Source of the DNA: Dictyostelium discoideum
Lineage: Eukaryota
Length of the DNA stretch: 64,000 bases
Assembly (NCBI GenBank): GCA_000004695.1
Contig: CM000154.2
Coordinates: 3,328,001 to 3,392,000 of the forward strand
Reading direction: 5' to 3'
In this document: positions 1-64,000 of the stretch, in pieces
Position numbering within the stretch: the first letter of the stretch is position 1
How the letters are laid out: every line of letters begins with the position of its first letter
Position numbers and translations under genes: made by a program
Notes under the pieces: model-generated
Told to the model about the DNA's origin: nothing
Databases searched by the model: none
The model's input: only the letters and a program-made list of their open reading frames with translations

Positions 1-4493
<4,493 letters not shown>

Positions 4494-5060
4494 TTTTATT
4501 TTTTGATTTGTTTTGAATTTTTTTTTTTTTTTCGCAATCAATAAAAAAAAAAACTTTGATCAAACCTCTAATCAAAAAAAAAAAAATAAAAATAAAAATA
4601 AAAATAAAAATAAATATAAAAAAAAAGAAAAAAATATCTTTGACAATGTCTTTTTGAAACCCAATCTATTTTTTTTTTTTTTTTTTTTCCATTTTTTTTT
4701 TTTTTTTTGAAATTTAATTTTTTTAATTTTTTTTTTTTTTTGAAAAATTTAGATCCGATCTGATTTTTTTTCCTTTAAAAAGTTTTTTTAATTAATTTCA
4801 GTTAATTGTTTTCGGTTAAAGGGTTTTTTTTTTTTTTTTTTTTGTGAAAAAACTAAAAAATGAAAAAGAAAATAAAAAGAAAATTTTCCCTTTTTAAAAT
4901 TAATAAGTTTTAGTTGTTATTATATGGACAATAAATATTATTATAATTAAATAGTTAATAAAGTTATAAAAAATGTTTATTTCGTCTTTGATTTAAAATA
5001 AATAAAAAAAAAAAACTGGGATTTTAACTGTGGATTTATTTTTATTTTTTTTTTATTTTC

Positions 5061-5089
<29 letters not shown>

Positions 5090-5094
<5 letters not shown>

Positions 5095-5554
5095 TTTTAT
5101 TTTTATTTAGTTTTAAATTCGATAAATCTAAATATTTATTTTTAGAATATTTAAAATGATTTAAACAAAAAATATTATTATTAAAATAATGAATTTTAAT
5201 CTTTTCAATTGGTTTAAATAAATTTAAAGAATATTCTAAAAATTCTATATGACCCATTCTAAATAAAGTATTATATTCTTCATTTTCCAATATAAATGAA
5301 TCTTGATTAAAATTTGATATTATATATTTAAAGAGATTCAATTGTCCAATTTCACAAATTGATGAAACTATATTTCTTAATAAGTCCCAATACTTTGAAT
5401 TTTCAAATCTTTTATATAAAACTATAATTAAATCTATTAATTCAGTATTACCATATCTTAAACAATCATATTGAACTATTTTATAAATTGAACTATTTTT
5501 AAAAACATAATATTGTACATTTAATTTATCAATGAATTCAATTAATTCATTTTG

Positions 5555-5632
<78 letters not shown>

Positions 5633-7669
5633 TATTATTATTTTAAAATAGTTGAATAGATCTTTATTAAATGTATCAAGTTGACATTTTCCAATTTCAA
5701 TATCATTTGGTAAATTTAAAACAATATAATTAAAAAATAAAACATTATTAAAACAATGATAATTTTTATTTTTTGGAGTACGTTGAATTAAATAAATGAA
5801 TTGATCAATTGATAAAGTTAAATTTGAAACACTCCAAACATTAATCATTGAATAATTTGAAATGAAATCATCTATATTATCATAAACGAATTTATAAACA
5901 TCAAAACTTACACCACCATTATTAACCAAATCCAATTGTTCAATTGATGAATAATATTCTAATGAATAGTTTTTTTTAAAATGTTCAAAAATTATTGATT
6001 TATTATTATTTATTAAAATTTTTAAAATTGAATTTGATAATTGTTGATTTAATTCTTGGTCATTTATTATTATCTCTTTATATAATAAATCAAACATTTC
6101 AATTGATTTCACCATTGATATGAATATCCTTTTTAAACGTAATCTAATGGTTTCCTTATCCATTAATGATACAACATTTAAATAATCATCATTATTTAAA
6201 AGTTGATTTATTATTAATCTTGAAAATTGTAAATTATTTTCATTTATAAAACTTGACATTAATTTCTCAATTATTAATATTGAATTTGGTTGATTTTGTG
6301 ATTTTAAATCTACCAAAACATTATTTATATAGTTTATTTTAACAATTTCATCATTTTTACAAAATTTAAATAAACTATCATCAGAGTGACCCATTTCTAA
6401 CAAATCATGAAATTGATATTGACCAAACATTTTTAAATTTATAGATTTTGTTTTTATTGTTGAATTTTCAATTAATAATAATAATGTTGAATAATATTGA
6501 TAATCATTTTTATATTTAATATTAATATAATTTAAATTCTCTAAATAACAATTAAAATGATTTGTAAATGGTAATAATAAATTATAAATTTTTAAAACAT
6601 TTTCGTTTTCATTTAAATTAATATCCATAATATTTTTTAATAAATCATTTTTTGAAAATTTCATATTTTCTATTTCATTTAATTCTAATAAATTAATTTC
6701 AAAATTATTTATTACTTTTTCAAATTCTTTTAAAAATGTTAAATTATTAATTGTTGTATTTTTTAATTTATAAGATTTATCATTTACCGATTTTATAAAT
6801 TTATTAAATAATGATTTAATTTTAATTATAATTTTAACAGATTCTAATACTGTTGATAATTTTGATTGATAAATTTTAATATTAAATATGTATGGTGTTG
6901 GTATTTGATTATTTGGTAATGGTAATTTTAATTTGTTTAATAAAAAATTAAATTTTTCATTTATTCTTAAATGTTCATTTTCACTATCTTGAATTGATAT
7001 TGATGTACTACTACTACTATTTAATTCTATTGAATTTTCAATATCTTGATATAATAAATTCCAAATTTTAATTATTAATGAATTTGATTTTATAATTTTT
7101 AATTGATTAAATAAATAAAATGCGCATTCATATGATCCAATTATAAATGACTTAAAGAATAATTCAATTTGTAATTTATGATTAAAGTTTTCATGTAGAA
7201 CTTTTAATGCTAACTCATTATCGTAATCAATTAAAAGATTTTCAGTTTCTTGAATATTTGATTTTAAATAATAACTTGAATAATTTTTAAATAAATCTAT
7301 ATAAAAATTTAAATCCCAATGAATTGCTGCTTTTTCTTTATTAAATATACAATTCTTATTTAATAATAAATTTTTTGAATAAATAGTAGTGTTATTACTA
7401 CTTTTACAATAAACACTATGTGGCCATTCATTTTTATCATTACCAATACCATTTAAAACTAAATATTCAGAATTTTTGATTTTATCCTTTAATTGTTGAA
7501 AATAACCATTTTCAATTAAAAACAATGCTGATATTACTTTTTCAAATTTAATAATACCAAATCTATTATTACCAATTGATATATATTTAATAATTTTATT
7601 TCTAATAACAATATTCTTCCATATTTTATTATAAAATAAATTATCATTATTAACAAGTGAGTTTTGCAT
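5090..7669 (-). CDS. Member 1 of an Asn-rich paralogous family of unknown function, 859 aa.
   Basis: Long intact ORF. N-terminus NLFYNKIWKNIVIRNKIIKYI matches the ILFWKVFKNVVIRNLIFKVM motif of ORFs 42229.. and 45542... Internal NELALK and LKDKIKNSEY motifs are shared with them. A poly-N tract is encoded by (AAT)n at 5555-5640. Confidence 0.8.
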
Positions 7670-7909
7670 TCTAATTTATTTAATGTTTATAATACATTAA
7701 TTTTTATGTTTTTTAAAAAAAAAAAAAAAAAAAAAATTAAAAAAAAAAAAAAAAAAATTTCTATTTTTATTTTGATTAATAAAAAAAAAAAAAATTAAAA
7801 TAAAAAATTTCATATCTTGGGACTTATAAATAATTTTTAATTAGAATAAAAATAGAAATTCTTTTTTTTTTTTTTTTTTTTCACTTGCCTTTATGGCTTT
7901 ATAATTAGT

Positions 7910-8450
7910 TTTTTTTTTTTTTTTTTTTTTTTAATATTGGATTAACAAGATTGATATATGTCCATCTGTGTTAATACGATTTAATATTTATTTAAAGGCT
8001 TATCATTTAAGCTGAAGGGTTATTTTAATCATATGAATTGATCAAAAGATATAATATTTGGGAGAGATGATTCTGGAATACAATAGTAATTAGCTGTTGT
8101 TTTTCTTAGCTTGATCGTTGAAGTGAGAAGGATCTTAGGATCTTTGAAGTTATTATGGTCTTTTGCTGATAAGTTTTTCAGATCTTTTGCTTTTTTGATG
8201 TATTCTAGAGTGGCCAATTTGTGCCATTTCTTTAGAAGGGAGCTGTATGATAGTGATTCATCTGTTAAAGGATCTTCACTGTATATTTGATTGCAAATCC
8301 AAATCCAAATGTTGTGGAGGATAAGGGCCATTAGGTTTCTATATGCGAATGATCTGGTTAGATCATAGTCTATTGCTTTATAGTTCCATTCAAAGTATTC
8401 TTTGTGGAATCTGTGGTTGGCGTAATCTGCATTCACTTAATTAGTAAAAT
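7910..8450 (-). mobile_element. 5'-truncated non-LTR retrotransposon fragment: C-terminal ORF piece, ~100-bp 3' UTR and oligo(A) tail. It sits about 60 bp downstream of a tRNA gene and is probably TRE3-class.
   Basis: ORF 8029..8436 has GC about 33%, against <20% in the flanks, and C-ending codons (atc ctc cac aac ttc) atypical of Dictyostelium chromosomal genes. The element ends in A23 on the minus strand (plus-strand T-run 7910-7932). It sits just beyond the tRNA external B box, the known target zone of tRNA-targeted TRE elements. The family assignment is inferred from position and composition, not from recognised protein motifs. Confidence 0.45.
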
Positions 8451-8470
8451 GTTGTTTGGAAGTTGAGCTG

Positions 8471-8484
8471 GGAGTCGAACACTC
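8471..8484 (-). promoter_or_regulatory. External B box (ex-B) downstream of the tRNA gene.
   Basis: The minus-strand sequence GAGTGTTCGACTCC matches the Pol III B-box consensus GGTTCGANTCC at 10 of 11 positions. It lies about 30 bp past the tRNA terminator. Duplicated B boxes downstream of tRNA genes are an established Dictyostelium feature. Confidence 0.55.
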
Positions 8485-8503
8485 GACTTACGTACGGCAG
8501 CTC

Positions 8504-8511
8504 AAAAAAAA
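8504..8511 (-). terminator. RNA polymerase III oligo(T) terminator (T8) immediately after the tRNA 3' end.
   Basis: Eight A on the plus strand, which is eight T on the tRNA strand, directly following the discriminator base. Confidence 0.8.
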
Positions 8512-8601
8512 TGCCCGAGCTCAGAATCGAACTGAGGACCCTCTGTTATCGCTTTAGTACTAAGTACAAGACAGATATAATAACCACTATACGACACGGG
8601 C
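8512..8601 (-). tRNA. Intron-containing tRNA gene, 90 nt with a 17-nt intron after position 37. The anticodon is TGT (Thr) under canonical folding; a GTA (Tyr) reading was considered and is disfavoured.
   Basis: Hand fold of GCCCGTGTCGTATAGTGGTTATTATATCTGTCTTGTAC[intron]AACAGAGGGTCCTCAGTTCGATTCTGAGCTCGGGCA. Acceptor stem 7 bp with one U-U mismatch at 6-67. D arm GTAT/AGTGGTTA/TTAT. Anticodon stem TCTGT/ACAGA. Loop CUUGUA+A. T arm CTCAG-TTCGATT-CTGAG, a good B box. The A box is TCGTATAGTGG. Confidence 0.8.
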
Positions 8602-9195
8602 TTTTTGATGAAAAATTTAATTGTTATACCCTATTAAATACTAAATAAAAAATTAATATACTTAATGTTAGGGTGTCATATTCATTTGGAGTAAATAATC
8701 TGTGAACTTAAAAATCTCACAGCGGCTTAGAAAAAAACAAAAGTAATATTGATAATTCAATAAAAATCAAAAACAAAAATTTAAAAAAAAAAAAAAAAAA
8801 ATACCCAACATAAAATGAGAACAAGTATTCCAAGGAGAAACAACAATCCAAAATAAAGATAATTGGCAAAAATTTTGAATTCTCCAAAAAAAAATAATAC
8901 TGAATGGGGAATTAAAAAAAAAAAAAATATTATATGAAACTGTTGATTAAAAATACAATTTAAAAATTTATATACTTTCAAAATAAAATTAAATTTCCTT
9001 TTGTCAATATTTTTCTAAATAATGTTTAACCAAGTCAACTTTAAGTTAGTATTATTTTTTTTTATTGACAGAAATGATAAATATGAAAAAAAAAAAAAAA
9101 AAAAATTCATAAGCGATGAGTCCATAAAAAAAAAAAAATCATTTTCAAATAATTTCTTTTACTAAAAATTTTATTTGAAAATTTTCAAAAAAAAA

Positions 9196-9272
9196 AAAGC
9201 CATTTGGAAAGTTTTTTTGGGTATCCATTTCACATTAATTTCAAAATAAAAAAAGCCATTGGGAAAGTTTTG
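9196..9272 (+). promoter_or_regulatory. Direct repeat AAAAAGCCATT(T/G)GGAAAGTTTT, two copies 55 bp apart, in the actin upstream region.
   Basis: Copies at 9196-9216 and 9251-9272, 130-200 bp upstream of the actin ATG. They are GC-containing islands within oligo-A/T. The function is inferred, not known. Confidence 0.35.
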
Positions 9273-9328
9273 TTTTTTTTTCATTTTTTATTTTTTTTTA
9301 TTATTTTTTTTTTTTTTTTGAGATTTGG

Positions 9329-9335
9329 TATAAAT
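9329..9335 (+). promoter_or_regulatory. TATA box (TATAAAT) followed by an oligo(dA)/(dT) stretch, which is a core promoter of Dictyostelium type, for the actin gene.
   Basis: ggTATAAATtc sits 68 bp upstream of ATG 9403. It is preceded by a T17 run and followed by an A11 run. Confidence 0.6.
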
Positions 9336-9396
9336 TCAAAAAAAAAAAAGTTTTTTAAATCATTATTAATAAAAACTTAAAATAAATTATATATAA

Positions 9397-10533
<1,137 letters not shown>

Positions 10534-10794
10534 ACAAACAAACAAAAAACTAGTGATGAAAGTGCTTCTCACAAATATTTATGTAAAATATATATATAAT
10601 AAATTTTAATTTTTCTTTTTATTTTGTTTAGTTGTTGATCTTTATCCGACTTTCCAAATATAAAAAAAAAAAAAAAAAATATCTAGATTTCAATTTTATT
10701 TTCTTATTTATTTTCAATTTTTTTTTTTCTACACACTATATATTTTATTTTTATTTTTATTTTTTTTTTTAAAATAAATATTATTATTTTTAAA

Positions 10795-12114
10795 ATGACA
10801 ATCACATTTGAAGTTTGTGATAATTTAGAATTAGAGGGAGTTGAAAATTTTTATTCATTTGATATTAAAATTTTTATAGAAGAACAAATTAATAAATCAA
10901 TTCCAAACACAACAGAAAGTTATGGTGAATTATTTAATCAATTTAAAGAGAAAGGAATAAAAGATTTAACAGAAATCCATAAATTAGTAAATGAAAAAAT
11001 AAAAGAAAATGATTTAAAAAGAAAATTAAAAATTGAAGAACTTTTTAAAAAAACAAATATTTTAAAATCAAGTTTAGATAATATAGGAGATAAAGAAAAA
11101 AAAGAAAATGAAGATTTAAAAATTATTGTTGGATATAATAGTTTTGTATACTCTGCGTGGGAAAGTTATAATAATCATAATCATTTAGTATTACGTCCTG
11201 ATAATATTTGGATGGCAATAGTTTCACAATTTTCATTTTATATAAATAAATATAATAAAGAATTACGTAATAAATTTGTAGATTTTCATGAAAAGAAAAT
11301 TTTACAAGTTTTTACAGATTATTCAATTTTAGATGGTAATGGTAATGGTAATGGTAGTGGTATCAGTGATGATATATCCTTTGAAAAATTAACAAATGAT
11401 ATGGTGGATGAAATTTGTAAAAATATTAAAGATCCATCAATTAGGGATTGGATAATACCATCATTTTCAACTACAACTTTATCAGATAAAATTATTTTCT
11501 CATCAGCATTAATGTCAACATTAAAAAAAGATTTCATTTATAGGTATGGTAGTAAATGTGGTTTACCAAAGGTTACATTACTTGGTACAGTTGATGATTG
11601 GATTCAATTAAAAGAAAGATCATTAAAATTAAAAGAATTCAATATTTTTGATAGTGATAGTAATAATAGTAGTGGTGACGGTGATGGCGATGAAAATTTA
11701 ATGAACAAATGGGTTGATAAATATTTATTAGAAATTTTAGATAATTTCATTGAATCATCAAATGGAAAACCAAATAAAACTTGGTGGAATCAAATCATTG
11801 ATTTTAGAGAACAATCTGGAAGTTCAGTTTTATCAGGTTGGTTATCAGCATTTTGTTTATTTAAGGATGATGGAAGTTTTGAAGATAATGCACATTTAGA
11901 TAGTCCTCAATTATATCCAGAAACTAAATGGCCAAAAGTTAATTGTATTTCAATTCCAAATGGTTTCATTTCAACTCCTATTCAATTAACTGATTCAAAT
12001 GGTAATATTTTTAATTCTCAATTATTTTCTGGTCATTTTGCTTCAAAAATAAAAAACAATAATACTTTAATACCATCATTAGATTGGTTTATTATTTCTA
12101 ATCTAGATATTTAA
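10795..12114 (+). CDS. Hypothetical protein, 439 aa, function unknown. It carries internal GNGNGNGSG and GDGDGD low-complexity tracts and a conserved C-terminal region with GKPNKTWWNQIIDFREQSGSSVLSGWLSAFC.
   Basis: Intact ORF with an AAAATG start. Its C-terminal ~130 aa are reproduced by a degenerate copy at 23960-24360. Confidence 0.75.
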   Translation: MTITFEVCDNLELEGVENFYSFDIKIFIEEQINKSIPNTTESYGELFNQFKEKGIKDLTEIHKLVNEKIKENDLKRKLKIEELFKKTNILKSSLDNIGDKEKKENEDLKIIVGYNSFVYSAWESYNNHNHLVLRPDNIWMAIVSQFSFYINKYNKELRNKFVDFHEKKILQVFTDYSILDGNGNGNGSGISDDISFEKLTNDMVDEICKNIKDPSIRDWIIPSFSTTTLSDKIIFSSALMSTLKKDFIYRYGSKCGLPKVTLLGTVDDWIQLKERSLKLKEFNIFDSDSNNSSGDGDGDENLMNKWVDKYLLEILDNFIESSNGKPNKTWWNQIIDFREQSGSSVLSGWLSAFCLFKDDGSFEDNAHLDSPQLYPETKWPKVNCISIPNGFISTPIQLTDSNGNIFNSQLFSGHFASKIKNNNTLIPSLDWFIISNLDI

Positions 12115-12348
12115 AAAAAAAAAAAAAAAAAAAACAAATAAAAAAACAAAACAAAAATAAAATAAATCAGATTGTCTTATAGATATTCGAACTCATTAGT
12201 TGGATAGGGTTATAATAATAAATTTTTTTTTTTTTCAAATTTAATTATGCAATTTTTTTTTTTTTTAAGATATTTAATAACCTTCAATATGTCACTGTTG
12301 TAAATAAAATAAAAATAAATAATTTAAAAAAAAAAAAAAAAAAAAAAA

Positions 12349-12378
12349 TTTTCATTTTTCATTTTTCATTTTTCATTA
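12349..12378. repeat. (TTTCA)n pentanucleotide repeat of about 5 units, 45 bp upstream of the pex1 ATG.
   Basis: ttttcatttttcatttttcatttttcatt read directly. Confidence 0.8.
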
Positions 12379-12419
12379 ATTTTTTTATATTTTTTGTTTA
12401 AAACGACACATAATTAAAA

Positions 12420-15400
12420 ATGGAGTTACATGTTCAATTAAAACATAGTACTGACTGTTTCGTTTCACTTCCACCTAAAATAGTACATTCACTGTTATTA
12501 TTATCAGAAGTATGTATATTTTTATTTCAAAAAAAAAAAAAATATATCAAAATTAAAATCAAAATTAATTTTTTAATAATTTAAAAAAAAAAAAAAAAAA
12601 AAAAGAAACAATCAAAATCATTAGGTACATTAGGATTAGAAATAACATGGTATGATAAAATTAATAAAAAAGAGAATAAAGGATATGTTGGATGGGCAGG
12701 TGGATCAACAGATCCAAGATTCACAGATTCAATAGAGATGAGTCAAGAGATGGCACAATGTTTAGGTGGTATAAAGAATGAGCAAAAATTAAAACTAAAA
12801 GCATTAAATAATATTGAATTAGCTCATTCAGTTCAAGTTGAACCATTAACATCAGATGATTGGGAAATTATGGAAGTTCATCAACAATACCTAGAAGAAC
12901 AATTACTTAATCAAGTTAATATTTTATATAGTGGTCAAATCGTACCAATTTGGATTCATCATAAAACTATAATTAAATTAAAAGTTACTGAAACTTTACC
13001 AACACCAGTAGTTAAATTATCTTCAAATTCTGAAATTATAGTTGCACCAAAACCTAGAAATTTACCAACAACAACAACATCATCACAACAACAACAAATT
13101 TCAAAAGAAACTTTAAAACCAAGATTTTTACAAATTAAAGATTTTAAAATAGATTATAATAATAATAATACATTTATAAATGAAATTTATATAAATAAAG
13201 AGTTATTAAACCAATTTCAATGGAATATTGGTGATATTATAGAAATTTCAAAAGTTTCAAAAAATAATAATAAAAATAATAAAAAAGAAAAGAATAATAA
13301 TGGTGGTGATGAAGAAGAAGATGATGATGATAATGAAGAGTTTGACGATGATGATGATGATGATAATAATAATAATGAAGATGATACAAGTAAATTACAA
13401 AAACAATTAGATAATAAAAATAATAATAATAAGAAGAATAAGAAGAATAATAAAACAATTTATGCAAGAGTATTTATAAATGATAAATCAAATAATCAAC
13501 AAGTATTAATTCATAGAAATATTAGAACTATTGGTAATTTCTATATAAATACAATTGTTAGATTAAAATATACAACAAGTCATTCATTACCAATTTGTCC
13601 AATTGGTTCAATTTTAGTTAAACAAGTTATTTGGAAACAAAATTCATTATCAAATTTAATAAAACAACAATCATCACAAAAAATATATTCAGTTGAACAA
13701 ATTAAAGAACAAATTAAAGTTTGGTCAAATAATAATTTATCAAATAATCAAAGATATCCATTATTAAATGGTTCAATAGTTTCAATTAATTCAAATTTAG
13801 ATTTATCATTTAATTTTAATAATTTAACATCATCAATTATTCCTCCTACATCATCATCATCATCATCACCTTCAAATAATTTAGATTCTCAAAGATCAAA
13901 TAATAATAATAACAATATTAATAATGATCAATTAAATGATATAACTAATAATATGAATAATCCATATTTATCAAGTATTCAACAAATTGGTGATATTATG
14001 TCAAATTTAAATACTAATAATAATCAAAATAATCAAAATAATAATTCAAATAAATTAATGAATCAATTTCAAATGAATAATGGTATATTTATGTTAAGTT
14101 TAGAAATTTTATCAAATGATAAATTATTAAAGATTGAAAGTGGTGGTAATAATTCAATTGAAAAAAAGAAATCATTAGAGGATTATAATGAAATTGGTGA
14201 TAGATTATTTCAAAGAATTGGTGGTATGGAAAAACAAATTAAACAAGCTAAAGAGTTTTTATCATTATATATGTATAAAGATTTATCAGTAATACGTGAA
14301 CAATTAAATACACCAGGTGTTAATGGTATGATCATTGCAGGTAGTCATGGTAGTGGTAAATCGTTATTGGCAACTTCATTGGGTGGTTATTATTCAACAG
14401 ATTCAAGATCAAATGCTTTCATTATAAAATTAGATTGTAATCAATTAAAAGAATTAAAAGTTGAAAATATAAGAAAACAATTTAATAAATTATTTTATAA
14501 ATCTTGTAAAGAAAGTGGTAATACTTTATCAGCAACCACATCAACTAATACTACGCCACCACCAATAATAATAATTTTAGAATCATTAGATTTAATATTG
14601 GGTACACCAAATGATCAAGATCCAGGTTCAAAAATTAGATGTGAACAATTAGTATCACATATTAAATCATTATGTTTTAAATATCAAAATAGGTCAAGTC
14701 CAATTGTTATGATTGCAACTGTAATCTCATCACAATCATTATGTCAATCAATTCAAATACCAGAATTATTTGGATTAACAATCGAATTACAAGCACCAAC
14801 AAGAGAAGAACGTGTTGAAATACTTGAAAGATATTTAAAGTATCAAGGTAAACAATTAAAAGATCAACAATCATTAAATTTAATGAAATTCTCTGCTTCT
14901 ATGGAAGGTTATTTAGGTTGTGATGTTGAACAAATTGTTGATCGTTCAATACATTTATCTTCAATTAAAGAGATTGAAAATAATAATAATAATAACGATG
15001 ATAATGATGATGATAATATTATTGAATTTTCAATAATTGAAAAAGCAAAAGAAGGTTATACACCAATAACATTGAAAGGTATAAAATTACATAGTTCAGA
15101 GATTAAATGGCAAGATATTGGTGGATTGGATTCAGTTAGAGCAATGTTAAAGGAAACTATTGAATGGCCAACTAAATATCCAAAATTATTTCAATCATCA
15201 CCATTACGTTTAAGATCGGGTATTCTATTATATGGTCCAACTGGTTGTGGTAAAACTTTATTGGCATCTGCAATCGCCGGTGAATGTGGTTTAAATTTCA
15301 TCTCTGTAAAGGGACCGGAATTGTTGAATAAATATATTGGTTCATCCGAACAAGGCGTTAGAGATGTTTTCTCAAGAGCATCTTCTGCAAAACCTTGTGT

Positions 15401-16124
15401 TTTATTTTTCGATGAATTCGATAGTATTGCACCACGTAGAGGTCACGATAATTCTGGTGTCACTGATAGAGTGGTAAATCAATTCCTCACTCAATTGGAT
15501 GGTGTTGAAGGGTTAACTGGTGTTTATGTTTTGGCAGCAACTAGTAGACCTGATTTAATAGATCCTGCACTACTACGTCCTGGTAGATTAGATAAATCAT
15601 TATATTGTAATATACCAGAGTTTAATGAACGTTTAGATATTCTAACTTGTTTAAAGAGTAAAATGAATTTATCACCATCAATATCTCTTGAACAATTGTC
15701 AACAAATACTCAATATTACACTGGTGCTGATTTAAGAGCATTAATGTATAATGCTCAATTAAAATCAATTCATGAATGGATGAATCATTTAGAAGAAGAA
15801 AAGAAAAGAAAAAGAAAAGAAAAAGAAGATCAATCGAATAAAAACAGTTCTCAACAACAAGATGATTTTATTATATTTCAACCTAAAAATAATGATAATT
15901 CAATTTCAAAATCAAATTTAACATTTGAAGAAAAAACAAATCTCCAAAAACAAATTGATACTATTAAATCTCAATTTATAAATTCAAATACCTCTACTTT
16001 AAATAAATCAAATTTATCAAATGAACAACCACCATTAATAACTCAATCTCATATTGATTTGGCTTTGAAAGAATCTTCACCATCTATCTCTGAATCTGAA
16101 AGAAAAAAATATGAAAGAATGTAA
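12420..16124 (+). CDS. pex1: Peroxin-1 (PEX1) AAA+ ATPase, about 1202 aa, as join(12420..12509, 12606..16124).
   Basis: Exon 1 encodes MELHVQLKHSTDCFVSLPPKIVHSLLLLSE, matching the PEX1 N-domain DCF.HLP motif. The intron starts GTATGT at 12510 and ends AG at 12604-12605, in phase. Exon 2 matches the PEX1 N-domain (VQVEPLTSDDWEIMEVHQQYLEEQLL). D1 has a degenerate Walker A (GSHGSGKS). D2 has a canonical AAA domain (LLYGPTGCGKTLLASAIA ... VLFFDEFDSIAPRRG ... AATSRPDLIDPALLRPGRLD). Confidence 0.9.
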
Positions 16125-17020
16125 GTTTTTTTAATATATATATTTATTATTTTTCCAATTAAATATTTAATTAAAAATATTTATATTAATAATTTTTTTT
16201 TTTTTTTTTTTTTTTTATCCAAAGTTATAATAATTTTTTAAAAGAAAGAGGATCAGTCACTGGTAACAAGAAAGAAGGAGTACCAAAACAAACATTGGCT
16301 TAATTTTTAATATATTAAATATAGAACAAAAAAAAAAAAAAAAAAAAAAAAACCAATTTTATTTTTTTTTTTTTTTTTTTTTAATTAATTAATTAATAAT
16401 AATTTTTTTTTTTTTTACCCACATTCTATAAAAAAAAAAAAAATTTTGGGAATTTTTTTAAAAGGGATTAAAATTTTCGGAAAGAAATCATTGGGGTGGA
16501 AAAAAAATGGCCATTTTTTTTTCCTAGGATTTGAAAAGGGGAATTTTTTTTTAAATTAAAAAAATAAATAAATTTGAATTTTTTTTTTTTTAAAAATGGA
16601 AAGGGGGCAACTTACTTAAAAACCCGCAAGTTTTAAAAGGGGAAGAAGAATTTATTTTTAATATTGTTTCCCCCCTTTTTTTTTTTTTTTTTTTTTTGGA
16701 AATTTTTCCCCCCCTTTATTTTTAAAAAAAAAAATTTTTGGAAAATAATTTTTATTTTAAAAAAAATTCCGGGGCCAAATTTAAAAAAATTTAAAAAAAT
16801 TTAAAAACCCCCAAAAATAAAAGGGGTTTAAAATCAAAGGGGGGGTTAAAAAAAAAAAAATTTTTGCCAAACCCCTTTGGGGGGGTTTTGGGAATTTGGG
16901 TTTCTTTCCCCTTTTTTTTTTTATTTTTTTCCCAAATTTAATTTTTTTTTTTTCAAATCATTTTTTTATTTATTTTCAAAAGCCCAATAAAACAAATAAA
17001 ATAAAATAAAATAAAATAAA

Positions 17021-17064
<44 letters not shown>

Positions 17065-17166
17065 AAAAAAAAATTAATAATCACAAAACTTCAAAAAAAA
17101 TTAATAATCACCGAACTTCAAAAAAAAAAAAAAAAAAAAAATAATATAATAAATAAATAAATAAAT

Positions 17167-21018
<3,852 letters not shown>

Positions 21019-21065
21019 TATTTTCAATTGTACATAGATGGAAAAAAAAAAAAAGGTCTTACAAA

Positions 21066-21125
21066 ATAAAATAATAAATATAAAATAAATATAAAATAAA
21101 TATAAAATAAATATAAAATAAATAA
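21066..21125. repeat. 11-bp tandem repeat (ATAAAATAAAT)x5 in the convergent 3' intergenic region.
   Basis: Read directly from the sequence. Confidence 0.8.
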
Positions 21126-21144
21126 AATTTCTTTACAATTTTTA

Positions 21145-23713
<2,569 letters not shown>

Positions 23714-23959
23714 TTTAGTGTGGTTTGGTTAAAAAAAAAAAAAAAAAAAAAATAAAAATTAAAAAAAAAAAAACAAAAAAAACAAAAATAGATTTTGAAA
23801 TTTAAAAAAAATAAAAAAAAATGAAACAAAACAGAAAGGGCGTTGGAAATTTAAAAAACTACAAAAAAAAAAAAAGAAAGATATAAAATAAAATAAAAAA
23901 AAAATCAATATTTTAATATCTGCTATTTTATATTTTTATTTTTAATTTTTTATTTTATT

Positions 23960-24360
23960 TTATAAACTTAAATCGGCAACAATAAGCCAATCGAATAAAG
24001 GTGATAATTTTGATCCTTCAATTTTTTGTGTGAGATGACCAAAATAAAGTGTACTATTATATTTAGTTCCATCGAAATCGGTTAATAGTATTGGTGTTGA
24101 TGTGTAACCATAGGGAATATCAGTTTCACAAATTTTTGGCCATATAGTTTCTGATGAGTCAAGACAAAGAGGTGGAAATTACCATCATTATCAAACACAC
24201 AAAAAACTGATAACCAACCAGTTAAAATACCACCACCTGATCTTGATCTATAATCTACAATTTTATTACACCATTCTTTATCTGGTTTACCTCTTGATGA
24301 TTGAATAAAGTTATCTAAAACTGGTAATAAATATCCAAGCCATTTATTCATATGATCTTC
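23960..24360 (-). pseudogene. Truncated, frameshifted copy of the 3' end of the gene at 10795-12114.
   Basis: The minus-strand translation MNKWLGYLLPVLDNFIQSSRGKPDKEWCNKIVDYRSRSGGGILTGWLSVFCVFDNDGNF aligns to NKWVDKYLLEILDNFIESSNGKPNKTWWNQIIDFREQSGSSVLSGWLSAFCLFKDDGSF of the parent. After a 1-nt frame change it continues SSETIWPK...TSTPILLTD...LFDWLIVADLS, aligning to PETKWPK...STPIQLTD...LDWFIISNLDI. There is no upstream homologous coding sequence; an AT-rich promoter-like stretch abuts it. Confidence 0.7.
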
Positions 24361-24482
24361 TTTATTTTATTTATATTTTCTATTTTTTTTTTTTATTTTT
24401 TATTTTTGTTTTTATTTTTTTTTTTTATTTTTATTTTTAATTCACACAAATAATTTTCATTTTTGACAAAGAGAAAAAAAAA

Positions 24483-24785
24483 ATGAACCGTAACCACCAC
24501 CACCCAGATTCTACTGAAAAGCTTTTACAATATGATAACTTATTGGAATTTGAATTTGGGAAAGATTGTACAGCAGAATGTATTAAGGAAGTAGTAGAAA
24601 GTCTTGAAATGTACAAAACTGCATCAATACTTTATCAATCACTCAAAGTTAACGAAGATGGTTCCTTACCTCTTTTTCAATTCAGAGATGTATTACACTA
24701 CCATAGTGAGGATTATTTAGTTGAAGACAAAAATATTCAAGATCTCTTTACAGTCAATATTTTGGATCTTAATTTTCCTGGTTAA
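24483..24785 (+). CDS. Small hypothetical protein of 100 aa, starting MNRNHHHPDSTEKLLQYD...
   Basis: ORF with an AAAATG start context and coding-like GC relative to its flanks. No recognisable domain. Further exons cannot be excluded. Confidence 0.4.
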   Translation: MNRNHHHPDSTEKLLQYDNLLEFEFGKDCTAECIKEVVESLEMYKTASILYQSLKVNEDGSLPLFQFRDVLHYHSEDYLVEDKNIQDLFTVNILDLNFPG

Positions 24786-24992
24786 CCAAAAAGAACAGAT
24801 ATCCCAACAAAAGAAGAAGAAAAATAATAATAAAAAATATATTTTTTAAAAGATTATTACATAAACAAAACCAATTTAGGTTTTATTTTTATTGTTATCA
24901 TTTTTTTTTTTTTTCCTTTTTTAATTTTTAAAAAATTAAAAATTATTATATTCTTCATCATATAACATCTCCTCATATTTTTTGAAAATTCT

Positions 24993-25038
<46 letters not shown>

Positions 25039-25050
25039 TAAGAAACTATT

Positions 25051-25105
25051 TTTATTCACTTTGATTTGATTTGATTGATTTGATTTGATTTGATTTGATT
25101 TGATT
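25051..25105. repeat. (GATTTG)n hexanucleotide repeat of about 8 units.
   Basis: Read directly from the sequence. Confidence 0.85.
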
Positions 25106-25421
25106 TTTTTTTTTTTTTTTTTCCATCCAGATATTTGACTCTATTTTAATTTATTAAAAGTCTCAAGAATTGCTCATTTGAGGTGTTGTGCAAAAAAAAG
25201 CCAAATATTGATGGTTAATTATTAAAAAAAAAATAATAATAAAACAACAATAATATATAATAATAAGTAACAATTAAATTTAAAAATTAAATAAAAATTA
25301 ATTTGCAATATCATTTATTTATTTAATTTTTTTTTTTTTTTCTATTTTTTTTTTATAATCTTTGGCCGAAGATTTTTTTATACACAAATATTTTATTTTT
25401 AAAAAAAAATTATTTTAATTA

Positions 25422-26601
25422 TTATTGATGGTGTAAATTTCCAGTGAAATCTTCAACATATTCTAAAAAAGAACTTTGTAAAATAAATAAATCCAAGTTG
25501 AGTGCTGGTGGAATGTTTGCAGGTGGATTAGGAACTCCATTAAAAATGATTGTACTTGGAATCTAAATAAATAAATTGAAATAGATTAAAAATGAAAACA
25601 AACAAATTAATTAGAAACCAGTAAATACATATTATATATAAATGAATTATATATTTTTACTTACACTAATTAAAAACATGGGAAGATTAGGTGCATTACA
25701 TTGAACTGGATTGGTTCTTTTATATCCGACTGCTGGAACACCAACTGTAATAGTTTGATATTGATTTTCATTTATTTGAGAAATTGGTTTGGTTCCAAAA
25801 GAAATTATAGAAACTGGATTTTCTCTGCTTATAACACCATTAAACACAAGTGCTGTGCATTTAAATGTATTATTATTATTTGGATCTCTTGGTCTGATAC
25901 AAATACATAATACATATTGAATACCTGAAATTCTAAATAAAATTCTTGCTCTTGCTACCGCATATGAAACACCTTTTGAGTAATACATCTCAAAAGCCAC
26001 TGTAGGGATATCTACATTAGGTTGTGCTCTTCCCTTTGGTAGTAAACATGAATCGGGTTGAACAAAACCATTGCCAGGTATAGCAATTGACAGTTCATTC
26101 AAACCCACAAGGCTATAATTACTAGTAAGGCTATATGCACCGACTTGTACAAGAAAATAAGATAAACCGAATGCATGAATCTTTGAAACGCTCAAATCAG
26201 TGATTATAACGAAACCATTAATAAGCATTACCTTTGGAATATCATCAAACATATTTCTTATATTATCAAATTTTTCAAGACTAATATTTTTTGCAACAAT
26301 AATACCATCAACATTTTTATTAAACAGTAACAAATCACCCAACTCCTATGTATTTTATAAACATTTAAAATAAAAAATATCAATATTTATCAATCTTCAT
26401 TAGTTTTAATTATTTAATATTTACTTTTTTACTGAATTTAATTCTCTCTTTGATTGAAATAAATTGATTTGATAAATCTACTAAACTGAAGCTATCAATA
26501 GATTTCAAATCAAAACTTTTATTATTTTCATTTGTTAATGTATTCATTACTGACTGTACATTGGTGGCTCTGCCAATTGATAAAAAAGAAAAAAATTTCA
26601 T
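25422..26601 (-). CDS. Three-exon gene encoding a hypothetical 332-aa protein with a hydrophobic N-terminus, as complement(join(25422..25562, 25665..26345, 26425..26601)).
   Basis: Exon A MKFFSFLSIG...KFSKK ends at a GTAAAT donor. Exon B (the track ORF 25647..26342 shows 'M' for a TTG, so it is not a real start) follows acceptor ..ACATAG and ends ..MFLIS before a GTAAGT donor. Exon C follows acceptor ..TTATTTAG and reads IPSTIIFNGVPNPP...GNLHHQ*. All junctions keep phase 0. Confidence 0.65.
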
Positions 26602-26636
26602 TTTTTTGGATTTTTTTTTCCCAAAAATGGTGGCCC

Positions 26637-26712
<76 letters not shown>

Positions 26713-27011
26713 AAATATATATAAATAATCTTTAATTAATTATTTGAAATAATATAACATAAAAAAATAAAAAAAATAAAAAAAAAAATTTTTACTTTTA
26801 TAATTTTTTTAAATAATTTGATATAAATTATTTTTACTTTTATAAACAAGTGTCTCTATCATTTAAAAATCAATTTACACTTTTTTAATAAAAGTTTTTT
26901 TTTTATGATAAAACCACCCGTTTGAAAAAATAAATCAAAAAATCATAAATAAAAGAATGAATATTTTATAATTTTTTATTATATCCTAATTTATCTTTTT
27001 TATCCACCCCC

Positions 27012-30747
<3,736 letters not shown>

Positions 30748-31150
30748 TTTTATATAAAAAATAAGAAAAATAATAAAATAAAAAATAAAATCAGATTTTG
30801 TTGTGAAAAAGAAAAAAAAAAAAAAATACAGAAAAAAAAAGAAAATTTTTACAGAAAAAAAAAAGAAAATTTTTTTTTTTTTTTATTTGTTTTATATTAG
30901 AAGTTCTTTATTCGAACAATTGTACAGTGATTTTTCTATTATGTGATTATTATATTATTATATTTATATATATATTTTTTTTTTGAATATTTTAAAAAGA
31001 AAAAGGGAAAGAAAGAAAGAAAAAAAAAAAAAAAAGAAAAATAAAAAAGAAAAAAAAAAAAAAAAAAAAAGATGTTTTTTTTTTTTTTTCTATTATAATT
31101 TTGGTTATTATGGTTATTATTTGTTATTATTTATATTACTACTATTACTA

Positions 31151-33664
31151 TTACCAAGGGAAACCTATTGACTCTTTTAATTTTTGTGGAATATCTTTTC
31201 CATTTGGGTGGTTATCATTATTATTTTTTTTATCATTCTTTGTTTTTGATGAAAATTCTCCTTCAGAGTCATCAGAGTTTGTGTGGGAAGAATTACTATC
31301 ATCAGAATCAGAAGATGAATATTCTGAATATCCTGAACTATGTATATCTGAACATTCGTTTTGTGATTGAGATGATTCTGAAAACTCTTCACCACTACTG
31401 CTACTACTGCTGCTGCTACTACCATTCTTTTTGTTACTATCTTGATTATTTTTATCTTTTGATTTTTTATTATTATTTCCTTCATCTTGACTATCTTCAT
31501 CGCTATGAATTTGTCTTGGATCTTCTTCGTCCTCCTCATCCTCATCCTCATCCAATAGGTTGATTACTAATGGTGGAGTTTTAACCAAAAGGTCATCCAT
31601 TGAAACTAATTGTGGTAACAATTTTTCATCTTCTAATTGTTTTGCATATTTCACAATATTTTTTCTCTCTCTAGCGATTTGATCAACCAAACGCTCCTCG
31701 ATGAATTTAGAGAGTTGAGTTGGGAAAGAGAAACGGGAATATTGATCCTTTATCATATCGTTTGAGACCAACTTTAAGAAACTATTACAAAGTACACCTC
31801 TAATGAATGGAATGTTGAAACTACTCTTACCGACATCATTATCTCTATCATGTGGATCGATTAATGTTAAACTTGTACCCCATTGTTCTTCCTTTTTATA
31901 ATAGTATCCACCATTCTCTAAACTGATTCCATAGAGTGAGTAATTGAATGATCTTCCATAGAGTTCTAAAAACTCAATTAACATTGAGCCATAATCAGTT
32001 GCATCACCTGCATGTCTATATTCTCTTCTAATCTTACTAGTTGGTGATTGACAACGATATTGATGTGGTACATATCGAAGTTGTATAAAACTAACTACCA
32101 TCAATGCCAAGGCATATGATCCAATTCCACCAGTATATGTTTCATTTAAATTATTTTGATGTAAAAAGAATTTTATTATTAAAAGTAATGTTCTCATTGA
32201 TTTATATTGCTGAAAAAAAATAAAATAAAATAAAATAAAAAAATATATTAGTATTATATTTTAAAAAAAAAACTAAATAATTTTTAAAATTATAAAAACT
32301 TACTTTTAATAAACCTTTAACAACAGCAGTATTTTCAATACCATTTGGAGTATCAAAACAAATATCAATATTGTAGTGGGAATGAGAACTTGTCATTTTA
32401 ATGATTGGAACTTTAGCACCGAAAATATTCCGTACATTTATGAAAGAGTCTTGATGATTTCTAATTATTATATCAAAGAGGTCTCTAATTGGATTTTGAT
32501 TGTATTTATTTACACTTTCAGCATTGTTAATGCCAGAGATTTGAATATCAATATCACTGGAAGGAATGAATAGATTTGAAGAAAAGGAACCAAATACCAC
32601 TACATTTGCTTTTGGCCAATTTGATTTAACTATAGCATCCAAATCTCTTATTATCTTTTGTCGTATTCTTGACTCCAACTCACTTGGTTCCAACCATTGT
32701 GAAAACAATTCAATCTCTCTATTAAATGATAAACTTGATAAATCCTTACTGGTATAATGTCCTTCTAACCATAATGGAATATGAATTGGTTTTTCATTTC
32801 TCTTATGGTGATTACCATGATTACCATGATATTTATTCTTTGAAAAATTAAATGTTGAATTATTATATGAAAATGGTTGACTATTGTACTGGTTATTGTT
32901 ATTATTGTTATTATTATTGTTATTATTATTATTATTATTGTTATTATTATTATTATGGTTATTGGTGTTATTGTTATTATTTGAAAGCGTTTGTTTTTCT
33001 ACTGATGATTTTGAATTATCAAAAAGTGGTAAAAAGTTTTCTTGTGAAATATTATAAATTGGTTGTGGTTGTGGCTGTGGTTGTGTAGTAGTTGATGGTT
33101 GTGATGTTTGAATTGATTGAGGTTGTTGTGTGGTAGTTGGCAATTGGGTTGATGGTAGAGATGGTGATTGTGTTTGTGTTTGTGATGCAGATGATGAAGA
33201 AGATGATGAAGATGATGATGAAGATGATGATGTTTTCTTTGGTGATGGAGGTTGTGTCATTGAAGACTCTTTTTTATCATCTTCACTATCGTGAATCATT
33301 GAAAATTCTTTGTTAGAGTGGTGGTCATCAGTTTGGTTAATCTTTTCTTTTATCTTGTCAGTTGGTATTATATTTGGCTTTTGATATTTCTTTGGATAAG
33401 ATGGTGATTTTGAAAAAGAAGATGGTGAACTATTATTATTATTATTACTATTACTATTGTTATTGTTGTTATTGTTATTATTTTGTGTTATTGCTATGGA
33501 TGGTGATGGTGGAGATGATTTTGGTGATGGGGAATTCTCTGGAGATGAATTGGTTGGTGAAGATCTTTTAGATTTATTCTTTTTCTTTCTTCCATGATCT
33601 TTATCCTTATTTGATTCACGATTACTATCACGATCTTTTTCACGTCTATTATTATTATTATTAC

Positions 33665-33706
<42 letters not shown>

Positions 33707-34460
33707 TAGTGCTACTATTATTATTATTATTAATAGTACTACTATTATTATTATTATTATTATTACTACCAGTGCTACTATTATTACTATTATTATTATT
33801 ATTATTGTTATCACTGATATTATTATTTTCTTTGTTGTCTTTTAATGGTTCTTTACTATCTTTTTGTTGTTGCTGTTGTTGTTGGTGATCTTTATTATCT
33901 TTGTGTTGTTCTTTATCAGAAGATTGTTGTTGTTGTTGTTGTTGTTGGAGAATCTTTTGATTTAGTTCACTTGGGAGAATACCAGATAGACCTTGATTTG
34001 GTGGTGATGAAGATGGTGAAGTAGAAGCACTATTCTGACGAGGTTTCTTTCTTTTGAACATCGTGTTTGTTTGATTTAAGTCTATTGGTGACGATGAAGC
34101 TGGCGACGAAATTTTTGATATTATTGTTTTTACTCCACTATCTTTGTTTTCAAAAGTAGCAGATTTATTCTTATTATTATTATTATTGTTGTTGTTATTG
34201 TTATTATTATTGAGTTTAGTACTATTAATATTGTTATTTTTGTTGCTGTTATTGTTTGAAAGTTTTTTTGGTTGTTGTTTTTGTTGTTGACTATAATCTT
34301 GAGATTGGTTTCTATTATTTCTAGCCTTCTTTTTTATGTCTGTATTGTTATTATTTGTTTTATTTGGTAATCTATTATTTTTATTTACACTATTTTTTAA
34401 TCTATTATTTCGATAACAATAACAGACAACAATAATTGACAAATTGAATGTCGATAACAA
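31151..34460 (-). CDS. Non-canonical poly(A) polymerase or terminal nucleotidyltransferase of the Trf4/Cid1/GLD-2 family, with a long N/Q/S-rich N-terminal region, as complement(join(31151..32209, 32304..34460)).
   Basis: Exon 1 carries the Pol-beta nucleotidyltransferase motif VVFGSFSSNLFIPSSDIDI. It ends ..GLLK before GTAAGT at 32303, and a 94-nt intron ends ..TTTCAG at 32210. Exon 2 carries the PAP-associated domain LIIKFFLHQNNLNETYTGGIGSYALALMVVSFIQ, then an acidic and Ser-rich tail. The start at 34460 is uncertain; Met at ~codon 125 (MFKRKKPRQ) is an alternative. Confidence 0.8.
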
Positions 34461-34667
34461 TATGTAAAATGATATAATTAGTATCTCAATTTTTGATTTT
34501 ATTATAAGAAGAGGATTGTAAAACTACACTATTCTATTCGTTTCTATCCCTTTCTAAAAAAAAAAAATAAAAAAAAAAACAAAAGTGGGGGAAGAAGAGT
34601 TTTATTATTTTTTTTTTTTTTTTTTTTTTTTTTTCCTCTTTTTTTTTTTTTTCTTGGGTTAATTATT

Positions 34668-34703
<36 letters not shown>

Positions 34704-35044
34704 TTTTTTTTTTTTTTTTTTAAATTATATTTCCTTTTTATGTTATTGAGCAGATAGACTGGAAAGTTTTCTGTTTCAATTTAAACATATAAAAAAAAGA
34801 AAAAAAATAAAAAATAAAAAGAAAAAATAAATAAAAAAATAAAAAAGTTAAAAAAGATAGAAATTAAAAAAAAAAATAAAAAATAAAATAAAATAATATT
34901 AAAAAAAAAAATATATATTAACACAAAAATAAACAAAAACAAAAACAAAAAAAAAAAAAAAAAAAAAAAAAAACCAAAAGATACTATTAGGTGATTGTTA
35001 CAAAATAAAAGGAATAAAGAAGTATTGTATTTTGCTGATTTGTT

Positions 35045-35078
<34 letters not shown>

Positions 35079-35117
35079 TATATGTGAATGATAATAAAAT
35101 ATTTCTATTTTATTTTA

Positions 35118-35152
<35 letters not shown>

Positions 35153-35290
35153 GGTTTTTATTTTAAAAGTATTATTATGTGTAATTCATATATTCACAAA
35201 ATGTAATAGAATAAAATAAATTTTGCATATGTGTAGTGTCGGTTTGTTCAATTTAATTTATTTTTTTTTTTTTTTATTTTGTAAAAAAGT

Positions 35291-35326
<36 letters not shown>

Positions 35327-35654
35327 CTTTGCGATTGTGAGGTTTTATGAATGATATCTAACTATAAAAGTCACTTTTTTAATAATAAAAAAAATAAAAA
35401 TAAAGTGGATTTTTAAAAAAAAAAAAATATATGTTTAAAAAAAAAAAAATTTTTTTAAGCTTGATTTTTCAATAAAAAAAAAAAAGAAATATATGAAAAA
35501 AAACGATGAAAGTGCAATAAAAGGTAGCGATAGAAATAATAATAAAAATAAAAAATGGGTGAATTGATTATATAATGGTTGTCCATATTATTTTTTTAAT
35601 ATTAAAGGAAAAAAGAAAAAAAAAAACCAATAACACAAAATATGAAACTAAGGG

Positions 35655-35690
35655 TGTGGGTGGGAATGGTGTGGTGGGTGGGGTATATAA
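35655..35690. promoter_or_regulatory. G-rich GT element GGGTGTGGGTGGGAATGGTGTGGTGGGTGGGG, a candidate GBF-type G-box, immediately followed by TATATAA.
   Basis: A striking G-rich island in a >2-kb A/T desert. The call is based on similarity to known Dictyostelium G-box/CAE half-sites (GTGTGGG), by inference. Confidence 0.35.
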
Positions 35691-35918
35691 TTAATAATAT
35701 TATTATTATTATGTTTTGTTGTAAATATGTTTCTCCAAATTGGGTGTGATTATATTAAATCTTTGATTTAGGTATACAAGTCAAAAATAAAATAAAAATA
35801 AAATAAAAATAAAAATAAAAATAAAATAAAAATAAAATAAATTATAAAATCAATTACAATAATTATTAATTATTAATTTGGGTGTGGTATTATAATCTAC
35901 TACAAATTATTATAATTA

Positions 35919-35949
<31 letters not shown>

Positions 35950-36056
35950 ATTATTTAATTACTATATTGTTTATTATTATTATTATTATTATTTATCGAT
36001 GAAAAAAAAAAATATTACTCTGGCTATGAAAAATTTTATTTTTTTTTTATTTTTTT

Positions 36057-36097
<41 letters not shown>

Positions 36098-36349
36098 GGG
36101 AACCCACCCCTTTTTTTCATATGAAAAATTTGAAAAAGAATTGTATGACCATTTTAACGAGAGAAAATATTATTTAAATGGAATAGAAAAAGAATCTATT
36201 AAAAAAAAAAAAAAAAAAAAAAAAAGAAAAAAGATAGTAAATAAATAAATAAAAATTTTACTTACTTCTACAAATTGTTCGATTATTAAATGTTTTTTTT
36301 TTTTTTATTTTATTTTATTTAAATTTTTTAATTGCTATTTACTTATTTA

Positions 36350-36380
<31 letters not shown>

Positions 36381-36511
36381 AAAATATTTATTTTTACAAA
36401 ATTTTAATTTAATAGTTTTAAGCTGTTTTGTTTTAAATAAAAAAAAGTTTGAAAATAAAAAAATTTAAAAAAGGTTTTTCCTTTAGTTTGGGATTTTTTA
36501 AATGAAAGGGG

Positions 36512-36548
<37 letters not shown>

Positions 36549-36901
36549 CCCAAAAATTCAAAAATAATCGATTTTTTTTAATTTTTTTTTAATTTTTTTT
36601 TTTATTTTTTATTTTTTTAAATTTTTTATTATTTTTTTTTTTATTTTTTTTTTTTTTTTGATACATTTTGATTTTAAAAAAAAAACAATAGAAACTGGGA
36701 GAATTTCAAATAAAAAGTGTTTAAATTCTTTTTTTTTTTTTTTAATTTGAAAATTGTTTTTTTTTTTTTCCTTTTTTTTTTTAATTAATTAGCAATGTAC
36801 ATATCACAAATTTGGAAATTGGTAATATTAATAAATGTTGGAATTTTTTTTTTTTTTTTTTTTTTTTTTATTTTCTTAAATTAGTGATTTTAAAATTTTT
36901 A

Positions 36902-37005
36902 CTATAATTTACTATTTAATGTTTTTTTTTGATTCATATAAACAATATCAATTAATTGATTGATCACTTTTTGATATTCGCCTGGATTTTGATTAAAATG
37001 GGAGC

Positions 37006-37071
<66 letters not shown>

Positions 37072-37970
37072 GATTAATATCAAATACCTTTTCAATTAAA
37101 TATGTTTCAAAAGGATATTTAGAATAGGTATTTATTTGAGAGATTTGATTTCCATCATTATTATTAATTGCGGTAGTAGTAGTGGTAGAGGTAGTGGTGG
37201 TGGTGGAAATATGCTTAAGATTTGGTAAATTAAATTTCACACTTTTAATAAAAGAATTAATAAAATTTTGATTTTGAGTAGTATCATTTTTTGAGTGAAT
37301 AATTACATGATTCCAAGTATTTAAGGGTGATATTAAATATTTAAAATATGATTTATTTTTAAATCTATAATCACTAATATCTAAAAAAAATGGTTTATCA
37401 AATGATTGAAACATATCAATACCATCATTTAGTAATGGTAATGGATAATGATTATTATTATCAATTAATGAACCTCTAATAATTCTCATTAAATAAGAAT
37501 ATTGTTCATTTACTTGAATATATTTTAATAAAAATCCAAATAAAATTGAACCACTGGAAATTTGATGAAAACATAAAATCCTATGAAATCCATCATCACC
37601 TTGGAAATAATTATCAATAAATTTTACAATTTCTATAATTCCATCTTCACAATTATCACTTAAATTATTACTATAATTATAAATTAATTTTAATATTATT
37701 ATAATTATTTTTATTATTTGAATATTGTTTTTTTTATTTTTTAATTTTTTTTTTTATTATTTTTTTTATTAATTTTTTTTTTTTTTTTTTGTTTAATAAT
37801 AAACTTACTTACATTGGTGAACATTTTAAACAATTAAAACCTCTTTCAATCCAATGACATGAAATTATTTCCAAATTAGGATCATTACTACCAGTTAATA
37901 AAACAACAACTGGTAGTTCTTTTTCATATTTTTTATAACAAAAAGGATTTTTTATATAGTTAATTTCCAT
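36902..37970 (-). CDS. TMEM53/DUF829-like protein, paralog 1, as complement(join(36902..37669, 37813..37970)). The exon-2 frame is ambiguous (see findings).
   Basis: Exon 1 MEINYIKNPFCYKKYEKELPVVVLLTGSNDPNLEIISCHWIERGFNCLKCSP matches the DUF829 signature PxVVLLGW...KY...GC. It ends in phase 2 at a GTAAGT donor at 37812. Exon 2 contains FHRILCFHQISSGSILFGFLL, the FHxFSNGG-like motif. It has a poly-T(STTTT) linker and a poly-N tract. The stop is at 36902. Confidence 0.65.
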
Positions 37971-38129
37971 TATACACTTAAATATATTTATATGATAATA
38001 GAAAAAAAAAAAAAAAAAACAAATAAAATAAAATTTTAAAAAAAAAAAATATAAAATAATTAATCATTATTTATTAATAAAAAAAAAAAAAAAAAAAAAT
38101 TATTCATATTTTTAATTTTTTAAGATGTT

Positions 38130-38260
38130 TGGGAGAGTGTGGTGGTGTTAGAATTAGATAAAAACATTTTTTTTTTTTCATTACGAATAAAATATATTAG
38201 ATAATTATTTGGAGTGTTTGAGGAGTGTGAGGAGTGTGGTGGCGATTGTATGATTTACTT
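38130..38260. promoter_or_regulatory. Pair of GT-rich elements, GGGAGAGTGTGGTGGTG and GGAGTGTTTGAGGAGTGTGAGGAGTGTGGTGGCG, 160-290 bp upstream of DUF829 paralog 1. They are candidate G-box-type promoter elements.
   Basis: A repeated GAGTGTGGTGG core read directly. The position relative to the ATG at 37970 is consistent with a promoter element. Confidence 0.35.
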
Positions 38261-38497
38261 TTATATCTTTCCAAACATTTGTTTTTTGTTTTGTTTTTTT
38301 TTTTTTTTAAAAAATTATAATTTTGTTATGTACAATCAATTATTATTTATTTTTTTTATTTATTTTTTTTGACAGATAAAAAATTCAAAAATAGAAAAAA
38401 CAGATAAAGTTTTGTTTAACCACTAGTGGTTACATATCTTTTTTTTTTTTTTTTTTTTTGACGACACTTCATGTTTTCAAATATTAAAAAGGGTTTT

Positions 38498-38542
<45 letters not shown>

Positions 38543-38558
38543 TAATAATATTTTTTAA

Positions 38559-39081
38559 TTATAAATATAAACAATTTCCCAAAGCTATAAAGTCATTTAT
38601 AGTTTTTTTATATTCTTCAGGGTGATTTTTAAAATGAAGAGCATGTTTTGAATCAAAAGTTTTTCTTTGTATTTGTCTATTTGAATTATTAACAGAGTTT
38701 TTAAATAATTCAACAAACAAATCAGAGGTATTTGGAAAGAAATCATCATATTCCCCACTAATTACTAAATAATTCCAACCATAATCATTGCTTAAAAAAT
38801 GTGGGAAATCATATTTACAATAGTATCTCCATTTTGATTTAAAAACTGGGAATATAGAAGCAAGAATATAACCAAATACACCTTTTTCTTTCATTGTTTT
38901 TGCAAGTCCTCTAAAAACTTCGGCTTCATTAATTATCATACCACTATCCAAAACAATAGATTTTATCATTGGTAATATATATTTATATTTCCCATTTTCA
39001 AAACTATTTAAACTTTTAATAAATGACCCAATATAACATGTTCCAACACTAAATAAAAAAATTAGAATATTAGTAGATGAA

Positions 39082-39112
<31 letters not shown>

Positions 39113-39387
39113 ATTTACCTAATTCCATGAAGATAAATAGTTTTTGAAGTATTTTTATTATTATTTAAATACTTATGAATTTCTTTAATTAAATTTTTAA
39201 CTTCCATTCTTAATAAAATTGTTGAAAAATCTAATGGAGGAATATTAACAAACACATCACAACCTTCCCAAATTTTACAAAACTTTTCCATTATTTTTTT
39301 ATTTGAACTTATAAATCCAAATATTACAACAAGTGGTTTTGTTTCATTTTGAAAAGAGTTTGAAGGGCGGAATATTAAGTCAAACAT
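38559..39387 (-). CDS. TMEM53/DUF829-like protein, paralog 2, about 253 aa, as complement(join(38559..39048, 39119..39387)).
   Basis: Exon 1 MFDLIFRPSNSFQNETKPLVVIFGFISSNKKIMEKFCKIWEGCDVFVNIPP...YLHGI ends at ag|GTAAAT. A 70-nt intron ends ..TTATTTAG at 39049. The phase-2 junction gives S, and exon 2 continues VGTCYIGSFIKSLNS...MIKSIVLDSGMIINEAEVF... It has the same family and orientation as the gene 600 bp upstream. Confidence 0.75.
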
Positions 39388-39623
39388 TTTGAATTTCCTA
39401 TTTTATAAAATATAAATAAAAATTTATTCTATTTTTTTTTTCTTGTTTCCTTTTATATATTTTTTTTTTCTTTTTTTTATTATTAATTAATAAATCAATT
39501 TAAGGGGATTAGTATTTGTTTATTATATTAAATAATACGTAAAAACAAATTGTAGTAGTAGATAAAAATTAATAAATTTAGAAATATATTTTTTTTTTTT
39601 TTAAAATTACTCCCGAGATTCGG

Positions 39624-39666
<43 letters not shown>

Positions 39667-39898
39667 AAAAAAAAAAAAGGGATAGGCTTTACTAAAATAT
39701 AAAATAAAAAATAAATCTTTAATGGCAGTAGTTATAAATTTTTTATTTATTTTATTAATTTCATCTTAAGTAGGCGTTATTTTATATGGGTAAAAGCGAC
39801 TAACAACATTAATGGTTCATTATTATTTCCGAAATATTTTTTATATTCCCATTATTTTTTTTATTTTATTTATTTAATTTATTTTTTTTTATTTTTCA

Positions 39899-39943
39899 TT
39901 AATTTATTTTTAATTTGTTTGATGAAGACGAAAAATTTAAGGG

Positions 39944-39998
<55 letters not shown>

Positions 39999-40837
39999 AA
40001 ATTATTATTATTATTAGTATTTGAAATACTAATGTCACCAAATTCAAAAGCTTTAATTAAAACTATTAGGTTTGACATGAATTGTGTATATTGTTCTAGT
40101 GTGAATTCTTGGTCACTGAAACGAGCTTTTTCATAGGTGTCAATATAATGATTTGCATGATGTCTATCCAATTGAGGACACTGTTCCAATAAGAATTCTA
40201 CGTAATCTCTAATACAGGATTTAGGATCTTTCTTTAGGTGGGAACTATAATGAGTTGCAGCACTCTCTAAAACGATCCAACTCTTTGAAATCGATGTTTT
40301 AAAATGTACTTTACTATACTCTGAATTTGGTGGACCCCAACCTAAATGACCGATATTGGATGCGACTGAATTACCACCAATCATAGTGGGTTCAATCTTT
40401 GATTGAATTTGTTTCGATCTAACTATTTCATTTAAAATTATAGTTCTCTGTTTATTCGATAAATCACCTGGTCTTAAAAATGGCATAATCTTTCTTGGAA
40501 TTCTATCAATCATTCTATTCTTTAATCTAATTCTAACTTGTATTAATGAAAATGATAAAAATAACTATATATAGTAATTTATTAGTTAATAATTTATAGT
40601 TTTATTATTATAATAATAATAATTACATACCATTATACCAACAACAAATATAATAATTAGAAAATGTTGAAATGAAAACTTTCCAAATTCATTACTGGTA
40701 CTACTGCTACTACTATTACTACTACTATTATTATTATTTGATGTTACTTGTTCAGTTTTTGCATTAACGAATCCATTGTTTATTATTGTAAAAAATAAAA
40801 TACAACATGTAATAAATACAATTTTAAATTTATTCAT
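39899..40837 (-). CDS. Predicted single-pass membrane protein, about 274 aa, as complement(join(39899..40519, 40631..40837)).
   Basis: Exon 1 MNKFKIVFITCCILFFTIINNGFVNA has a signal or anchor. A Ser-rich tract is followed by the hydrophobic FSFQHFLIIIFVVGIM, ending at a GTATGT donor at 40630. A 111-nt intron has its acceptor AAAG at 40520-40521, in phase 0. Exon 2 reads NRMIDRIPRKIMPFLRPGDLS... with a C-terminal poly-N. No recognisable catalytic motif. Confidence 0.65.
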
Positions 40838-41166
40838 TTATAATTGAAAATTCTATAAATATATTTATATATACTTATAACACTAAATATTTTATTAAAT
40901 TACATATCTTTTAAAAAAATATTTAAATATTTTTTAAAATTATAATATAGTTGTATATATTTATATTTATATATATAAAAAGTTATAAGTTATGCATGGA
41001 GGAGTTTTAAAAATAATAAAAACAAAAAAAAAAATTTCAAATTTTTTTTTTTTTTTTATTTTTTTATTTTTTAATTTTTTTTTAATTTTCCATTTTTTTT
41101 TTTTTTTTTTCAAACAATTAAATACATATAAATATTTATACAAACACATAAAACATATAAAAAAAA

Positions 41167-41910
41167 ATGGGTGGTAAAAAATTTGGTACCAATTCAAAAG
41201 CAGAAGAAGCTCGTTCAAAGAAAGCAGAAGTTAAAAAGAATGAAAATGAAAAGAAACAAAGAGATAAAGAGGATAAAATGTGGGAAGAAACAGATACAAA
41301 AATTTTAGATAAACAAAAAAAACAAAAAGAAAAAGAGGAAAAAGCAAGAGAAGATGCAAAAAAGAAACAAGAAGCAAAAGAATTATTACAACAAGAAGAT
41401 AAAGAAATTAAAGAAAGATATGGTAAACCATCAGATACTAAAGTAACTCGTTTTGAAATTCAACAAAAGAGAGATAAAGAACAAAAACAAAGAGAAAAAG
41501 AACTTGCTTCAAGACCATCCGATCCAAGAGTTGTTGTAGTTCCAACAACAACAACAACAACAACAACTACAACTACAACTACCACTGGATCTGATGATCA
41601 TGAAGAAGAAGATTTTAACCTTGAAGAGAATATGAATCATATTTTACGTGAACAAAGATTGAAAGATGGTAAAGATGTTATTGATGCTAGAGATATTAAT
41701 GAAGCAATTGGTGCTTTATCAGGTAATGATGGAAAAGAACAACACCCAGAACGTAGAATGAAAGCTGCTTTCAATGCATATGAAGAAGAGAATTTACCAG
41801 TACTTAGAAAAGAAAATCCATCACTTCGTTTAACTCAAGTTAAACAATTGCTTTGGAAAAATTGGTTAAAAGCACCAGAGAATCCTTTCAATCAAGTTGG
41901 TTCTCAATAA
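41167..41910 (+). CDS. CCDC124/Lso2-like protein (ribosome-associated), 247 aa.
   Basis: A Lys/Glu-rich coiled-coil N-half. The C-terminal block HPERRMKAAFNAYEEENLPVLRKENPSLRLTQVKQLLWKNWLKAPENPFNQ matches the conserved CCDC124 C-terminal domain (HPERRMRAAF..F.E..LP.LK.ENP..RLSQLKQLL.K.W..SP.NP.NQ). It has an internal poly-T linker. Confidence 0.85.
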   Translation: MGGKKFGTNSKAEEARSKKAEVKKNENEKKQRDKEDKMWEETDTKILDKQKKQKEKEEKAREDAKKKQEAKELLQQEDKEIKERYGKPSDTKVTRFEIQQKRDKEQKQREKELASRPSDPRVVVVPTTTTTTTTTTTTTTGSDDHEEEDFNLEENMNHILREQRLKDGKDVIDARDINEAIGALSGNDGKEQHPERRMKAAFNAYEEENLPVLRKENPSLRLTQVKQLLWKNWLKAPENPFNQVGSQ

Positions 41911-42228
41911 TAGGGGTCAATTTTTTTTTTTTTTTTTTTAAAAAAATTAAAAATAACCCAATCACTCACATATTAATAAATTAACTAGTAGTAGGTATTA
42001 TATTATTGTTGGTCGAAAAGAGAGAAAAAATAAAGAAAAAAAATAACAGAAAAAAAACAGAAAAAAAGAAATACAAATTTTTTCATTTTCCCAACCTCTC
42101 TCTCTCTCTTTTTCTTTAATCACAACTACAACAACAACAACAACCATACATATCACTCCTCCAGGTATAATAAAAAAAAAAAAAAATAAAAAAAAAAAAA
42201 AAAATAAAATAAAATATTAATAATTAGT

Positions 42229-45200
42229 TTATTTAATTTTTATATATTTTAAAATTAAATTATACATTTCATTAAAACCTTGATTTTTAATATCATTAAT
42301 GAGTTCTTGATCAATTATTATACTATTTAATAATACATCTTTATGGTTTTCTAATAAATAATTGGAAATTAATTTACAATTCTTTGCGAATGGATTAATT
42401 TCAAAATTACCGAATAATAAATTACTAATACCTTTAGCATAATTTGAAATAATAAAATTTGTTATATCAATTCTTTCTAAAAGTATTGCCCATTTTAATA
42501 ATTTATCGATTGAAAATTCTTCTAAATCTAATTTCACCAATTCATTAATTACATCTTGAAAAGGAATTTTAAAAATACCACTTTTAAAAAATGATTTTAT
42601 AATTTCAGTTGATTGAAATTTAATTTCATGAGAAATTTTAAAAGAGTCAATATTATCTTTTAATAATGATATTGCCAATTGAGGTTCATTGATTGTTAAT
42701 AAATAACGCACACTTTTTCCATTACAAACTGGTTGAAAATAAATTTTCATTAATTCAATAACCAATAAATTAAATGAAGAATTTTTGATAAAATTAAATG
42801 AATGACCTTTATAAAAAAAGAAATGTTTTCCATAATGTGTCTTTTTTGAGAATATTGCAGATCTTGATAAATCTCTTGATGCTGGATCTTTAAGAAAAAT
42901 ATTTGATAATTTTTTATTCTTTAAATTGTAAAAGTAAAATGTATGATAGTATCCAATTGATAATGTAATGGAATTAATATCACATAATTCAATAATAAAT
43001 TCAATTTGTTGTAATGTAACATTTTTACTTTGAACTAAAAAATCAAATAGAATTTGAATCATTTCAATTGTTGTGAAATTATTAATTTCTCTTTTATCAA
43101 CTTTTTTTAATAATTGTTCAATAATTTCAATAATATCAAAAGAGTTTAAATCATTGGTTTTAATTTCACCAGTTGGAAGATTATAAATTGTAAATTCTTG
43201 ATTAAAAATTATATCTCTATCACTTGACAATGAAAAATAATTAAAAACTGTGAATGTTGTAATTTCATTTAATATATATTTAATTATTTTTAAACGATCA
43301 TTAAAATTAAAAGATTGTTTGAATAGGATTTCACAAATTATAATTGATGATTGGTTTTCAAATAAAGAGAATGCAATCTCTTTAAATGATGGGCAATTTT
43401 CAATTAATTTATCAATATTTGAAAATGAATTGAATAAACCAATAAAAAATGAACTAATACCATTTTCATTAAATAAATTTGTAAAATTAATTTCATTCAA
43501 ATAATTTAAAGTTTCATCTACCTTTTTATACATTTCCTCAGTGCATTTTCCTTGATTATCAAATGTGAAGGTTTTATTATCACCACCAATTTTAGCAAAT
43601 TTAATAATTTTCATTATTTCTTTAATACTTTCTAAATCAAAATTATTTAATAATTTTAAAAGATAATTATTGAATAATTCTTTTGGTGCATTTGGATAAT
43701 TTAATATTGCTTGTTTAACAATATCCACAGAGTTAATTACAAATGATAATGATTTGTAAAAATTTGAATAATTTGGATTATCATTATCATTTGAAGATAA
43801 TTGTGATGGTAAAAATAAATCATCCAATACTTTTAAATGATTAAATTGTGAAACAGAATCAATTTTAAAATTTGATTTTAAACCAATTAAATAATCTGAA
43901 AATTTAAATGATTTGATTGAAAAGAATAATGAGTATTCATCATCATCATCATTACCTGCATTACCATCATTATCTTCCTCTTGTTTAGATTTTAATAAAT
44001 TAATTAATTTTACCATTTGTGAAGGACAATTAAGATCAAAAGAGTATAATAATTTTGAAATTAATTTTAAAGGAAAATCAGGTACACTTTCAATTATTTC
44101 TTTTAATACATTAAATTCGCAAAATTTTAATATTGCAGATATAATGTATAACCAACCATTATATTTCATTGAAAAGTGATTATCATTTTTGAAATAAAGT
44201 TTACTAAATTCTATTACCAAGTTTGGGCTTTCAAGTAAAACTTGTTGGTTTGGGAAAAATACTAAAACTCCATTGAATCTAAAAGATGTTTCAATTAAAT
44301 ACTTTAAACCATTGATTGAAAACATTGAAAATGTATATGATACTACACTTTCACTATCGATTAAATCAAAATCATCATCATATTCACAAAGATATGAAAA
44401 ACTAAAATCTTGATGAGTTAACTCTTGTGTTAATTTTAATTTTAGAAATTTTAATTTCTCTTTTTCACATTTTAAATCTTTTATCATTTCATTAACTATT
44501 TGATCAACTTTTTTTGTATCAACCAATAAATCATTAGATTTGTAGACACATTTATATAAGAATATAAAATCATCTAAACTATAATTATTATAGTTATTTA
44601 CAACAATTGAACTTGGAAAACTCTTTTTAAAATTAATAAAACCATTAAGGAATAGTTTAATTTGTAAATCCCTATGAGCCGAGTCAAGTTTTATTATAGT
44701 TTCCAAAGGGATACTATACATTGTATCACTTATTGAATCCTCTTTTTTTGGATACAGTTCTGGATAATTATTATAAATCACCGATATAAATCCAAAATCT
44801 TCTTCTCCTTTTTCTTTTGAAAGAAATCTATATAATAATTGATTTTTTAATAAATCAATATCACTTTGTTGATTACTTTCTTTTAATGCCAAATATACAA
44901 TTTCAAAAATTTGCATTGAAGTTATATAAAATTCACTATCATATGAATTTATTTGATTAAATTGAATTGGTAATTTCATTCCAGTTTCTTCATCAATATA
45001 ATTAATGAAATATTTTAATGAAATTTCATTTTCACACTCTATTGATTGATTAATCGGATCAATTATTGAATTGATTTCTTCTTTTTTAAATTTATATAAT
45101 AATTTGATTGTATCTAAATCTTCATTACAATATTTAAAAAATTTTGATAATCCTTTTTTATCAATTCTTATATATTGATTACTAATTAATTTATCTTTTA

Positions 45201-45408
45201 ATATTGTCCATAATTTATTTTTTGAAATTAAATTCAATGATATCATATTTGAAAATTTAACTCTATTCCCAACATAATACTTTTTCATATCATCATACTC
45301 TATAACTTGTTCACCCATAACTTTAAATATTAAATTTCTAATTACAACATTTTTAAAAACTTTCCAAAATAATATTTCATTATTATCATTATTATTGTTT
45401 TTGCTCAT
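42229..45408 (-). CDS. Family member 4 (subfamily B), 1059 aa.
   Basis: N-terminus NNEILFWKVFKNVVIRNLIFKVMGEQVIEYDDMKKYYVGNRVKFSN is about 95% identical to the N-terminus of ORF 45542... The blocks NCPSFKEIAF and INYPNAPKELF are shared with it. Confidence 0.8.
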   Translation of the reverse strand: MSKNNNNDNNEILFWKVFKNVVIRNLIFKVMGEQVIEYDDMKKYYVGNRVKFSNMISLNLISKNKLWTILKDKLISNQYIRIDKKGLSKFFKYCNEDLDTIKLLYKFKKEEINSIIDPINQSIECENEISLKYFINYIDEETGMKLPIQFNQINSYDSEFYITSMQIFEIVYLALKESNQQSDIDLLKNQLLYRFLSKEKGEEDFGFISVIYNNYPELYPKKEDSISDTMYSIPLETIIKLDSAHRDLQIKLFLNGFINFKKSFPSSIVVNNYNNYSLDDFIFLYKCVYKSNDLLVDTKKVDQIVNEMIKDLKCEKEKLKFLKLKLTQELTHQDFSFSYLCEYDDDFDLIDSESVVSYTFSMFSINGLKYLIETSFRFNGVLVFFPNQQVLLESPNLVIEFSKLYFKNDNHFSMKYNGWLYIISAILKFCEFNVLKEIIESVPDFPLKLISKLLYSFDLNCPSQMVKLINLLKSKQEEDNDGNAGNDDDDEYSLFFSIKSFKFSDYLIGLKSNFKIDSVSQFNHLKVLDDLFLPSQLSSNDNDNPNYSNFYKSLSFVINSVDIVKQAILNYPNAPKELFNNYLLKLLNNFDLESIKEIMKIIKFAKIGGDNKTFTFDNQGKCTEEMYKKVDETLNYLNEINFTNLFNENGISSFFIGLFNSFSNIDKLIENCPSFKEIAFSLFENQSSIIICEILFKQSFNFNDRLKIIKYILNEITTFTVFNYFSLSSDRDIIFNQEFTIYNLPTGEIKTNDLNSFDIIEIIEQLLKKVDKREINNFTTIEMIQILFDFLVQSKNVTLQQIEFIIELCDINSITLSIGYYHTFYFYNLKNKKLSNIFLKDPASRDLSRSAIFSKKTHYGKHFFFYKGHSFNFIKNSSFNLLVIELMKIYFQPVCNGKSVRYLLTINEPQLAISLLKDNIDSFKISHEIKFQSTEIIKSFFKSGIFKIPFQDVINELVKLDLEEFSIDKLLKWAILLERIDITNFIISNYAKGISNLLFGNFEINPFAKNCKLISNYLLENHKDVLLNSIIIDQELINDIKNQGFNEMYNLILKYIKIK

Positions 45409-45430
45409 TGTTTGTTGAATTATTCTTGTT

Positions 45431-45467
<37 letters not shown>

Positions 45468-45541
45468 AAACCAGAAAAAAAAAAGAAAAAAAAAAAAAAA
45501 AATTCTTTAAAAAAAAAAAAAACTATTTTTTTTGTTTAATT

Positions 45542-48475
45542 TTATTTTATTTTTGTTTCTTTTGTGTCATATAAAGTTAAAATAAGATTCATAATATCAA
45601 GTCTTTTTTTAAGTGTTGCCCTTTCTAAAATTGAATTCTTGTGTAAAAATTTTATATTTTCTAATACATAAATTACATTTGAAATATTTGAAAACCAATG
45701 TGATTTGAACAACAATTTTATAAAATGTGAGGGTACAGAATCTTTGTTTGTTGTATTTTTTAAATATCTTTCCATTGATATTAAAGCTAATTTATCTTCA
45801 TTAATTTTAAATAAATAATCTATATTATTTTTGAAAAAATCACGAGGTTTTGATAAAATTACCAATTTTTTTAATAATTGAGATGTTGATAATTTTTCAA
45901 TTACATCAAGTGGAAATTGTCCAAAATCAAAATTTATACCACAATTATATTTATTAACCATTGAAAAAGAGGTTGTTTTTTTTGGTAAATAAAGTGAAGT
46001 TAAATAATTTGATAATTTAAAATTTTTTATGTTGAAATAATAAATGATATGATAAAATCCAATTATCAATTGTATTTTATTTGATTTACATATTTCCAAG
46101 AATAAATTAATTTGATCAAAATTTATATTTTTACATTTTACTAATTCATTAAATAAAATTTGAAAAACAATAAAGTTTGAAGATTCTTGAATGTTTATTT
46201 TTTTAATTATTTCATTTAAAACTTGAATTATTAAATTTGGATTTTCAAAATTAAAATTTATATTTATTTCACCACTTTTAAATTCAAAAAGATAGTTTGG
46301 TTCAGTTTCATATTTAATGCATAATCTTGAATTTGATGAGAGTTGATTTAAAATGAATAAAATTGATTCATATTGTTTTGATTTAATTAAATTAGTTATA
46401 ACCAATTCTAATGATTCATTTGGAAATGAATTGAAATCAATTAATTTAAAAGATGGACAATTTTCAATTAATTCTTTAAAAGAAAATGAATCGAATAATG
46501 ATTCGAAAAAAATACAAGTTAATTTTGGATTAATTTTAATGGTTGGAAATTGTAATTGATTTAAATTATTTAAAATATTTTCAACTTGAGTAATGTTGGT
46601 TAATTTTTTAAAATTAAAATTTGTATGAAATTGACAAAAAATAGGTGAATTAATATCTTGAATACCAATTATTTCTATAAATTGTTTAATTTTTTCAATA
46701 TCTAAATTATTTAATGAACCAATATATAATTTTTTACATATTACTGCTTTTTCTGCATTTGGGTAATTTATTAAACATCTTTTAATTGCTTCCATTGATT
46801 CTAATGAAAGTGATAAAACTGAATAATAATTATTTATTGCTTTTAATGTTGAAGTTGATATTGATTCTTGATCACTTGAAACATTAATAAAAAATTTTTT
46901 TTCAAAGAATTTTAAATCATCAACTTGTTGTTCTGTGTAAATTTCAAAATAAAATTCTAATGCTTTAAAGTAATTTTCTCTTTTTAAATACATTACACCT
47001 GGAATTCTTTCACTGACTTTTTGAATGATTTTAACAGTTGTTGATGGACATTTCACAGTGAAATCGTTTAATTTTTCAATTATAAATGGTAAATGAGAAT
47101 CTGGGAAAACATCTAATAATTCATTAATGATTTCAAATGGGTATTGATATGAAAAAATTAATTCACTAACTGGTTTCCAACTTGAAAACCCAATGTTTAA
47201 ATGATTATCATTTTCAAAGTAAATCTTAAAAAACTGTACTATTCTACCCTTTATTTCTTCAATTTTTGAAAGATTGCACATTACATAATGGTGTTTAGGA
47301 AATTTAAAAGAATTTTCAATTAAACAATTTAAACCATTGATTGAAAATGATGAAAATGTATATTCTGCAATAGTTGATAAATCTGTAGTTGTTTCCTTAC
47401 TAATTCTATCATCAAATTCATCAAAATAAGCTTTATAAAATATATTTTTATCATATTCTTTTGCAATTTTATATTTAATAAATTTAATTTTTTCAAATTC
47501 TATATTCTCTTTATATTTTAAACCTTCTTTTTCAACCATCTCTTCAATTAAATCATTCACTTGTTTTGTTGAAATTTTTTTATTATTATTATTATAATAA
47601 TGATTTATTTTTAAAAGGAATAAACAATCTTGATATGAAAATTGAGTGTAATTATTCAATATATAATAAATTGGTATTGTGCTTTTAACTTCTATAAATC
47701 CACTTTTAAAACATTTAGTTCTAAATTCATCACTTCCTTTATAGGTTAAAGTGAATAAACCATAACCAAGCTTTTCTTTATAATTTAATTCATTTGGTTT
47801 AATGAAAACATCTAAACAATTATCAAAAATATATGATAATAATTCCCATTCATTTTTAACAATTAATCTATTAAATACTTTAATAATATCAATTTTATTA
47901 TTATTTTTATTATTTTTATTATTATTTAATTTATTTCTTAATTCTTTATATAGTACATCAAGCATGGATATGGTGTTTATATGCTTATAGAATCCATTTT
48001 GAATTGAATCCAATGTTATTGGTAATTTCATTCCAGTTTCTTCATCAATATAATTAATGAAATATTTTAATGCAAGTTCATTTTCATTCTCTATTGATTG
48101 ATTTATTGGGTCAATGATTGAATTGATTTCTTCTTTTTTAAATTTATATAATAATTTAATTGTATCTAAATCTTCATTACAATTTTCAAAGAAACTTGAT
48201 AATCCTTTTTTATCAATTCTTATATATTGATTACTAATTAATTTATCTTTTAATATTGTCCATAATTTATTTTTTGAAATTAAGGCTAATGTCATATTTG
48301 AAAATTTAACTCTATTCCCAACATAATACTTTTTCATATCATCATACTCTATAACTTGTTCACTCATAACTTTAAATATTAAATTTCTAATTACAACATT
48401 TTTAAAAACTTTCCAAAATAATATTTCATTATTATCATTATTATTATCATTATCATTATTATTATTATTATTCAT
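45542..48475 (-). CDS. Family member 5 (subfamily B), 977 aa; tandem duplicate of the gene immediately downstream.
   Basis: Nucleotide stretches 48040-48460 and 44990-45400 are nearly identical. Internal regions have diverged. Confidence 0.8.
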   Translation of the reverse strand: MNNNNNNDNDNNNDNNEILFWKVFKNVVIRNLIFKVMSEQVIEYDDMKKYYVGNRVKFSNMTLALISKNKLWTILKDKLISNQYIRIDKKGLSSFFENCNEDLDTIKLLYKFKKEEINSIIDPINQSIENENELALKYFINYIDEETGMKLPITLDSIQNGFYKHINTISMLDVLYKELRNKLNNNKNNKNNNKIDIIKVFNRLIVKNEWELLSYIFDNCLDVFIKPNELNYKEKLGYGLFTLTYKGSDEFRTKCFKSGFIEVKSTIPIYYILNNYTQFSYQDCLFLLKINHYYNNNNKKISTKQVNDLIEEMVEKEGLKYKENIEFEKIKFIKYKIAKEYDKNIFYKAYFDEFDDRISKETTTDLSTIAEYTFSSFSINGLNCLIENSFKFPKHHYVMCNLSKIEEIKGRIVQFFKIYFENDNHLNIGFSSWKPVSELIFSYQYPFEIINELLDVFPDSHLPFIIEKLNDFTVKCPSTTVKIIQKVSERIPGVMYLKRENYFKALEFYFEIYTEQQVDDLKFFEKKFFINVSSDQESISTSTLKAINNYYSVLSLSLESMEAIKRCLINYPNAEKAVICKKLYIGSLNNLDIEKIKQFIEIIGIQDINSPIFCQFHTNFNFKKLTNITQVENILNNLNQLQFPTIKINPKLTCIFFESLFDSFSFKELIENCPSFKLIDFNSFPNESLELVITNLIKSKQYESILFILNQLSSNSRLCIKYETEPNYLFEFKSGEININFNFENPNLIIQVLNEIIKKINIQESSNFIVFQILFNELVKCKNINFDQINLFLEICKSNKIQLIIGFYHIIYYFNIKNFKLSNYLTSLYLPKKTTSFSMVNKYNCGINFDFGQFPLDVIEKLSTSQLLKKLVILSKPRDFFKNNIDYLFKINEDKLALISMERYLKNTTNKDSVPSHFIKLLFKSHWFSNISNVIYVLENIKFLHKNSILERATLKKRLDIMNLILTLYDTKETKIK

Positions 48476-48766
48476 TGTGAATTTGATTTTATTTTGTTTG
48501 GGAAATAAAAAATAAACCGCAAAACAAAAGAGTTATTTTTTATTTTTTTAAAAAAAAAGAAAAAAGAAAAAATAAAGAAAAAGATATTTTTTTTTGAAAA
48601 TATTATCAAAAAAAAATGAAAAAATAATCAATTTTAGATTTTTTTTTTTTTTTTCAAGATATTATTGTAGTTTTATTTTCAAATAAAATAAAAACAATAA
48701 TTTAATCAAACAAGAATTTAATTTAATTATTTAAAATCAATACACATTTTATTTTATTTATTTATT

Positions 48767-48773
48767 TTTTTTT

Positions 48774-48821
<48 letters not shown>

Positions 48822-48822
48822 A
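48767..48822. repeat. (TTTA)n tetranucleotide repeat of about 13 units, abutting the stop codon of the next gene.
   Basis: Read directly from the sequence. Confidence 0.85.
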
Positions 48823-49249
48823 AGGAAGAGTAGAAAATACATGGGAAAATCAATACAATTGAAATAAATATTAAACTATAGTTAATTGGTGGTAATGATG
48901 ATGGTGATGATGATGAACTAATAATACTATTTGTTGTATTCCTGAAACTACAAGTACATGATGCACTATTATATTCATTACATTTATCACCTGTTAACGT
49001 CAAAATGTCTTGTGGACAACTGGATAGTGAACTTTGTAAAAAACATACACCCGCAACTTTTGTAATTGTTGTATTTTTTGGTGATCCACACCAAATACAA
49101 CATGAACCACTTGTAAAACATGTTTCCATTGTTTCTCCATAGCATTTTGAATCATCATCAATTTCCACTGATGATGATGTTTGTTCTCCATTCGATTTTA
49201 TTATAAATATTAAAAATATAATTAGAATTATAAATTTACTTAATTTCAT
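48818..49249 (-). CDS. Small secreted Cys-rich protein with a Ser-rich stalk and a C-terminal hydrophobic GPI-anchor-type signal, 143 aa. It has ponticulin-like architecture.
   Basis: MKLSKFIILIIFLIFIIKSNG is a signal peptide. There are 13 Cys in about 90 aa. A SSSSPSS stalk precedes the C-terminal INYSLIFISIVLIFPCIFYSSF. The length and layout match the Dictyostelium ponticulin family. The assignment is by architecture, not an alignment. Confidence 0.55.
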
Positions 49250-49418
49250 TTTTTTAATATTTGTTTTATTATGTGTTAAATTTTTATTTTTTATTATAAA
49301 AATATAAAATAAAAAAAAAAATAATAAAAAAAAAAAATAAAAAATAAAAAAAGGGTTGGTGGTGTGTTTAAAAAATTAATTTTATTTAATTTAAATAAAA
49401 GTTTTTTTTGATAGTTTA

Positions 49419-49575
<157 letters not shown>

Positions 49576-49582
49576 CAAAAAT

Positions 49583-50551
<969 letters not shown>

Positions 50552-50651
50552 TTTTTGATATTAAAATATATTAAATTTATAAAAATATAATTTTTAAAAA
50601 TTAAATGAATGTAATATTGATGAAAAAAAAAATAAAAAAAAAACTTCCCCC

Positions 50652-50665
50652 ACAAGTGGGGAAAA
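50652..50665. promoter_or_regulatory. Perfect 14-bp palindrome CCCCACAAGTGGGG, flanked by oligo-A, about 100 bp upstream of the ATG at 50551.
   Basis: The reverse complement is identical. A second related G/C element, CGTCCCCATCTTTAGTGGTGGG, lies at 50687-50708. A regulatory role is inferred from the upstream position. Confidence 0.3.
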
Positions 50666-50931
50666 AAAAAAAAAAAAAAAAAAAATCGTCCCCATCTTTA
50701 GTGGTGGGAAAAAAAAAAAAATTAAAAAAAAATAAATTTATTTTTTTCACAAAAAGAAATCAGTTAAAAATATCTCATTTTCTTTTTTTTTTTTAAAAAC
50801 AATTATAAATAACAAAATATAAATAAATAATAAAAAGTTCTAAATATTTAAATTTTAATTCTAATTTTTAAAAAATGGGTTTTAATAAATAAATTTAGTT
50901 ATTAATCCTGGTTTACCCAATTTCTCTTATT

Positions 50932-50989
<58 letters not shown>

Positions 50990-51594
50990 TTTATATGTTG
51001 TTTTGAAGCGTGGGTGTGTTACAAATAATTTTTTCAATAAATATTCAATTTAACACTACACTACCACAGTTGAAAAAAAATTCATTTCATATATATAAAA
51101 ACACTATTACCCCACTACCCCAAAACATTTTAATTGAAGCAAAATGTGTTCATATAGAACAAATAAATAGCCTTATTCAATGATAACCTAAATGTATTTC
51201 ATATTTATAAATAATAATGGAAATTTTTTTAATTTACAAAAAATTCAAAAAAAATCATATTTAATAAATAAAAAAATCATTGTTGGGGTTGGAATATACT
51301 ATTTAAATTGTTTTTTTTTTGTTATTTTTTTTTTCTCTACTTTACAAATTTATTTATATATATATTTATTAAATGAATCTTTTTTTTTTTTTAATATATT
51401 AATAAAAAATTGTACAACTAAAAATTAGTAATAATATTGGAAAAAAAAAAAATAATAATTGTAATAATATAATTTTTAAAACTACCAAACAATAATAATA
51501 TTGGGAAAAAAAAAAAACCAAAAAAAAAAAAACAAAAAAGGAAATAAAATCAAACAAAGATTTTTTATTAAATCAATAATTAAAAAAAAAAAAA

Positions 51595-54500
51595 ATGAAA
51601 TTATTATTATTGGCGCTTATTTTAGTGCTCAGTAATATTAATTTAATAAGTGGTAATGGTTTAGTTTGGCCACATCCAAGATTACCATGTAGCCCATATG
51701 ACGAAAGGGGTTGTATAAATACACAAAAATGTAGTAGTACTGATTGTGATTCATTTAAACGTAGAATGTAAATATTAAATTTATTTTTTTATTTTAATTT
51801 TTTATATTTCCTAAAAAAAAAAACAATTTGTTTATTAATTTTTTTAAAAAATAATTATTTTTAGATATTTTGATGTTGCTTATAATACAGCATTTACAAT
51901 TTATCAACATACAATTTTTAAATACTATTCTGCAAATTATTATAAAGTTGAGTTAATAGTTGGAGGTAAAGTTTATTTTATTCATAAATTTGGTCAATTT
52001 AGAGGTGATGATTGTGAATTTGATGAAATTATTCCAGCTTTTTATAAGAAAGTTCAATTTTTAGATTTATCAACACCAATTAAAGCAACAATTCAATTTT
52101 CATTTGATTTTTCATCACATCCAAAACATGCAAACATTTATTATTCCTGTATAGATGTTTGGTTATTCGACTCTGCATATTACAATTATTGCCCAACTAA
52201 TAGTGGTGGTGGAAGTGGTAATAGTGGTGGTAGTTGGTCAAGTGGTGGAAGTGGTAATAGTGGTGGTGGTTGGTCAAGTGGTGGAAGTGGTAATAGTGGT
52301 GGTAGTTGGTCAAGTGGTAATAGTGGTGGTCATTCTACAGGTGATTGCCCAACAAGTAGCGGAGGTTGGACATCTGGTAGTCACTCAAGTGGATCATGGT
52401 CATCAGGTGGTGGTAGTGGTTCATCATCAGGAGGTCAATCAAGTGGATCTTGGTCTTCAGGAGGTGGTTCATCTTCAGGAGGTCATTCAAGTGGATCTTG
52501 GTCTTCAGGAGGTGGTTCATCTGCAGGAGGTGGTTCATCTTCAGGAAGTCATTCAAGTGGATCTTGGTCAAGTGGTGGCTCATCTTCAGGAGGTCAATCA
52601 AGTGGATCTTGGTCTTCAGGAGGTGGTTCATCTTCGGGAGGTCAATCAAGTGGATCTTGGTCTTCAGGAGGTGGTTCATCTTCAGGAAGTCATTCAAGTG
52701 GATCTTGGTCAAGTGGTGGCTCATCTTCAGGAAGTCATTCAAGTGGATCTTGGTCATCAGGTGGTAGCTCATCATCAAGTGGAAACAGCGGATGGATGAC
52801 TGCTTCTGGGGGTAATACTGGTGGAAATACTGGTGGAAATACTGGTGGAAATACCGGTGGCCAATCAAGTGGAAACAGCGGATGGATGACTGCTTCTGGT
52901 GGTAATACTGGTGGTAATACTGGTGGAAATACCGGTGGTCAATCAAGTGGAAACAGCGGATGGATGACTGCTTCTGGTGGTAATACTGGTGGAAATACTG
53001 GTGGAAATACCGGTGGCCAATCAAGTGGAAGCTCTTCATCAGGTGGCAATAGTGGTTGGTTAACATCTTCTGGCAGTAATAGTGGAAGTTCTTCGTCAGG
53101 TAGTAATAGTGGTTGGTTAACATCTTCTGGTAATAGTGTAAGTTCTTCATCAGGTGGTAATAGTGGCTGGTTAACATCTTCTGGTGGTAATAGCGGAGGC
53201 AATAGTGGAAGTTCTTCATCAGGTGGCAATAGTGGTTGGTTAACATCTTCAGGTGGTAACAGTGGTGGTTCCTCATCTTCAGGCAGCAATAGTGGTGCCT
53301 CATCTTCAGGTGACAATACTGGAGGTAATAGCGGTTGGTTGACATCATCTGGTGGTAATACTGGAGGTAATAGTGGTGCTGCAACCGGAGGAAATAGTGG
53401 AGGTAACAGTGGTGCCTCATCTTCAGGAGGTAATAGTGGCGGTGCTTCATCATCTGGTGGCAATACTGGAGGTAATAGCGGTTGGTTGACATCATCTGGT
53501 GGTAATACTGGAGGTAATAGTGGTGCTGCAACCGGAGGAAATAGTGGAGGTAACAGTGGTGCCTCATCTTCAGGAGGTAATAGTGGTTGGTTGACCGGCG
53601 GTGTTACTGGTGGCAATAGTGGAGGTGCTACTGGAGGTAATAGCGGTGGTGCTACTGGAGGTAATAGTGGAGGTGCTACTGGAGGAAATAGCGGTGGTGC
53701 TACTGGAGGCAATAGCGGCGGTGCTTCATCATCTGGTGGCAATAGTGGAGGTGCTACAGGAGGTAATAGCGGTGGTGCTACTGGAGGCAATAGCGGTGGT
53801 GCTACTGGAGGTAATAGCGGTGGTGCTACTGGAGGCAATAGTGGAGGTGCTACAGGTGGTAACAGTGGAGGTGCTACTGGAGGAAATAGCGGCGGTGCTT
53901 CATCATCTGGTGGCAATACTGGAGGTAATAGCGGCGGTGCTACTGGAGGTAATAGCGGCGGTGCTACTGGAGGCAATAGTGGAGGTGCTACAGGTGGTAA
54001 CAGTGGAGGTGCTACTGGAGGAAATAGTGGAGGTAACAGTGGTGCCTCATCTTCAGGAGGTAATAGCGGTTGGTTAACAGGTGGTGCTACTGGTGGTAAT
54101 AGTGGAGGTGCTACTGGAGGAAATAGTGGCGCTGCAACCGGAGGAAATAGTGGTGCTACTGGTGGTAATAGTGGAGGAAATAGTGGCGCTGCAACCGGAG
54201 GAAATATTGGAGGTGCTTCAAGTGGTTCCAGTTCTTCAGGAGGTAATAGCGGTTGGTTAACAGGAGGCGCTACTGGAGGTAATAGTGGCGGTGCTACTGG
54301 AGGTAATAGTGGCGGTGCTACTGGAGGTAATAGTGGCGGTGCTACTGGAGGTAATAGTGGAGGTGCTACTGGAGGTAATAGTGGAGGTGCTACTGGTGGT
54401 AATAGTGGTGCTGCAACTGGAGCAAATAGTGGTGCTGCAACTGGAGCAAATAGTGGCGCTGCAACTGGAGCAAATAGTGGTGCTGCAACTGGTGCAAATA

Positions 54501-55123
54501 GTGGAAACAATGCCGCTGTAACTGGTGCTGCAAATGGAAATAATGGCGCTGCAGCTGGAGCAAATAGTGGTGCCGCAACTGCTGCAAATAGTGGTGCCGC
54601 AACTGCTGCAAATAGTGGTGCCGCAACTGCTGCAAATAGAGGAAACAATGCCGCTGCAACTGGTGCTGCAAATGGAAATAATGGCGCTGCAGCTGGAGCA
54701 AATAGTGGTGCCGCAACTGCTGCAAATAGTGGTGCTGCAAATAGTGGTGCTGCAACTGCTGCAAATAGTGGTGCTGCAGCTGGAGCAAATAGTGGTGCTG
54801 CAACTGCTGCAAATAGTGGCGCTGCAACTGCTGCAAGTGGTGGAAATGGTGCAAGTGGTGCTGCAAACCCTGGTTCAATAGTAACTCCAAATGATCAAAA
54901 TGTTTCTCCATTATCGAACTCTGATGCTGCAGCAACCGCAGCATCAACTACAGGCAGAAACCCAAGAAATCCAACAAGTAGAGCTCCAACGGTCACACCA
55001 ACGCCAACCTCTTCAGCTGAAGAACCAGCTGCTGGTGGCGAAGATTCAAGTGCAATCTCCAAATATAGTATTCAATCATTTGGTATCTTTGTTTTATCAA
55101 TGATAATATATTTAGTAATTTAA
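51595..55123 (+). CDS. Very large (about 1143 aa) secreted, Gly/Ser/Asn/Ala/Thr-repeat cell-surface protein with a C-terminal GPI-type hydrophobic tail, as join(51595..51767, 51865..55123).
   Basis: Exon 1 MKLLLLALILVLSNINLISG is a signal peptide, ending ..KRR+at at a GTAAAT donor at 51768. The intron ends ..TTTTTAG at 51863-51864. Exon 2 starts in phase and encodes a ~110-aa Cys-containing N-domain (IYFDVAYNTAFTIYQ...CIDVWLFDSAYYNYCPT). Repeat zones then follow: SGSWSSGG units, three exact 72-bp units (NSGWMTASGGNTGGNTGGNTGGQSSG), many GGNSGGATGG 30-bp units and an ANSGAATAANSGAAT zone. The tail is PTSSAEEPAAGGEDSSAISKYSIQSFGIFVLSMIIYLVI*. The track ORF 52796.. is only the portion after the first Met in frame. 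Confidence 0.75.
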
Positions 55124-55268
55124 AATAACTAATATTCTTTATATATATATGAAAATAAAATAATAATAATAAAAAAAATTATAAAAATAAAAAAATAAAT
55201 ACAAATCTAAAATTTTAAAATAATATATTTGTATTATTAATATTATTAATATTATTATTTTATTTTTA

Positions 55269-57061
55269 TCACCATTTAACTTTATTTAATAAATCTTGAA
55301 CAAATTGATCGCAATCACCTAAATAAACATAATCAAATTCGTGAGGTTGAGCAACCAACTCACGATTAATTAATATTTGAGGTATTTGTTTATCAACTAT
55401 ATCGGGTAATAAAGACACAGGTTGGACTTGTAATGATGAACCCATAACAATTAGTAAATCAATATCTTTTACATCTTTGAGTACACATTGATCGAATCGG
55501 TCAGGTAGATTTTCACCAAAGAAAACAATATCGGGTTTCATGAATGATTGACCATCATTACATTGTTGACACAAGGGTATTTCCATTTTCATGATGGTAT
55601 CACGAATGGTGGTACCATCGACAGTTAATTTACAAGTGATACAAGTTGCAGTTGAGAAACTACCATGACAATTGACCAATTTCTCTCTATCAATACCTGC
55701 AACATGTTCCAATGTATCGATGTTTTGAGTGTAATTTCTAAGTAGTTTACCTTTTTCATCCAAAAGTTTTATAAAGGAATGAGTTGGTGATGGTTTATGA
55801 TTACCAGGGAAGATCTCTTTTGCAAATTCAAAGAAAGGTAAAGGATTTGCACGTAAGTAATGAATATCAAACAATGATTCTGGTCTTGGTAAATTATATT
55901 TCTTTTCAATAGTTTCGTAAACGCCACCTTTTGATCTAAAATCTGGAATACCACATGAAACTGATACACCAGCACCAGTTATAATTACAATGTTTTTACT
56001 CGATTCAAATAATTGACAAACCTTTTCAAATGTTGATAAATCCAATGTTGCTATCTTTTTTCTATAGGGTCTTGCCAATGTATTATACTTTAAATAATTT
56101 AAAAATAAATTTACTGCCACTTTTTTCCTTGTTAAAAATGCCGTTATAATTTCCCATGCATCATCATCTTTCTCTAATTCCAATTTAAATCCAATATCTT
56201 TGGTAAACTCAATTGGATCAATCCCCAATGATTTCTTTTCTTGAATATGTTTATATATAAAACTACGTGCAACCAATTCAATATTTTCTTCTTCTTCTTC
56301 TCCTTCTTCTTCTTTTGAATTTCCAACATTATTTCCAATTCTTTGAATTTCATCATCAACTTCATCTTTATTATTATTTAAAATATCCAATAATATTGTT
56401 TCATTTATTTGTGTTTTTGTTGTTGTTGTTGTTGTTGTTGATGTTGATGTTGTTGTGGTTGATGAAGTGTTTGTTATTGAAGTGCTGGTTTCTGTATTTA
56501 CTAATTTTTTTTGAATTTTCTTAATTTCATTAATATTATCTAAATGATCTTCATCATCTAATAATTCATCTTCATTTTCATACCCATACTCATATTCACT
56601 ACTTTCATCATCTTCATAGTCATCACTTATTTGTTCTTCATCGGAATATCCTTCACCAACAAATTCATACTTTCTTCCTTTTTTATCCAATTTATTAATT
56701 AATTTAGTATCAATTTCAACATCTAAATCTTCATCTTCATCTACTTCTTGTAATTGTTCTAAACTATTTATAGATTTTCTAAAAATAAAAAAAATAAAAA
56801 AAAGTGGAAATAAAAAAAAATAAAAAAAAAAGGTTAGATTATTTTTTTTATTTTTTTATTTTTTTATTTTTTTTATTTTTTCATTTTCACTTTTTTTTTT
56901 TTTATTTTATTTTTTTTTTTTTTCACGAGGGATGATTTTTACAATTTTTTTAAGGGTGTATTATCAGAAGGGATTTCTTTATTTATTTTATTATTATTAT
57001 TTTTATTTTGATTATTTTGAATTTCGTTTAGTTCATTATTTTCTAAAGATCTCTTATTCAT
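55269..57061 (-). CDS. Sir2-family NAD-dependent protein deacetylase (class I, SIRT1-like), about 542 aa, as complement(join(55269..56778, 56943..57061)).
   Basis: The catalytic core has GAGVSVSCGIPDFRS, the NAD-binding motif. It also has the QNIDTLE and HGSF motifs and Zn-binding CxxC...CxxC (CITCKL / CQQCNDG). The track 'M' at 56690 is a TTG. Upstream exon 1 MNKRSLENNELNEIQNNQNKNNNNKINKEIPSDNTPLKK+tt ends at a GTAAAA donor at 56942. A 164-nt intron ends ..ATTTTTAG at 56779-56780. The junction gives L, then KSINSLEQLQEVDEDED... Confidence 0.85.
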
Positions 57062-57128
57062 ATCTTATTCTTTTTCTTTTTTTATATCTGTTTATTTTTT
57101 TATTTTTATTTTGAAACCGAAAATTTTG

Positions 57129-57159
<31 letters not shown>

Positions 57160-57351
57160 AAAAATAAAAAAAAAAAAAAAAAAAAATAAAATAAAAAAAA
57201 AAAAACAATATTTGGGAAATTTATAATTTTTTTAAATGTTTATATTTAATCAAAATAATAATAAAATAAACAAATAAATTAAAAAGAAAAGAAAAAAAAA
57301 AAAAGAAAATAATTTTTAAAATTAATATTTTTCTTTTTTATTATTTTTTTT

Positions 57352-57366
57352 AATTAATTAATTAAT

Positions 57367-57441
<75 letters not shown>

Positions 57442-57470
57442 CTTATTTATTTATTTATTTATTTTATTTT
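57352..57470. repeat. (TTTA)n tetranucleotide repeat of about 28 units with one variant unit.
   Basis: Read directly from the sequence. Confidence 0.9.
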
Positions 57471-57551
57471 ATATTTTTAAATATAAATTAACATTGAAAT
57501 AAATTATAATTTTACAAACTGATTTCCAAATTTTTTTTTTTTTTTATTTAT

Positions 57552-60611
<3,060 letters not shown>

Positions 60612-61152
60612 AATTTTTTTTTTTTATTTTTAGAAAAAAAAAAAGTGATTAAAATTATTAAAAAAAAAAAAATTAAAAAAAATAATTAATATTTTTTTTT
60701 TTTTTTTTTTTTTAAAAATCAGAAATAATTGGGAACCTTGGAAAAAAAAATTCCTTAACACCTTTTAATAGATTTTATTTTGATTTCAAGACCAAATCAA
60801 AATAAAATAAATTAATTTATCTATTGACTTTTTTGGAAGTTGAAAAAGTGTTTTTTTTTTTTTTTTTTTAAATCAAAAATAGGAAATTTATGAAACCCTT
60901 TGTAAAAAAAAAATTTAAAAATAAAATTTATTCCTATAAAAAGATTTTGAGATTCCCTTTTTTTTTTTTATAACTATATATTTTTAAGAGTTTTTATAAT
61001 AATTATAATTATTATTAAATTTTTTATTAAAACTTTTTTTATTTTTTAAATTTAAATTTTTTTATTTTAAATTTAAATTAAATTTTTTTTAATTATTAAA
61101 TTTAAAATTTTTTTTTTTTTTTTTTTTATTTTTTCACTGAAAGATCATTAAA

Positions 61153-62022
61153 ATGAATCCATTAATTAAAACTGGACTTGAGTCCTTATTAAAAATTAAA
61201 ATTGACGAAAATCAAAATTCAAATTTAATTTCTTATAAAGATTATTCATCAATTATTCATGGTGTTAATCATGAACACAATCAAATAAATTTAAAAAATG
61301 AAGATAATCTCAATTCAAAAATGCTCATTGGTCCAGATAATATTACATTTTTCATAAGACATCTATCAGGAAGAACATATGAAATGAAATCAAATTTTAA
61401 ATGTTTAATTTCAGAAATTAAAAATTTATTTTTTAAAAATTTTGAAAATTCAATAAAACCAAGTGAAATGGTGTTAAATTATAACGGTCATAAATTAGAA
61501 AATAATAAACAACTTTGTGATTATAATATTAGAGATCATTCAACTTTAACTTTATATTTTGAAAATTCAACATATTCAATTGATAAAAATACTTTTGATC
61601 CCAGCTTCGATTATGATTTCACTTCAGTGGTCGATAAAGCAAACGCATTTGTTAGAGGTGGTCATTATTATCAAAGACCATGTGGATCATTTAGATTTGC
61701 ACTAAAAGTTTTGGGAAGATTTAATGAACCAATGGAAGAATGGTTAGGTCAAACAGGGAAGGAAGGAGGTTCGGAATGGGCAGTGTCATATCATAGTTCA
61801 TTAAATGAAGAAAATTGTCTTACAACACCAAGCTTTGAAGTGGCTAAAAAAAATGCCTTTACCTTCACATACAATGGTTTAAATTATTATCTACTATTCC
61901 AAAACAGAATTAATCCATCAACTTTTAAAAGAGAAGTAATTAAAAATGATGAGTATTGGAAATCACCAAACTCATCATCACAACATATAAGACCATACTC
62001 AATTTGTATTGGTAGAGTCTAA
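61153..62022 (+). CDS. Hypothetical 289-aa protein with a central ubiquitin-like (beta-grasp) domain and a C-terminal domain of unknown function.
   Basis: ITFFIRHLSGRTYEMKSNFKCLISEIKNLFFKNFENSIKPSEMVLNYNGHKLENNKQLCDYNIRDHSTLTLYF has the spacing of a ubiquitin fold. It is followed by GGHYYQRPCGSFRFALKVLGRFNEPMEEWLGQTGKEGGSEWAVSYHSS... The UBL assignment is by pattern, not an alignment. Confidence 0.55.
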   Translation: MNPLIKTGLESLLKIKIDENQNSNLISYKDYSSIIHGVNHEHNQINLKNEDNLNSKMLIGPDNITFFIRHLSGRTYEMKSNFKCLISEIKNLFFKNFENSIKPSEMVLNYNGHKLENNKQLCDYNIRDHSTLTLYFENSTYSIDKNTFDPSFDYDFTSVVDKANAFVRGGHYYQRPCGSFRFALKVLGRFNEPMEEWLGQTGKEGGSEWAVSYHSSLNEENCLTTPSFEVAKKNAFTFTYNGLNYYLLFQNRINPSTFKREVIKNDEYWKSPNSSSQHIRPYSICIGRV

Positions 62023-62165
62023 AAATGAATTATTATTATTCTTTTAAATTAAAATAATTAGTAAAAAAAAAAAAAATATATAAATAAATAAATAAAAAAG
62101 TATATTATCATTTTAGAAAATAATTATTATCAATCACAATTATATACATATTTATATATTTATTT

Positions 62166-64000
62166 TTAATCTTTCATTGAATTCATTGAAATTGACATTC
62201 TTTTCATTGATTTCTTCTCTTTTAATTTTCTATAATAAAAAATTGAAGATGCTGCTACTAATGTTGAACCTCCAACTACTGATACTACAACTATTACAGG
62301 TAATTTCCATTTATTTGAATCACAATTTGTATCTTCATCATCATCTTCTGGTCTTAATAATTGACCAAATGAAGGATCAATTATAGTTTTGCTTTTAAAA
62401 TGAGGTGATATAACACCTGTTCTTAATGTGAATTTTGAATTATCAATATCATCTGTTGAAGCACCAATGAAATTATAAATTTTACTATTATTCTGTTTAT
62501 CAATTTGTATTAATTCAGTTTGAGTAATTCTATCATCAATGATTGCACGTGATGCAAATTTACCAGTGAGAGAAGTTGAAAATGTTTGAATTTGATATTG
62601 ATTTTTTAAATATTTTGATTCTGTATCTATTGATTCACAATTATAAAATTCGGATGAATCAGTTTTTGATTTAAAAATTGTAACTAAATAATTTAATTCA
62701 CTTGAAAATTTCCAACCTAAAATAGTAGCTTGATATTTAATTGAATTTTCTGGCATGTATAATGTTTCACCAGCAAATTCGATTTCACCTTGATCAGAGA
62801 AATAATGAATTATCAATTCAAAAATTGTAGAATTATCACCTTGTTTATTAAAACTACCACTATAGAAATTTGATGAGTTTGATAAACCTGTTCTATTTGT
62901 CCATTCAATTTCTGATAATGATAAAAATCTAACTGGATTATCAGTAATATCCATTTCAACTAAATGAGTGATTGCAATTGTATAATTAATTTTTGAACCT
63001 GGGAATGTAGTTGAACCATTTTCATCAATAATTGGTGGTTCAGGTTGTGGTGGGTATTTTTCACTATCGATTGAACAATCTTGACCTCTCCAACCTTGAT
63101 AACATATACATTTTGGTAATTTCTTATTACAATCACCATTTCCTGAACAATTGTTTAATAGCTCACAATCATATAATGTTGAATAAACTAAACAATCATT
63201 CTCTCCACTGAGATCTGCGGAAATAACTTTTACATTTAAACCTTTTCTTTCGCTTGGTAATGGTATTGTTGATTGGTATTTACATTTTATAGTTGTTTGA
63301 TCGACGATTGAAACATTTTCACATTCTTGATCTTCAATGAAAACACTAGTATAATCAATTTTGAAATTTAAAACTGAAATTAAAAGATCAATTGGTTCAT
63401 TTAAATAAACTTGTGATAATACTTTTAATACAATTGGAGATTCATACTCTGATTGTAAAGAGTTTGATATGAGAGATGATTTTGAAATTGCAATAATTTC
63501 AAATTTTCCATAACCTGGTTGAATATCACATTCATATTCTGTACCCACAATCAAGGCTAAACAATTCAATAAGAATCCAATTGGAGAATTAATTGATGGA
63601 GTTTTAAAAGTATATTGAAATTGTAATGCTACAGCGTTATTGTTTGAATCTTCTTCAAATAAATAATTACCACTAATTGTTATTTTACTTGTACTATTAA
63701 ATGAAGATGCTATTGGTTTAATACTGAATAGAATTGGATAAATATCTAATAATAAAGAATTTGATTTCTGTGAATCAACAATAACATAGATATCACCATT
63801 TCTTGATTTACTTGTTAATAAATTAAATTCAATTCTATTACTATCGATTGATTTTATAGTTGGTTCATAACTTCCAAAAATTAGAGTTGTCAAAGTTTTA
63901 CTTAAATTTCTTCCAATGATTACAACTAAATCTTCAACTTGTGTAACTGATAATAACTCTGGTTTAAAGAATGAATAGATTACTTTATTTGATTTTAATT
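62166..64000 (-). CDS. Type I membrane protein with a large extracellular region including an EGF-like module, one TM helix and a short cytoplasmic tail. The 5' end lies beyond the window end.
   Basis: The ORF is open to position 64000; the track 'M' at 63893 is a TTG. The EGF-like module is CSGNGDCNKKLPKCICYQGWRGQDCS. The TM helix is LPVIVVVSVVGGSTLVAASSIFYY, followed by RKLKEKKSMKRMSISMNSMKD*. There are many N-glycosylation sequons. Confidence 0.7.
   Translation of the reverse strand, partial: LKSNKVIYSFFKPELLSVTQVEDLVVIIGRNLSKTLTTLIFGSYEPTIKSIDSNRIEFNLLTSKSRNGDIYVIVDSQKSNSLLLDIYPILFSIKPIASSFNSTSKITISGNYLFEEDSNNNAVALQFQYTFKTPSINSPIGFLLNCLALIVGTEYECDIQPGYGKFEIIAISKSSLISNSLQSEYESPIVLKVLSQVYLNEPIDLLISVLNFKIDYTSVFIEDQECENVSIVDQTTIKCKYQSTIPLPSERKGLNVKVISADLSGENDCLVYSTLYDCELLNNCSGNGDCNKKLPKCICYQGWRGQDCSIDSEKYPPQPEPPIIDENGSTTFPGSKINYTIAITHLVEMDITDNPVRFLSLSEIEWTNRTGLSNSSNFYSGSFNKQGDNSTIFELIIHYFSDQGEIEFAGETLYMPENSIKYQATILGWKFSSELNYLVTIFKSKTDSSEFYNCESIDTESKYLKNQYQIQTFSTSLTGKFASRAIIDDRITQTELIQIDKQNNSKIYNFIGASTDDIDNSKFTLRTGVISPHFKSKTIIDPSFGQLLRPEDDDEDTNCDSNKWKLPVIVVVSVVGGSTLVAASSIFYYRKLKEKKSMKRMSISMNSMKD

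Follow-up and report, generated by a model that had tools for sequence, protein, structure and literature searches.

[quoted passage not shown] These integrate 40-150 bp downstream of tRNA genes and co-oriented with them, the internal or the external B box being targeted (PMC5911963, PMC5006619). Table 1 of PMC5006619 lists distances of 14-228 bp (TRE3-A), 34-188 bp (TRE3-B) and 14-305 bp (TRE3-C). TRE5 and DGLT-A share with TRE3 the general strategy of landing safely at Pol III genes, but they lie on the upstream side, TRE5 at ~50 bp with its 5′ end towards the tRNA (PMC3159450) and DGLT-A at 13-33 bp. Skipper-2 also sits downstream of tRNA genes (PMC5006619). According to published surveys, 66-80% of the tRNA genes of D. 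discoideum have an external B box (PMC3159450, PMC5911963), with a location ~41 bp downstream in 66% of the genes (PMC3159450).

The window that we have analysed is a 64-kb stretch of DNA from an AX4-type strain of D. discoideum, and the features of the locus within it are collected in the table. We are confident that the locus comprises an ordinary tRNA-Thr(UGU) gene that has a short intron, is terminated by a T-run and is followed by an external B box, and that the tail of a TRE3 element has been inserted 74 bp behind it. This is known biology; insertion behind a tRNA gene is the expected behaviour of TRE3. The locus provides a textbook case of the Dictyostelium 'safe haven', where retrotransposons land at Pol III genes within a gene-dense genome.

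Features of the tRNA-Thr(UGU) locus. Positions are those of the window; a point in the strand column denotes no strand.
Feature	Position	Strand	Remarks
tRNA 5′ flank	8602-8760	.	ordinary AT-rich intergenic DNA; TTCATCAAA motif at -4 to -12
tRNA-Thr(UGU) gene	8512-8601	minus	90 nt; ARAGORN and Rfam RF00005; exons the same in four genomes
5′ exon of tRNA-Thr(UGU)	8565-8601	minus	anticodon TGT at 8566-8568
A-box-like TCGTATAGTGG in tRNA-Thr(UGU)	8584-8594	minus	
tRNA intron CTTAGTACTAAAGCGAT	8548-8564	minus	17 nt, canonical 37/38 site (ARAGORN intron mode)
3′ exon of tRNA-Thr(UGU)	8512-8547	minus	
Internal B box GTCCTCAGTTCGATTC	8524-8539	minus	fits GTCnnnnGTTCRAnYC; one of two matches in the window
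Pol III terminator, T8	8504-8511	minus	abuts the discriminator base
External B box (exB) GTCGAGTGTTCGACTC	8472-8487	minus	starts at +25 from the tRNA 3′ end
Target-site duplication, tRNA-proximal copy ACTAATTA	8438-8445	minus	single copy at the L005 and L007 empty sites
5′-truncated TRE3-family non-LTR retrotransposon fragment (probable assignment)	7910-8437	minus	homology to ORF2 proteins and longer copies
ORF2 tail	8032-8436, stop 8029-8031	minus	135 codons
3′ UTR of fragment	7933-8028	minus	96 nt
Poly(A)23 of fragment	7910-7932	minus	
Target-site duplication, distal copy ACTAATTA	7902-7909	minus	first A ambiguous with the poly(A) tail

The tRNA-Thr(UGU) gene and its intron

The gene was typed as Thr(tgt) by ARAGORN, and the Rfam RF00005 covariance model gives it a score of 47.7 bits (E 2e-8, gathering score 29), equal to that of the orthologous tRNA-Thr genes. 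These results confirm the minus-strand tRNA that had been called previously from the sequence. In its intron mode ARAGORN divides the gene into a mature tRNA of 73 nt and an intron denoted (38,17), i.e. 17 nt following position 37, which is where the intron had been placed. The anticodon loop formed on splicing is CUUGUAA (7 nt), and both Infernal and ARAGORN locate UGU at positions 34-36. The acceptor stem opens with G1-C72, and A73 is present.

We have considered whether the sequence might be a pseudogene, or a tRNA-Tyr(GUA) that has been mis-read. Introns are typical for tRNA-Tyr and not for tRNA-Thr in yeast, human and plants. However, eukaryotic tRNA-Tyr generally has C1-G72, so that the G1-C72 pair and A73 found here argue against that identity, and a GUA reading would break the register of the 5-bp anticodon stem and 7-nt loop. 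The preference for Thr-UGU over Tyr-GUA expressed in the earlier note is upheld by the position of the anticodon and by the first base pair of the acceptor stem. A pseudogene might be suggested by non-Watson-Crick pairing at one position each of the acceptor stem (U6.U67) and the D stem (U13.U22), by the single-sequence minimum free energy fold of the pre-tRNA, which contains no cloverleaf (z = -1.46), and by the failure of ARAGORN at its default setting to detect the orthologous genes. Against this, the covariance score is above the gathering score both here and in the orthologues, and in intron mode Thr(tgt) is called in all four genomes. The non-cloverleaf fold was set aside and the covariance model preferred. 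Comparison of the four orthologous genes (D. firmibasis included) reveals variation at 0/73 exon positions compared with 5/17 positions in the intron, within flanks that are only ~73% alignable. The pattern indicates purifying selection on the exons, and by this comparison the tRNA-Thr(UGU) gene is presumably functional. It is thus very unlikely that the sequence is either a pseudogene or a tRNA-Tyr.

The intron is similar to canonical eukaryotic nuclear tRNA introns in its location at the 37/38 site and its short length, and it has the conserved G 3 nt ahead of the 3′ splice site, a base that could pair with C32. Canonical introns of this kind are substrates of the tRNA splicing endonuclease. 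In structure prediction an anticodon-intron hairpin is formed by all three alleles of D. discoideum and is absent from that of D. firmibasis. The difference from the familiar tRNA introns lies in the host isoacceptor, for Thr(UGU) is not known to bear an intron in yeast, human or Arabidopsis. The description of the Thr intron as unusual is therefore correct relative to model organisms; it does not hold at the locus itself, where the intron has been kept between D. discoideum and D. firmibasis. No list of intron-bearing D. discoideum isoacceptors was found in the tRNA-seq papers and reviews consulted, and when a metagenome was scanned for other Thr(UGU) genes, whether intron-bearing or not, there were 0 matches.

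The T8 terminator is replaced by T5 in the orthologues. Both the terminator and the second B box that had been noticed behind it are confirmed, the latter being a perfect fit to the consensus GTCnnnnGTTCRAnYC (PMC3159450). On searching both strands of the window (i.e. 128 kb) this consensus was matched only twice, in the internal and external B boxes of this one gene, so that chance does not account for the external box. At the orthologous loci of other strains and species the box has been conserved while the adjacent spacer has diverged, and this conservation extends, as does that of the intron, to D. firmibasis. Its exact match to the consensus and its placement a few tens of bp past the terminator are as in known external B boxes. 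It begins at +25 (measured to GTC) or +32 (to GTTC) compared with a published mean of ~41 bp, although the measuring points may differ. The motif lies at +23 to +26 in 6/9 tRNA loci surveyed. The architecture is the usual one for Dictyostelium Pol III genes, in which the A and B boxes are internal, the terminator is a T-run and a further B box lies outside the gene, ~25-40 bp downstream.

The retrotransposon fragment

Beyond the external B box lies an open reading frame that had been described as GC-richer, with a foreign codon bias. This is borne out by a GC3 of 0.36, compared with 0.07-0.09 in two neighbouring ordinary host genes; that of the adjoining actin gene is 0.33. We note that the GC-rich block at 9400-10500 is this actin gene. 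The translated frame has 100% amino-acid identity with the last 135 aa of DDB_G0274837, an RVT_1 protein of AX4. For the C-termini of two AX4 RVT_1 proteins the identities are 100% and 99%, and the fragment corresponds to the C-terminus of the RVT_1 proteins P0049 and P0042. At the DNA level longer copies have 3′ ends that are 98% identical to the fragment, the identity starting at 8438. The portion of the element that is present corresponds to its last 505 bp plus A23, and the ~100-bp UTR and A23 that had been seen after the reading frame are both confirmed. Homologues of the frame are confined to Dictyostelium, with many copies within and between genomes. All copies have in common the 3′ terminus ...CTTGTTAATCCAATATT(A)n with poly(A) of variable length, and ...CCAATATT(A)n was found at 7/7 of the 3′ ends examined.

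The longer relatives bear an endonuclease N-terminus, RVT_1 and a CxxC...HLFFxC knuckle, where the fragment has only the tail. Pfam gave no significant family for the 135-aa fragment or for eight short relatives; the link of the fragment to reverse transcriptase came solely via the longer homologues. A copy at locus L003 is ~5.1 kb in length, and contains ORF1 followed by ORF2 in the -1 frame from the ORF1 stop.

These properties are like those of TRE3. The ORF2 of the longer relatives is L1-like, with endonuclease, reverse transcriptase and C-terminal zinc knuckle, and the length of the full-length relative is close to the published 5229 bp of TRE3-A and 5279 bp of TRE3-B. The window copy has a poly(A) tail, a 5′ truncation and a target-site duplication, and lies downstream of a tRNA gene, co-oriented and inside the published range of distances. 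None of the features tested departs from TRE3, the window copy representing the last 0.5 kb only. Two further copies are found behind tRNA genes and in tRNA orientation, one 17 bp behind tRNA-Ser(GCU) (locus L001) and one 89 bp behind tRNA-Cys (L004). At L003 only one tRNA was found, 2.8 kb away from the tandem elements and encoded by the other strand, so that this locus is uninformative on orientation. The fragment is probably a member of the TRE3 family, an assignment at family level that draws on the domains of the relatives, the distribution of the copies and their behaviour in integration. A literature search on TRE3-A, -B and -C yielded nothing toward a subfamily name, and the DDB_G identifiers of the AX4 RVT_1 proteins had no match in the literature searched.

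Might the fragment derive from another class of element? TRE5, Skipper-2 and DGLT-A all cluster at Dictyostelium tRNA genes, and the call of TRE3 is an indirect one. However, a TRE5 would not be expected downstream, and copies of this family are downstream and co-oriented at three independent tRNA genes (the window, L001 and L004). The LTR elements Skipper-2 and DGLT-A have neither poly(A) nor an ORF2 with endonuclease, reverse transcriptase and knuckle, all of which are found in the relatives of the fragment. We therefore consider an origin from TRE5 or an LTR element to be highly improbable, and retain TRE3 as the most reasonable assignment.

The same three independent copies have start points that fall within ~45 bp. 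There is a slight chance that such ~0.5-kb TRE3 tails, instead of being truncated at random 5′ points, represent a discrete short non-autonomous derivative, or a preferred stop for reverse transcription and, separately, that the Thr(UGU) intron is a fixed, not explicitly described feature of this dictyostelid group.

A gene model, ACTFIT_001254 (137 aa, product P0028, spanning 2861-3643 in L002), overlies the fragment. Since the model exists, and the frame at 8029-8436 is intact over 135 codons, it might be thought to be a genuine single-copy host gene that lies beside the tRNA gene by chance. However, the model must splice across the tRNA gene in order to reach an ATG. Multiple copies exist, both inside single Dictyostelium genomes and across them, and the sequence is identical to the C-terminus of ORF2 proteins that bear reverse transcriptase. 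Moreover the DNA has the conserved 3′ terminus and poly(A), with the target-site duplication on both sides, and the locus is empty in two strains (see below). The empty sites together with the genomic poly(A) tail refute the idea of a host gene, which we regard as almost certainly wrong. We infer that the 137-aa product is an artefact of gene modelling on a transposon remnant. The relevance of the locus is mainly one of annotation hygiene, in that ACTFIT_001254 should be treated as such a remnant. The TRE3 fragment itself, having no promoter, start codon, endonuclease or reverse transcriptase, is expected to be inert.

The target site and integration

Target-site duplications had been anticipated near 7905 and 8450, and the fragment is indeed bounded by 8-bp copies of ACTAATTA. 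Two other strains of D. discoideum (L005 and L007) have the same tRNA gene and external B box with one ACTAATTA and no element. Because the empty site has been kept in other strains, the locus offers a clean view before and after a single TRE3 integration. The insertion begins 34 nt beyond the external B box, rather than the ~20 bp that had been estimated, and 95 bp beyond the internal one, and the fragment is oriented in the direction of tRNA transcription. The earlier proposal of a 5′-truncated non-LTR element in the target zone of TRE3 is thus substantiated by the identity with RVT_1 proteins, the poly(A) tail, the 8-bp duplication and the two strains in which the site is empty.

Both of the empty-site strains contain an extra 30-bp segment beside the target that includes the near-repeat GATAATTATAAA, so an indel separates their allele from the one that existed before insertion. 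At the empty sites compared, i.e. those of L005 and L007, no empty allele of the AX4 type (CATTTTACTAATTATAAAGCC) was seen. The possibility that the two copies of ACTAATTA are an ancestral near-repeat, corresponding to ACTAATTATAAA...GATAATTATAAA of the empty alleles, was rejected because the distal copy reads AC and not GA. The first repeat is the only possible source of this AC, and a true duplication is thereby favoured.

From the class of the element, integration would have occurred by target-primed reverse transcription. The Pol III factor TFIIIC bound at a B box may have directed the endonuclease of the element to the site, and an early abort of reverse transcription or 5′ joining would explain the 5′ truncation. 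A run of A20 at 7862-7881 is also present at the empty sites and is therefore ancestral.

The upstream flank

It had been suggested that the region 8665-8735, on the other side of the tRNA gene, might be the remnant of a second element. Such a remnant would be the 3′ part of another retroelement, e.g. a TRE5 whose tail closes with ...cacagcggcttag and an A-run. The region is ~60-130 bp upstream of the tRNA gene, in the general zone of TRE5; its GC content is slightly higher than that of the adjacent DNA, and an A7 run comes after it. Yet no similarity was detected by BLAST to the rest of the window or to ~85 kb of Dictyostelium loci, a comparison that took in the TRE copies at those loci. No ORF longer than 30 aa is present in 8602-8760, and the region does not have poly(A) of the kind found in real copies. 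In strain ACTFIW there is an extra 3.6 kb upstream of the tRNA gene, and this contains no reverse transcriptase or integrase ORFs. We regard a second remnant as improbable. While 43 bp in the region of 8665-8735 are absent from L005, apart from this indel the flank aligns throughout 8602-8760 to the orthologous intergenic DNA of that strain. The supposed terminus, ctaagccgctgtg, aligns to ccaagatgttgtg in L005, both with a T/A run, and the alignment of 8665-8735 to ordinary intergenic DNA leaves the suggested second element unsupported.

The tRNA-Thr(UGU) gene and its intron

The observations of the earlier note are confirmed and their interpretation is supported; the locus is of a known kind in a well-studied organism. 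The only tRNA gene in the 64-kb window, called by ARAGORN, scores 47.7 bits against the Rfam tRNA model (gathering score 29, E 2e-8). In intron mode ARAGORN places the 17-nt intron where it had first been read, leaving a mature tRNA of 73 nt with two non-standard pairs in its cloverleaf, U6.U67 and U13.U22. Eukaryotic tRNA-Tyr has a C1-G72 acceptor stem. The alternative Tyr(GUA) reading, already disfavoured in the note, is rejected because both programs put UGU at positions 34-36 and the acceptor stem starts with G1-C72. Thr tRNA introns are not known from the familiar model organisms, so that calling this intron unusual was fair in relation to those organisms. Papers on Dictyostelium tRNAs yielded no catalogue of the D. 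discoideum isoacceptors that bear introns, and a metagenome scan gave no further Thr(UGU) copies.

Features of the tRNA gene and the downstream element
Feature	Position	Strand	Remarks
tRNA-Thr(tgt)	8512-8601	minus	ARAGORN call
Intron CTTAGTACTAAAGCGAT, 17 nt	8548-8564	minus	between positions 37 and 38, ARAGORN intron mode
Internal B box	8524-8539	minus	fits consensus GTCnnnnGTTCRAnYC
T8 run	8504-8511	minus	directly behind discriminator base
External B box GTCGAGTGTTCGACTC	8472-8487	minus	fits consensus GTCnnnnGTTCRAnYC
Open frame, 135 codons	8436 to stop 8029-8031	minus	ORF analysis
Untranslated stretch, 96 nt	between stop 8029-8031 and A23	minus	behind ORF stop
A23	7910-7932	minus	follows untranslated stretch
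tRNA 3′ end to element start			74 bp
Element start past external B box			34 nt
Element start past internal B box			95 bp
Element orientation			same as tRNA

The gene is syntenic in three D. discoideum strains and D. firmibasis. The exons of these four genes are the same at 73/73 positions and the five variable sites are all intronic (nucleotides 2, 3, 4, 7 and 13 of 17), while alignment shows strongly diverged flanks between the compared loci. On sequence comparison the variation appears to be that of a working intron-containing gene. When the anticodon arm is folded together with the intron, all three D. discoideum alleles are predicted to form a small anticodon-intron hairpin with intron nucleotides 2-4 as its loop. 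It is absent from the predicted fold of the D. firmibasis allele, where intron nucleotide 7 is changed from A to G, with pairing to U36 still possible. Three nucleotides ahead of the 3′ splice site, all four alleles have an invariant G that could pair with C32. The folds are weak in predicted energy (-3.2 to -3.8 kcal/mol), and this structural reading is therefore tentative.

B boxes and the 5′ flank

The second B box, described earlier as near-consensus and following the T8 run, fully matches the Dictyostelium consensus GTCnnnnGTTCRAnYC (PMC3159450). This has exactly two matches when both strands are scanned over all 64 kb, the internal and external boxes, so the external match is not chance. 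In a three-way alignment the GTC....GTTCGA.TC core is kept and the spacer around it is scrambled. The full consensus starts at +23 to +26 behind six of nine tRNA loci surveyed, in agreement with published Dictyostelium tRNA genes (PMC3159450).

At 4-12 nt ahead of the mature tRNA's 5′ end, all four genomes have a TTCATCAAA-like motif at the Thr(UGU) gene (window 8605-8613, minus), and two Ser(UGA) genes have it too. Outside the window the motif is present in L004 (another locus of the same strain) and in the orthologous loci L005, L007 (other D. discoideum strains) and L006 (D. firmibasis). It is probably a Pol III start-site or 5′-flank consensus.

The retrotransposon fragment and its insertion

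The downstream frame is the tail of a non-LTR retrotransposon. Protein searches returned homologues exclusively from Dictyostelium species, in many copies, and Pfam gave no match in the 135-aa fragment. The fragment matches the C-terminal 135 residues of DDB_G0274837 at 100% identity and those of DDB_G0285835 at 99%, and a search with a 492-aa relative reached AX4 RVT_1 proteins. Longer relatives carry a CxxC...HLFFxC zinc knuckle in an N-terminal extension, and in one an endonuclease N-terminus is fused to the same tail. From window 8438 to the poly(A) the DNA is 98% identical to the 3′ ends of longer copies, and all seven 3′ ends examined share the terminus ...CTTGTTAATCCAATATT, with a poly(A) tail that differs in length between copies. 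In L003, a locus with tandem copies, a copy of ~5.1 kb has ORF1 and behind it ORF2 with endonuclease, RT and knuckle; ORF2 is in the -1 frame, and its first base is the final base of the stop codon of ORF1. This is the layout published for TRE elements (PMC5006619, PMC5911963). The 96 nt, the A23 and the match to the C-terminus of RVT_1 proteins bear out the proposal that an ORF with a ~100-bp UTR and A23 represents a 5′-truncated non-LTR element.

Target-site duplications were sought at the element flanks, and the 8-mer ACTAATTA lies on both sides (8438-8445 and 7902-7909). In L005 and L007, retrieved via a neighbouring 859-aa gene, the tRNA is the same, an external B box is present, CATTT(T)ACTAATTATAAA occurs once and the site is empty of the element; their distal flank is the same, including the long A-run of window 7862-7881. 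Directly behind the target both have a further 30 bp that include a near-repeat, GATAATTATAAA, and therefore an indel separated these alleles from the one into which the element inserted in the window's lineage. The distal window copy, AC-TAATTA, is derivable solely from the first repeat, so the flanking 8-mers can be read as a true 8-bp target-site duplication.

TRE3 elements lie 40-150 bp downstream of tRNA genes in tRNA orientation, aimed at the internal or external B box (PMC5911963), with observed ranges of 14-228 bp for TRE3-A, 34-188 bp for TRE3-B and 14-305 bp for TRE3-C (PMC5006619 Table 1); TRE5 elements lie upstream at ~50 bp, in head-to-head orientation to the tRNA (PMC3159450). 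The fragment is downstream and co-oriented like TRE3, unlike the upstream TRE5. By domain content of its relatives, copy distribution, position and orientation it fits TRE3 at the level of the family. The suggested TRE3-type target zone holds for distance and orientation, but the gap from the B box is 34 nt and not ~20. Same-family copies are co-oriented 17 bp behind tRNA-Ser(GCU) in D. citrinum (L001) and 89 bp behind tRNA-Cys at L004. Judging from the element class, the site would be chosen via B-box-bound Pol III factors, with target-primed reverse transcription and 5′ truncation afterwards.

Three independent TRE3 tails (window, L001 3216 and L004 8281) start within ~45 bp of each other (window 8428-8463 equivalents), with ~0.5 kb left to the 3′ end. 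The coincidence may reflect biased sampling, as predicted proteins covering the same ORF led to the choice of these loci. An annotation artefact, the gene model ACTFIT_001254 of the assembly (137 aa, P0028; L002 2861-3643, window ~8027-8809) runs over the TRE3 tail and on across the tRNA gene as far as an ATG upstream. Many 'hypothetical proteins' among the fragment homologues are likewise TRE3 tails.

Neighbouring sequences

A second element remnant had been suggested at 8665-8735; a TRE5 or DGLT-A remnant is unlikely here, and nothing supports it. In L005 its supposed terminus (minus strand ctaagccgctgtg) has ccaagatgttgtg as its aligned counterpart, beside a matching T/A run, and the two loci differ by a 43-bp indel; the stretch has no repeat elsewhere in the window or fetched loci and no ORF >30 aa. 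The 43-bp segment absent from L005 (8660-8702) comes after a short inverted repeat, CTGTGA...TCACAG, and is probably an ordinary indel.

The GC-rich block at 9403-10533 (plus, GC 0.38-0.47) was rejected as a mobile element, being an intact 376-aa actin gene. At DDB_G0289837, a neighbouring gene, the window sequence matches AX4. In L007 (strain ACTFIW; 306-4465) the actin-to-tRNA distance is ~4.2 kb, compared with 0.6-0.8 kb elsewhere, and upstream of about -15 relative to the tRNA it has no relation to the window sequence. A poly-Q ORF and a 161-aa ORF lie in the additional DNA, which contains no RT or integrase ORFs.

At L003 ~11560-11643 (minus), behind tRNA-Ser(UGA), an external B box GGTCGAAGGTTCGATTA abuts ATCAATATT and A20. 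This resembles the TRE3 3′ terminus AATCCAATATT plus An, and may be an extremely 5′-truncated TRE3 insertion. In D. firmibasis (L006 4378-4640) a GC-rich insert of ~250 bp lies ~10-20 bp past the external B box of the orthologous locus. The insert, which scores under the Rfam tRNA threshold, is made up of two tRNA-like units in tandem; each contains motifs resembling an A box and a B box and has ggtcataccacgaRgtaacgtggtcataa behind it, and an A-run closes the insert. This may be a SINE-like element of tRNA origin that makes use of the same zone downstream. An RT-coding non-LTR element (L006 20-1597, minus) lies ~2.6 kb upstream of the D. firmibasis tRNA, with 36-38% identity to TRE3-type ORF2 proteins.

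Follow-up and report, generated by a model that had tools for sequence, protein, structure and literature searches.

Three described kinds of pseudogene, together with a well-known habit of automated annotation, come closest to the locus treated here. A unitary pseudogene has an intact syntenic ortholog in sister genomes, carries derived lesions such as a 5' truncation, a frameshift or the loss of invariant residues, and leaves no intact copy of its lineage behind. A duplicated (non-processed) pseudogene is a member of a gene family that lies near an intact paralog on the same chromosome, and a processed pseudogene is a partial, 3'-biased copy that has no introns and is followed by an A-rich stretch. 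Finally, automated annotation is prone to frameshift-bridging mini-introns, in which the GT..AG pair nearest to a lesion is used to restore the reading frame and two pipelines may place different introns on identical DNA.

The sequence studied (the window) is a stretch of 64,000 nucleotides from Dictyostelium discoideum AX4 (assembly GCA_000004695.1, contig CM000154.2, positions 3,328,001 to 3,392,000); it has a GC content of 22.7% and includes an actin gene and poly-Asn tracts. On its minus strand, at 23960..24351, lies the 3' remnant of a gene for a DUF4419 protein, annotated in AX4 as DDB_G0289841, and 12 kb away on the same chromosome lies a full-length DUF4419 gene on the plus strand (10795..12114, 439 aa, Pfam E-value 2.5e-89). 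We know of no function for the DUF4419 family, and the literature searched contains only passing mentions of it. The first-pass annotation, made from the letters of the sequence, had described the segment as a dispersed partial pseudocopy of the gene at 10795..12114 that arose by segmental or retroposed duplication and then decayed.

The locus shares features with each of the kinds listed above and departs from the three kinds of pseudogene. It has the syntenic intact orthologs, the derived lesions and, as far as the predicted proteomes searched show, the lack of an intact lineage copy of a unitary pseudogene, but differs from it in that the paralogs (the gene at 10795..12114, DDB_G0290805, DDB_G0290821, and DDB_G0290823) are intact, so that the function of the family is not lost, and in that the deletion was not a simple one but appears to have been accompanied by the templated insertion of a copy of a foreign gene. 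It resembles a duplicated pseudogene in its distance from an intact family member, but the ancient duplication gave two functional genes, and pseudogenisation would have occurred much later and independently of it. The likeness to a processed pseudogene is superficial in that the A-rich 3' flank is native and orthologous, the site is the ancestral locus of the gene itself and the corresponding site in relatives is occupied by a full gene; no target-site duplication was found around the remnant. With respect to the mini-introns of its public gene models, in contrast, the locus is a textbook case. Taken together, the comparisons reported below make it very probable that an old DUF4419 paralog, separate from the gene at 10795..12114, once stood at this site and that the segment is what remains of it in place, that is, a truncated pseudogene.

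Extent of the remnant

The remnant was delimited by tblastn, Pfam, protein matches and a codon alignment with four orthologs. Its ends are an ATG at 24351 and a TAA at 23962..23960, and its counterpart in the intact ortholog P0012 (404 aa) is residues 270-404. Upstream of the ATG, at 24352..24369 on the minus strand, five further homologous codons (N-K-E-D-H, residues 265-269 of P0012) mark the end of the DUF4419 homology, and an in-frame TAA at 24369..24367 ends the open frame on this side. The coding remnant thus occupies 24366..23960 of the minus strand, a strand assignment that corrects the earlier description, and represents the final ~135 codons of a DUF4419 protein. Its TAA aligns with the stop codon of the full-length gene at 10795..12114 and its ATG with the internal Met303 of that protein.

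When the 439-aa product of the gene at 10795..12114 was compared with the window by tblastn, two minus-strand HSPs with a joint E-value of 2e-31 were obtained, one at 24360..24172 in frame -2 (query 300-363, 37 of 64 residues or 58% identical) and the other at 24151..23963 in frame -1 (query 376-439, 29 of 64 or 45%); no further match below E = 5 was found in the whole window. Each half of the remnant passes the gathering score of the Pfam model DUF4419 (PF14388; cut-off 25 bits) on its own, with 51.5 and 25.7 bits and E-values of 1.3e-13 and 9.6e-06, respectively. Together the halves cover positions 157-303 of the 303 positions of the model, distributed over two frames, and there is no complete domain in a single frame. 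The presence of the last ~130 codons of a protein of this type, which the first-pass annotation had recognised, is therefore beyond question, and so is the single frame break: the addition of one base anywhere in 24150-24181 opens a frame of 130 codons with no other stop. In the unbridged sequence, the ORF 24351..24082 encodes 89 aa, of which 59 are native residues followed by an out-of-frame tail. The peptide ICETDIPYGYTSTPILLTDFDGTK is an example of a sequence unique to the remnant.

The earlier statement that homologous coding sequence is lacking upstream also holds, as N-terminal DUF4419 homology was found nowhere else in the window with either the protein of the gene at 10795..12114 or full-length P0012 as query. 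Two ways in which the 5' part might have been retained were rejected. An inversion was discarded, as neither P0012 (tblastn) nor the DNA of the related loci L002-L005 matches 24360-25420 in either orientation. A splice rescue to upstream exons was discarded on the grounds that the TAA at 24369..24367 closes the frame and that the sole upstream minus-strand ORF is antisense to the neighbouring gene DDB_G0289843 and has no similarity to DUF4419. No gene model joins the remnant to a full-length spliced paralog; the public models comprise just 119 and 107 aa. A scan for bacterial-type promoters and terminators, which is not applicable to a eukaryote, gave no enrichment.

Closest relatives of the remnant

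A search with the 439-aa protein yielded a family set of 84 members, all of which were scored against the remnant. The closest is P0012 (ACTFIR_002228, D. discoideum, 404 aa), which is 90% identical to the remnant overall and 95% and 93% identical to its two halves (residues 265-329 and 336-404). It is followed by P0010 of D. cf. discoideum (404 aa, 84%), P0011 of D. citrinum (399 aa, 82%) and P0009 of D. dimigraforme (431 aa, 68%). The 90% cluster of P0012 further includes ACTFIW_008315 (D. discoideum) and ACTFIY_001512 (D. cf. discoideum), both of 404 aa, and has no AX4 member. Identity to the lineage of the gene at 10795..12114 is ~49% (48-53%), and the remaining AX4 DUF4419 proteins retrieved, i.e. 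the cluster of that gene, DDB_G0290805, DDB_G0290821, and DDB_G0290823, are all at most 51% identical to the remnant. An intact copy of the remnant's lineage was not present for AX4 among the predicted proteomes searched. For comparison, the protein encoded at 10795..12114 is 93% identical between AX4 and ACTFIR.

In a neighbour-joining tree limited to the alignment columns of the remnant, the latter groups with ACTFIR_2228 (bootstrap 98), and a clade of the remnant and four syntenic orthologs has a bootstrap value of 100. The gene at 10795..12114 belongs to a separate clade with its own members from D. dimigraforme, D. citrinum, and D. firmibasis. The duplication that created the two lineages is therefore older than these species, and the gene at 10795..12114, as a member of the sister lineage of paralogs, did not give rise to the remnant. 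A confident AlphaFold model of the intact ortholog (pLDDT 84, pTM 0.83) had no convincing relative among the solved structures searched.

The syntenic position in related genomes

An intact gene of 399-431 aa occupies the same slot in two other D. discoideum isolates, two D. cf. discoideum assemblies, D. citrinum, and D. dimigraforme. Locus data for this gene were taken from L002, L003, L004, L005, and L008; for ACTFIY_001512 the protein record alone was used. In these five loci the ~400-aa gene lies directly upstream of a class-3 lipase gene, and the order DUF4419 gene, class-3 lipase, large minus-strand gene and PEX1-type AAA ATPase (neighbours assigned by Pfam) is the same in L001-L005, L008, and the window. 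The intact orthologs in L002, L003, L004, and L008 are single-exon genes, so that the absence of introns from the remnant is uninformative with regard to retroposition. The 3' flank of the remnant is collinear with those of L002 and L008 and shares an A-rich run with them; the comparison with these ortholog flanks revealed no added poly(A) tail.

On this evidence, the common ancestor of D. discoideum and its sister species possessed two linked DUF4419 paralogs ~12 kb apart, one of the type found at 10795..12114 and one of ~400 aa upstream of the lipase gene.

The neighbourhood differs among isolates in other respects as well. The lipase exon at 21145-22464 of AX4 is 95.2% identical in L002 (ACTFIR) and 97.0% identical in L008 (ACTFIW). 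For isolates that are all labelled D. discoideum this divergence is high for one species, and they may represent cryptic lineages, in which case the difference between intact and truncated gene may be fixed between these lineages rather than a polymorphism. L003 (D. cf. discoideum, GCA_054859235.1) has this DUF4419 paralog twice in tandem, the additional copy being located at 8374-9598, upstream of the intact one. P0012 aligns with this copy in three frames, which implies two frameshifts, and the annotation divides it into two genes (150 and 227 aa); it represents an independent pseudogenisation in the same slot. A gene of 326-345 aa upstream of the remnant (window 25410-26625, minus strand; L002 8557-9724; L008 1095-2313 and 2510-3713) occurs once in AX4 and ACTFIR and as a tandem pair in ACTFIW; tblastn gave no match to it in the loci of D. 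cf. discoideum, D. citrinum, and D. dimigraforme, and its 231-aa ORF had no match in Pfam. A small hotspot of structural variation occupies the few kilobases upstream of the lipase gene. We found no paper on the new Dictyostelium assemblies.

Lesions and sequence constraint

Lesions were mapped by a four-way DNA alignment and a codon alignment with five orthologs, and changes on the AX4 branch were counted with four orthologs. The frame break is a net deletion of 16 nt, specific to the AX4 lineage, at 24172..24173 of the minus strand (DNA alignment columns 299-314), which shifts the frame and removes the codons QDKANT(S) that are kept in all five intact orthologs of the codon alignment. A second derived change is found at 24268..24270, where the minus strand has a TGT (Cys) codon in place of the TGG of all orthologs in the DNA alignment. 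The affected residue, W297 of P0012 and W28 of the remnant, is invariant in all 54 DUF4419 proteins aligned and represents one of just 17 invariant columns of that alignment. W28C, V79I, S109F, and I125F all affect residues that are identical in the four orthologs used.

By parsimony, the AX4 branch carries five nonsynonymous and two synonymous changes (omega ~0.7), and between intact orthologs omega is 0.19-0.40; this indicates relaxed evolution of the remnant, although the numbers of changes are too small for a significant test. Only the AX4-type sequence has the replacement of the 5' part described below, the 16-nt deletion and W297C, and the outgroups all have the full gene and the 16 nt. 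The low dS of 0.038 between the remnant and the intact L002 allele points to a recent disablement, and the 16-nt deletion is later than, or simultaneous with, the replacement.

The AX4-specific block and the inserted gene copy

Unfiltered blastn of the whole region was dominated by matches between poly-Asn tracts and AT microsatellites, and the comparison was therefore done locally with filtering and MAFFT. In the alignment of the window (reverse strand) with L002, the flanks are 96-100% identical, and between them window positions ~24370-25410 align with L002 9735-10790 at random-level identity only. This part of L002 contains the promoter region between the genes and the initial ~264 codons of the DUF4419 gene, and the AX4-specific block is absent from L002-L005 and L008 in both orientations. 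It follows that the AX4 lineage has lost ~1 kb with the promoter and codons 1-264 and has acquired ~0.96 kb of foreign DNA in its place.

The largest part of the block, 24364..24974 on the plus strand, is a 611-bp dispersed duplicate of an ORF100-family locus that includes promoter, gene and the 3' end of the donor's neighbour gene, and it stands in place of the DUF4419 promoter and 5' part. It is 91% identical to L006 5886-6503, a locus on another ACTFIR contig that encodes the 115-aa protein P0091, and its segment 24504-24763 is 93.5% identical over 260 bp to L007, the locus orthologous to L006, which lies elsewhere on the same AX4-type chromosome (GCA_054883475.1, ~1.55 Mb). In L007, only 263 bp of the ORF100-family gene are left at 6001-6434, within a 121-aa spliced model (ACTFIT_000584) whose N- and C-termini are unrelated; this "original" copy looks more degraded than the inserted one. 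The insert contains DDB_G0289843, a 100-aa ORF (24483..24785, plus strand) that points away from the remnant, the two ATGs being 131 bp apart. Relative to its 115-117-aa relatives P0091-P0093, it has a premature TAA at codon 101, and beyond this stop the frame still encodes PKRTDIPTKEEEK up to a stop codon at 24830. The family to which it belongs consists of eight clusters of 100-121 aa and has no Pfam domain. DDB_G0289843 may be another pseudogene, or else a gene that has become slightly shorter.

The rest of the block is an AX4-specific, AT-rich filler of ~350 bp (24975..25325, not assigned to a strand), which matches nothing in any of the loci fetched. A run of ~38 T and a (TTTGA)n microsatellite lie within it, at 24995-25037 and 25060-25105, respectively. 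The right junction, between remnant and donor copy, falls at 24364..24372 within an A/T microhomology (TTTATT). The left junction at ~25322..25340 lies in an A-rich tract ~85 nt beyond the stop codon of the 344-aa gene upstream, and homology to the intact alleles resumes beyond it; it was refined with the closer isolate L008, as L002 has a small deletion of its own at this point. A 17-nt low-complexity word, TTTTCTATTTTTTTTTT, occurs at 24376-24392 and again at 25338-25354, near both junctions. It is the sole flanking direct word and brackets the foreign insert, not the remnant; the pair could be a junction microhomology or a duplication-like footprint, and may also be due to chance. The independent chromosome-level assembly GCA_054883475.1 (locus L001) is identical over the remnant, including its lesion, and over both junctions, and is 98.9% identical over the inserted block.

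As to the mechanism, the replacement is probably the product of double-strand-break repair, perhaps in a single event, in which an ORF100-family locus would have served as template for the insertion and short A/T microhomology would have joined the ends. More than one event may have been involved, and the actual donor may be another locus, the two sequences nearest to the insert being just 91-93.5% identical to it.

Gene models and alternative explanations

A protein search with the frame-corrected translation retrieved two public models of the remnant, DDB_G0289841 of AX4 (119 aa, UniProt Q54GX2), which is not mentioned in any paper found, and ACTFIT_001256 of GCA_054883475.1 (107 aa). The AX4 model contains a GT..AG "intron" of 32 nt with 41% GC (24151..24182, minus strand) and the other model one of 68 nt with 35% GC (24151-24218, minus strand). 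Introns of D. discoideum have a median length of 104 bp and a mean of 133 bp (PMC4683709), the literature searched giving these two figures and no explicit minimum; the real intron of the adjoining lipase gene has a GC content of 11% and the local intergenic DNA one of 8-12%. Both "introns" align to in-frame codons of the single-exon orthologs, so that their excision removes conserved coding sequence; in length, in composition and in their presence within the coding sequence of orthologs they are unlike bona fide spliceosomal introns. The annotated introns differ, yet the two assemblies have the same DNA throughout the remnant, from which it follows that the lesion is real and the introns are alternative workarounds of the software. 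The 119-aa model would exist only through a gene predictor that bridged the frameshift with a 32-nt pseudo-intron.

Among the alternatives to a truncated pseudogene, the one that survives best, though with a low probability, is a functional short gene, expressed either as 119 aa by way of the mini-intron or as the unspliced 89-aa ORF and driven by a bidirectional promoter of the ORF100 insert. It is annotated as protein-coding in two assemblies, has kept an in-frame ATG, carries one disabling lesion only, and is arranged head-to-head with DDB_G0289843 over an AT-rich 131-bp spacer that was copied from the upstream region of that very gene; transcription is plausible for the reason that the ATG is kept at this distance from a divergently oriented gene. 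The introns required, however, are those just described, which disagree with each other, have an exon-like GC content, are far shorter than the median and cut conserved coding sequence, and the mutated family-invariant residues and the omega of the AX4 branch speak in the same direction. In the AlphaFold model of the intact ortholog, which is suggestive only, the chain is predicted to form a single compact unit, to which the retained part contributes one helix and a C-terminal beta-hairpin sheet, and no confident boundary between domains is seen at residue 265-270. The remnant would hence make no functional DUF4419 protein, and at most the 89-aa product with its out-of-frame tail.

An extension of this idea, which we regard as slightly more improbable still, holds that the truncated 3' third was captured by the bidirectional promoter of the ORF100 insert and is now a strain-specific "reborn" mini-gene of 89-119 aa, in a locus that is a hotspot of novelties among wild Dictyostelium lineages. 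The features cited for such a hotspot are the two DUF4419 paralogs, the tandem pseudocopy of D. cf. discoideum and the duplicated or absent neighbour genes.

The origin proposed in the first-pass annotation, a partial segmental or retroposed duplicate of the gene at 10795..12114 that landed 12 kb away and decayed neutrally, has next to no probability left. It accords with the common Pfam family, the restriction to the last ~135 codons, the one frame break and the missing upstream homology, and the description as a partial, frame-broken DUF4419 relic stands; what does not stand is its derivation from that gene, as the closest relatives form a different, syntenic clade of full-length paralogs. 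Remnant and gene share 52.7% of amino acids and 66.9% of nucleotides, and the dS between them is 0.76, against 0.038 to the intact ortholog; the larger value accumulated while both genes were functional and the smaller one reflects the recent truncation. In simulations of neutral drift from the 3' end of the gene at 10795..12114 to at most 52% amino acid identity, a mean of seven in-frame stops arose and just 0.15% of the runs had none, as is the case for the remnant apart from its frame break. This argues that the divergence from the gene at 10795..12114 accumulated under selection in a functional gene. The 3' flank is orthologous and free of an added poly(A), and since six related genomes have the orthologous gene intact at this very position, the origin as a partial duplicate of the gene at 10795..12114 is refuted. 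An artefact, in which the frame break or the truncation would be an error of sequencing or assembly and the gene intact, is just as improbable, for long homopolymers and microsatellites do make the flank region error-prone, but the 16 nt were deleted from coding sequence that is not repetitive, and the independent assembly, identical over remnant and junctions, rules out a sequencing error.

Classification and significance

The truncated paralog would best be classified as a truncated unitary-type pseudogene within a multigene family. Comparison with sister genomes reverses its inferred history, in that what had looked like a recent partial duplication becomes an ancient duplication with a truncation that took place only recently, and illustrates that the parent of a partial copy lying near a paralog is not assignable from one genome alone. 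In terms of annotation, DDB_G0289841 (Q54GX2) deserves a flag as pseudogene or gene fragment, its 32-nt intron is to be regarded as an artefact, and DDB_G0289843 is a slightly truncated dispersed duplicate. For the biology of D. discoideum the significance is small, as the locus adds one more dead gene. Its breakpoints nevertheless provide a well-resolved example of a ~1-kb deletion with an apparently templated insertion in Dictyostelium, and the region, which has undergone repeated structural change among close isolates, may serve as a strain marker.

Follow-up and report, generated by a model that had tools for sequence, protein, structure and literature searches.

In animal gene pairs such as SIGLEC11/SIGLEC16 and RHD/RHCE, 5′ conversions of the paired-receptor style keep the partner-binding N-terminal part alike while the remainder differs, and these conversions often take in the 5′ flank. 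The tandem HMA4 copies of Arabidopsis halleri are reported to undergo interlocus gene conversion that leads to mosaic, partial concerted evolution (bioRxiv 10.1101/2025.10.29.685298), and another example of interlocus gene conversion with concerted evolution is provided by Caenorhabditis paralogues (PMC3966223). Our literature search found no report on DDB_G0289895 or DDB_G0289897, or on conversion among tandem paralogues of Dictyostelium. Here we describe these two genes as an old tandem pair whose N-terminal module of about 140 codons has, very probably, been homogenised repeatedly by non-reciprocal interlocus (ectopic) gene conversion.

The window analysed here is a 64-kb stretch of DNA with about 20% G+C, poly(A)/poly(T) spacers and (AAT)n runs, and its source was identified as Dictyostelium discoideum AX4 by exact protein match. 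The two genes, hereafter A and B, lie head-to-tail on the minus strand, with B as the upstream and A as the downstream member. Over their whole length the proteins share about 36–37% amino acid identity (E about 1e-120 to 1e-140), and their bodies, of about 830–910 codons, have diverged freely and are homologous throughout. A third, distant family member in the window, encoded by the ORF at 29044–30747, lies outside the homogenisation. The features of the locus are as follows.

42229–45408, minus strand: gene A, DDB_G0289895 (UniProt Q54GW2), a single uninterrupted ORF of 1059 aa with a 100% match to the AX4 protein.
45409–45541, minus strand: A/T-homopolymer spacer of 133 bp from the B stop codon to the A start codon, not homologous to the B 5′ flank (48476–48817).
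45542–48475, minus strand: gene B, DDB_G0289897 (UniProt Q54GW1), a single uninterrupted ORF of 977 aa with an exact protein match.
44965–45396, minus strand: homogenised tract of gene A, comprising module codons E11–I148 (44965–45378) and a few upstream Asn/Asp codons, with about 95% nucleotide identity to the B tract.
48017–48445, minus strand: homogenised tract of gene B, comprising module codons E17–I153 (48017–48427) and a few upstream Asn/Asp codons.
44955–44967, minus strand: 3′ edge of the converted sequence in A, following ...MKLPI (B equivalent, 48007–48019); from here on the A type and the B type are fixed differently in every species.
30481–30726, minus strand: N-terminal module of the third family member, with about 41% amino acid identity to the A and B modules.

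An earlier note on this DNA had described near-identical 5′ ends on diverged bodies, and this pattern proved to be real. In the AX4 module (EILFW...KLPI, 139 codons), A and B differ at 21 of 411 nucleotides, compared with 1117 of 2373 in the rest of the genes (Fisher p = 1e-70). Uniform divergence along the pair, which was proposed as evidence to the contrary, was looked for, and a sharp step was found instead at A ~44965 and B ~48017. A repeat search recovered the block as two matches, 45240–45396 against 48289–48445 at 99% identity and 44951–45231 against 48003–48283 at 93%. Because a lenient blastn dot-plot was swamped by AT-rich low-complexity matches, a protein-guided codon alignment was used in its place. 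In this alignment, nucleotide identity is 90–97% over the first ~150 codons and then drops abruptly to 40–69%, with 13–57% at the amino acid level; directly 3′ of the block, the values are ~53–55% and ~30%, respectively. At positions where the two proteins carry identical amino acids, the same codon is used in 93% of cases in the module and in 70% in the body (p = 2e-7).

The extent of the block differs from the original description in two respects. It spans ~430 nt, or 140–145 codons, and is thus longer than the ~110 codons proposed at first. It also lies wholly within the coding sequence, so that the 5′ flank, which had been counted as part of the homogenised block, drops out: the regions upstream of the two ATGs (45409–45541 and 48476–48700) show no alignment past low-complexity A/T resemblance. 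Between A and B there is a 6-codon length difference in the N-terminal poly-Asn tract, and no duplication extends into the flanks of the block.

A protein database search yielded orthologues from a second D. discoideum strain, two D. cf. discoideum, two D. citrinum, D. firmibasis, and D. dimigraforme. From these genomes, 15 coding sequences were extracted and aligned by codon, with A represented in AX4 and seven further genomes and B in AX4 and six. All seven two-copy genomes, AX4 included, have the same gene order, namely a 142-aa gene, B, A, and a Ccdc124 homologue. The A/B duplication is therefore older than the divergence of D. discoideum, D. citrinum, and D. dimigraforme, and the claim of a recent tandem duplication does not hold, given that both genes are syntenic in sister species and the body dS is saturated (0.75–1.2, with dN ~0.70).

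D. firmibasis has a single A-type gene located 328 bp after a 140-aa gene, leaving no room for B. As an outgroup we used two distant, non-syntenic family proteins from D. purpureum and D. firmibasis that are about 25% identical to A and B. These proteins (P0013/P0014) had been candidates for orthologues of the third family member in the window, and tblastn and their loci placed them in a separate, non-syntenic subfamily. The single D. firmibasis copy grouped with A in 500/500 bootstraps with this distant outgroup, whose distances (~2.1–2.5) are saturated. This grouping suggests that the duplication is older still and that B has been lost in D. firmibasis; long-branch attraction of B to the outgroup could also have shaped this rooting because the outgroup distances are saturated. 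The D. firmibasis arrangement itself is equally predicted by a deletion between direct module copies and by an ancestral single copy, and a comparison of flanks is uninformative on this point because both predict identical flanks.

The position of the step is shared among species. In 7/7 two-copy genomes the drop in A–B identity falls within one 15-codon window (columns 150–164), and the earliest sites to separate every A sequence from every B sequence occupy alignment columns 154.3, 157, 158, and 161. Across the whole alignment, such sites number 239 of 2337 in the body and 1 of 417 in the module, the single one belonging to the module's final codon (A 44965, B 48017).

Neighbor-joining trees of the two parts have different topologies. 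The body tree, built from 779 well-aligned codons, recovered an all-B clade in 500/500 bootstraps, and the species order is congruent within A and within B. In the module tree the all-B clade was recovered in 0/500 bootstraps, and A and B grouped together within the D. discoideum complex (500/500), D. dimigraforme (499/500), and D. citrinum (276/500). In the seven two-copy genomes, therefore, the module groups by species and the body by orthologue, which supports the 5′ gene conversion put forward in the earlier note. Counts of informative sites in quartets, given as sites supporting grouping by species to sites supporting grouping by paralogue, were as follows.

AX4 and D. dimigraforme: module 29:2, body 24:422.
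AX4 and D. citrinum: module 19:2, body 9:588.
D. citrinum and D. dimigraforme: module 18:4, body 33:462.
FIR and FIY: module 6:12, body 2:900.

Synonymous divergence agrees with this picture. Between A and B of the same genome, the module dS was 0.140 in AX4, 0.123 in FIR, 0.134 in FIY, 0.078 in FIZ, 0.211 in D. dimigraforme, and 0.36–0.46 in D. citrinum. Orthologues of different species gave 0.30–0.60 overall, with 0.30–0.47 for D. discoideum versus D. citrinum and 0.46–0.49 for D. discoideum versus D. dimigraforme. These results show concerted evolution of the module within each lineage, at synonymous and nonsynonymous sites alike.

Orthologue comparisons gave no sign of extra synonymous constraint on the module, either in codon identity or in dS. 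The proportion of identical codons among identical amino acids was 0.83–0.85 in the module and 0.78–0.85 in the body, a difference that is not significant (p = 0.19–0.77), and orthologue dS was similar in the two parts. Unusual synonymous constraint on the module, such as codon bias or an embedded RNA or DNA element, is thus not indicated, because orthologues would show it too. At the protein level, dN/dS between D. discoideum and D. dimigraforme orthologues was ~0.2 in the module and 0.4–0.6 in the body, from which we infer that purifying selection acts on the module protein more strongly than on the body. There was no clear difference in GC3 between module and body as a signature of GC-biased gene conversion.

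The distribution of shared and private states points to more than one episode of exchange. Homogenisation occurred independently in the D. dimigraforme lineage and on the D. discoideum stem. For D. citrinum, the A+B clade (276/500), the dS of 0.36–0.46, and a shared derived LLYQLK motif hint weakly at lineage-specific conversion. Within the D. discoideum complex, 58 module sites are variable among four genomes, and 11 of the 58 are fixed between A and B; they make up three tiny islands and the boundary site in the last codon. The islands are listed below.

45232–45243, minus strand: island 1, ISLN versus T-LA, including a 1-codon indel (columns 61–64), a fixed A/B difference in the D. discoideum complex.
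45130–45144, minus strand: island 2, SKFFKY versus SSFFEN (columns 94–98), a fixed A/B difference in the D. discoideum complex.
45019–45024, minus strand: island 3, IS versus LA (columns 134–135), a fixed A/B difference in most of the D. discoideum complex.

Judging from comparison with the outgroup, these islands are new A/B differences that arose after the last full homogenisation. At seven other module sites A and B carry one common state in FIZ and another in the remaining strains, derived states occurring in both groups, and eight more module polymorphisms are common to both paralogues among AX4, FIR, and FIY. At columns 120–130, A equals B in FIR and in FIY, but A differs from B in AX4. 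Together with the FIR/FIY quartet, these polymorphisms across paralogues show that exchange continued, in the form of short mosaic tracts, after AX4, FIR, FIY, and FIZ had diverged. The module dS of AX4 (0.14) is comparable to the 0.07–0.23 found for body dS within the D. discoideum complex, which places the last near-complete homogenisation at about the age of the species complex and makes it other than very recent.

Several histories of the pair could produce near-identical 5′ ends. A young tandem duplication, in which the 5′ end is leftover identity and the remainder diverged very fast, would fit the head-to-tail arrangement with its 133-bp spacer and the near identity of ~430 nt. It is nevertheless very improbable, since both copies are syntenic in D. 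citrinum and D. dimigraforme, the flanks are unalignable, the body is saturated in dS with a dN of 0.70, the bodies form clean orthologue clades (500/500), and the grouping of the D. firmibasis copy with A (500/500) suggests, with the long-branch caveat, an older duplication. The sharp edge of the block might also call to mind a recent partial duplication or domain shuffling that pasted the 5′ module of one gene onto an existing unrelated or distantly related neighbour. The chance of this is similarly slight: the bodies are homologous end to end at 36–37% amino acid identity, the flanks of the block occur once, and the same module/body junction is present in every two-copy genome. The very recent partial duplication envisaged in the earlier note can likewise be set aside, because the boundary and the slot are the same in D. 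discoideum, D. cf. discoideum, D. citrinum, and D. dimigraforme.

Purifying selection alone, in which strong conservation of the domain and an extreme bias towards A/T codons maintain the resemblance and no DNA is exchanged, draws on real features of the locus: the module protein is strongly conserved in all species and in both paralogues, module dN is lower than body dN, and codon use agrees at 70% of identical amino acids even in the diverged body. We regard it as very unlikely, since selection of this kind cannot make paralogues of the same genome closer than orthologues at synonymous sites (0.08–0.21 versus 0.38–0.60) and cannot yield a grouping by species; moreover, orthologues show no added synonymous constraint in the module, and many sites have lineage-specific derived states common to A and B. 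That the two module copies were collapsed or cross-polished during assembly has a negligible probability. Polishing can homogenise repeats in general, and nothing specific to this locus points to it; the pattern recurs in eight independent assemblies, the Sanger-era AX4 assembly among them, the 11 module differences fixed between A and B are reproduced in four D. discoideum-complex genomes, and a 430-bp repeat at a spacing of 3 kb is easy to resolve.

Interlocus gene conversion, as deduced from sequence comparison of these seven or eight genomes, could have been confined to the module in the following way. The direct module copies, of ~430 bp and 3.05 kb apart, are the sole high-identity stretch left in both genes. 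Stronger purifying selection on the module would have slowed its divergence and preserved enough nucleotide identity for it to serve in homologous repair, a capacity that body and flanks would have lost together with their identity. Once conversion had taken over, the module may have become a self-perpetuating island of homology. Homologous repair requires a minimum stretch of nearly perfect homology, and mismatches block the extension of heteroduplex. The tract would be confined on both sides for this reason, with heteroduplex stopping 3′ at KLPI, where identity falls to ~55%, and 5′ at the length-variable AAT/poly-Asn tract and the unrelated DNA upstream. The sharp, conserved 3′ boundary could thus represent a mechanical limit, or it could reflect selection against longer tracts.

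We then consider the proteins themselves. Pfam returned no family at E ≤ 1 for A or B, and neither has a match to the ANK profile above the curated threshold. A profile of the module, searched against 1.84 billion representative proteins, retrieved 34 cluster representatives, most of which match only profile positions ~5–140, and all the relatives that were looked up are dictyostelid; a k-mer-prefiltered search with the same profile returned only two fragments. Some relatives have marginal Pfam ANK matches just after the module, near or below the cut-offs. The relatives define a dictyostelid-specific family of ~1000-aa proteins that combine an ELFWKVFxN...GNRxKF...LKDKL module with ankyrin-like repeats. 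A and B carry this module too, while the other members are only 25–43% identical to them and show no sign of exchange with either.

The full-length AlphaFold model is an all-alpha solenoid with a pLDDT of 64, and its only structural matches were generic importin/HEAT/ARM proteins at a TM of about 0.15. Residues 1–161 form a low-confidence segment that behaves separately and coincides with the converted module. When the module was modelled alone with more diverse homologues, pLDDT rose to 76, and to ~90 for residues 60–140, giving a helical hairpin followed by helix pairs. The module is predicted to consist of a helical hairpin and about three ankyrin-like repeats; a Foldseek comparison of this model with the PDB gave no significant match. 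Two other identities were considered and rejected. The automatic UniProt name of both genes, "Ubiquinone biosynthesis protein", is only a UniRef label, with no Pfam match and only generic alpha-solenoid structural matches behind it, and an F-box-like reading of the N-terminal LFWKVFKN helix found no Pfam F-box match. The two proteins probably display one and the same N-terminal interaction module, each on its own kind of alpha-solenoid body, and the module may, at low confidence, be a protein–protein interaction unit common to two different scaffold bodies.

It is conceivable, although rather doubtful, that homogenisation is selected for and is not passive, both fast-evolving alpha-solenoid proteins (body dN/dS 0.4–0.6) docking through the identical ankyrin-like module onto one evolving partner. 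If so, conversion would be a way to copy a change in the interface into both paralogues at once. Selection of this kind would explain why the edge of the tract is conserved to the codon over several speciations and why new module differences between A and B arise only in three tiny islands, and the pair would represent a "paired adaptor" system in a social amoeba.

The locus provides a well-bounded natural case of domain-restricted concerted evolution in Dictyostelium, and it has practical consequences. Dating the A/B duplication by its 5′ end would be badly misleading, as a module dS of 0.14 stands beside a saturated body, and orthology calls based on the N-terminus would group the A and B genes by species. 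The N-terminal ~140 residues appear to be the part of this uncharacterised dictyostelid family that is under functional constraint and probably binds partners. Direct repeats of 430 bp placed 3 kb apart in a haploid, transformable host also offer a tractable substrate for measuring rates of ectopic conversion and the limits of its tracts.

Taken together, A and B are a new and unusually clean instance of a well-documented process and involve no new kind of mechanism. Like SIGLEC11/SIGLEC16 and RHD/RHCE, they are neighbouring paralogues in which an N-terminal part is kept alike on different bodies; unlike those pairs, they are predicted intracellular alpha-solenoids, not membrane receptors, and their 5′ flank has not been converted. 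With the HMA4 and Caenorhabditis cases the pair shares a tandem arrangement of paralogues, one tract that is closer within a genome than between orthologues with flanking parts that retain orthologous relationships, and polymorphisms common to both paralogues. A and B differ from those cases in that the tract corresponds to one N-terminal module whose edge is codon-conserved in at least four lineages at species level, the remainder of the two genes is almost saturated, and the host is a haploid, extremely AT-rich amoeba.

In D. firmibasis (syntenic locus L006, 7250-11174), the slot holds a single A-type gene only, which is compatible with deletion through recombination between the two direct copies of the module, the gene-converted N-terminal ~140 codons shared by genes A and B. 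In D. dimigraforme (locus L007, 10943-13068), the B-A spacer measures 2.1 kb and carries an additional called gene of 107 aa; of the six other genomes with both copies, five have a spacer of 123-607 bp. About 30 codons past the conversion boundary at the 3' end of the module, gene B contains a run of AAT repeats that encodes poly-Asn (AX4 ~47880-47950). The run is short in AX4, reaches about 30 Asn in one D. cf. discoideum isolate and about 40-75 Asn in D. citrinum (B genes of loci L004 and L005), and is absent from gene A.

Both A and B are named 'Ubiquinone biosynthesis protein' in UniProt/UniRef. Because neither their sequence nor their predicted structure supports this name, it appears to have been assigned automatically and then propagated.

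The following features of the window accompany the pair:

41167-41910, plus strand, Ccdc124/Oxs1 homologue
48818-49249, minus strand, small Cys-rich protein of 143 aa with signal-peptide-like and C-terminal hydrophobic ends
52796-55123, plus strand, 775-aa ORF in a GC-rich island, with GGNSGGAT-type units in 24/48/72-nt tandem arrays
55269-56690, minus strand, Sir2-family sirtuin
57552-60611, minus strand, 1019-aa ORF with N-terminus LYKFVFNNLYISTIIFNYV..., loosely like the module motif

The module was also present in a third gene (27012-30747, minus strand) at about 41% amino acid identity. Two ORFs of 567 and 682 aa make up this gene, which includes a long poly-Asn run; they lie in different reading frames and share the stretch ~29044-29060. 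The split may reflect a short intron or a frameshift, or the gene may be a pseudogene. The 1019-aa ORF possibly belongs, as a very distant relative, to the dictyostelid family of A and B. It had no significant BLASTP match to gene A, and its residues 219-243 gave a sub-threshold Pfam ankyrin match.

The GC-rich island (51454-55123, plus strand) has a G+C content of 40-47% versus a background of ~20%. Its product is a very long low-complexity repeat protein of Gly, Ser, Asn, Thr and Ala with a hydrophobic C-terminal tail; neither this protein nor the 143-aa Cys-rich protein matched Pfam. Intergenic sequence at 49419-49575 and 50935-50990 includes a microsatellite of about 50 perfect ATT units, (ATT)n, as well as a poly(T) stretch of ~50 nt, and a further (ATT)n run encodes poly-Asn within a 226-aa ORF (49871-50551). 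In related genomes, a gene of 990-1190 aa is annotated at the island position, and the order of the Ccdc124/Oxs1 homologue, the Cys-rich gene and the sirtuin is kept in all those fetched.

Follow-up and report, generated by a model that had tools for sequence, protein, structure and literature searches.

Within the window (the whole 64,000-nucleotide stretch of Dictyostelium discoideum DNA analyzed here), positions 51595 to 55123 raise the question of what a long array of DNA repeats encodes, if anything, and whether the repetitive peptide is kept by selection or is a mere product of slippage. As to the first part, this region is a genuine two-exon gene, the ends of which, already placed correctly by an earlier note, exactly match those of a gene annotated in a second, independent assembly of D. 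discoideum:

51595 to 51767, plus strand: exon 1 (173 nt), encoding the signal peptide and the first 37 head residues (4 Cys)
51768 to 51864, plus strand: intron (97 nt, GT..AG, AT-rich), implied by a stop in the raw frame and in agreement with the annotated model
51865 to 55123, plus strand: exon 2, ending in the TAA stop codon (55121 to 55123)

While the earlier note was right to read the region as a coding gene, the raw frame is interrupted by a stop codon after position 51767, and the 97-nt intron must be removed to yield the single open reading frame. The spliced product of 1143 aa is the same as that of the gene model annotated in the independent assembly. Over the gene, the two assemblies are identical (3529/3529 nt; 100%), though their flanks differ by 0.3%, and the suspected collapse of the repeats during assembly is not evident. 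The repeat array lies in a GC-rich island (GC, 0.47 to 0.49, versus 0.17 to 0.25 in the flanks), and the gene adjoins sir2D; the neighboring sirtuin matches a D. discoideum protein at 100%, and the length of its product (542 aa), together with the sir2D gene ID range, points to this identity. No paralog of the head domain or of the repeat DNA was found elsewhere in the window, an exact look-up of a 775-aa internal open reading frame returned no match, and searches of the literature failed to identify the gene. Going by the neighboring gene ID range, it may be the one listed in Swiss-Prot as "Uncharacterized transmembrane protein DDB_G0289901."

Ahead of the repeats, the product carries the signal peptide and the Cys-containing N-terminal domain that had been proposed:

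51595 to 51654, plus strand: signal peptide, residues 1 to 20 (MKLLLLALILVLSNINLISG), with cleavage predicted by rule after ISG
51655 to 52201, plus strand: head domain, residues 21 to 170, interrupted by the intron, with 7 Cys and rich in beta-strand-forming residues

The signal peptide (MK, LLLLALILVL, and SNINLISG) has a mean Kyte-Doolittle value of >2 over residues 1 to 13 and is kept in six orthologs; as judged by rule rather than by a trained predictor, it is a cleavable N-terminal signal of the kind found in the GPI class. The head, first put at ~110 aa, spans ~150 aa, and an eighth conserved Cys (residue 219; 6/6 orthologs) lies beyond it. In ortholog comparisons, the head has a dN/dS of 0.02 to 0.21. 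A single-sequence search of 5.8 billion proteins yielded no homolog of the head, a weak negative since that collection lacks the protein itself (and its D. firmibasis ortholog), and none was found with a profile of five orthologs. Neither a complete HMMER search of 1.84 billion representative sequences, for which the exon 2 part of the head served as the query, nor comparisons of the head with PDB sequences and soil metagenome contigs produced a match, these negatives being likewise weak, and there were no Pfam matches to PA14, Flo, or Als domains. With the full N terminus, a weak match was obtained to the counting factor-associated family CfaA_B_C (PF11912; E = 0.079; 13.4 bits versus a cutoff of 28.6), which comprises Dictyostelium proteins that are secreted, as the target would be, while the target stays below the gathering threshold. 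Since the match was gone once the signal peptide had been removed (three orthologs; E <= 10), we rejected membership in this family as a signal peptide artifact.

At the other end, the Thr/Pro stalk and the hydrophobic, GPI-like tail of the earlier description are both present, the 14-aa tail ending the protein:

54860 to 55045, plus strand: conserved, nonrepetitive C-terminal region, aligned in six orthologs and containing the Pro/Thr stalk
54947 to 55015, plus strand: Pro/Thr stalk (TTGRNPRNPTSRAPTVTPTPTSS; residues 1086 to 1108; ~23 aa)
55046 to 55120, plus strand: GPI-attachment-type signal, consisting of S-S-A, an 8-aa polar spacer (ISKYSIQS), and a 14-aa hydrophobic tail (FGIFVLSMIIYLVI)

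The stalk contains APTVTPTPTSS, the small residues S1119-S-A form the candidate attachment site, and the tail FGIFVLSMIIYLVI, modeled by AF2 as a helix, is directly followed by the stop codon, with no residue beyond. Across the six orthologs, the C-terminal 79 to 91 aa, including the tail, are conserved, and the GPI-type signal is kept in 6/6. The small residues, a spacer of 5 to 10 aa, and a tail of 12 to 20 aa that mark the C-terminal signal of the GPI class are all found here, as judged by rule only, and the sequence thus reads as that of a probably GPI-anchored protein.

Between the head and the C-terminal region lies a dense, in-frame tandem array (46 Tandem Repeats Finder rows, with scores of up to 679), encoding a low-complexity, almost charge-free region of 886 aa, and not ~1000 residues as initially estimated, in the zone order that had been described:

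52202 to 52345, plus strand: Zone 1, three 36-bp units (SGGSGNSGGSWS; 3.1 copies with 97% matches at period 36 in Tandem Repeats Finder)
52346 to 52789, plus strand: Zone 2, SGSWSSGG(G)SSSGG(Q/H)S units with a period of 45 to 48 bp and a 141-bp higher-order repeat
52790 to 54262, plus strand: Zone 3, 12 GNSGW(L/M)T motifs with GGN(S/T)/GGNSGGAT spacers of increasing length between them
Sub-arrays of Zone 3: 78-bp units (52818 to 53030), 54- to 57-bp units, a 147-bp duplication (53265 to 53586), and a 24-bp array from 53596
54263 to 54859, plus strand: Zone 4, Trp-free GGNSGGAT grading to Ala-rich GANSGAAT/ANSGAATA, with a 24-bp period and a 138-bp higher-order repeat

Zone 1 is flanked by two CP[TS] motifs, NYCPTN with Cys167 and GDCPTS with Cys219, and may form a loop closed by a disulfide; in Zone 2, Trp recurs every 14 to 22 residues. 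All true repeat periods (36, 48/141, 78, 54 to 57, 147, and 24 bp) are multiples of 3. The ~140-bp duplicated blocks noticed earlier are real, with a period of 147 bp and, inside them, the longest exact repeat of the array (126 bp; 53314 to 53439 and 53461 to 53586). Other periods had to be revised: the "three identical 72-bp units" are 2.7 copies of a 78-bp unit, with 96% identity between copies 1 and 2, and the "GGNSGGATGG 30-bp units" have a period of 24 bp (GGNSGGAT), with a self-identity of 0.72 at offset 24 versus 0.34 at offset 30, a periodicity that the Ala-rich zone shares. The region consists of 36% Gly and 34% Ser plus Thr, and just 1 of its 886 residues is Pro. The autocorrelation of Gly is highest at lags of 4, 8, and 12, not 3, and (G-X-X)n runs reach 3 at most; without long runs of every-third Gly, a collagen-like or polyproline-II fold of the snow-flea antifreeze type was rejected. 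A GW/WG "Ago-hook" function (GW182 type) was likewise dismissed, as the signal peptide and the GPI-type tail indicate that the repeats are extracellular rather than cytoplasmic or nuclear. AF2 predicted no secondary structure over the repeats (pLDDT, 21 to 27) and, for exon 2 as a whole, nothing structured apart from the tail helix; being a single-sequence run, this is weak evidence that the region is intrinsically disordered.

Syntenic orthologs, the target included, are present in six Dictyostelium genomes (933, 989, 1088, 1094, 1143, and 1193 aa), all with an exon 1 of 173 nt and a single intron at the same position (70 to 343 nt in the orthologs), and the distribution of the gene takes in at least the entire D. 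discoideum species complex. At the sirtuin locus of D. purpureum and Polysphondylium violaceum, a synteny look-up only showed other neighbors. The array thus changes in length between lineages, as had been anticipated; length polymorphism within the species is less certain, since the second genome labeled D. discoideum already lies at a dS of ~0.1 from the target. Each zone differs in length among the six orthologs and the dominant repeat units differ between lineages, whereas zone order is the same in all. From N to C terminus, Ser drops from 0.4-0.5 to ~0.1, Ala rises from 0 to 0.23-0.45, and Trp falls from 6-7% to 0 (6/6 orthologs), and GNSGW(L/M)T, at 8 to 13 copies per genome, is nearly invariant in 65 copies.

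Taken together, we assign a probability of about 0.6 to the account that this is an expressed-type two-exon gene encoding a modular, GPI-type surface tether, coat, or adhesion protein. The cleaved signal peptide would route the protein into the secretory pathway, and because the C-terminal signal would be exchanged for a GPI anchor, the Pro/Thr stalk would come to lie next to the membrane. From there, a disordered, essentially uncharged Gly/Ser/Asn/Ala/Thr chain of ~890 residues, probably heavily O-glycosylated, would project outward and bear at its tip the disulfide-stabilized ~150-aa head. The distal half of this chain would present regularly spaced Trp "stickers" (SGSW, followed by GNSGWLT), with the proximal part Trp free and increasingly Ala rich, such that head and Trp motifs would be held far from the membrane. 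On sequence grounds, a surface tether or coat protein is the most likely function, and a role during multicellular development is probable. A candidate promoter element may be relevant to the latter:

51010 to 51018, plus strand: GTGGGTGTG, at -585, matching the GBF response element consensus quoted in PMC2257962; candidate developmental promoter element

This is the sole exact copy in the window, and a KGKGKGK match occurs at -500 to -590 in 6/6 orthologous upstream regions. With 0.77 G-box matches per kb of the window, a single match is not significant by itself, and we treat the GBF-type G-box as a weak lead toward developmental control.

The alternative that survives best, possible in our view while clearly behind the surface protein described above, is that of an extracellular-matrix or wall component, released or cross-linked after GPI-directed delivery into the cellulose-containing slime sheath, the stalk tube, or the spore coat. 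Under this reading, cellulose or other glycans would be the ligands of the aromatic-rich head and of the regularly spaced Trp motifs. In its favor, Trp is regularly spaced, conserved, and nearly the sole aromatic residue of the repeat region (18 to 28 Trp, with 0 Tyr and 0 Phe in 5/6 orthologs), Tyr, Phe, and Trp abound in the head, and the candidate GBF element would fit postaggregative expression. Fungal GPI cell-wall proteins do follow such a route, being released or cross-linked into the wall after GPI-directed delivery; to our knowledge, however, GPI-to-wall transfer is not established in Dictyostelium, and a comparison of the head with the carbohydrate-binding (CBM) families of Pfam gave no profile match.

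Should the repeats be regarded as functional at all? Amino acid repeats of D. discoideum have been argued to evolve largely by mutation and drift and to be largely nonfunctional (Scala et al., PMC3460934), and by extension, only head and anchor might matter here, with the ~890 aa between them serving as mostly neutral filler from a slippage-prone genome or, at most, as an arbitrary spacer. The free differences in length and unit type between lineages, the exact repeats of up to 126 bp (a sign of ongoing duplication), and the lack of structure in the AF2 model all agree with this. However, most units are not the perfect copies, made purely by recent slippage, that they had been taken for, but have diverged at synonymous sites with the peptide kept: adjacent units between 53596 and 53899 mismatch at 10.8, 7.5, and 42.6% of codon positions 1, 2, and 3, respectively, all mismatches over the array at the 78-bp offset (5/5) fall on third positions, and the 20 occurrences of GGNSGGAT come in 11 synonymous DNA versions. 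With the differences between neighboring units thus concentrated at third codon positions, the repeat peptide itself is under selection. Moreover, the reading frame is maintained over 684 to 935 aa of repeats in 6/6 orthologs, zone order, composition gradients, and the GNSGWLT motif are conserved, and, despite the differing units, charged residues (1 to 5 per ortholog) and N-X-S/T sequons (0 to 1 per ortholog) are almost absent from the repeats of every lineage. Shuffling of the AX4 repeat region gave ~34 expected sequons, with a minimum of 19 in 1000 trials, a significance that is inflated, as repeats are nonindependent observations. We therefore consider neutral filler unlikely. The array evolves by in-frame gain and loss of 24- to 147-bp units, via replication slippage or unequal exchange, while selection retains peptide motifs, zone order, lack of charge, and near absence of N-glycosylation sequons.

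More speculatively, and with only a slim chance of being correct, the selected repeats could be more than a passive spacer and form a graded, functional extracellular "sticker-and-spacer" polymer, a tunable cohesive coat with an undescribed head fold. Near the head, the 8 to 13 GNSGWLT motifs and the SGSW units would make multivalent contacts, either homotypically or with cellulose or other glycans, and the base, which is Ala rich and lacks Trp, would provide an inert stand-off. If true, the coat would help cells of the multicellular stage to cohere with each other or with the matrix.

Two other readings fare worse. That the C-terminal segment is a true membrane span, so that the product would be a type I membrane protein with no GPI anchor, is quite improbable: the final ~14 residues show strong hydrophobicity and are modeled as a helix, but the run is only that long, is protein terminal, lacks cytoplasmic or basic residues, and follows a small-residue cluster (S-S-A) and a short polar spacer, which is the classical layout of a GPI signal. 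A noncoding minisatellite, or a real gene on the opposite strand, can be dismissed: several frames are open on both strands over the GC-rich repeats (with antisense open reading frames of 410 and 569 aa), but only the plus frame connects a signal peptide and a head subject to purifying selection with a conserved tail. In addition, that frame is kept in 6/6 orthologs, the mismatch excess falls on its third positions, all repeat periods are multiples of 3, and the gene is independently annotated on this strand.

If this interpretation holds, a single protein would combine two layers, with labile repeat number and unit type on the one hand and constrained Trp motifs, composition gradient, lack of charge, and lack of N-glycosylation sequons on the other, which would bear on the debate of whether the abundant amino acid repeats of D. 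discoideum are junk. In practical terms, the gene model is fixed, two assemblies agree on the repeat length, and an orphan head domain has been flagged.

Compared with known systems, the gene is an uncharacterized member of a familiar class of surface proteins and does not represent a new type of biological system. Of the "mucin or glycine-rich coat-type" protein first suggested, coat-type surface protein is the most likely part, while mucin fits loosely. Like mucins and other PTS-domain proteins, the target is long, repetitive, probably O glycosylated, and of variable length, with 34% Ser plus Thr; its repeats, though, are dominated by Gly (36%) and nearly devoid of Pro, not by Pro, Thr, and Ser, and only ~23 aa are Pro/Thr rich, which led us to reject membership in that class. 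In "glycine-loop" domains (loricrin and keratin tails) and plant secreted glycine-rich proteins, aromatic residues could associate while Gly/Ser stretches loop out; the target shares flexible Gly/Ser-rich sequence with regularly spaced aromatics, a likeness that implies no homology, but its aromatic is exclusively Trp in fixed motifs, and its chain would be extracellular, GPI linked, and graded. Fungal adhesins and wall proteins (Flo, Als, Epa, and Sed1 type) have a head-spacer-GPI architecture in which tandem-repeat copy number sets head projection. The target has the same architecture, with in-frame central repeats varying by slippage or recombination, but neither sequence nor domain homology, and its spacer is Gly/Asn/Ala rich with Trp motifs rather than Ser/Thr/Pro rich. 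In Dictyostelium itself, PsA (prespore antigen) and csA/gp80 are GPI-anchored developmental surface glycoproteins that resemble the target in layout; the head of the target matched nothing in Pfam, among PDB sequences, or in the protein libraries, and homology with their heads is thus not supported by these searches. With them, the target shares a signal peptide, a globular N-terminal domain, a Pro/Thr stalk, O glycosylated in these glycoproteins, beside the anchor, and a C-terminal lipid anchor signal, to which it adds the uncharged ~890-aa repeat region between head and stalk.

New here is the description of a family of repeat-rich, GPI-type surface proteins, together with the constraints that are conserved within its variable repeat region. 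The uncharacterised D. discoideum member is encoded on the plus strand of the window at 51595 to 55123, exactly the extent given in the earlier note, but the raw frame needed correction, since a stop directly follows 51767 in the frame opened at 51595; in the bacterial-style ORF lists for the window, introns must be allowed for. Removal of a 97-nt intron (51768 to 51864, plus strand; GTAAAT...TTTTAG), of the canonical AT-rich Dictyostelium type, leaves a single ORF of 1143 codons that ends at 55123. In the independent D. discoideum assembly GCA_054883475.1, a gene of exactly 1143 residues is called at the corresponding place; it matches the window at all 3529 bp, and the surrounding 18.7 kb is 99.70% identical, with 14 gaps. 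This confirms the splice and shows the coordinates to be exact, and the repeat length is the same in a second assembly. Public assemblies already list the product as a hypothetical protein. The window has an A+T content of 75 to 85%, except for a GC island (0.47 to 0.49) at 52 to 55 kb. The repeat array also overlaps long ORFs (105 to 569 aa; 52155 to 54947) on the minus strand or in other frames; these are not conserved as genes and were ruled out as by-products of stop-free, GC-rich repeats.

The gene is flanked by an ORF (55269 to 56690, minus strand) with 100% identity to a 542-aa D. discoideum sirtuin, presumably Sir2D, which has that same length. This match identifies the window as nuclear DNA of D. 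discoideum. Our gene might be DDB_G0289901, since this identifier falls in the same range as those of sir2D (DDB_G028996x), DPF (DDB_G0289949), and Puf118 (DDB_G0289987). The Sir2D paper gives a gene identifier in the DDB_G028996x range. Other features of the window are as follows.

8512 to 8601, minus: tRNA-Thr gene, anticodon TGT
12738 to 16124, plus: PEX1-type AAA ATPase (PEX-1N and two AAA domains)
17525 to 17715, 28134 to 28305, 49415 to 49573, and 50316 to 50475: long triplet-repeat tracts
62166 to 63893, minus, continuing past the window end (207 to 4913 in L001, the locus from a second D. discoideum assembly): neighbour gene, 1508-aa product

The four triplet-repeat tracts, which cross-match one another and one tract in L001, are typical D. 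discoideum poly-Asn/poly-Thr coding repeats; a run of ~40 Asn is present in the ORF at 49871 to 50551. The 1508-aa product contains TIG, teneurin-type EGF, and ComC supersandwich domains and may be DPF/p150 (DDB_G0289949), a 1483-aa protein with a small EGF-type domain and a shed ectodomain (PMC6889452).

The predicted protein is laid out as follows.

Residues 1 to 20: signal peptide
Residues 21 to 170: head domain, 7 Cys
Residues 171 to 218: three 12-aa SGGSGNSGGSWS units between two CP(T/S) motifs
Residues 219 to 366: SGSWSSGG units
Residues 367 to 857: twelve GNSGW(L/M)T motifs with GGN(S/T)/GGNSGGAT spacers of growing length between them
Residues 858 to 1056: Trp-free stretch, GGNSGGAT shading into GANSGAAT/ANSGAATA
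Residues 1057 to 1143: nonrepetitive C-terminal part, containing the Pro/Thr stretch (stalk) TTGRNPRNPTSRAPTVTPTPTSS

A conserved eighth Cys (residue 219) lies within the second CP(T/S) motif. The C-terminal end, SSA-ISKYSIQS-FGIFVLSMIIYLVI, begins with small residues, continues with a short polar spacer, and closes with a hydrophobic tail of ~14 aa with nothing beyond, which is the classical layout of a GPI signal. For the head, Pfam returned only a weak CfaA_B_C match (E = 0.079, below the cut-off) that disappeared without the signal peptide. No relative of the head was found among PDB sequences, in metagenome contigs, or in two large protein libraries, and the exact 1143-aa protein is itself absent from the collection, which weakens every no-homolog result for this gene. 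That 15-billion-protein collection lacks both this protein and its D. firmibasis ortholog, though both genes are called on contigs and the collection does contain the neighbouring sirtuin; a low-complexity filter or hold-out may account for the absence. The most fitting description of the head is that of a domain restricted to this lineage and stabilised by Cys.

With sirtuin orthologs as anchors, the syntenic locus was recovered from five further genomes, in all of which the gene and the sirtuin are arranged tail-to-tail. Each ortholog has an exon 1 of 173 nt and a single intron (70 to 343 nt).

Predicted product lengths
D. discoideum (AX4-like, window): 1143 aa
Second genome labelled D. discoideum: 989 aa
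D. cf. discoideum: 1193 aa
D. dimigraforme: 1088 aa
D. citrinum: 1094 aa
D. firmibasis: 933 aa

The heads are 88 to 99% identical (dN/dS, 0.02 to 0.21), and the last 79 to 91 residues, GPI-type signal included, are conserved. Lengths differ in every repeat zone, and the dominant unit (GGNSGGAT, GGNSGGAS, GGNSGAGS, or GNGASGAAT) is specific to each lineage; copies of the GWLT motif in D. firmibasis are clearly homogenised (0.096 within the genome versus 0.19 to 0.25 between genomes). The length change predicted earlier is real from lineage to lineage (933 to 1193 aa, six genomes); the comparison is one between lineages, not strictly within the species, since the second "D. discoideum" genome is distant, at a dS of ~0.1. 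Sequence and comparative evidence support the reading of the product as a surface protein of GPI type with variable repeats.

Tandem Repeats Finder and direct-repeat analysis yielded the following periods, all of them divisible by three.

52206 to 52318: 36 bp
52416 to 52777: 48 bp, higher-order 141 bp
52774 to 53030: 78 bp
53024 to 53277: 54 to 57 bp
53265 to 53586: 147 bp
From 53596: 24 bp
54397 to 54843: 24 bp, higher-order 138 bp

Units of 72 and 30 bp, as proposed in the earlier note, were not borne out: self-identity in 52800 to 53030 is 0.88 at offset 78 versus 0.24 at offset 72, and that in 53600 to 54400 is 0.72 at offset 24 versus 0.34 at offset 30. Nor are most units perfectly repeated, as had been claimed. 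The longest exact repeat, 126 bp, lies inside the 147-bp duplication, but the 20 copies of GGNSGGAT occur in 11 DNA versions with only synonymous differences. Between adjacent units in 53596 to 53899, the mismatch rate is 10.8% at first, 7.5% at second, and 42.6% at third codon positions, and all five mismatches between 78-bp units are at third positions. On the basis of this divergence, the array is partly old and its peptide is under purifying selection, with recent duplications added on top.

Across the orthologs, the zone layout is constant although units and lengths vary. Along the repeat region from N to C terminus, the Ser fraction declines from 0.4 to 0.5 down to ~0.1, that of Ala climbs from 0 up to 0.23 to 0.45, and Trp drops from 6 to 7% to zero, being absent from the final 180 to 300 residues of that region. 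Charged residues number just 1 to 5 per 684 to 935 aa, and Trp is the sole aromatic of the repeat region in five of six orthologs (D. dimigraforme adds 3 Phe); the 11-mer surrounding GNSGWLT is near-invariant (n = 65 copies). About 10% of the residues in the region are Asn, but these are followed by S-G or T-G; N-X-S/T sequons number 0 to 1 per ortholog, versus ~34 expected (minimum, 19) in 1,000 shuffles of the AX4 region, a statistic inflated by the nonindependence of repeat units. This avoidance holds in all six lineages despite their different unit types.

The 1-kb intergenic region shared with the divergently transcribed neighbour is poorly conserved save for GC-containing islands, one of which is listed here.

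51010 to 51018: GTGGGTGTG, sole exact copy in the window

This element fits the GBF response-element consensus given in PMC2257962. All six orthologs have a G-box match between -500 and -590; given a background density of 0.77 per kb in the window, it only hints at post-aggregative expression, a weak lead. Besides the G-box, the six-genome alignment of 50576 to 51594 contains conserved CA-rich blocks (ACACTACCACAG and CCCCACTACCCC) as well as AAATCATTGT and AATTGTACAA, the remainder being AT-rich spacer that cannot be aligned; a further block toward the distal end (TTCACCAAC..GTGGGG / CCCCATCAC..GTGGTGGG) is probably part of the divergent neighbour. Elsewhere, a G-box-like cluster at 35656 to 35886 (two copies each of GTGGGTGGG and TTGGGTGTG; 10 KGKGKGK matches in the kilobase), in an intergenic stretch of strong positive GC skew, may be a promoter of a neighbouring gene regulated by the G-box factor GBF.

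A single-sequence AF2 model of the whole of exon 2 showed no secondary structure over the repeats (pLDDT, 21 to 27), the C-terminal tail being its only helix. Gly recurs every 4 residues (GG-XX) rather than every 3, a spacing that rules out bundles of the collagen or polyproline-II kind. Since Pro is virtually absent from the repeat region (1/886), it is not a classical mucin domain, and the "mucin" label applied earlier is apt only loosely. Rather, the region would be a long and flexible neutral chain whose Trp "stickers" are gathered in the membrane-distal half. In Dictyostelium, Pro/Thr stalks are O-glycosylated and Ser-Gly-rich sequences are phosphoglycosylated; by analogy, the chain is probably decorated with glycans. 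The repeat region is reminiscent of glycine-loop domains and of sticker-spacer polymers, and the head-spacer-stalk-GPI design, which belongs to a well-known architectural class, resembles those of Dictyostelium PsA and csA and of fungal GPI adhesins.
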